This document shows, in pieces, positions 1-32,000 of a stretch of 32,000 bases of DNA. The notes under the pieces were generated by a model that saw only the letters and a program-made list of their open reading frames with translations, did no database searches and was not told the DNA's origin. The first letter of the stretch is position 1. Every line of letters starts with the position of its first letter. A program made the position numbers and the translations under genes. Source of the stretch: Nitrosococcus oceani ATCC 19707 (GTDB lineage Bacteria > Pseudomonadota > Gammaproteobacteria > Nitrosococcales > Nitrosococcaceae); NCBI RefSeq assembly GCF_000012805.1, contig NC_007484.1, forward strand, positions 150,001 to 182,000. Direction: 5' to 3'.

Positions 1-91
1 GGTGCATGGCCGCCGGGAGGCTTACCCAGAGTGGCTGACTCTGGTATCGGATTGAGATTGAAGTGCTGGTTGATTAAGCGAAAGGAGAACT

Positions 92-838
92 ATGGCGGGA
101 CATAGTAAATGGGCCAATATTCAATATCGTAAGGGCGCCCAGGATGCCAAGCGGGGTAAGCTTTTTACCCGGCTTATTCGCGAGATTACGGTGGCGGCTC
201 GCCTTGAGGGCGGCGATCCCGCAACAAGTCCAAGGCTGCGCACCGCTATTGACAAGGCTTTCGCTGCTAATATGCCGAAAGATAACATTGAGCGGGCTAT
301 CAAACGAGGCACCGGCGATCTGGAAGGAGTGGCCTACGAGGAGGTCCGCTATGAAGGATACGGACCCTATGGCGTAGCCGTGATGGTGGACTGTATGACC
401 GATAATCGTAACCGCACCGTGGCTGAAATCCGCCACGTTTTTAGTAAATGGGGCGGAAATCTGGGCACGGATGGATCGGTTGCCTATTTATTCAGCAAAA
501 AAGGAATTATCAGCTATTCTAAGGAAAGCAACGAAGATGCCATCATGGAAGTAGCCATTGAAGGGGGCGCTGAGGATGTGGTGACTAACGAGGATAGCTC
601 AATAGATGTGTTCACTGAACCGGAGGAGTTTTCGACGGTAAAGAAGGCTCTGGATGAGGCGGGTTTGAAAGCCGAGCAGGCAGAAATTACGCAGCATGCG
701 TCGACCAGCGTCTCATTGGCGCTGGAGGAAGCACGGAAAATGCTGGATTTTCTGGATGCTCTGGAGGAGCTGGATGACGTTCAGCAGGTCTATAGCAATG
801 CTGATTTCTCCGAGGAAATTCTAGCGCAATTAGGATAG
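92..838 (+). CDS. yebC: YebC/PmpR-family transcriptional regulator
   Basis: The 248-aa ORF opens with [32 protein letters not shown], the invariant N-terminus of this family. AGGAG RBS at 83-87 and ATG at 92. It lies directly upstream of ruvC, as in many proteobacteria. Confidence 0.9.
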
Positions 839-941
839 TTTCGGTTTCGGCCATTATTGAAAATGGCGCGATTAGCCGGAGAAAATAGGTGCCGATTCTT
901 AGGTAAAGCTCTTCTTTTGGTAGATAATTTCCCAATTTTTT

Positions 942-1466
942 ATGGCGCGAATCCTCGGTATTGATCCTGGGTCCCGGATTACGGGCTACGGCTTGATTGA
1001 AACTAATAACAAAAAAACCGTCTATATCGCTGCCGGTTGCATCCGAGCGGGAGAGGGAGGATTAGCGGAACGATTGGGACAAATCTTCCAGGGAATTACC
1101 GGAATTATCCAAGCTTACCATCCTGATGAAGTAGCGGTGGAGCAAGTTTTTATGCACCAAAATCCTGGCTCTGCTCTGAAGTTGGGACAGGCCCGCGGGG
1201 CGGCGATCTGTGCCGCAGTCAATGCGGTGCTCCCTATTTTTGAATATACCCCATCCCAGGTTAAACAAGCTGTGGTGGGACGTGGCGATGCGGCTAAATC
1301 ACAAGTTCAATACATGATACGCTTATTGCTTAAACTTCCTGCCGAGCCGGCAACAGATGCTGCTGATGCCTTGGCCTGCGCCCTCTGCCATGAGCATGCA
1401 GGTCCGCTTCTGGCTGGTTTGGCTGGACAGGTAAGGGGTCGGCGGCGAGGGCGCTATTATCGATGA
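942..1466 (+). CDS. ruvC: Holliday junction resolvase RuvC
   Basis: 174 aa with N-terminal [14 protein letters not shown] (RNase H-like RuvC signature). The stop overlaps the ruvA start (ATGA at 1463-1466). Confidence 0.92.
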
Positions 1467-2062
1467 TTGGTCGTCTGCGGGGTATTTTATTGGAAAAACG
1501 GGCTCCCTTTTTACTATTAGATGTACAAGGTGTAGGTTATGAGCTGGAAGCTCCTTTGTCTACGTTCTATGTCCTTCCCGCTATGGGCGCTGAGGTGATC
1601 CTATACACTCATCTGGTGGTGCGAGACGATGCCCACCTGCTGTATGCTTTCGCCAGTGAAAAGGAGCGCGGGCTGTTCCGGAGTCTTATTCGGGTTAATG
1701 GTGTGGGCGCTAAATTGGGATTGGGAATTCTTTCTGGAATAGAGGCCGAATCCTTTACCCGCTGTGTCCAGGAAGGAGATACGGTGAGTCTGACCCGGTT
1801 GCCTGGCGTAGGTAAAAAAACGGCGGAACGCCTCATTGTGGAGATGCGGGATCGGCTGCTCGATATGCCGGAGAGTGGAGTGGCAGGGATGCGCCCCGAT
1901 AGGGTTGATGGTTCCGCCCCGGGGACAGTGGCGGAAGCGGTCAGCGCCCTGGTGGCGCTAGGTTATAAACCTAATGAAGCTAGCCGGGCGGTGCGCCGCC
2001 TCGATACGGAGGCATTGACCACGGAGGAGATCATCCGGCAGGCGCTACAGCGGATGTTATAA
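1463..2062 (+). CDS. ruvA: Holliday junction branch migration complex subunit RuvA
   Basis: 199 aa with MIGRLRGIL start, [12 protein letters not shown] helix-hairpin-helix and C-terminal domain III. Positioned between ruvC and ruvB. Confidence 0.92.
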
Positions 2063-2064
2063 TC

Positions 2065-3111
2065 ATGACCCTAAACCGAGATATGGTTTCCCCCCAAGAA
2101 GATCGTGGGGAAAAAGCAGTTGAATTTTCGCTACGTCCTGCCAGATTAGCCGATTATGTAGGACAACCCCAGGTGCAAGAGCAGATGGAGGTTTTTATTC
2201 CTGCTGCCCGGGCCCGGCATGAGGCCCTTGACCACGTACTTATTTTTGGCCCCCCAGGGCTGGGTAAGACCACTCTCTCCCATATTATTGCCAATGAGTT
2301 GGAAGTGAATCTGCGGCAAACTTCTGGACCGGTACTGGAACGGCCTGGCGATCTGGCTGCTTTGCTTACCAATCTGGAGCCTCGGGATGTACTTTTTATC
2401 GATGAAATTCATCGCTTAAGCCCAGTGGTGGAGGAAGTGCTTTATCCGGCCATGGAGGATCGTCAGATTGATATTATGATTGGTGAGGGTCCGGCGGCGC
2501 GATCCATCAAACTGGATTTGGTGCCTTTTACCTTGGTGGGGGCGACCACCCGGGCAGGATTGTTGACTTCTCCTCTGCGGGATCGCTTTGGTATCGTGCA
2601 ACGCCTAGAATTTTATGCGGTAGATCATTTAGTTTTGATTGTGGAACGTACGGCCCGTATTCTTGGCATGGCGATGGAAAAAGAGGGCGCCTTGGAGATT
2701 GCGCGCCGTTCCCGCGGAACGCCGCGAATTGCTAACCGCCTGCTGCGGCGAGTGCGGGATTATGCCGAAATCAAGGGAGATGGCCAGGTAACCCGCCAGG
2801 TAGCGCAAAAGGCCCTGGATTTGCTAGACGTGGATAGCCATGGTTTTGATACCATGGACCGCAAGTTGCTGTTAGCGATGCTTGAGAAATTCGATGGCGG
2901 GCCGGTGGGTGTCGATAGTCTAGCAGCCGCCATTGGCGAAGAGCGGGGTACTATTGAAGATGTCATAGAGCCATTTTTACTTCAGCAGGGATTCGTTATG
3001 CGTACGCCGCGAGGCCGAATGGCAACCCGCCATGCCTATCTTCATTTTGGTTTAAAACCGGCTGTAAAGATGGTGCCACAAGAAGTTTCTGATCTTTTTC
3101 CCAATGAATGA
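2065..3111 (+). CDS. ruvB: Holliday junction DNA helicase RuvB
   Basis: 348 aa with Walker [10 protein letters not shown], Walker [10 protein letters not shown] and sensor region [16 protein letters not shown]. Confidence 0.95.
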
Positions 3112-3511
3112 ATTTGTCTGGCCAGTGCGTGTTTACTATGAGGACACGGACAGCGGTGGCGTGGTTTATTATGCTAATTATCTCAAGTTTATGGAACGGG
3201 CCCGTACCGAGTGGTTGCGCAGCCTGGGTTTTGAGCAGGATGTTTTGCTCAATGAACAGGGGTTGTTATTTGTGGTACGCTCCTTGCAATTAGATTATTT
3301 GCGGCCAGGGCGCTTTAATGATTGGCTGAAGGTTCATAGCCATCTCCTGGAGCGTGGACGCGCCAGTTTGGCTTTTGCCCAGACGGTGCGGCGCGGGGAG
3401 CAAACGCTCCTCTGCCAGGCCGAAGTGAAGGTGGTTTGCCTAAATGCTCAAACCTTTCGCCCTTGTCCCATTCCTAAACTGATACTTGCGGAGATTACCG
3501 GTGACTGTTGA
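3104..3511 (+). CDS. ybgC: Tol-Pal-associated acyl-CoA thioesterase (4HBT/hotdog fold)
   Basis: 135 aa with [27 protein letters not shown], typical of YbgC. ATG 3104 overlaps the ruvB stop. It lies immediately upstream of tolQ. Confidence 0.85.
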
Positions 3512-4178
3512 TCTCTCTCTTCTGGATTTAATTACAGGTGCCAGCTTCTTGGTGCAATTGGTGATATTGATACTGCTAATTATTTCCGTGATTGCTTGGA
3601 CTCTTATCTTCCGTAAACGCAGCGAGCTGAAGCAGGCCAGGGAGGAGGCCGACGAGTTTGAAGATCGGTTTTGGTCGGGGAAAGAACTCAATAGCCTCTA
3701 CGCTGAACTAGCTGCCCAAGAGCTCCCGCCTGGGGGCATGGAAGGTATCTTTCTCGCGGGTTTCAGCGAGTTTGCACGTTTGCGCAAGCAGGCTGGCGTG
3801 GAGCACCGAACGGTATTGGATGGAACCCAGCGGGCGATGCGGGTTTCCTTGGCCCGAGAAATAGATATGCTGGAGGCTTCGCTGCCGTTTTTGGCCACAG
3901 CTGGTTCCACCAGCCCCTATATCGGCCTATTTGGCACCGTATGGGGAATCATGAATTCGTTCCGAGGCTTGGGCAATGCTCATCAAGCCACTTTAGCTAT
4001 GGTGGCGCCAGGGATTGCCGAGGCGCTTATCGCCACCGCCATGGGGCTGTTTGCCGCTATTCCGGCGGTGATTGCCTATAATCGCTATGCTTATGAAGTG
4101 GAGCGCCTGGCCAACCGCTATGATACCTTTGTAGAGGAATTCTCTACTATTCTTCAGCGCCAGATTCATACTGTTTAA
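3486..4178 (+). CDS. tolQ: Tol-Pal system protein TolQ (MotA/TolQ/ExbB channel)
   Basis: Three predicted TM segments and the conserved SPYIGLFGTVWGIMNSF and GIAEALIATAMGL motifs. The ORF track opens at TTG 3486. GTG 3501, preceded by GGAG at 3490-3493, is the more likely start. Confidence 0.9.
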   Translation: MRRLPVTVDLSLLDLITGASFLVQLVILILLIISVIAWTLIFRKRSELKQAREEADEFEDRFWSGKELNSLYAELAAQELPPGGMEGIFLAGFSEFARLRKQAGVEHRTVLDGTQRAMRVSLAREIDMLEASLPFLATAGSTSPYIGLFGTVWGIMNSFRGLGNAHQATLAMVAPGIAEALIATAMGLFAAIPAVIAYNRYAYEVERLANRYDTFVEEFSTILQRQIHTV

Positions 4179-4190
4179 GTCTAGCCCCCC

Positions 4191-4637
4191 ATGTATACTC
4201 TTCAGCAACGCAAGCGGCGCCGGCTCCTGGCGGAAATCAACGTGGTGCCCTACATTGATGTCATGTTGGTGTTATTGGTGATTTTCATGATTACGGCGCC
4301 GATGCTGACTCAGGGAGTTAAGGTTGATCTACCCCGGGCAGGCTCTAAGCCGGTAAAGCCGCCGGAGGATGAGCGGCCTTTGTTGATCAATGTGGACGCC
4401 CAAGGGCGTTATTATATTAATATAGGCGAAACGCCAGACCAGCCTGTTACAGCAGATAAGCTTTTAGAGGTAGTTACTTTGGTGCTGCGCCATAAGCCTG
4501 ATACCCCCATTCTTATAGGAGGGGATCGCCAGGTTTCCTATGGCGCCGTGGTGAAGATAATGGCCCTGCTACGGCAGGCAGATGTTTCCCAACTCGGACT
4601 CATTACAGAGCCGCCGCCCCCGCAGGAATCTCGCTAA
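4191..4637 (+). CDS. tolR: Tol-Pal system protein TolR (ExbD/TolR family)
   Basis: 148 aa with N-terminal EINVVPYIDVMLVLLVIFMITAP TM helix typical of ExbD/TolR. Positioned between tolQ and tolA. Confidence 0.88.
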   Translation: MYTLQQRKRRRLLAEINVVPYIDVMLVLLVIFMITAPMLTQGVKVDLPRAGSKPVKPPEDERPLLINVDAQGRYYINIGETPDQPVTADKLLEVVTLVLRHKPDTPILIGGDRQVSYGAVVKIMALLRQADVSQLGLITEPPPPQESR

Positions 4638-4647
4638 TTTATTATCC

Positions 4648-5604
4648 ATGGAGAATCCACGCCAGAAATGGTTCGCCTTTGCACTGGCTCTTTTGGTCCA
4701 CGGTATTTTATTTGCTGTGTTGGTGATTAGTCTGGGCTGGACTCCTAAACCCGAGCCAGTCAATATTGCCCCGGCGCAGATTGTCCAAGCCACTGTCGTA
4801 GATAAGGAGAAGCTGTTAGCGGAAGCCGCCCAGCGGCGGCAAGCAGAACAGGATGCACTAGCCCGGCAGCAGGCCCTAGTGCAAAAACGGGAAGCAGCTG
4901 AACGGCAGCGGGCAGAAGCCCAGCGCCAGCAGCAGGCGAGAGCGGAACAGGCCAGGCGGGAAACCCAAGAACAACAGGCATTGGAGCAAAAACAGCAGGA
5001 GGAACAAGCCCGGCTTAAACGACTAGAGGCGGAGCGGCAGGCAAAGGAAGAAGCGGCCCGCCGTCAGGCGGAAGCCGAGAAAAAGCGCGCTGAGGAGAAA
5101 AAGCGCCAAGCCGAGGCCGAGAAGCGGCGGTTGGAGGAAGAACGGCGTCGGGCTGAGGCAGCCAAACGAAAAGCGGAAGAAGAGCGTAAAAAGATTGAGG
5201 CGGCTAAACGCAAGGCGGAGGAGGAACGCAAAAAAGCAGAAGCGGCCCGCCGCCAGCAGGAACTTCAGGACCGTATCGAGGCGGAGGAGAACGCCGCTCA
5301 AGTTGAGGCTGCCCGTAATCGCTTTTTAACGCAAGTAAAAATGCGAGTACAGCGTTACTGGATCCGCCCCCCGAGCGCCCGCGATGATCTTGTGGTTTTA
5401 CTGCAAGTAGAAATGCTACCCAGCGGCGAGGTGCGCAATGTGAAAGTGGCTAAGAGCAGCGGTGACCGAGCCTTTGATCGCTCGGGAGAAGCAGCGGTTT
5501 ATAAAGCTGCCCCTTTGCCAATACCGGCCGAGTCAGCGGCGGCAGAAGATTTCTTACCTAGATTTAATTTTAAATTCTGTTCTGATCCTTCTAATTGTAA
5601 ATGA
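4648..5604 (+). CDS. tolA: Tol-Pal system protein TolA
   Basis: I place the start at ATG 4648 (MENPRQKWFAFALALLVHGILFAVLV, a TM anchor). The ORF-track start 4582 lies inside tolR. The protein has a long A/E/K/R/Q-rich helical domain II and a C-terminal globular TolA-III-like domain. Its stop overlaps the tolB start. Confidence 0.82.
   Translation: MENPRQKWFAFALALLVHGILFAVLVISLGWTPKPEPVNIAPAQIVQATVVDKEKLLAEAAQRRQAEQDALARQQALVQKREAAERQRAEAQRQQQARAEQARRETQEQQALEQKQQEEQARLKRLEAERQAKEEAARRQAEAEKKRAEEKKRQAEAEKRRLEEERRRAEAAKRKAEEERKKIEAAKRKAEEERKKAEAARRQQELQDRIEAEENAAQVEAARNRFLTQVKMRVQRYWIRPPSARDDLVVLLQVEMLPSGEVRNVKVAKSSGDRAFDRSGEAAVYKAAPLPIPAESAAAEDFLPRFNFKFCSDPSNCK
5158..5241 (+). repeat. Two tandem 42-bp (14-aa) repeats inside tolA domain II
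   Basis: AAKRKAEEERKKIE / AAKRKAEEERKKAE. The units are 13/14 identical at protein level, but 10 of the 14 codons differ synonymously. Confidence 0.9.
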
Positions 5605-6905
5605 TGAACACGAGAGTTTGGTGTAAAATTATAGGGATGTTGGCGCTGCTAGTGTGGCTAGTGTCTTCGCCCAGTGTTTTTGCCGTGCTCACCATTGAAA
5701 TCACCGGTGGCACGGAAGCAGCGTTACCTATTGCCATTGTCCCCTTTCAGAATGAAGGGAGCACTCCCCCTGAGAATGTGGCCGCTGTCATCGCTGCCGA
5801 TTTGGCCCGCAGCGGGCGCTTTGCCCCGTTGCCAGAGGAAGACCTGATTTCCCGCCCTCGCAATGCTTCTGATATCCAGTTCCAGGATTGGCGGCGGCTG
5901 GGTTCGGAAGGGTTGGTGATTGGAAAGGTGATCTCTTTAGGTGCGGACCGTTATGAAGTGCGCTTTCAACTCTTTGATATCTATAAGGAAGAGCAATTAG
6001 TAGGACGCCGTTACCAAGTTCCAGCGGCAGGACTGCGCCATCTAGCCCATCAAATTGCTGATCTTATCTACGAGACCTTGACCGGTGAAAAAGGAATTTT
6101 TACTACTCATATTGCCTTTGTGACCGTTTCTAGGGCTGCCCATGGAGCTAAACAATATTCCCTGCAAGTAGCCGATGTAGATGGCCATAATCCCCATACT
6201 ATTCTGCGCTCGAAGGAACCCATTTTATCGCCGGCCTGGTCCCCCGATGGGACTCAGCTCGCCTATGTGTCCTTCGAGCGCAGGCGCTCGGAAGTTTTCG
6301 TTCAGGAATTGCGCACAGGGCAGCGACAATCCGTAGCCTCTTTTTCTGGGATTAACAGCGCCCCCGATTGGTCTCCGGATGGAGGCAAACTTGCTCTGGT
6401 CCTCTCCAAGGAAGGTAATCCGGAAATTTATATTCGTGATTTGGCAACCGGCAGGCTTACCCGTCTTACCCATAATACTGCCATTGATACCGAGCCCGCT
6501 TGGGCGCCTGATGGAGGGAGTATTGTCTTTACTTCGGATCGGGGAGGGCGGCCTCAACTTTATCAGATTCCGGTTTCAGGGGGACGAGCGCAACGTTTAA
6601 CCTTCGATGGAGCCTATAATGCTTCTGCTTCGTTTGCGCCGGACGGCCGCCGCTTGGCTTTAATTCATGGGGATAAGGGACAGTTTCATATTGCCGTATT
6701 GAATTTACAAAGTAAGGAATTGCAGGTGCTGACCGAGACTCGGATGGATGAATCACCAAGCTTTGCCCCCAATGGCCGAATGATTCTTTATGCCACCTCG
6801 AGTCCTCAGGGAGGCGTCTTAGCCGCCGTCTCCACCGACGGTCGGGTTCGCCAGCGTTTAGCGCAGCAAGGTGATGAAGTCCGGGAACCCGCCTGGTCCC
6901 CTTGA
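5601..6905 (+). CDS. tolB: Tol-Pal system beta-propeller protein TolB
   Basis: 434 aa with a signal peptide ending SVFA. Repeated blade motifs: SPAWSPDG, APDWSPDG, EPAWAPDG, SFAPDG, SFAPNG, EPAWSP. Confidence 0.93.
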   Translation: MMNTRVWCKIIGMLALLVWLVSSPSVFAVLTIEITGGTEAALPIAIVPFQNEGSTPPENVAAVIAADLARSGRFAPLPEEDLISRPRNASDIQFQDWRRLGSEGLVIGKVISLGADRYEVRFQLFDIYKEEQLVGRRYQVPAAGLRHLAHQIADLIYETLTGEKGIFTTHIAFVTVSRAAHGAKQYSLQVADVDGHNPHTILRSKEPILSPAWSPDGTQLAYVSFERRRSEVFVQELRTGQRQSVASFSGINSAPDWSPDGGKLALVLSKEGNPEIYIRDLATGRLTRLTHNTAIDTEPAWAPDGGSIVFTSDRGGRPQLYQIPVSGGRAQRLTFDGAYNASASFAPDGRRLALIHGDKGQFHIAVLNLQSKELQVLTETRMDESPSFAPNGRMILYATSSPQGGVLAAVSTDGRVRQRLAQQGDEVREPAWSP

Positions 6906-6938
6906 ACTAAAAAATAGAATCTTTAAGGAGCTCTAGCG

Positions 6939-7502
6939 ATGCGTCTAGTTATTCTCTTTTTTCTGCTAGCGGGGATTTATGGGTTAGTGGGATGTGCGGG
7001 CGGTACCGCTACCACTCAAGGCGGGCCTCCGGATGTTGTCGTGGAGGAACGAGGCGCTTCCCCTTATCCTGAAGGTGAAGCCTTGGAAGAGGAAAGCGCC
7101 ACCACCTGGGGAATCGGCGAAGGAGCCGCCTATCAAGGCGATCCCCTGGCCGATCCTGCTAGTCCTCTGGCCAGCCGGGTGGTTTACTTTGAATTTGATA
7201 GCAGCGAGATTCAGCAAGATGATCGGCCCATTGTGGAAGCTCATGGCGGTTATCTGGCAAAACACCCCGATATCAAGGTGACTCTGGAAGGCCATACTGA
7301 TGAGCGGGGTTCTCGAGAATATAATTTGGCTTTAGGCGAACGGCGGGCCAACGCGGTGCGCAGTTTAATTCTTTTGATGGGAGCCTCGGAAGACCAAGTT
7401 GAAGTAGTAAGCTATGGTGAGGAGCGGCCAGCAGTGGATGGCCAGGATGAAGGTGCTTGGCAGCTCAATCGTCGGGTCGAAATCCTTTACCCAGGAGAGT
7501 AA
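6939..7502 (+). CDS. pal: Peptidoglycan-associated lipoprotein Pal
   Basis: 187 aa with lipobox LVGC (Cys19) and an OmpA-like C-terminal domain (TLEGHTDERGSREYNLALGERRA, NRRVEI). AAGGAG RBS at 6925-6930. Confidence 0.92.
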   Translation: MRLVILFFLLAGIYGLVGCAGGTATTQGGPPDVVVEERGASPYPEGEALEEESATTWGIGEGAAYQGDPLADPASPLASRVVYFEFDSSEIQQDDRPIVEAHGGYLAKHPDIKVTLEGHTDERGSREYNLALGERRANAVRSLILLMGASEDQVEVVSYGEERPAVDGQDEGAWQLNRRVEILYPGE

Positions 7503-8275
7503 TGATGGTGTCGTGGTGTCGGGGCCGTTGGTTATTGGCGGGGGGGGTGCTGTGGGCCCAGCTATCAGTGGCATCTGGGGCTGAAGAGGTTGAGGTGATC
7601 GACCCAGGCGCATTGGAGCAGCGCCTGCAGCAGATAGAGCGTATCATCGAGGGACAGGGATTGTCTGAGTTGTTATCGCAGATGGCGGAATTGGAAGCTA
7701 ACGTACGGCGGCTTCAGGGAGAGAGCGAGGAACTGCGGTATGAGATGGATAATCTCAAAAGACAGCAGCGGGAATTATACGTGGATTTGGACCGGCGGTT
7801 ACAAAAATTAAGCACTTCCGGGGAAAGTTTATCCCCCCTCTTGCCCTCGGAGGCGACGGAAGAAGTTGCAGAGGAAGTGCTCGTTGATTCCGGGGAACAA
7901 ACTTACCAGGCCGCCTTGGAATTGCTTAAGGAAGGGCGCTATGAAGAGGCAATTGCCGCGTTTGACCAGTTTCCACAGCAGTACCCCGATAGCCGTTACC
8001 GGCCCAATGCCCAATACTGGCTGGGAGAAGCCCGGTACATGCTGGGTGACTTTAATGCTGCCGCCGACACTTTTCAGGCCCTGGTGGAACAATACCCGGA
8101 GAGTGCCAAGGTTCCCGATGCGATGCTCAAACAAGGATTGGCTTATTATGAGTTAGCGCAATGGGAACAAGCAAAAGCTCAATTCCAGGCAGTCATGACC
8201 CGCTATCCCGCTTCTACCGCTAGCCGCTTAGCCGAAGAGCGTTTCGAGAAAATGAAGCGGGAAGGTCATCCTTGA
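7502..8275 (+). CDS. cpoB: Tol-Pal system protein YbgF/CpoB (coiled coil + TPR)
   Basis: I place the start at ATG 7502 (TAATG overlap with the pal stop, GGAGAG upstream). The track start 7457 lies inside pal. The protein has a hydrophobic N-terminus, a coiled-coil region and a C-terminal TPR region (YQAALELLKEGRYEEAIAAF, YRPNAQYWLGEARY). Confidence 0.85.
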   Translation: MMVSWCRGRWLLAGGVLWAQLSVASGAEEVEVIDPGALEQRLQQIERIIEGQGLSELLSQMAELEANVRRLQGESEELRYEMDNLKRQQRELYVDLDRRLQKLSTSGESLSPLLPSEATEEVAEEVLVDSGEQTYQAALELLKEGRYEEAIAAFDQFPQQYPDSRYRPNAQYWLGEARYMLGDFNAAADTFQALVEQYPESAKVPDAMLKQGLAYYELAQWEQAKAQFQAVMTRYPASTASRLAEERFEKMKREGHP

Positions 8276-8462
8276 TTGCGTTAAAGGAATGTAGCGCTAA
8301 AAGAAATGTTTATTGGCGTACAAGATTGAGTTAAAGGCTAGGGTGCGAACCAAACTAAAAATATTTAGACAAACCGTGCAGATCTCTAGATGGCATTGCT
8401 ATAACAAGCGGCTGAAGTCCTTCTCCATGCCTGAGAATAAGTGGGGTAATCCAGCGGGCGTG

Positions 8463-8491
8463 CCTGCTTGCGTGTGCCCCCCACAGGCAGG
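8463..8491. repeat. REP-like imperfect hairpin, copy A (CCTGCTTGCGTG...CACAGGCAGG)
   Basis: The 8-bp outer stem CCTGCTTG/CACAGGCAGG closes a 13-nt loop. The arms closely match copy B at 11662-11691 (left 10/12, right 10/11). It is intergenic between cpoB and queE. Confidence 0.7.
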
Positions 8492-8585
8492 GGCGTAGAA
8501 CACGCGTAAGACTCGTATAAGACCGCTCCGGCGGCAGTGAGGTTGGCGAGGCAAGTAAGAGACTAGATTTTTATGAACGGTTACT

Positions 8586-9227
8586 ATGAAACGTCTGCGT
8601 ATTACTGAAATTTTTTATTCCCTACAGGGAGAAGCCCGCAGCGTTGGGTGGCCCACGGCGTTCGTGCGTTTAACCGGTTGCCCCCTCCGCTGCCATTACT
8701 GCGATACTGAATATGCCTTCCAAGGCGGGCGCTGGATGGCGCTGGACGGAATTCTTGACGCTGTTGCAGAATTTGGGGTCCGTCATGTCACCGTGACCGG
8801 CGGCGAGCCTCTAGCTCAATCAGCTTGCCTAGGACTTTTAACCCGGCTCTGCGATGCTGGGTATGAGGTCTCTTTAGAAACTAGTGGCGCCTTGGATATC
8901 TCGGCTGTTGATCGCCGGGTGATCAAGGTTATGGACTGGAAAACGCCAGGCTCAGGGGAAGAAGCCCGTAATCTTTCTACTAATCTTGAGCACCTCTCTT
9001 CCCAGGACCAGGTAAAGTTGGTGCTTTGTAACCGTCATGATTATGATTGGGCCAAGGGAGTCCTTGAGCGTCATCGTTTGACTGAGTATTGTGAAGTTTT
9101 GTTTTCCCCCAGCTACGAGCAATTGAGTCCCACTGATCTAGCTGACTGGATACTAGCAGATCATTTGCCCGTGAGGATGCAGATTCAGCTGCATAAATAC
9201 CTTTGGGGGGAGGAGCCGGGACGATGA
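8586..9227 (+). CDS. queE: 7-carboxy-7-deazaguanine synthase QueE (radical SAM)
   Basis: 213 aa with EIFYSLQGE start region and the radical-SAM cluster motif [10 protein letters not shown]. Translationally coupled to queC. Confidence 0.88.
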
Positions 9228-9898
9228 CTGCTCCCAAAGCGGTAGTCTTAGTCTCTGGGGGCCTGGATTCAGCCACGGTGCTAGCCATTGCCCGGGAGCA
9301 GGAGTTTATTTGCCACACCCTAAGTTTTAATTATGGCCAGCGGCACCGGGTTGAGCTCCAGGCGGCTGCTGAGATTTCTCGCCGGATGGGAGCGGTAGAG
9401 CATAAACGTATCACCATCGATTTGGGAGGATTCGGGGGGTCGGCGCTGACGGACCCTAGTATGGCTGTACCGGAAGCATCCAGCGGGGCCATACCCATTA
9501 CCTACGTACCTGCGCGGAATACGGTTTTTTTATCGTTTGCCTTGGGTTGGGCTGAAGTATTGGGAGCCCAAGATATCTTCATTGGCGTCAATGCGGTGGA
9601 TTACTCGGGTTATCCTGATTGCCGCCCAGCGTTTATTAAGGCTTTTGAACATCTGGCTAAACTTGCCACCTGCGCAGGCTTGGAAGGGCGGGCATTTCGC
9701 ATTCAAGCTCCGCTTCTTCATCTATCCAAGGCAGAGATTATCCGGGAAGGGATGCGCTTGGGAATTGATTATTCTCGCACGATTTCTTGTTATCAAGCGG
9801 ATGAGAATGGGCGGGCTTGCGGAGTCTGTGATTCTTGCCGGTTCCGCAAGCAGGGCTTTTGGGATGCGGGTGTGCCCGATCCTACCCGTTACCATTAA
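9224..9898 (+). CDS. queC: 7-cyano-7-deazaguanine synthase QueC
   Basis: I place the start at ATG 9224 (ATGA overlap with the queE stop, GGAGGAG at 9209-9215). PP-loop [10 protein letters not shown] and C-terminal zinc motif [10 protein letters not shown]. Confidence 0.92.
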
Positions 9899-9953
9899 AA
9901 ACCTTTAAGATTTTCGTCAACTCAGGTAAAATTGCGTCCTTAATCCTACTGCG

Positions 9954-10029
9954 GGGCCGTTAGCTCAGTTGGTAGAGCACCGGACTTTTAATCCGTGTGT
10001 CGGAGGTTCGAATCCTCCACGGCCCACCA
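9954..10029 (+). tRNA. tRNA-Lys (anticodon UUU)
   Basis: 76-nt cloverleaf folded by hand: acceptor GGGCCGT/ACGGCCC, D-arm GCTCAGTTGGTAGAGC, anticodon stem CCGGA/TCCGT with loop CTTTTAA, T-arm GGAGGTTCGAATCCTCC, encoded CCA. Confidence 0.92.
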
Positions 10030-10370
10030 AATAAATCAGTATCCTTTCTTCCAATCCGGTTATTTTCAGGTATTCTCCATACTTAACGCTTTATTAGCTC
10101 ACATATTAAAGATACCGGAAGCATTCCTGCAATCTTCTCTCTTTGCGCCGAAATCACAACGGTAAGCTTATCCTATCGTTGGACGATTAATAAGGATGCA
10201 GGAAATTAAAAGAGTACCTCCCTTCAGGTGTTGTGCATCCCAAATATGAATTGATTGAGGTAGAAGAAAGCCGGTTTTTGTGGCGGATGATAAGATGAAT
10301 GATGGTTAAAAGACGGTATTAGCCCAAAACCGAGTTTCCTGTTTAAGTTTTCATACGAATAGTCGAGAAA

Positions 10371-11618
10371 ATGCGACCGGTAATTGTGATATCCAGCTAC
10401 CTCCTTTCTTGCGGAGGGCTAATTTTGGCGTTGACCTATTCAACTATAGGGGCGGCTGCCTACACACTGACATTGGAGGATGTGTTGGCGCTGGCGCAAG
10501 GCAATCCGAATATTGTCGCTGCCCAGGCCCAACAGGATGCCGCTTCCGCAGCGCTACAGACAGCGCGCGCCTATCCCAATCCTGAAGCCCAATTAATGGC
10601 GGGACCTTCCAAGGCGCTCGCACCGGGAACGCCTGGTGGCCTCAGCGCTTTTGCGCAGATTGCCCAGCCTATTGAACTTCCCAGTGTTCGTTCATCCCGT
10701 GCACGTGGTGCAATGGCAGGGCTGGAGACGGCTCAGGCGGCTACGTCTAACGTGAGCCTCGCTATTCTAGCCCAAGCGAAGCAGGCTTTTTATGAAATTC
10801 TGCGGCGGCAGAATGAGGCGGAGGTTGCTATACAAAATCAGGCTTTGCTAGAGCAAATTCGGGATCGGGTAAAATTGCGGGTAGAGACGGGAGAGGCTCC
10901 CCGCTATGAATTTGTTAAGGCTGAAGCGGAAGTTTTAAGCGCTATTAAAAACCGTGAACGGGCTCAACTGCAGATTAATAGCGCCAAATCGATGTTGCGG
11001 GCACTGATCGGAGCAAGCTTACCTATAGATTTTGAAGCCAAAGGCAAATTGGCCGTGCCCAAGGATGTTCCCTCTGTTGAGAAGCTTCGTAGTCTGGTGC
11101 TTGAGCGCCATCCTGCGATTATTCAAATTCAGGGCCAGATGCGGCAAGCGCAGGCGCAGCTAAGGCTTGAACAAAATCTTAGATATCCCCAACCTACCTT
11201 CATGGCAAGCTTTCAGCGGGCTCCAGATCTGGATCAGTGGCTTTTCGGATTTGCTATTCCATTGCCCCTATGGAACCAGCGTCAAGGACCTATAGCGGCA
11301 GCTGCTGCTGAGCTCAAACAGAGCGAGGCCGCCGCGGAGCAGCAGCGCTTGGTTTTATTGCGGGAGATTGAAATTGCTCACACTCGTTACCGGATTGCGG
11401 CCCGGCAGGAGGAAGCTTTTGAAACGGGCCTGCTCAAAGAGGCGGAGTATGCTCTTAAGGTTGCTGAAACCGCTTACCGTCAAGGGGCGCGGGGTATTCT
11501 TGATTACCTGGATGCTCAGCGTATTTACCAAACAGTTCGCCAAGACTATATTAATGCCCGCTTTGATAAGCAAATGGCCTATATCGAAATTGAACGCCTA
11601 CTTGCCAGTGACTTATGA
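10371..11618 (+). CDS. TolC-family outer-membrane efflux protein (CzcC-like)
   Basis: 415 aa with a signal-like N-terminus, then LTLEDVLALAQGNPN and a two-fold repeat helical architecture typical of OEP/TolC proteins. First gene of a three-gene RND set. Confidence 0.8.
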   Translation: MRPVIVISSYLLSCGGLILALTYSTIGAAAYTLTLEDVLALAQGNPNIVAAQAQQDAASAALQTARAYPNPEAQLMAGPSKALAPGTPGGLSAFAQIAQPIELPSVRSSRARGAMAGLETAQAATSNVSLAILAQAKQAFYEILRRQNEAEVAIQNQALLEQIRDRVKLRVETGEAPRYEFVKAEAEVLSAIKNRERAQLQINSAKSMLRALIGASLPIDFEAKGKLAVPKDVPSVEKLRSLVLERHPAIIQIQGQMRQAQAQLRLEQNLRYPQPTFMASFQRAPDLDQWLFGFAIPLPLWNQRQGPIAAAAAELKQSEAAAEQQRLVLLREIEIAHTRYRIAARQEEAFETGLLKEAEYALKVAETAYRQGARGILDYLDAQRIYQTVRQDYINARFDKQMAYIEIERLLASDL

Positions 11619-11661
11619 ACTATTTGGAGTTTCGCCATGACTAATAGCAGTTTTGTTTCTA

Positions 11662-11691
11662 CCTGTCTGCGTGCGGACACGCACAGGCAGG
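11662..11691. repeat. REP-like imperfect hairpin, copy B (CCTGTCTGCGTG...CACAGGCAGG)
   Basis: Folds as 6 bp + 2-nt bulge + 6 bp with loop CGGA. Same family as 8463-8491, plus a miniature copy at 30245-30263. Confidence 0.7.
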
Positions 11692-11711
11692 CAAAACTTT
11701 ATCAGCCTAGA

Positions 11712-11842
11712 GAATTCGCGGTTCTCTGCGGCCTTCGGCGAAGGGTTTTTCTTGGCTTCCGTTGGTTGGCTGCTCCTCGCGCTTTCACTTTGGGTGCTCT
11801 CCACCCTAGGTTCCGTGAACAAGCGCATGCTAGCGCGAATTC
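11712..11842. repeat. 9-bp inverted repeat pair GAATTCGCG / CGCGAATTC flanking a 113-bp segment
   Basis: Exact reverse complements at 11712-11720 and 11834-11842, inside the czc OMP/MFP spacer. Confidence 0.75.
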
Positions 11843-11857
11843 ATGGCGAAAAGCTGG

Positions 11858-11902
11858 CCCTAGCGCTCGATGCGCCGTTTCACGGCGCATCGAGCGCTAG
11901 GG
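11858..11902. repeat. Perfect 20-bp stem / 5-nt loop hairpin
   Basis: CCCTAGCGCTCGATGCGCCG-TTTCA-CGGCGCATCGAGCGCTAGGG. All 20 pairs are Watson-Crick (checked base by base). No U-tract follows on the + strand. It lies 16 nt upstream of the MFP start codon. Confidence 0.95.
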
Positions 11903-11917
11903 GGTCATTAAATATCC

Positions 11918-13066
11918 ATGTTTAATTCTAATGCCATGCAAGTGTTTGTCCTTGCCCTTGTCTTCAGCCTCGTGTTGTTTCCCTCTTGCTTGGTTGCCGA
12001 GGGGCCAAGTCCTTCCCTTGATAGCGCTAACACTATCGAGGTCTCTGATATACTGGCCCAGCAGCTCAAGGTCAGGCCAGTGGGGCACGGTCGTGTCCGG
12101 GATACGCTGCGTTTGCCGGGCCGTGTCCAGCTTGATGAGCAACGCCTGGCGCGGATTGGGGCTTCCGTTACTGGCCGGATCACCGCGCTGTACGCTATTT
12201 TGGGCCAGGAAGTACAGCGGGGCGATATTCTGGCTGAGCTTAACAGCACCGAACTTGGAGCGGCGCAGGCCGCCTACCTTAAAGCTTCCTCCCAAGTCAG
12301 TTTGCGTAAATTAGCGGTTAGCCGGGCCCAACGCCTGCTGGCCGGGGATGTGATTGGCTCCGCCGAACTCCAGGAACGGGAAGGTGAACTCGTTGCAGCC
12401 GAGGTAGAAATGCAGGCAGGAGCTGACCAGCTCCGGGTGCTGGGAATGAGCGACAGAAGTATCAAGCAGCTCACCCGTAATGGGCAAATTGATTCTCACT
12501 CCCATATTACCGCGACCCTAAGTGGCACGGTGATCGACCGGCGCATCAGCCTTGGGCAGGTCGTGCAACCCTCGGATACGCTTTATACGATTGCCGATCT
12601 TTCCCATGTATGGTTAGTGGCTCAAATCCCGGAGAACCAAGCTTACTTGGTTCAGGAGGGCCAGGAGGCAGAAGCGGAAATACCAGCTCTGCCTGGCCCC
12701 TCAGCCACAGGCCAGCTTATTTATGTTGCCGATGTGGTGGACCCGAATACCCGCACCGTTACGATGCGAATGGATGTTCCTAATCCCCAGGGGCAAATTA
12801 GACCCAATATGCTGGCCTCAATAGTTATTCATACCCGAGCCGCGCCTGAACTCGTGGTTCCAGCTCAAGCTATCGTGCGCCAAGGCAGAGAGGATTTCAT
12901 TTTCGTGCAGAGCGATCCTCGGCATTTCACGCTTCGCCCCGTTAAGTTAGGTCCTAATGGAGGCGAATTTCGAGGGGTAGTGAGCGGATTAACAGTCGGT
13001 GAACCTATTGTAGTGGAAGGGGCTTTTCACTTAAATAACGAGCGCTTGCGCCGCAATTTGGATTAG
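11918..13066 (+). CDS. RND efflux periplasmic adaptor (MFP/HlyD family, CzcB-like)
   Basis: 382 aa with a signal-like N-terminus and a barrel-sandwich/lipoyl-like motif (GASVTGRITALYAILGQEVQRGDILAEL). Coiled-coil hairpin and C-terminal beta domains. The start could instead be the in-frame ATG at 11936. Confidence 0.82.
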   Translation: MFNSNAMQVFVLALVFSLVLFPSCLVAEGPSPSLDSANTIEVSDILAQQLKVRPVGHGRVRDTLRLPGRVQLDEQRLARIGASVTGRITALYAILGQEVQRGDILAELNSTELGAAQAAYLKASSQVSLRKLAVSRAQRLLAGDVIGSAELQEREGELVAAEVEMQAGADQLRVLGMSDRSIKQLTRNGQIDSHSHITATLSGTVIDRRISLGQVVQPSDTLYTIADLSHVWLVAQIPENQAYLVQEGQEAEAEIPALPGPSATGQLIYVADVVDPNTRTVTMRMDVPNPQGQIRPNMLASIVIHTRAAPELVVPAQAIVRQGREDFIFVQSDPRHFTLRPVKLGPNGGEFRGVVSGLTVGEPIVVEGAFHLNNERLRRNLD

Positions 13067-13070
13067 TTCT

Positions 13071-16000
13071 ATGGTGAAATCTCTGATTCATGGCGCGCTT
13101 GAGCAGCGGGTCGTTATCGTAGTGGTAGCCCTTGTACTCTTAGGTTTTGGTTTGCGGGCACCTAGCCAACTTTCCATGGATGCCTTTCCGGATGTGACCA
13201 ATATCCAAGTTCAGGTGGCTACCGAAGCTTTAGGTCGTTCCCCCGAGGAAATGGAACGATTTATCACCGTACCCGTTGAGATTGCGATGACGGGGCTCCC
13301 GGGCCTTACCGAAATGCGCTCCCTTAATAAAAGCGGGCTCTCGATTATTACCCTGGTTTTTACCGATGAGACGGATGTCTATTTTGCCCGGCAATTAGTA
13401 ATGGAGCGCCTCATTGGTGTGCAAGATCGCTTGCCGCCGGGTGTTACCCCGGTACTTGGTCCGGTGTCAACTGGGCTTGGCGAAGTTTATCAATATACGC
13501 TCCAACGGCCGGACGATGGTGGCCGCGCCCTTACCCCTGCCGAGTTGATAGAACGACGCACCATCCAGGACTGGGTGGTGCGGCCCCTGCTGCGCAGTAT
13601 CCCTGGGGTGGCGGAGATTAATTCTCAGGGAGGGTATGTTAAGCAATATCATGTTTTGGTCGATCCTGACCGGCTGCACCATTATCAGATCAGCCTTAAA
13701 GAGATTGAAGAGGCCCTAATCCGTAATAATGCCAATAGTGGCGGCGGCGTTCTGCCTCACTATGCGGAGCAATACTTAATCCGGGGTCTCGGCTTGATTG
13801 CTAGCATCGAGGATATTGGCAATATTATCCTCAAGGAGTTTGGGGGCACGCCTATTTATATCCGGGATGTGGCAAGCATTCGTATTGGGCACGAGGTTCG
13901 ACAGGGCGCCATTATCAAAAATGGCGTGAGCGAGCAGGTATCAGGGATCGTATTGATGATTCGCGGCGGTAACGCCATGGAGGTAGTCGGGCGGGTCAAG
14001 GAAAAAGTAGCGGAGATCAATGAGCAAGGGCTGCTTCCTGGCGGGCTAGAAATTGTCCCTTATTATGACCGGACCGATTTGGTGGGGGCAGCGCTGAATA
14101 CAGTCACCAAGACCCTGCTTGAAGGTGTTGTATTGGTCATCGTGATATTGTTTGTATTCCTCGGCGATATCCGCAGCAGCTTTATCGTCGTTTGCACCTT
14201 AGTGCTTACGCCGCTACTTACCTTCATGGTGATGAATCGTTATGGGATTTCGGCCAACCTCATGTCCCTGGGGGGGCTTGCCATTGCAATCGGGCTAATT
14301 GTGGATGGTTCCGTGGTGGTGGTGGAGAATACTTTTCGCTATTTGAGCGAGCGTAGAAATACCGGCGAAAGCAAGACCCGAATCGTCCTGGAGGCGGCGG
14401 TTGAAGTGGGCAAGCCGGTTATTTTCGGGGTAGGCATCATTATCGTGGTGTTCTTGCCCTTGTTTACCCTGGAGGGAATGGAAGGAAAAATTTTTGCGCC
14501 CCTGGCCCTTACCATTTCCATTGCCCTTTCTATTTCCCTGCTCCTATCCTTGGTTCTCTCGCCGGTGCTCTGTTCCTATGTGCTTAAAGGAGGAAGCGAG
14601 GAAGATACACGCCTAATCGCCTGGCTGAAAAGGGGGTATTTAAAACTCCTTGCTTGGGCACTTAATTGGCGCATTACCGTGGTTTTGAGCAGCGTGCTTC
14701 TTCTCGGCTTAGCGTTAAGTTTGTTTCCGTATTTAGGTAAATCCTTCATCCCGGTTATGAAGGAAGGCGCGCTCACACCACAGATCAACCGAGTGGCAGG
14801 GATGTCCCTCAGTGAGTCAATTCGCATGGAGATGTATGCAACCCGCCTTATTCGCGAAGTTCCCGGCGTGGAAATGGTGGTTTCCAAGCTTGGGCGTGGT
14901 GAGAGTCCTGCCGATCCGGTGGGGCCGAACGAGTCAGATCCCATTGTAACCCTTAAACCGCGGGCAGAATGGCCCGAGGGCTGGACCCAGGATGATATCG
15001 ACGCGGCGATCCGTGATAAGCTTAAGGCTTTGCCGGGCGTGCAAATCGTTCTCAGCCAGCCCATTGCGGAACGGGTTGACGAAATGGTTTCTGGAGTCAA
15101 GTCGCAGCTGGCGATTAAACTTTTTGGTGATGATCTGTCCGCCTTAAAACGCACCGCGGATGATATTGCCCGCCTGCTAAGAACGGTTGAGGGAACCCGC
15201 GACTTACGAGTGGAACGGGTGAGCGGCCAACAATACCTTTTAGTTGATGTCAACCGCCATGCTATTGCCCGCCACGGGATCAATGTAGCCGATGTGCATA
15301 GTGTAATTGAAACCGCCATTCGGGGGAAAGTGGCGACTCATATCTATGAAGGCGAGCGGCGCTTTGCGGCGTTGGTGCGTTTTCCTGAAAGCAACCGTAA
15401 TTCGCCCGAAGCTATCAGCAGGATTCTACTCACTTCAGCCAGTGGCGCTCGGGTTCCAATTGAGGATCTAGCTGATGTTCGGCTAGAGGAAGGCCCTGCC
15501 CGGATTAGCCGTGAGAGCGCCAAGCGCCGCATTGTCGTCGGCGCTAACCTTGTCGATCGGGATATGGGAGGGTACGTGGACGAAGTTCAGCAAAAGATTG
15601 CCGAGCAGATTAAGTTACCCGAAGGGTATTTCCTTGTATGGGGCGGCCAATTCGAGAATATGGAGCGGGCAATGGCGCGTTTGACGATCATTGTGCCATT
15701 AACCATTGCGATTATTTTCTTTCTTTTGTTTGTGCTGTTTAACACCGTTCGGTTAGCCGCTTTAATCATCCTGGTTCTGCCATTTGCCTCCATTGGCGGC
15801 ATTGTTGCTCTTTTTCTTACGGGAGAATATTTATCTGTACCCGCCTCGGTAGGGTTTATTGCCCTTTGGGGCATCGCTGTTCTCAATGGAGTGGTGCTGG
15901 TCTCCTATATTCGTAGCCTGCGGGATGGGGGATTGGAGCAATGGGAGGCAATAGTGCAGGGGTGTGCCCAGCGTTTCCGTCCTGTCCTCATGACGGCGAC

Positions 16001-16208
16001 CGTAGCCATGTTGGGATTAACCCCCATGCTGTTCGCAGAGGGTCCGGGATCAGAAGTACAACGGCCCTTGGCTGTGGTTGTTATCGGAGGATTGATTAGT
16101 TCGACCGCGCTCACCCTGATTGTGGTGCCTGTCCTCTACCGTTGGTTTGATGTGCGCCGCAGAGGGGAAGGCGGACAGGTTGAATTTGAGGGGAAAAGAG
16201 ATTCATAG
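13071..16208 (+). CDS. Heavy-metal-efflux type RND permease (CusA/CzcA family)
   Basis: 1045 aa with 12-TM RND architecture. The TM4 region LGGLAIAIGLIVDGSVVVVEN fits the HME-RND signature. The N-terminus has DAFPDVTNIQVQV, typical of CzcA/CusA. Confidence 0.92.
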   Translation: MVKSLIHGALEQRVVIVVVALVLLGFGLRAPSQLSMDAFPDVTNIQVQVATEALGRSPEEMERFITVPVEIAMTGLPGLTEMRSLNKSGLSIITLVFTDETDVYFARQLVMERLIGVQDRLPPGVTPVLGPVSTGLGEVYQYTLQRPDDGGRALTPAELIERRTIQDWVVRPLLRSIPGVAEINSQGGYVKQYHVLVDPDRLHHYQISLKEIEEALIRNNANSGGGVLPHYAEQYLIRGLGLIASIEDIGNIILKEFGGTPIYIRDVASIRIGHEVRQGAIIKNGVSEQVSGIVLMIRGGNAMEVVGRVKEKVAEINEQGLLPGGLEIVPYYDRTDLVGAALNTVTKTLLEGVVLVIVILFVFLGDIRSSFIVVCTLVLTPLLTFMVMNRYGISANLMSLGGLAIAIGLIVDGSVVVVENTFRYLSERRNTGESKTRIVLEAAVEVGKPVIFGVGIIIVVFLPLFTLEGMEGKIFAPLALTISIALSISLLLSLVLSPVLCSYVLKGGSEEDTRLIAWLKRGYLKLLAWALNWRITVVLSSVLLLGLALSLFPYLGKSFIPVMKEGALTPQINRVAGMSLSESIRMEMYATRLIREVPGVEMVVSKLGRGESPADPVGPNESDPIVTLKPRAEWPEGWTQDDIDAAIRDKLKALPGVQIVLSQPIAERVDEMVSGVKSQLAIKLFGDDLSALKRTADDIARLLRTVEGTRDLRVERVSGQQYLLVDVNRHAIARHGINVADVHSVIETAIRGKVATHIYEGERRFAALVRFPESNRNSPEAISRILLTSASGARVPIEDLADVRLEEGPARISRESAKRRIVVGANLVDRDMGGYVDEVQQKIAEQIKLPEGYFLVWGGQFENMERAMARLTIIVPLTIAIIFFLLFVLFNTVRLAALIILVLPFASIGGIVALFLTGEYLSVPASVGFIALWGIAVLNGVVLVSYIRSLRDGGLEQWEAIVQGCAQRFRPVLMTATVAMLGLTPMLFAEGPGSEVQRPLAVVVIGGLISSTALTLIVVPVLYRWFDVRRRGEGGQVEFEGKRDS

Positions 16209-16594
16209 GGCTTTTTGAGGAATACCAATTGAAAATGGATTGATAATTCGCAGATCTTAGCCCTTTTTGCCTTTTATATCCCTACTGGCTACCCGTTACT
16301 TCGGCGGAATAGAAAATGAGAATCTCCCAAGGGCAGAAATTGTATCGTCGATTATATTTTAATCAATTCCCACACTCCACGCTGCTGACAGAGCCAATCA
16401 AATTCTTCGCGTAATAGATGCTGATTGGCTTTTGCTTCTATTCTTCCTATGATATGGCTATCACATAGTTTGACCTATTGCCGCCGCCTTGAAGAAAATT
16501 TGCGCGAGGCAATGGGGTTAACTGCCAAGCTATTTTACATTTAAGCGATAAATTTTGTTAGGCTTAAGAGCACTCAAATTAAACTGAGGAAGTA

Positions 16595-17374
16595 ATGAGG
16601 AAAAGATACCGGATACAGTTCCCAAAAGCTAAATTATCTAGTTGCAAGCAAGACGAAGCTTACTTCTATCTTCAAGAAGAGAATGGCAGAAGAAAAATAA
16701 GATTTCATGATTATAGTGAAATTTATCAAAAACAAGATTTATACGAGCAAATCTTTTATGAGCGCCTGCAATGTTCATCCCCAAGCAAAGTATCCTCTAT
16801 ACTCGAAGCAGCGGTAAAACAGTCCCAAGATAATTTCTCTGAACTTCGGATATTAGATTTGGGCGCAGGTAATGGCATGATGGGGGATGAGCTAAAAAAA
16901 CATGGGGTTTCCCGCTTAATAGGGATAGATATAGTTCCTGAAGCCTATGAGGCAACCATACGAGATAGACCAGGGATATATGATGCCTATTATGTTGAAG
17001 ATTTCACAAGATTAGATAATGATAAAAAGGAGGAAATAAAAACCTGGAACTGTGATTGTATGGTAACAGTCTCCGCGCTTGGTTTTTCCGATATTCCAGC
17101 AAAGGTATTTATAGAGGCGTTTAACATTATTAAGAATGAGGGGTGGTTAGCCTTTAACATTAAAGAAACCTTTTTCAATATTAGTGACGAATCAGGTTTT
17201 TCAAAAATGATTCGGGAATTAATATTTTCTAAATATATTGATATATATTGTATTGAACGCTACCGGCATAGATTCTCAATAGATGGAGAGCCGTTATATT
17301 ATTTCGCGGTTGCAGGAAGAAAAAATTTAGATATTCCCAGTAATTTTTTGGATTCAAAAAATATCCTAGCCTAA
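16595..17374 (+). CDS. Class I SAM-dependent methyltransferase, substrate unknown
   Basis: 259 aa with motif I ILDLGAGNGMMG and the post-I acidic residue in LIGIDIV. GAGGAAG RBS. Lies in a visibly AT-rich stretch. Confidence 0.7.
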   Translation: MRKRYRIQFPKAKLSSCKQDEAYFYLQEENGRRKIRFHDYSEIYQKQDLYEQIFYERLQCSSPSKVSSILEAAVKQSQDNFSELRILDLGAGNGMMGDELKKHGVSRLIGIDIVPEAYEATIRDRPGIYDAYYVEDFTRLDNDKKEEIKTWNCDCMVTVSALGFSDIPAKVFIEAFNIIKNEGWLAFNIKETFFNISDESGFSKMIRELIFSKYIDIYCIERYRHRFSIDGEPLYYFAVAGRKNLDIPSNFLDSKNILA

Positions 17375-17426
17375 GCAAGCAGTAGATAATTTTTACGATT
17401 AAATTTAAATAAAGTAATTGCAGTTA

Positions 17427-17924
17427 ATGAAGACTAAATCACCGCCGCTTTCAAGTTGGATTTTTATCGTTACTATCCTGTGGATAGGTTTCTTGCTTGC
17501 GATTAGCTTTATGGAAGCACCTCTTAAATTCTGTGCGCCTTCATTAACTTTACCCGTTGCCCTTGAAATTGGGTATATCGTTTTTCATGCTCTCAACCTT
17601 GTAGAAATTATATTTGCGGCCTTGATTCTTGCCGCTACCTATTTCGGCCTAACTTCTCGAAAATCTATCCTCTTTGCTGTTGGCGTTATAGGGATACTTA
17701 TTATTCAGACTGTCCTTCTTTTTACCAAATTAGATGCAAGAACGCTTGCTATCATCAATGGTCTAGAAACTTCATCCACGCCGTACCATATTGTCTACAT
17801 GGTAATGGAAGTTATCAAGTTAATAGGATTAGTGGTTTTAGCTTTTTATCAGCTGGGCGATTTTAGACTATCGGTTATAAAGTTAACCCGACAAAATCTA
17901 GAGAATCCTAATCGCGTCCGGTAA
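17427..17924 (+). CDS. Small integral membrane protein (about 4 TM), unknown function
   Basis: Four hydrophobic helices (WIFIVTILWIGFLLAISF, ALEIGYIVFHALNLVEIIFAALILAA, ILFAVGVIGILIIQTVLLF, IVYMVMEVIKLIGLVVLAF). The track start 17418 is TTG. ATG 17427 is more likely. Confidence 0.55.
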   Translation: MKTKSPPLSSWIFIVTILWIGFLLAISFMEAPLKFCAPSLTLPVALEIGYIVFHALNLVEIIFAALILAATYFGLTSRKSILFAVGVIGILIIQTVLLFTKLDARTLAIINGLETSSTPYHIVYMVMEVIKLIGLVVLAFYQLGDFRLSVIKLTRQNLENPNRVR

Positions 17925-18015
17925 CCAATAATTCTACCTTTTGGTATCTAGGGGAGAAGGTTAATTTCACAAGCATGGATGCCGCCCAGCAAAATTATTT
18001 CCCCAGGTGTTGCGT

Positions 18016-19194
18016 ATGCCTCTATGGGATGTGGTGATTATCGGCGGTGGCGCCGCTGGTTTGATGTGTGCTATTGAGGCTGGTAAACGCCAGCGACGGG
18101 TATTGCTCATTGAGCACAGTAACCGTGTGGGCAAGAAGATTCTAATGTCTGGGGGCGGGCGCTGTAACTTCACTAACCTACACGTCAGGCCGGATAATTT
18201 TTTATCGGCTAATCCTCACTTCTGTAAATCCGCGCTGGCCCGCTATAGCCCGTGGGATTTTATCGCCATGGTAGAACGCCACGGTATTGCTTACCATGAG
18301 AAAGAATCCGGGCAGCTATTCTGCAACCAATCTTCAAAGTTAATCGTGAACATGCTGGTAGCGGAGTGTCAGCAAGTCGGGGTACGTATTGAATTGGGAT
18401 CCAAGGTAACCACGGTGAAACATAGGTTCCCTGGCTTTGCTTTAGAAACCAGTCTAGGATCGGTTCAGGCATCCGCATTGGTCATTGCCAGTGGTGGCTT
18501 GTCCATCCCTAAAATGGGTGCTAGCGGTTTTGGTTATGAACTTGCTAAACGGTTTGGACATCGTATTCTTGCTACCCGTCCCGCCTTGGTGCCCCTGATC
18601 TTCACTGAAGAAGACTTGGAGCAATATCGGGACTTAAGTGGCATTGGACTATTAGCCGAAGTCGGCTGCAATAATCAGTATTTTACCGGCGGCATGTTGT
18701 TTACTCATCGAGGAATCAGCGGCCCGGCTATTTTACAGATCTCTTCCTATTGGCAGCTTTCTGATGAACTGGGGATAAATCTATTGCCAGGAACAGATGT
18801 TCTAGCATGGTTAACAGAGCGGCAGCGCAGTCGCCCTAGTGCCGAACTCAGGACAGTGCTCGCCAAATGCTTGCCAAAACGGTTGGCCCAGCGCCTCTGT
18901 AAATTAGTATTTGGCAGCTTTCCCCTGCGCCAATATTCTCCACTGGAATTGAGGGCAGTGGCCGAACGGCTCCAGTATTGGCGCTTTTATCCCAAGGGAA
19001 CCGAAGGTTATCGCACGGCTGAGGTGACATTGGGTGGTGTCAATACCGATGAGCTTTCTTCGGCTACCATGGCCTCCAAAAAAGTGCCGGGACTATACTT
19101 TATCGGGGAAGTGGTGGATGTGACTGGTCATCTGGGTGGATTCAATTTTCAATGGGCTTGGGCATCTGGTCATGCGGCTGGGCAGGCGGTTTGA
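18016..19194 (+). CDS. NAD(P)/FAD-dependent oxidoreductase, HI0933/BaiN-like flavoprotein
   Basis: Dinucleotide-binding DVVIIGGGAAGLMCA, SGGGRCNFTN, and C-terminal GLYFIGEVVDVTGHLGGFNFQWAWASG, typical of this family. ATG 18016 is preferred to the GTG track start 18007. Confidence 0.85.
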   Translation: MPLWDVVIIGGGAAGLMCAIEAGKRQRRVLLIEHSNRVGKKILMSGGGRCNFTNLHVRPDNFLSANPHFCKSALARYSPWDFIAMVERHGIAYHEKESGQLFCNQSSKLIVNMLVAECQQVGVRIELGSKVTTVKHRFPGFALETSLGSVQASALVIASGGLSIPKMGASGFGYELAKRFGHRILATRPALVPLIFTEEDLEQYRDLSGIGLLAEVGCNNQYFTGGMLFTHRGISGPAILQISSYWQLSDELGINLLPGTDVLAWLTERQRSRPSAELRTVLAKCLPKRLAQRLCKLVFGSFPLRQYSPLELRAVAERLQYWRFYPKGTEGYRTAEVTLGGVNTDELSSATMASKKVPGLYFIGEVVDVTGHLGGFNFQWAWASGHAAGQAV

Positions 19195-19290
19195 GGGCTA
19201 ACCGAGAGAATTATTCACAATAAACTAAGAAGCCATATCAATTAAAATTCTCCTCCCAGTGCTTTGAATTGTTGAGAGTAGAGAAAAGAT

Positions 19291-19908
19291 ATGCAAGAAG
19301 GTGAGAAGTTTAACAGTATCAGTCACCTCGTAGGCGCAGTAGCAGCACTCGCAGGTTTAGTGGTGCTGGTAGTGTTGGCAGCACGCCAGGGTGATCCATG
19401 GAAGATCGTCAGTTTCAGCATCTACGGCACGACCTTATTTTTATCTTATCTTGCTTCCACCCTTTATCATGGCTCCGAGGGTAAGATTAAGCATATCTTC
19501 CGCAAGCTTGATCATCATACCATTTACCTGCTGATTGCCGGAACTTACACTCCTTTCACTTTAGTCACGTTACATGGCCCCTGGGGCTGGTCGTTATTTG
19601 GCATTATTTGGGGGCTGGCTGTTTTTGGGATGGTGGTGGACTCTCTACCGCACAAGGGACATAGAATACTCCCCGTTGCTATTTATCTCCTGATGGGCTG
19701 GCTTGTTCTGGTCGCATTGGTTCCTCTATTGCAGGCCCTGCCTTTTGCAGGCTTTATTTGGCTTTTGGCGGGCGGGCTATTTTATACGGTTGGCGTTATT
19801 TTTTATGCTTTAGATAAGAAGTTATCCTATGCCCATGGTCTCTGGCATTTATTCGTATTGGCAGGTGGTCTCACCCACTATCTAGCGATATTCTTTTATG
19901 TAGTATAG
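19291..19908 (+). CDS. Hemolysin III / PAQR-family membrane protein
   Basis: 205 aa with 7 TM. Conserved motifs: EKFNSISH, STLYH, LDHHTIYLLIAGTYTPF, HGLWHLFVLAG. Confidence 0.88.
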   Translation: MQEGEKFNSISHLVGAVAALAGLVVLVVLAARQGDPWKIVSFSIYGTTLFLSYLASTLYHGSEGKIKHIFRKLDHHTIYLLIAGTYTPFTLVTLHGPWGWSLFGIIWGLAVFGMVVDSLPHKGHRILPVAIYLLMGWLVLVALVPLLQALPFAGFIWLLAGGLFYTVGVIFYALDKKLSYAHGLWHLFVLAGGLTHYLAIFFYVV

Positions 19909-20348
19909 GGTTTAGCTTTCTTCTCGCCTTGATTCCCCTGATTTCGTGTAACTTCTTTCTTTCATCTCTCTTGTACTTAAAGGGTTGGGACTAGGGCGTG
20001 TCGACAATTGAGCCCCATGAGCGATGCAGTGATTAGGATTATGCCAAAAGAAATTAGTGCTTTTCTTGTACTACCGGTGGGTGATGGCTAAGTCACGATG
20101 TGTAGCCTTCATGAATCCATTAACTCAATTGATAGCACGCCCCAGATTAAGGGATAATTTTAATTTCTAACTGTGTCGCCTACCGCTCCGATAACATCCC
20201 AGCCTGCTGAATTATTTTCTAGGCATACCAAAAGGGTTTTTATGGGCTACTAATGCCTGGAGACATCTGGCGCACTACTATCTTACGCACCCCTGCAGCA
20301 AGAAGAAAATATGAACGGTTCGAGAATTACTTCGAGAAAAATCGGCAC

Positions 20349-20367
20349 TAGCTGTTTAAAACAGCTA
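20349..20367. repeat. 19-bp perfect palindrome TAGCTGTTT-A-AAACAGCTA
   Basis: 9+1+9 symmetric, checked base by base. About 200 bp upstream of the spondin/CHRD gene start. Confidence 0.9.
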
Positions 20368-20498
20368 TAACTATTAATAATCCCGCAATGGGATAAGTCG
20401 GAGACGATCATTAGTAGGCTGGAATAGACCGATTAATAGCGGCTCTAGGGATGCCTAGTGGGAGCAGCGGCATAATGCGTGGGATTTGCTAAGTTTTA

Positions 20499-20512
20499 AT
20501 AGGCATGCCTAT
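20499..20512. repeat. 14-bp perfect palindrome ATAGGCATGCCTAT
   Basis: Self-complementary. Its half-site TAGGCAT recurs at 20220-20226 (+) and 20451-20457 (-). It lies 57 bp upstream of ATG 20569. Confidence 0.9.
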
Positions 20513-20568
20513 CCCAATAAAGCAGGCTAATGAAATTTTACTTTCTACCTTTGTGGAGAGGAAAGAAT

Positions 20569-22110
20569 ATGAAAAAATTTAACAGATCATCGAAACCTCT
20601 TTTTCCCCATGTGCTTCTAGCGCCGCTTGCGTTGAGCACGGGACTACTTGGCTTTGCTCCGTCAGCTCAGGCAGTTGAAGTCACCGTTACCATAGAAAAC
20701 ATTTCGCCATCCAGTGGACTGTTTTTAACGCCGGTCTGGGTTGGGTTTCATGATGGCAACTTCGATATCTATGATCTGAACACCCCCGCTTCCTCGGCGC
20801 TGGAACAGCTGGCCGAGGACGGTAATAATGCCCCCTTAAGCGCGGAATTTACCGCCAGTGTGCCTAATGGCCTGGATGCCACGATTGCCGATCCAAGTGG
20901 GATCCCAGGCCCCCTTGACCCAGGCAGCAGAGTTAGCGAAACATTTGATTTGAGTGCGGACAACCACCGTTTCTTTAGCTATGCGACCATGGTGATCCCC
21001 TCCAACGACGCTTTCATTGCTAATGCTAACCCCCAAGCCCATGAACTATTTGACGCCGGGGGGAGTTTCACCGGCCCGATTAGTTTCACCGTCTTAGGGA
21101 CGCAGGTGAGGGATGCGGGAACGGAGGCCAATACAGAAACGGATGCGGCCTTCTTCGACCAGACAACTCCGGATAGCGGCACTTCTAGTACCGATCCCGT
21201 TTTGGTGCATCCTGGCTTTAATGGTTCATCTGGCAATCCCGGAGCTGTGCCCGTGAATATTCTTGGCGGCACTTCAAACGATGGGGTTTTCTTTGATTCC
21301 TTAGCGGCTGATTTTACCCAACCAAGCTATACCTTGGCTCGTATTACCATTACCGGCCCTGGAGATAAACTTTTTAATTTTGTCCTTGACGGCAACCAGG
21401 AAGTACCGCCTGTGGACACTCCAGCAAATGGAAGCTGCGTTGGGATTCTGAATAAGGATGAGACCGCCTTTACAGCTAATTGTCACCATACCGTCCAGGA
21501 CGTGACAGTGGCTCACATTCACGAAGCGCCCGCTGGCGTGAACGGAGGTGTTATCTTCCCCTTTGCTTCTGCGGAAAGCCCCATTCAAGAAACTTTCAAT
21601 TTTACAGCCGAGGACGTGGCTACCCTCATAGCCGGAAATTTCTACGTTAACGTCCATTCTGGAGATTTTCCCGGTGGGGAAGTTCGTGGCCAAATAGCAG
21701 CGCCTTTAAAGGGCAGTTTTAGCGGTTCCTGGTTCAATCCGAACCGAAGTGGGGAAGGTTTTCTCCTGGAAGTCACCAATAGCGATGATCCCACCCTGGT
21801 AGCCACCTGGTTTACCTATCCGCCTAGCGGCGATAGCGGAGCACAGGCGTGGTTGGTAGGCAGTGGGCCAATTAGGCTGAATGAGAGTATCATCACCAAT
21901 ACTGTCATCACGGAAGGAGCCGCGTTTGGAGATGATTTTGACCCTTCAGCCGTCAACCGGATTCCCTGGGGAACGCTGAAATTCACTTTCACCTCATGCA
22001 CCACTGGGATCGTGGAATATGATTCGGTTAGAGAAGATTTTGGATCGGGCACATTTCACATCCAGCGTCTTACCCCGCCCCTCATTGGGCAAGAAGAGGA
22101 TTGTCCCTAA
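20569..22110 (+). CDS. Secreted spondin_N + CHRD domain protein with extra C-terminal domain
   Basis: I place the start at ATG 20569 (MKKFNRSS..., signal peptide ending SAQA, GGAGAGGAAAG upstream). The N-terminal region resembles a spondin_N domain (VTVTIENISPSSGLFLTPVWVGFHDG, VIPSNDAFI). The central region looks like CHRD (LDGNQEVPPVDTPANG, AHIHEAPAGVNGGV, FYVNVHSGDFPGGEVRGQI). The C-terminal 130 aa or so (WFNPNRSGEGFLLEV, ATWFTY) is a separate module. Confidence 0.75.
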   Translation: MKKFNRSSKPLFPHVLLAPLALSTGLLGFAPSAQAVEVTVTIENISPSSGLFLTPVWVGFHDGNFDIYDLNTPASSALEQLAEDGNNAPLSAEFTASVPNGLDATIADPSGIPGPLDPGSRVSETFDLSADNHRFFSYATMVIPSNDAFIANANPQAHELFDAGGSFTGPISFTVLGTQVRDAGTEANTETDAAFFDQTTPDSGTSSTDPVLVHPGFNGSSGNPGAVPVNILGGTSNDGVFFDSLAADFTQPSYTLARITITGPGDKLFNFVLDGNQEVPPVDTPANGSCVGILNKDETAFTANCHHTVQDVTVAHIHEAPAGVNGGVIFPFASAESPIQETFNFTAEDVATLIAGNFYVNVHSGDFPGGEVRGQIAAPLKGSFSGSWFNPNRSGEGFLLEVTNSDDPTLVATWFTYPPSGDSGAQAWLVGSGPIRLNESIITNTVITEGAAFGDDFDPSAVNRIPWGTLKFTFTSCTTGIVEYDSVREDFGSGTFHIQRLTPPLIGQEEDCP

Positions 22111-22386
22111 AGGAGCGAGATAGGGATAGCCATGATTTAAGCATAGAATAAAAGGAGCAAACCAATAAGGCGTGCTGGGAGGAATCGCTTATAGTAGCTT
22201 AATTGAAGCAGCCTCCTCCTGCCTAGGTAAAAGGATTGCTTTAACCTCTTTAGGGTGATACGTTTCTTCATAGCGAATTCCTGCGCCCGTAGTATTGCCT
22301 GGTGTCGCAATCAATGCGGCCAATGATAGGCGGGCTCGCTATGAACACCCCCTTAAGATCCGTCTTAACTTTCCGAATATAAGGTA

Positions 22387-23655
22387 ATGGATATACTTAA
22401 TATTGCCACTACGCTGATTGTGCTGGCCGCATTCTTTGGCTATTTAAATGCCCGATTTTTAAAATTTCCGGATGCTATTGGGCTGATGCTCATTGCTATT
22501 CTGTTCTCCGCAGCCACAATAATGGCCGGTAGCATTTTTCCCGATATTCTTGAATTCGAGAAAGAACTGGTTACGCAAATAGACTTTAAGGAAATCTTGC
22601 TTGATGGTTTTTTGAGTATCATTCTTTTTGCCGGCGCCTTACACACTGATCTAAATTTACTTAGGACCATGCGCGGTCCTATTCTGATGTTTGCCACGTT
22701 AGGGGTGCTGCTCTCCACCTTCTTGGTGGCTGGAATGATGTTTGTCGGTTTTCAGGGGTTGGGTTTAGATGTTCCCTTTATTCATTGTTTATTGTTTGGC
22801 GCCCTCATTTCTCCAACTGATCCCATTGCGGTTTTGGGGATTTTGAAAAATGCTGGAGTATCCAAGGCATTGGAAATAAAAATAGTAGGAGAAAGCTTGT
22901 TCAATGATGGTATTGGAGTGGTGATATTTCTGACTATTTTCAGCATTGCTTTCCTTGGTAACGGAGAAATAAGTAGCGTTGATATTGCGCTATTGTTTTT
23001 TAAAGAGGTGGGCGGCGGTATTTTGCTGGGGTTTGGCCTGGGTTATCTTGCTTATTTTTTGATGAAATCTATTGACAGCTACCAAGTAGAAGTTCTGATT
23101 ACCCTCGCCATCGTCCTTGGGGGTTATTGGTTGGCGCGCTACCTCCACTTTTCTGGTCCGCTTGCTATGGTTGTCGCAGGACTTATGATTGGCCATGAAC
23201 GCTTTCGCTCCAGTGGTATGTCCAACATCACAGAGACTTACGTGGATAAATTTTGGGAATTACTCGACTTATCATTCAATGCCATCCTTTTTGTATTGAT
23301 TGGTCTAGAGCTGACAATCATTTCTCTTGACGGCGAGTATCTGCTGGCAGGATTGCTGGCTATACCTGTCGTATTGCTAGCGCGCTATATGGCACTATTT
23401 TTTCCCATCCGCCTCTTTAAAAGACGCCTTGGGCTGGCTCCTCAAACAGGGATAATGATGACCTGGGGTGGTTTGCGCGGAGGCATCTCTATTGCACTAG
23501 CCTTGTCGCTCACTGCTTCCATGTCCCGTGAGCTACTTATTACGGTATGTTATATCGTGGTGGTGTTCTCTATTATAGTGCAAGGATTGAGCGTTGGGGG
23601 TTTGGCTAGGAAATACCGCAAGCGTTTAGAAGCCGCTGGACAACCTGCGGATTAG
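22387..23655 (+). CDS. CPA1-family Na+/H+ (cation:proton) antiporter
   Basis: 422 aa with about 11-12 TM. Conserved motifs: LFGALISPTDPIAVLGIL, GESLFNDGIGVVIF, WGGLRGGISIALAL. Confidence 0.87.
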   Translation: MDILNIATTLIVLAAFFGYLNARFLKFPDAIGLMLIAILFSAATIMAGSIFPDILEFEKELVTQIDFKEILLDGFLSIILFAGALHTDLNLLRTMRGPILMFATLGVLLSTFLVAGMMFVGFQGLGLDVPFIHCLLFGALISPTDPIAVLGILKNAGVSKALEIKIVGESLFNDGIGVVIFLTIFSIAFLGNGEISSVDIALLFFKEVGGGILLGFGLGYLAYFLMKSIDSYQVEVLITLAIVLGGYWLARYLHFSGPLAMVVAGLMIGHERFRSSGMSNITETYVDKFWELLDLSFNAILFVLIGLELTIISLDGEYLLAGLLAIPVVLLARYMALFFPIRLFKRRLGLAPQTGIMMTWGGLRGGISIALALSLTASMSRELLITVCYIVVVFSIIVQGLSVGGLARKYRKRLEAAGQPAD

Positions 23656-23811
23656 GCGTCATTGGATGGACCAAGTTGTATGGACTGTCAGTAAGCTACG
23701 AAAAACTTAATCAATCAATGGATTTTTATGGCTTGCGTTTAAGCTTAGCAGGGAAGTAGAAGGCAGAAACGAGTAGAAATTTATTTCTAATTATCTCGAA
23801 GGAAAAATAGC

Positions 23812-26800
23812 CTATTGCTCAGGCTGGTTTGAAAGCAGATCTAGCAGGAGGCGGCTAAAATCCTTAACCATCCCTTCATCATGGAGTAATTGGGCCGCCA
23901 TTTCATGGTGATTTTTTAAATTTTCCATTACGGTATGCTGCACTATCTGGGAGAAATCACTCGATGGGATGGGGTTCGGCCGCTGATCTTCCAGCTGAGC
24001 CGCTAGTGCCGGATTTTCAAGCAGCTTATCCTTGATAGCGTGTAAATAGTTTAATCGATCTCTGTCGCTGAGATATTCGCCTGCCAAGAGCGGCTTAAGG
24101 CGATTGATAAGAAGAGAACAGGACGCCTCTTTTCTCCAGGGATTTGCCCGCGATTCTCCGGTGGTGTTGTACGCGGGCTCTCCCAGAGATTCTTGTCGGG
24201 CTGCTTTGAATGTTCGTTCACAAATTTTATTCAGCCGGTAAGAGATGAATTCTCGCGGGGGTGAATCAATAGCTTCGCTCTGCTGCATCTCACCCAGGAG
24301 AGAGTATAGGTGGCGGGCATAGACATTGAGTTTTTCTAGTTCTTGATTGCCATAGTCTAGGATCTGGGAAAGATGTTCATAGCAATCAGCAAAGCTGAGC
24401 AGATTTTCTTTGAATCGGTCCAAGGCATTTTTTCTTTCCTCGGCCTGTTTAAAACTGTGGCAAGCATTCTCTCTGCGTATCCTGTCGCCGGCAGCTGTTG
24501 CTTCCTGTTTGGCTTGTTGGGCGGTCTGGATAATTTTTATGTTTTCCTGATACTGCTCCCGGAAACGTTCCACCGCGGATTGGCAATGATAGTTTAGGCG
24601 CTCTGTGGTTTGCTCGGTATCGAAAAAGGCGGCAGCAAAGGACTCCACATCTTGCCAATTGTAAATGCGTGCCTCATCCAGATAAGATTGAAGCTGGTAA
24701 ATTAATTTAGGATCAGAGACAGAAAAAATCTCTGCGGCAGGATGATAGGGCCGGAAGGCATGCAGTACTTGCTCGGCGGGGTTAGCAAAGTCGAGAATAA
24801 AGGGCGCCTCTTTGCCGGGGTGGATCTCGCCCAGGTGGGATAGCGTTTGAACGCAATCGGTACCGGTAAATTTTTTATCTATATACAGGGCGCAGAGCTG
24901 GGATGATGAGAATTTCGCCTGATGTTTGTGAGCGCCAATGATCACCTGATGATCATTGGTTAGAGTCTGGACGTCCTGATACTGCTGAGCAGCGATGTAG
25001 CGTTCAAAAGTCCGTTGGTAACGTTGCGCGGCTTGGCAGGAATGGGTGGTGAGTATGGCTTTGGCTTGGCCATTCATCAGGTGAACCACTTGGTGGCGGA
25101 AATGTTCGGTGATTATCTCGGCTTTTTGTACGATATTGAGGTTGTCAGGGGACTGCCCCATCCAAGGGAAAATACGGCAGGAAAGATTTTCTTCTTGATT
25201 GAGTGAAAGTTGCTGCTGGGCCAGTCTGGCGGCCGTGACGTAAGTCATATAGCGTTTGAGCGGGTTGAGCATGAAGCCTTCTTCAATGGCCTGTTGTAGA
25301 GTATAGTGATGGAAAGGCTCGGGTTGGTTGTTATCAGAGAAAGGAAGCGCCGGGCTAGTCGGTTGTCCAAATAACGCCAGGGTTTTCTCTTGAGGAGCAG
25401 CCGTGAAGAGAAAATAGCTGATATGGGGCGAGGGGGGACTGTTTGTTAGGGAGGTGATCAAAAGATCTTCAGTATTGGTTGTAATCTCCTTTTGTGCCGA
25501 CTCAGATAACAGCACTTCCCCTAGCCTAGAGAACAGACTTCTGCTGGTAGGAAAAGGAGCCTGGTGAGCAATAACAGCGAAAGTATGTTCCTTAAAAATA
25601 ACTTGGTTTTGGATGAGGGCCAACACGGAAGGAAAGGCTTGGGGCGTAACCGTGATAATGTGGATGCCGGCTGCCGCCAATGTTGCTGCTAACCATTCGG
25701 CTTGGCAGTTTTGAGCAATTTCTTGAGTAAGCCGGTATATCTGTTTTCTCTCATACTTAGGTGAGTAGAGTGTGTTCTGGAGCTGGGCGTGGAATTCATG
25801 GCAGTCGGTGACCACGATGACCCCGGTAAAAATTTTCTGATGCTTCCTGTCAGCTAATGCAGCTACATGGTGGGCAGTCCAAGCAATAGAATAGCGTTGC
25901 CCCGAACCAGCGCCGTGTTGAATGAGATACTGCTGCCCTGGCCCTTCCTGGCGGACGGCCCCTGCTAATTGGGTAACCATCTCCCATTGATGAAAGCGGG
26001 GGAAGACCAGTGTTTCCGAGGGGAATTCTTTTTCTTCTTTCCAGGCAGCGTTTTTTCTCTCGAAATGGATAAATTGACCTAGCAGATCAAGCCAGGTGTC
26101 GCACTCAAAAATTTTTTGCCATAGATAATCCGTAGGGTAACCTGCTGGATTGGGAGGATTACCAGCGCCACCTTTATGGCCTTGATTGAAAGGCGTGAAA
26201 TGGGTTGCCAGACCTTGTAAGCGGGTGCTTACCCAAACTTCTTCCTGGCTGACGGCAAAATGTACTAGGGCGCGTTTTCTAAAGGCCAGCAGCGGTTCTT
26301 CATGGCCCATACGGGGATCGTGAGGGGGACAATCCCGTTGGTATTGACGGATGATAGCAGAGAGGGAGGGCTGGGATTCCGAGGTCGCTTTTAAAGTAGC
26401 TACCGGCACCCCGTTAACAAAAAATACCAGATCGAGGTAGGGAATGTAGTCTTCGTGAGTATAGGGAGAATAAGACAGGTTAGGCACCACCCGCAGCCGG
26501 TTTTTTTTATAGCGGGCCAGGGTTCCCGAATGGAATTCCTGGTAGGAGTGAAACTGGCAGAGGCTAATATCATTCTCCTGTTCCTTAAAACCATGCCGTA
26601 GCACCTCTAAGGCTCCGCGCTGGTCCATTTCTTCAGCCGCCCGCCTAAGAAGTATTTGGACGGCTTGATCGGGAGCGTCCTGGATAAGTTTTGGCAGCGG
26701 TTGGGAATGGCACTCCCGGATAAAGCCGATAAGATCTTCCGGGTACAGGGCCAAGACGGGATCGTAAAGCTCTGCTTTTCCCTTCTGCCAGCCATGACTA

Positions 26801-26919
26801 AGGAGGTGATCAATAATGACTTGTTGAAGCGCCGTTTTCTGGACCTTATCCATAGCAATATTCGGCGGGCTATTCTGGGTAGGCATGAGATTTAGCTCTA
26901 ACTCTCCAGTAGCCCTCAT
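23812..26919 (-). CDS. HsdR-family (type I restriction R-subunit-like) protein with substituted nuclease and helicase motifs
   Basis: 1035-aa uninterrupted ORF. It resembles HsdR along its whole length (LQQVIIDHLLSHGW, LDLVFFVNGVPV, FTPFNQG..GGAGNPPNPAGYPTDYLW, LIQHGAGSG, YFLFTAAP, QQAIEEGFMLNPL, LYIDKKF..QTLS). The Walker A Lys, Walker B DE, nuclease Glu and motif VI Arg positions are all replaced (see findings). The start codon is uncertain (ATG 26919, 26886 or 26853). Confidence 0.7.
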   Translation of the reverse strand: MRATGELELNLMPTQNSPPNIAMDKVQKTALQQVIIDHLLSHGWQKGKAELYDPVLALYPEDLIGFIRECHSQPLPKLIQDAPDQAVQILLRRAAEEMDQRGALEVLRHGFKEQENDISLCQFHSYQEFHSGTLARYKKNRLRVVPNLSYSPYTHEDYIPYLDLVFFVNGVPVATLKATSESQPSLSAIIRQYQRDCPPHDPRMGHEEPLLAFRKRALVHFAVSQEEVWVSTRLQGLATHFTPFNQGHKGGAGNPPNPAGYPTDYLWQKIFECDTWLDLLGQFIHFERKNAAWKEEKEFPSETLVFPRFHQWEMVTQLAGAVRQEGPGQQYLIQHGAGSGQRYSIAWTAHHVAALADRKHQKIFTGVIVVTDCHEFHAQLQNTLYSPKYERKQIYRLTQEIAQNCQAEWLAATLAAAGIHIITVTPQAFPSVLALIQNQVIFKEHTFAVIAHQAPFPTSRSLFSRLGEVLLSESAQKEITTNTEDLLITSLTNSPPSPHISYFLFTAAPQEKTLALFGQPTSPALPFSDNNQPEPFHHYTLQQAIEEGFMLNPLKRYMTYVTAARLAQQQLSLNQEENLSCRIFPWMGQSPDNLNIVQKAEIITEHFRHQVVHLMNGQAKAILTTHSCQAAQRYQRTFERYIAAQQYQDVQTLTNDHQVIIGAHKHQAKFSSSQLCALYIDKKFTGTDCVQTLSHLGEIHPGKEAPFILDFANPAEQVLHAFRPYHPAAEIFSVSDPKLIYQLQSYLDEARIYNWQDVESFAAAFFDTEQTTERLNYHCQSAVERFREQYQENIKIIQTAQQAKQEATAAGDRIRRENACHSFKQAEERKNALDRFKENLLSFADCYEHLSQILDYGNQELEKLNVYARHLYSLLGEMQQSEAIDSPPREFISYRLNKICERTFKAARQESLGEPAYNTTGESRANPWRKEASCSLLINRLKPLLAGEYLSDRDRLNYLHAIKDKLLENPALAAQLEDQRPNPIPSSDFSQIVQHTVMENLKNHHEMAAQLLHDEGMVKDFSRLLLDLLSNQPEQ

Positions 26920-26948
26920 ACCCGTATCCGCTGGAATAGCGCGGGAGG

Positions 26949-28229
26949 TTACTCTTCGCCATCGGAATAGTCGAGCATTTCAGTTTTGGTAGCGACATGT
27001 TCGGGGAGCTCCTCGATAGGCCCCGGTTTATCAGCTTTAATTCCGATATGATAGGCGGCGTAACCAGGTATCGTCACCTGATTAAGGGCCATGCCCAGGA
27101 GTTGGCCATGATAAGGTGACACGATAGGTATCTGTTGATTGGTAATCGGATTAGTTATGATGCCTAATTGCTGCCCTGCCTTAATCGGATCGCCGAGTTC
27201 GACTTCAGAGAGTAGAATCCCGGCCTGGTGGGTCCGTATCCACTTAGTTTGGTGGAACACGGCTTCTGGAGCCGATTTTGTTTCGCCTTCATCTACCATG
27301 CCTAATTCGTTCATCAGGTTTTTTATTCCTTTTAAACCTTGGTGAACTTCCTGGAGTTGCAGGCGTTTAGGCTCTCCAGCTTCAAGGGTAATACTGGGAA
27401 TGTCCCTATCCATGGCGGCCCGCCGTAGTGTTCCGGAGACGCCTTTACTGTGAACGACGGCAACGCCACCAAAACTACGAGCTAATTTTAGGATATTGGG
27501 ATGATTTAAATCTGCTCGCACTTGGGGCAGATTAGTCCGATGAAAAGAACCGGTGTGCAGGTCTACTAAGACATCGCAGTGGGTAATCACCTGTTGGAAA
27601 AAAGAATGGGCAATACGAGCGGCCGAACTGCCTTCGGGACTTCCAGGGAAATGCCGATTCAGATCCCGCCGATCAGGCAAATAACGGGAACTGCGGCGAT
27701 AGCCATACATATTGACAATAGGCACGCCAATCACAGCACCGTTAAGCTGGGAGGATTTAAGCGCGGCAATCGTTTGATGGACCATCGCAATGCCATTGAT
27801 CTCATCGCCATGGACCGCAGCGGTGAGGCAAAGCGTCGGCCCTGGGTGGCTACCATTCACCACTAATATTGGCGCGGAGACAGGGATGCCTTCAAAGGTG
27901 TGGCTCAGGGTCCAGGAGAGTCGTTTTTTTACACCGGGGTTGATGGTTTCCCCGAGCAATTGCAAGGGCTCCTGGGTGGCGGCCTTGCCCTGAATGGTGG
28001 CGCTACCCTCGGAAGGAAGGTTTTTTGGGGAGTCTGGCTCTACCCGCTTCAAACTGCGGGAGATTTGAATGCTAGAGGCCGCGTCTTCTTGTTGTGCCTC
28101 TAGGGCTGCCGCTACGGTTGGCAGGATTAGCAGTAGCTGACTAGAAAATAATAGTCTGCATAGGCAATGATGGACATATTTTTTTGGGTGCTGAAATATC
28201 CGGCTATGGGGTTTGGTGTAGTCTTTCAT
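26949..28229 (-). CDS. Succinylglutamate desuccinylase/aspartoacylase (AstE/AspA, M14-like) family zinc hydrolase, probably exported
   Basis: 426 aa. A basic N-terminus is followed by the hydrophobic LLFSSQLLLILPTVAAALEA (signal/anchor). Zinc and catalytic positions look intact (AAVHGDEINGI, VLVDLHTG, ITLEAGEP). C-terminal lipoyl-like hairpin GDPIKAGQQLGII. The stop lies 29 nt upstream of the HsdR-like ORF. Confidence 0.8.
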   Translation of the reverse strand: MKDYTKPHSRIFQHPKKYVHHCLCRLLFSSQLLLILPTVAAALEAQQEDAASSIQISRSLKRVEPDSPKNLPSEGSATIQGKAATQEPLQLLGETINPGVKKRLSWTLSHTFEGIPVSAPILVVNGSHPGPTLCLTAAVHGDEINGIAMVHQTIAALKSSQLNGAVIGVPIVNMYGYRRSSRYLPDRRDLNRHFPGSPEGSSAARIAHSFFQQVITHCDVLVDLHTGSFHRTNLPQVRADLNHPNILKLARSFGGVAVVHSKGVSGTLRRAAMDRDIPSITLEAGEPKRLQLQEVHQGLKGIKNLMNELGMVDEGETKSAPEAVFHQTKWIRTHQAGILLSEVELGDPIKAGQQLGIITNPITNQQIPIVSPYHGQLLGMALNQVTIPGYAAYHIGIKADKPGPIEELPEHVATKTEMLDYSDGEE

Positions 28230-28503
28230 ATATTATCCGTACTTTGTAGGGATGGCAGAATTTTGACAGTACTGCCATCAAAAGTTTGGCGGTGCCGCCA
28301 CTTAAATTGAAGCCAAATGCTAGCCGTGCCATCCCTGGCAGCGTCGTTTCCCACAATCGTAGCGAAAAACCTAAAGTCAATGCTGTGCCTAATAGCTAAC
28401 TAGTATTAATTGCACCGGTATCGTTTTTTATTGACTTTATGGTAAAGGAAAGCAAATTTGATGCCATTGGGGGGTGTTTATTGGCTTAAAATTGATAGAA
28501 GCA

Positions 28504-28533
28504 ATGCGCAATAATAAAATGCGCAATAATAAG
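28504..28533. repeat. 15-bp direct tandem duplication (ATGCGCAATAATAAA / ATGCGCAATAATAAG)
   Basis: Two adjacent copies, 14/15 identical, in the long intergenic region. Confidence 0.9.
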
Positions 28534-28544
28534 GAGAACCATAA

Positions 28545-28728
28545 GGCAGATCTGACTTCGCAGTACTATCTGGACATCTCTGGAAGGTAGCTAATATCCT
28601 GCGCGAGATCCTATCGAGGCGGCCGGTTTCAAGATCCGCATCTTTCCGCTGCTGCTTTCTACAAGCGCCGGTACGATGTGTACGATAAGGAGCTGACCGG
28701 GGCCCCGGAGGAATCAGCTGGTGACTGA
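28545..28728 (+). pseudogene. Decayed N-terminal fragment of a type I R-M methylase gene (hsdM-like), two frameshifts
   Basis: Three consecutive reading-frame pieces: DFAVLSGHLWKVANILRE (from 28554), DPIEAAGFKIRIFPLLL (from 28607) and FYKRRYDVYDKELTGAPEESAGD* (from 28657). Joined, they resemble the HsdM N-terminal consensus as I recall it (LW..A..LRG.......K..I.P....LKRLSDVF.E). No intact ORF. Weaker similarity may continue to about 28900. Confidence 0.45.
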
Positions 28729-29092
28729 CAATACGCCGAACTGCCTGAGCAGCACCGTTTTCAAATTCTAGCCAGAGTTTCCTGAAGTGGCTTGATGTAG
28801 CAAGGGTTTTCCGGATACAAAATTACGCGGCCTTTTGCTGCTATGCATTGTCTAGTGAGCTGGCCTCTTAGGGGGAAATGGCGGCGCTGACGTGGGCTTG
28901 GCTTAAGTTCCCTCACCCGTACCTTGCCCTTGGACGGCGATCTTGCCGGCTTGGATTACCGCGCTGGCGTGTGGCCTGACCCGCTTCTCTCAAAGCTTTT
29001 TAATTGATAGAGTAAACCTCTCTTCGGAGTGGTTTTGCTTCCGGCGAGGCTTTGGCATTTACTCTATAAAACTAGATAAAGGAAAGTTGATT

Positions 29093-29476
29093 GTGTCGAC
29101 AATACTTTATGAAGCAAATCCCTCTATGTTGCGGATGAATCCATTCATCACGGCATTGTCCATTCTGCTAATTCCTGTTGGAATCGGAATTATTATTCTC
29201 TTATGGATGTATATCAAAACCAAGATGGACAAACTTACCATTAAGACGGACGAAATTGTGTGGATGCATGGTTTGTTGAATAAGTCTTATACGGAGATCA
29301 ATATGAGCTCCGTACGTACAGTCAAAGTTAATCAGTCCGTGTTACAGCGAATGCTGAATGCGGGGGATGTGGCAATCTACACTGCGGGAGACAATCCAGA
29401 GGTGGTTATTCGCGGTCTCCCTGAACCGGATAAAGTTCGCGATTATATTAAAGGTCAGAACGAGGAAAGAGGATAA
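29093..29476 (+). CDS. Membrane-anchored bacterial PH-domain (bPH_2/YdbS-like) protein
   Basis: I place the start at GTG 29093 (AAAGGAAAG upstream). The long track ORF from 28943 has no coding-like N-terminus. TM segment FITALSILLIPVGIGIIILLWMYI, then LTIKTDEIVWMHGLLNKSYTEINMSSVRTVKVNQSVLQRMLNAGDVAI, typical of bPH_2. Confidence 0.65.
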   Translation: MSTILYEANPSMLRMNPFITALSILLIPVGIGIIILLWMYIKTKMDKLTIKTDEIVWMHGLLNKSYTEINMSSVRTVKVNQSVLQRMLNAGDVAIYTAGDNPEVVIRGLPEPDKVRDYIKGQNEERG

Positions 29477-29479
29477 GCC

Positions 29480-29779
29480 ATGGGCACGGGCGTTCGCGGC
29501 GAGCTTAAAGTTTTGGCTATCGTGCTGGTTGTTGCCGCTGGGTTCGTGCTCATTACCTTTGCGGCAGGAGGCCCTTTAATAGCTGCCGTAATGGAGGCGC
29601 TGGAACCGGGGGTTGGACTGAAGGAGGCGGCTAAATGGTCGTTCAGCGTTACTGTCTTATTGTTTGTCGGATTTGCGGTGGCAGCTGGTGATGGCCTCTT
29701 GGGTGAACTCCAGTATATGTTGTTTGGGTTCTTTTCTTTCTTTGGGATCATTACATTACTGATTGCTTGGGTATTTTGA
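29480..29779 (+). CDS. Small membrane protein (3 TM), unknown function
   Basis: 99 aa. ATG lies 3 nt after the PH-domain gene stop, with GAGGAAAGAGGA upstream. Three hydrophobic helices. Confidence 0.5.
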   Translation: MGTGVRGELKVLAIVLVVAAGFVLITFAAGGPLIAAVMEALEPGVGLKEAAKWSFSVTVLLFVGFAVAAGDGLLGELQYMLFGFFSFFGIITLLIAWVF

Positions 29780-30244
29780 TCTTTCCTAACCGTTAAGGAG
29801 AGTTCTCTGGTCTGCCCGCGGCACCGTAAAAATTTGTTTGGGGTTGGCGCTGACGGTTCAAATGCCCGCCGCGATAATTCCTTGGGTAAAAAGGGTATTG
29901 CTTCCTAGCTCTCCGCATAATGCTGCTAGGGGTTTGGCCACGGTTTTTGCCGTCTCCGCGCATCCTTGATGAGATCCCATAAAATGGGGTGGTTCAGGAG
30001 TGTGTCGTATTCTGTATTATGGCTGGTTTGATCAGCGGTAAAGCGAGGAACACCCACCAGGGGTAGCCACATCTCCCAACCTTTCCTTCGGCTATTTCCC
30101 TCGATCACTTTCAAGACACTGACCCACATGGCGACCTATAAAGTACATGAGACCCTATATAGACCAAGGCAAAGAGAAAAACTCTTAGCTTGAATTCCTG
30201 ATCTTTGCCGACGGTAGCAGGCAATGTTTCCGGCTATTAAAGGG

Positions 30245-30263
30245 TCTGTCTGCTGCAGGCAGG
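30245..30263. repeat. Miniature copy C of the REP-like element (TCTGTCTGC-TG-CAGGCAGG)
   Basis: Shares the left arm (8/9) and right arm (8/8) with copy B but lacks the central 13 nt. Intergenic, upstream of the FTR1 gene. Confidence 0.5.
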
Positions 30264-30398
30264 GGGCCGTCGTGTGTCCATACACTCCTTGAATGTTATT
30301 TTAAATTCTTCTCATTTAATTTATCCTTTCGAAAATAGCTCTTCTCTCTAGATAAATTTAATGGGATCATGGAGAAAGTTTAAGTAAGGGTGCGGATA

Positions 30399-32000
30399 AT
30401 GGGCGCGATAATATTCTCTTTAGGAAAATGGTTGGGTGGGTTGGTTTTCCTCATCAGTCTGCTGGGATACAGCGGGGTAGGAAGTGCCGAGGTGGCGGAA
30501 GGTCGGGCGCAGACAGCGTTGCACATGCTGGACTATATTGGGGTGGACTACCCTGAGTTTGTTCAGGGTGGTCAGGCGTTGAATGCGGAAGAGTACCAGG
30601 AGCAACTCGAATTTGCCCGTGAAGTCTTAGGAATTGTTGAGCAATTACCCGTAACGCTTCAAAAAGGCGGCATAGAGGAACAAGCCCATCAGCTTCTGGC
30701 ATTGATTGAAGAAAAAGGTCCTGGGGACAGAGTCGCTATGGTAGCCGATCAGTTACGCTGGGATATCATTCGAGCTTACCAAATTGAGATTGCGCCCCAA
30801 CAAGCGCCTGATTTAAGTGTGGCCGAGGCCCTTTACCAGGCTCAGTGCGCCACCTGCCATGGCGCTGAGGGTTATGGTGATGGTCCAGCCGCTGAAGGAA
30901 TGGAACCGGAACCAACTAATTTTCACGAGCAGGCGCGCCAGGAACAACGCAGTATTTACAGCCTTTTTAGCACCATTACCCTGGGGGTGCCGGGCACGGC
31001 CATGCCTAGCTTTAAGCAGCCATTAAGCGAGCACAAGCGTTGGGCGCTGGCCTTTTATGTGAGCACCCTTATCACTACCGCAGAGGAGCAACAAACGGGG
31101 GCTGCCTTATGGCAGCAAGGAATTGGCAAGGAAGCATTTCCTGATTTACAAGCCCTGGCTAGTCAAACTCCCCAGGAGGTTGGCGCACGGTACGGGGAGG
31201 AATCCCGCCAAGTATTGGCTTATTTGCGCAGCGCGCCTGCTCTGCTGGATTCCGAAAAAGCACCGCTGGATTTGAGCTTGGAAGGTCTTGAGAAAAGTCT
31301 CAACGCTTACCGGGAAGGCCATCATGAACGGGCGCAGCAATTGGCGGTGGAGGCGTATTTGGAAGGTTTTGAACTGGTAGAGACGAGCCTTAATACGGTA
31401 GCTCCCAACCTGCGCTCCCACATCGAACAGGAGATGATGGCTTATCGTGCCCTAATCCGGAAAGGCGCGCCGGTTGAATCTCTGGAATCCCAACAAGGGA
31501 AGCTACAAGGTCTATTGAACCAGGCTCGTGAACAGCTCGATGAAGCTGAACTTTCCACCACCGCGATTGCGTTGAGCTCCCTGACCATTATTTTGCGGGA
31601 AGGGCTGGAGGCGGTTCTAATCGTCGGCGCCATTATTTCCTTTTTGATTCGATCCGGGCGGCGTGATGCCCTGATTTATGTGCATTTGGGCTGGATTCCT
31701 GCCTTGGTGCTGGGGGTAGCCACTTGGTTTGCGGCTACTTATCTTATTTCCATTAGCGGGGCGAGCCGCGAGTTAACCGAAGGAATCGCGGCCTTAATAT
31801 CAGCGGCTATATTGCTTTATGTGGGTTTTTGGCTCCATAGCAAAGCCTATGCTAAAGGCTGGCGAGCATTTCTTGCCAAGCAGGTGAGAGGAGCCTTGAA
31901 TAAGCGAACCTTGGGAGCACTGGCTTTGTTATCCTTCCTTGCGGTCTATCGGGAAGTATTCGAGACAGTGTTATTTTATCAGGCTTTGTGGACGCAAGCG
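30399..32000 (+). CDS. Cytochrome c / FTR1-family iron permease fusion (3' end beyond window)
   Basis: An open frame from ATG 30399 runs to the window edge (534 codons), which is why it is absent from the ORF track. Signal-like N-terminus, heme motif CATCH at 30846-30860 with downstream Met (GTAMPSF). FTR1 RExxE motifs REGLE at 31596-31610 and REVFE at 31950-31964, inside TM helices. Confidence 0.85.
   Translation, partial: MGAIIFSLGKWLGGLVFLISLLGYSGVGSAEVAEGRAQTALHMLDYIGVDYPEFVQGGQALNAEEYQEQLEFAREVLGIVEQLPVTLQKGGIEEQAHQLLALIEEKGPGDRVAMVADQLRWDIIRAYQIEIAPQQAPDLSVAEALYQAQCATCHGAEGYGDGPAAEGMEPEPTNFHEQARQEQRSIYSLFSTITLGVPGTAMPSFKQPLSEHKRWALAFYVSTLITTAEEQQTGAALWQQGIGKEAFPDLQALASQTPQEVGARYGEESRQVLAYLRSAPALLDSEKAPLDLSLEGLEKSLNAYREGHHERAQQLAVEAYLEGFELVETSLNTVAPNLRSHIEQEMMAYRALIRKGAPVESLESQQGKLQGLLNQAREQLDEAELSTTAIALSSLTIILREGLEAVLIVGAIISFLIRSGRRDALIYVHLGWIPALVLGVATWFAATYLISISGASRELTEGIAALISAAILLYVGFWLHSKAYAKGWRAFLAKQVRGALNKRTLGALALLSFLAVYREVFETVLFYQALWTQA

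Follow-up and report, generated by a model that had tools for sequence, protein, structure and literature searches.

Canonical HsdR proteins, such as the ~1050-aa family of Thiohalobacter, Thioalkalivibrio and Halomonas and EcoR124I HsdR (PDB 2W00, 6H2J and 7BST), have a four-part architecture consisting of a PD-(D/E)xK nuclease, RecA1, RecA2, and then helical and C-terminal domains. The C-terminal part of canonical HsdR is its presumed docking region for the M2S1 methyltransferase, with a contact proposed for the helical domain. The closest analogy among pseudoenzymes, for a non-catalytic member of a nuclease-helicase lineage, is eukaryotic XPF, whose degenerate SF2 helicase-like domain, derived from archaeal Hef, serves as a binding scaffold, while its partner ERCC1 carries a dead nuclease fold. 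Within the HsdR proteins themselves, engineered single-residue mutants of EcoR124I (for example K527A, Y736A and D796A), tested with their cognate methyltransferase, lose cleavage but keep methyltransferase assembly, and such cleavage-defective, assembly-competent subunits compete with the wild type in a trans-dominant effect (PMC5248579).

Noc_0160 of Nitrosococcus oceani ATCC 19707 shares the four-part architecture of canonical HsdR, but all of its catalytic motifs are substituted, 42 RecA2 residues are gone, its Pfam and NCBIfam matches are sub-threshold, and its site is part of the core chromosome, not of a restriction-modification (R-M) operon or island, with hsdM and hsdS partners not nearby. 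As in the EcoR124I mutants, which provide a model for site occupation, catalysis is defective and the C-terminal region is preserved, although Noc_0160 is an ancient, naturally occurring protein in which every motif rather than a single residue is lost, and its docking is predicted. Similarly, XPF and Noc_0160 both belong to nuclease-helicase lineages whose catalytic motifs degenerated, with selection for binding roles preserving the fold, but XPF-ERCC1 is from another family and domain of life and its role was shown experimentally, whereas that of Noc_0160 is one that we infer.

The gene lies at 173812-176919 of NC_007484, within the 32-kb stretch of DNA analysed here (the window); its annotation is that of a type I R subunit, and its REBASE name is NocAORF160P. 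An earlier sequence-only reading had described a full-length HsdR-family ORF, and its 1035 open codons do align end to end with intact HsdR. The likely true start, judged from the sequence, is M23 (ATG at 26851-26853), the equivalent of which is the start of intact homologues in the alignment; codons 4-22 have an omega of ~0.9, and the annotated length in other strains is 1013 aa.

Table 1 Features of Noc_0160 and its upstream neighbour, with positions in the window.
Feature	Position	Strand	Remarks
Noc_0160 ORF	23812..26919	-	1035 codons + stop; HsdR-derived, all catalytic motifs lost
N-terminal extension, 22 codons	26854..26919	-	Probably untranslated
Nuclease-like N-terminal domain, residues 23-270	26110..26853	-	Omega 0.15, N. 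oceani vs N. watsonii
PD-(D/E)xK core, degenerate	26383..26433	-	D163 kept; E to K177, K to T179
RecA1-like domain, residues 271-520	25360..26109	-	Omega 0.25
Walker A remnant GAGSGQRY	25891..25914	-	Family GSGKS; K341Q
Motif Ia remnant TDCHEFH	25789..25809	-	Family TDRTVLD
Walker B remnant HQAP	25555..25566	-	Family DEAH; HQAP in N. oceani and N. watsonii
Motif III remnant TAAP	25393..25404	-	Family TATP
RecA2 remnant, residues 521-730	24730..25359	-	Omega 0.40
RecA2 deletion junction, L653/T654	24946..24975	-	42 residues, in frame; common to all four Nitrosococcus species
Motif V remnant QAKFSSS	24901..24921	-	Family QTGFDQP
Motif VI remnant QTLSHLGE	24826..24849	-	Family QTLSRLNR; both arginines gone
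C-terminal half, residues 541-1035	23815..25299	-	Sole part kept in N. wardiae and N. halophilus
C-terminal domain, residues 939-1028	23836..24105	-	Omega 0.08-0.13; matches PADLOC PDC-S15 C-terminus
Terminator-like hairpin + T-run	23809..23825	-	Overlaps stop codon; consensus match only
Noc_0161, AstE/AspA-family deacylase	26949..28229	-	Constant same-strand upstream neighbour, all four species

Noc_0160 is 38-46% identical to intact HsdR proteins at 97% coverage (E = 0 to 1e-293) and keeps 67% of the family-invariant positions. A single-sequence search of PDB sequences with Noc_0160 returned nothing useful and a profile search was needed, in which the family profile matched EcoR124I HsdR (1e-12). 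An AF2 model built on a 118-sequence alignment (pLDDT 82.8), which replaced a discarded first AlphaFold model from 12 sequences (pLDDT 54.8), found EcoR124I HsdR in all of its top 15 Foldseek matches; as this model mainly mirrors the family alignment, it is taken as support for the fold only and not for function. Scores were below the Pfam gathering cut-offs for HSDR_N (24.4 bits versus 25.1) and SWI2_SNF2 (22.3 bits versus 26.7), while the ResIII, DEAD and NCBIfam profiles gave no match. Intact relatives in Thiohalobacter, Thioalkalivibrio and similar bacteria are placed in hsdM-hsdS-hsdR operons, and the ancestor of Noc_0160 was very probably a bona fide type I R subunit of this operon family. 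Evolution was strongly accelerated along the Nitrosococcus stem branch, which exceeds the intact relatives by ~0.46 substitutions per site, a value taken from relative distances alone because the long Nitrosococcus branch distorted midpoint rooting of the neighbour-joining tree.

The motif register was set by alignment with 10, then 116 intact homologues, anchored to EcoR124I HsdR by the profile search. All of the helicase-motif substitutions proposed in the sequence-only reading held in this register and at the coordinates given there: the Walker A Lys-to-Gln change (GSGKS to GSGQR), the altered motif Ia, the loss of DEAH in AHQAP, the change of TATP to TAAP in motif III, QAKFS in place of QTGFD with a deletion just before it (now sized at 42 residues and in frame) and the motif VI remnant. 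Profile, multiple and structure-based alignments likewise put no Lys or Asp-Glu at the Walker A and B sites. For the nuclease core, the reading was right that the acidic residue is lost but wrong in register, as it had Thr replacing Glu where the alignment gives Glu to K177 and Lys to T179; both changes are found in N. oceani and N. watsonii, breaking the nuclease triad, while the QxxxY motif (Q192, Y193) downstream of the core is kept. The motif losses of full-length Noc_0160 are common to N. watsonii, in which Walker A reads GSGQP, and motif VI is still SRLNR, with both arginines, in the truncated proteins of N. wardiae and N. halophilus. Across 149 diverse aligned sequences (145 representatives, 2 intact references and the 2 Nitrosococcus proteins), the K[ST] of Walker A is intact in 145 and the DE of motif II in 146, and the loss of several motifs is seen in just one further protein. 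It is thus highly probable that Noc_0160 cannot work as a canonical ATP-driven translocase-nuclease.

Synteny places the locus at the same core-chromosome site in all four Nitrosococcus species, where it is occupied in each. Orthologues were traced by exact-sequence look-ups; a full-protein contig search missed even N. watsonii, probably through masking. In N. wardiae and N. halophilus, the locus encodes the C-terminal half alone (481-498 aa), with the same RecA2 deletion as the full-length form, and this deletion is very probably older than the Nitrosococcus crown group. Two forms very probably persist: the full-length, catalytically dead protein of N. oceani and N. watsonii, and the C-terminal half only in the other two species. 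This distribution amounts to a natural deletion experiment that points to the location of the retained function, narrowing it to something that the C-terminal half would carry. Frames limited to the C-terminal half of HsdR also occur elsewhere, for example as 540-650 aa ORFs in Acinetobacter and Endozoicomonas and in the Limnohabitans HsdM-N/HsdR-C fusion P0333. However, these fragments look like recent pseudogenes of intact-type sequences, judged by appearance and not by constraint, whereas the Nitrosococcus remnant has an omega of 0.22 between species and carries an older deletion shared with full-length dead orthologues.

Omega, estimated by NG86 with bootstrap, was 0.225 (CI 0.184-0.285) between the full-length genes of N. 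oceani and N. watsonii, 0.221 (CI 0.166-0.290) between the truncated genes of N. wardiae and N. halophilus, and 0.080 (CI 0.061-0.106) for an intact HsdR pair; a caveat on these values is that maximum-likelihood dN/dS (Biopython) was higher (0.39-0.42), although unstable at high divergence. Purifying selection on Noc_0160 is thus very probably ~3-fold weaker than on active HsdR, with omega far below 1. Differences within the full-length pair cluster at third codon positions (p = 3e-13). In the same pair, the nuclease-like domain is the strongest-constrained domain, the RecA2 remnant is the most relaxed part, and the N- and C-terminal halves differ little (omega 0.21 versus 0.24), while the last ~100 residues show the strongest constraint in both pairs (omega 0.08-0.13). 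The frame is free of stops over all 1035 codons in N. watsonii and N. oceani, where a divergent strain that differs by 8 amino-acid changes was covered too, and over the 481-498 codons of the truncated genes in the other two species; the two alternative frames of the window strand that encodes Noc_0160 contain 35 and 55 stops. Constraint imposed by an overlapping gene was rejected, as the other frames and the opposite strand contain no ORF of at least 100 aa.

The gene is also transcribed in N. oceani, which can be stated with high confidence from published microarray data, where the Noc_0160 signal is clear (~7000, versus ~500 for dnaA and 2000-2900 for neighbouring genes) and falls two-fold on ammonium re-feeding after starvation (PMC3772326 supplement). 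Ancestry, catalytic incapacity, age of the deletion, selection, persistence of two forms and transcription are very likely to hold jointly. No partner genes were found near the locus: hsdM and hsdS are missing from the 32-kb window, as the sequence-only reading had noted for intact copies, and from within 10 kb of the gene in N. watsonii, N. wardiae and N. halophilus, and tblastn searches of the window and the orthologous loci found no decayed remnants of either. A limited genome scan for HsdM of the same family, which needs exact 8-mers, returned 15 loci, none of them from Nitrosococcus. The adjacent AstE/AspA-like gene was considered as a functional partner and rejected as unsupported: its transcript responds in the opposite direction (PMC3772326 supplement), its distance from Noc_0160 varies from 2 to 268 nt, and an outgroup homologue has no HsdR neighbour.

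A protein that has lost all catalytic motifs, yet remains intact, transcribed and under purifying selection throughout the genus, is most likely a domesticated non-enzymatic protein and not a decaying pseudogene. Noc_0160 would accordingly be a genus-wide HsdR-derived pseudoenzyme, in that catalytic residues are absent from a homologue of an enzyme and purifying selection continues after their loss. The selected activity would be non-catalytic binding, carried at least by the C-terminal half (RecA2 remnant, helical domain and C-terminal domain). The mechanism favoured here, tentatively and by analogy with the trans-dominant EcoR124I mutants, is that of an inert R subunit that would still dock on the methyltransferase cores of type I systems whose genes lie elsewhere in the genome. 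With R-subunit sites occupied by dead HsdR, restriction could be damped or gated, or methylation modulated. In favour of docking, N. oceani has several other type I systems (PMC7285500). Several observations count against docking: HsdR-methyltransferase docking is family-specific (PMC12707154), the C-terminal region of Noc_0160 is only ~37% identical to that of intact relatives, none of the four species has hsdM or hsdS within 10 kb, and the C-terminal half carries 14 fixed lineage-specific replacements at family-conserved sites. In addition, constraint in N. oceani and N. watsonii is no weaker on the N-terminal than on the C-terminal half, so a pure C-terminal docking model falls short. The occurrence of the C-terminal module alone in N. 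halophilus and N. wardiae is the basis for a narrower and rather doubtful version, in which this module would act as a stand-alone host-encoded regulator on type I methyltransferase cores and, as a naturally trans-dominant R subunit, would gate restriction or tune methylation.

The remnant may instead have been exapted outside restriction-modification, binding another stable host partner or DNA in a structural, regulatory or stress role, a reading that is possible but also less than probable. R-M content turns over fast even between N. oceani strains (PMC7285500), whereas Noc_0160 is stable genus-wide in a core site surrounded by housekeeping genes (ruvCAB, tol-pal, queCE and RND efflux) and not in a defence island; a stable host partner therefore fits better than a mobile R-M partner. 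The accelerated stem branch, the absence of hsdM and hsdS nearby and of same-family HsdM in the limited scan, and the transcript response to ammonium are in keeping with such a role. The 14 fixed replacements also favour it, but of the 186 positions of the C-terminal half that are conserved in the family, all four species keep 100, as expected if the ancestral interface were retained. Exaptation also has no candidate partner, as the sole constant neighbour, the AstE/AspA-like gene, responds oppositely and lacks an HsdR link outside the genus.

A functionless relic in slow decay, in which the constraint would reflect chance or the toxicity that misfolded or truncated products of a transcribed ORF would have, with selection acting against them, is improbable. 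No protein-level evidence for Noc_0160 was found, and this counts against function in general, as does the omega, which is at the relaxed end among neighbouring genes and exceeds that of the intact HsdR pair, but the bootstrap upper bound is 0.29 in both pairs, so that neither the disrupted frame nor the dN/dS near 1 of a unitary pseudogene is seen. One clade has lost half of the gene altogether, and the C-terminal-half-only ORFs of other genomes are probably pseudogene fragments; after the 5' deletion, however, the remnant kept a start codon and its frame in two species. The composition has drifted towards more C, H, Q and P and fewer D, K, R, V and G, while indels are all in frame and the ORF persists across divergences with dS above 1.5. 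The sequence-only reading had argued that the frame looks selected, and this agrees with the rounded full-length omega of 0.23 and with the stops expected under neutrality (14.4 for the full-length pair and 7.6 for the truncated pair) against the zero observed; neutral simulations (n = 3000) gave no stop-free replicate for either pair, and the neutral probability of no stop was ~6e-7 and 5e-4, respectively. The orthologues, which that reading had proposed to check, are free of frameshifts and not near a dN/dS of 1, with the second pair giving 0.22. Loss of expression or deletion would also be an easier answer to toxicity. That Noc_0160 is still an enzyme, acting as an ATPase and/or nuclease through relocated or non-canonical residues, is very improbable: D163 and QxxxY are kept, the nuclease domain is strongly constrained between N. 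oceani and N. watsonii, and reviews describe some pseudoenzymes with migrated catalytic residues (PMC10211241), but seven motifs in three domains are struck at once (including the Walker A Lys, both DEAH acidic residues and both motif VI arginines), a core strand region of RecA2 is missing through the 42-residue deletion, and neither the nuclease nor the RecA1 domain exists in two of the species.

The RefSeq label and the REBASE entry NocAORF160P, which denote a restriction endonuclease subunit, are almost certainly wrong for Noc_0160. Neither a conserved dead or orphan HsdR nor Noc_0160 itself turned up in searches of the literature, in line with the sequence-only reading, to which no characterised protein of this kind was known. 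Restriction-modification genes are usually viewed as either active or decaying, and Noc_0160 suggests a third fate, domestication as a pseudoenzyme in which catalysis is gone and selection is kept across a genus. If Noc_0160 is a natural docking regulator, it would be the first natural restriction motor subunit turned into a non-enzymatic regulator. Retained docking of the inert R subunit on methyltransferase cores would help to explain what the C-terminal domain of this HsdR family does, which is poorly understood, and would give a marine nitrifier of ecological importance a host-encoded means of modulating type I restriction or epigenetic methylation.

The HsdR-derived ORF on the minus strand (see table) is Noc_0160, listed in REBASE as NocAORF160P at NC_007484 173812-176919 (supplement, PMC3772326), so that a genome coordinate equals the window coordinate + 150000. 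Databases label it an R subunit (RefSeq/REBASE-type annotation), and the remaining two same-strand frames contain 35 and 55 stops. The protein is scarcely recognised by family libraries: Pfam HSDR_N (24.4 bits) and SWI2_SNF2 (22.3 bits) each fall under their own gathering score, NCBIfam returned zero matches, and PADLOC REase_I matched at 1.7e-9. The nearest proteins outside Nitrosococcus (~46% identity, ~1050 aa) carry the full HsdR domain set, and those that were looked up lie in hsdM-hsdS-hsdR operons; by descent, Noc_0160 is a member of the HsdR family. All intact homologues start at the position of M23, annotation begins at M23 in other N. oceani strains (1013 aa), and omega between N. 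oceani and N. watsonii is ~0.9 over the 22 codons upstream. These codons are probably not translated, and the true start is probably the M23 ATG at 26851-26853, with a good Shine-Dalgarno sequence absent at every candidate start.

Features of Noc_0160, with family motif sequences on the left of each arrow
Feature	Position in window	Strand	Observation
Noc_0160 ORF	23812-26919	-	1035 codons open
N-terminal extension as annotated	26854-26919	-	22 codons upstream of M23, the start position of all intact homologues
Nuclease motif			D163 kept; E-L-K -> K177-A-T179
Walker A			GSGKS -> GSGQR
Motif Ia			TDRTVLD -> TDCHEFH
Walker B			DEAH -> HQAP
Motif III			TATP -> TAAP
RecA2			42 residues deleted in frame, immediately before motif V
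Motif V			QTGFDQP -> QAKFSSS
Motif VI			SRLNR -> SHLGE

The motifs were read against 10, then 116, intact homologues, an alignment that bore out the positions assigned by eye in the sequence-only reading. That reading had also described the nuclease motif as substituted, with T in place of E; the motif is indeed altered, but the register was slightly off, the changes being E to K and K to T. The family profile matches EcoR124I HsdR (2W00 and related entries) at 1e-12 and pairs the family D...ELK, GSGKS, DEAH, QTGFD and SRLNR with D...ELK, GSGKT, DECH, LTGFD and SRTNR of that enzyme. Noc_0160 keeps 218 of the 324 columns invariant in ten intact homologues (67%), and those it has lost cluster at the motifs. 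An AlphaFold model built on a 118-sequence alignment (pLDDT 82.8, pTM 0.78) returned EcoR124I HsdR as all of the top 15 Foldseek matches in the PDB; this predicted structure confirms the fold assignment, though it mostly mirrors the family alignment and adds little else. As an enzyme, Noc_0160 is set apart from HsdR by every functional feature tested, and it cannot be a canonical translocase-nuclease.

Multi-motif loss is rare in this HsdR family, because nearly all of the 149 best representatives from an exhaustive search over 1.84 billion, aligned with reference sequences, keep the Walker A Lys, the Walker B DE and the motif VI arginines; the exceptions are the two Nitrosococcus proteins and a metagenomic singleton (P0213). 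In a further representative, P0268, the sole deviation is the residue following the Walker A Lys (GSGKG). P0213, encoded at 2113-4884 of an ENA metagenome contig (L014), is the sole other multi-motif-dead HsdR among these diverse representatives and reads EVA in the nuclease motif, GGGHG in Walker A and DSVH in Walker B, with motif VI still SRLNR. Its motif loss looks independent, but the protein is a singleton and its contig is only 4.9 kb long.

The syntenic N. watsonii orthologue (1034 aa, 83% identity) shares the substitutions and the deletion of Noc_0160, which indicates that the motifs were already dead in the common ancestor of the two species and that all later divergence accumulated in the dead state. 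Over that divergence dN/dS was 0.225 by NG86 (bootstrap 95% CI 0.184-0.285) and 0.415 by maximum likelihood in Biopython, compared with 0.06-0.21 for eight neighbouring genes and 0.080 (0.061-0.106) for an intact HsdR pair of similar dS from two Thiohalobacter genomes. Third codon positions hold 204 of the 399 nucleotide differences (p = 3e-13), and the only indels are of 2 and 1 codons. Neutral simulation of 399 substitutions with the observed transition bias introduced a mean of 14.4 stops (Poisson P(0) = 6e-7; stop-free replicates 0/3000) and yielded amino-acid identities of 0.73-0.79 versus the observed 0.83. The suspicion that the open frame reflected selection was thus well founded, given an omega of 0.225, no stop against the 14.4 expected and in-frame indels only. 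No ORF of at least 100 aa occurs in any other frame over Noc_0160, so there is no overlapping source of constraint. Within N. oceani, one divergent strain differs by 8 amino-acid changes with the frame intact, and the other assemblies read are nucleotide-identical over the gene. By domain, omega was 0.15 in the nuclease-like region, 0.25 in RecA1, 0.40 in the RecA2 remnant and 0.20 in the C-terminal helical region.

Distant intact homologues lie 1.05 substitutions/site from Noc_0160 versus 0.60 from its nearest intact relatives. The Nitrosococcus lineage is thus strongly accelerated, as would be expected if change along the stem branch, relaxed and/or adaptive, had come in a burst, and the frame was kept despite this acceleration. 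Compared with intact relatives, Noc_0160 is richer in Cys, His, Gln and Pro and poorer in Asp, Val, Lys, Gly and Arg. G is scarce on the coding strand of the gene, where the plus-strand GC skew is +0.13 to +0.21. The many R to C/H/Q, E to K/Q and D to H/N changes suggest relaxed selection together with a strand-specific mutation bias acting on a lagging-strand gene.

A second architectural form of the lineage occurs in N. wardiae, where the exhaustive search recovered a 481-aa 'hypothetical protein' (P0127) with 61% identity to residues 554-1030 of Noc_0160. Its gene begins 108 nt downstream of the orthologue of Noc_0161, the AstE/AspA-family gene upstream of Noc_0160, and HsdR homology sets in sharply at the counterpart of residue ~540 (FRQTIEEDFILDVLKRY), after a stop and unrelated sequence. 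An N-terminal remnant is absent from the N. wardiae locus, and no N-terminal-half protein of this lineage was found among the 1.84 billion representatives. In N. halophilus the protein is 498 aa long, and both its junction and its neighbouring genes are as in N. wardiae. The 42-residue RecA2 deletion is common to all four species, while in N. wardiae and N. halophilus motif VI is still SRLNR and motif V is less degraded. The likely order of events is that the RecA2 deletion arose in the genus ancestor, after which one clade would have lost the whole nuclease-RecA1 half and the motifs of the other would have decayed further by point change. A word-indexed search with P0127 missed the N. oceani and N. 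watsonii proteins, which are 59-61% identical to it and were expected at rank three, and a first genome scan did not recover N. watsonii even with an exact peptide pattern; negatives of these searches are accordingly not exhaustive.

The truncated form is similarly constrained. Between N. wardiae and N. halophilus omega was 0.221 (0.166-0.290), against 0.08-0.09 for its two downstream neighbours; no stop was seen where 7.6 were expected (stop-free replicates 0/3000) and all indels are in frame, so that in neither species pair are the orthologues full of frameshifts or dN/dS near 1. Across the two clades, omega was 0.11-0.16 at dS > 1.5. Sliding windows placed the strongest constraint in the last ~100 residues of both pairs (omega 0.08-0.13), where conservation among the four dead proteins equals that among active enzymes. 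The last ~80 residues (window 23836-24075, residues ~950-1030) match the C-terminus of PADLOC candidate PDC-S15, as do residues 964-1045 of P0011 and 395-473 of P0127 (E 1e-5 to 2e-10), in dead and intact members alike; this is a recurrent C-terminal module, and in the dead proteins no other part is as strongly constrained.

C-terminal-half-only HsdR ORFs also occur in large contigs or complete genomes of other bacteria, for example P0280/P0281 (649 aa, 3.5-Mb contigs), P0322 of Endozoicomonas (613 aa) and P0283 of Acinetobacter baumannii (540 aa); these are probably split or frameshifted pseudogenes. An 806-aa protein of Limnohabitans sp. MMS-10A-160 (P0333) combines in a single ORF HsdM_N, the initial third of N6_Mtase and an HsdR C-terminal half (T1R_D3-like onwards), most simply a deletion fusing hsdM to hsdR in a decaying operon. 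These fragments and the fusion look like common pseudogene debris.

The window belongs to the core chromosome and carries yebC, ruvCAB, ybgC-tolQRAB-pal-cpoB, queE/queC and an RND efflux system, then genes for a methyltransferase, FAD protein, HlyIII, CHRD protein and Na+/H+ exchanger. It contains no hsdM or hsdS, in line with the sequence-only reading, which saw no intact copy, and it contains no mobile element or defence island; tblastn with the HsdM and HsdS of two intact operons likewise detected no trace of either gene in N. oceani or N. watsonii. In all four species the gene immediately upstream is the AstE/AspA-like one (gaps of 29, 2, 108 and 268 nt); outside the genus, a 52%-identical homologue precedes a lipid A acyltransferase instead. 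A terminator-like hairpin and T-run at 23809-23825(-) overlaps the Noc_0160 stop codon and opposes the convergent exchanger gene, although such matches are no commoner in the region than in shuffled sequence. At 16001-18000 GC content drops to 0.42 and 0.36 (versus ~0.50-0.55 elsewhere), over the gene of a SAM-dependent methyltransferase (16595-17374) and a hypothetical ORF of 168 aa (17418-17924); this low-GC patch is conserved in N. watsonii and, if foreign, would be an old insertion. In the N. watsonii locus (L001) a piece of a Y1 transposase gene (IS200/IS605-type) separates the CHRD gene from the HlyIII gene (16931-17179), and additional DUF1254/DUF1214 and mechanosensitive-channel genes lie on the upstream side of the AstE-like gene (3761-8164). 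All of these are absent from N. oceani; local rearrangements thus surround an otherwise syntenic locus.

In published array data (PMC3772326), the Noc_0160 signal was ~6500-7600 in starved, control and hydroxylamine-treated cells and ~3500-4000 once cells had had ammonium for 4 h (ratio 0.52), while dnaA gave ~500, gyrB 3000-6000 and Noc_0159 1000-2800, intensities that are not absolute. Noc_0161 rose on ammonium addition (ratio 1.7-1.8). Noc_0160 clearly has a transcript, and its level does not simply follow that of Noc_0161: the gap of 29 nt would be compatible with an operon, yet in starved cells 4 h after ammonium the two genes move in opposite directions (~2-fold down, ~1.7-fold up), which speaks for a separate promoter or for mRNAs that differ in stability.

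The Noc_0160 lineage is therefore HsdR-derived, unable to act as a canonical translocase-nuclease, under purifying selection through the genus in two architectural forms and transcribed in N. oceani, and it falls within the usual definition of a pseudoenzyme. We infer a non-catalytic function at least in the C-terminal half, since that half is common to both forms and includes the segment under the strongest constraint. In HsdR proteins that have been characterised, contact with the M2S1 methyltransferase is attributed to this region. EcoR124I HsdR mutants unable to cleave yet assembling compete with the wild type and are trans-dominant (PMC5248579), and N. oceani has several further type I systems (PMC7285500). 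Together these tentatively favour a mechanism in which the inert R subunit would dock on type I methyltransferase cores and would damp or gate restriction, or modulate methylation. However, R-M subunit exchange is family-specific (PMC12707154), a limited genome scan found no same-family hsdM in Nitrosococcus, and turnover of R-M systems is seen even among strains of N. oceani (PMC7285500), but Noc_0160 is stable in a core locus, fitting a stable host partner. Docking alone also leaves unexplained an N-terminal half as constrained as the C-terminal half in N. oceani and N. watsonii (omega 0.21 versus 0.24). A binding function re-targeted away from R-M is a possibility of nearly the same weight as docking. 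A functionless relic is improbable in view of the stop-codon and omega statistics of two independent pairs, and residual enzymatic activity is very improbable indeed.

The sequence-only reading had supposed such a protein to be uncharacterised, and literature searches likewise turned up no account of an HsdR that is conserved yet catalytically dead. The dead Nitrosococcus HsdR can be classed as a pseudoenzyme from a well-known enzyme family; the case is clean, its statistics are robust, and the two forms make up a deletion series of natural origin.
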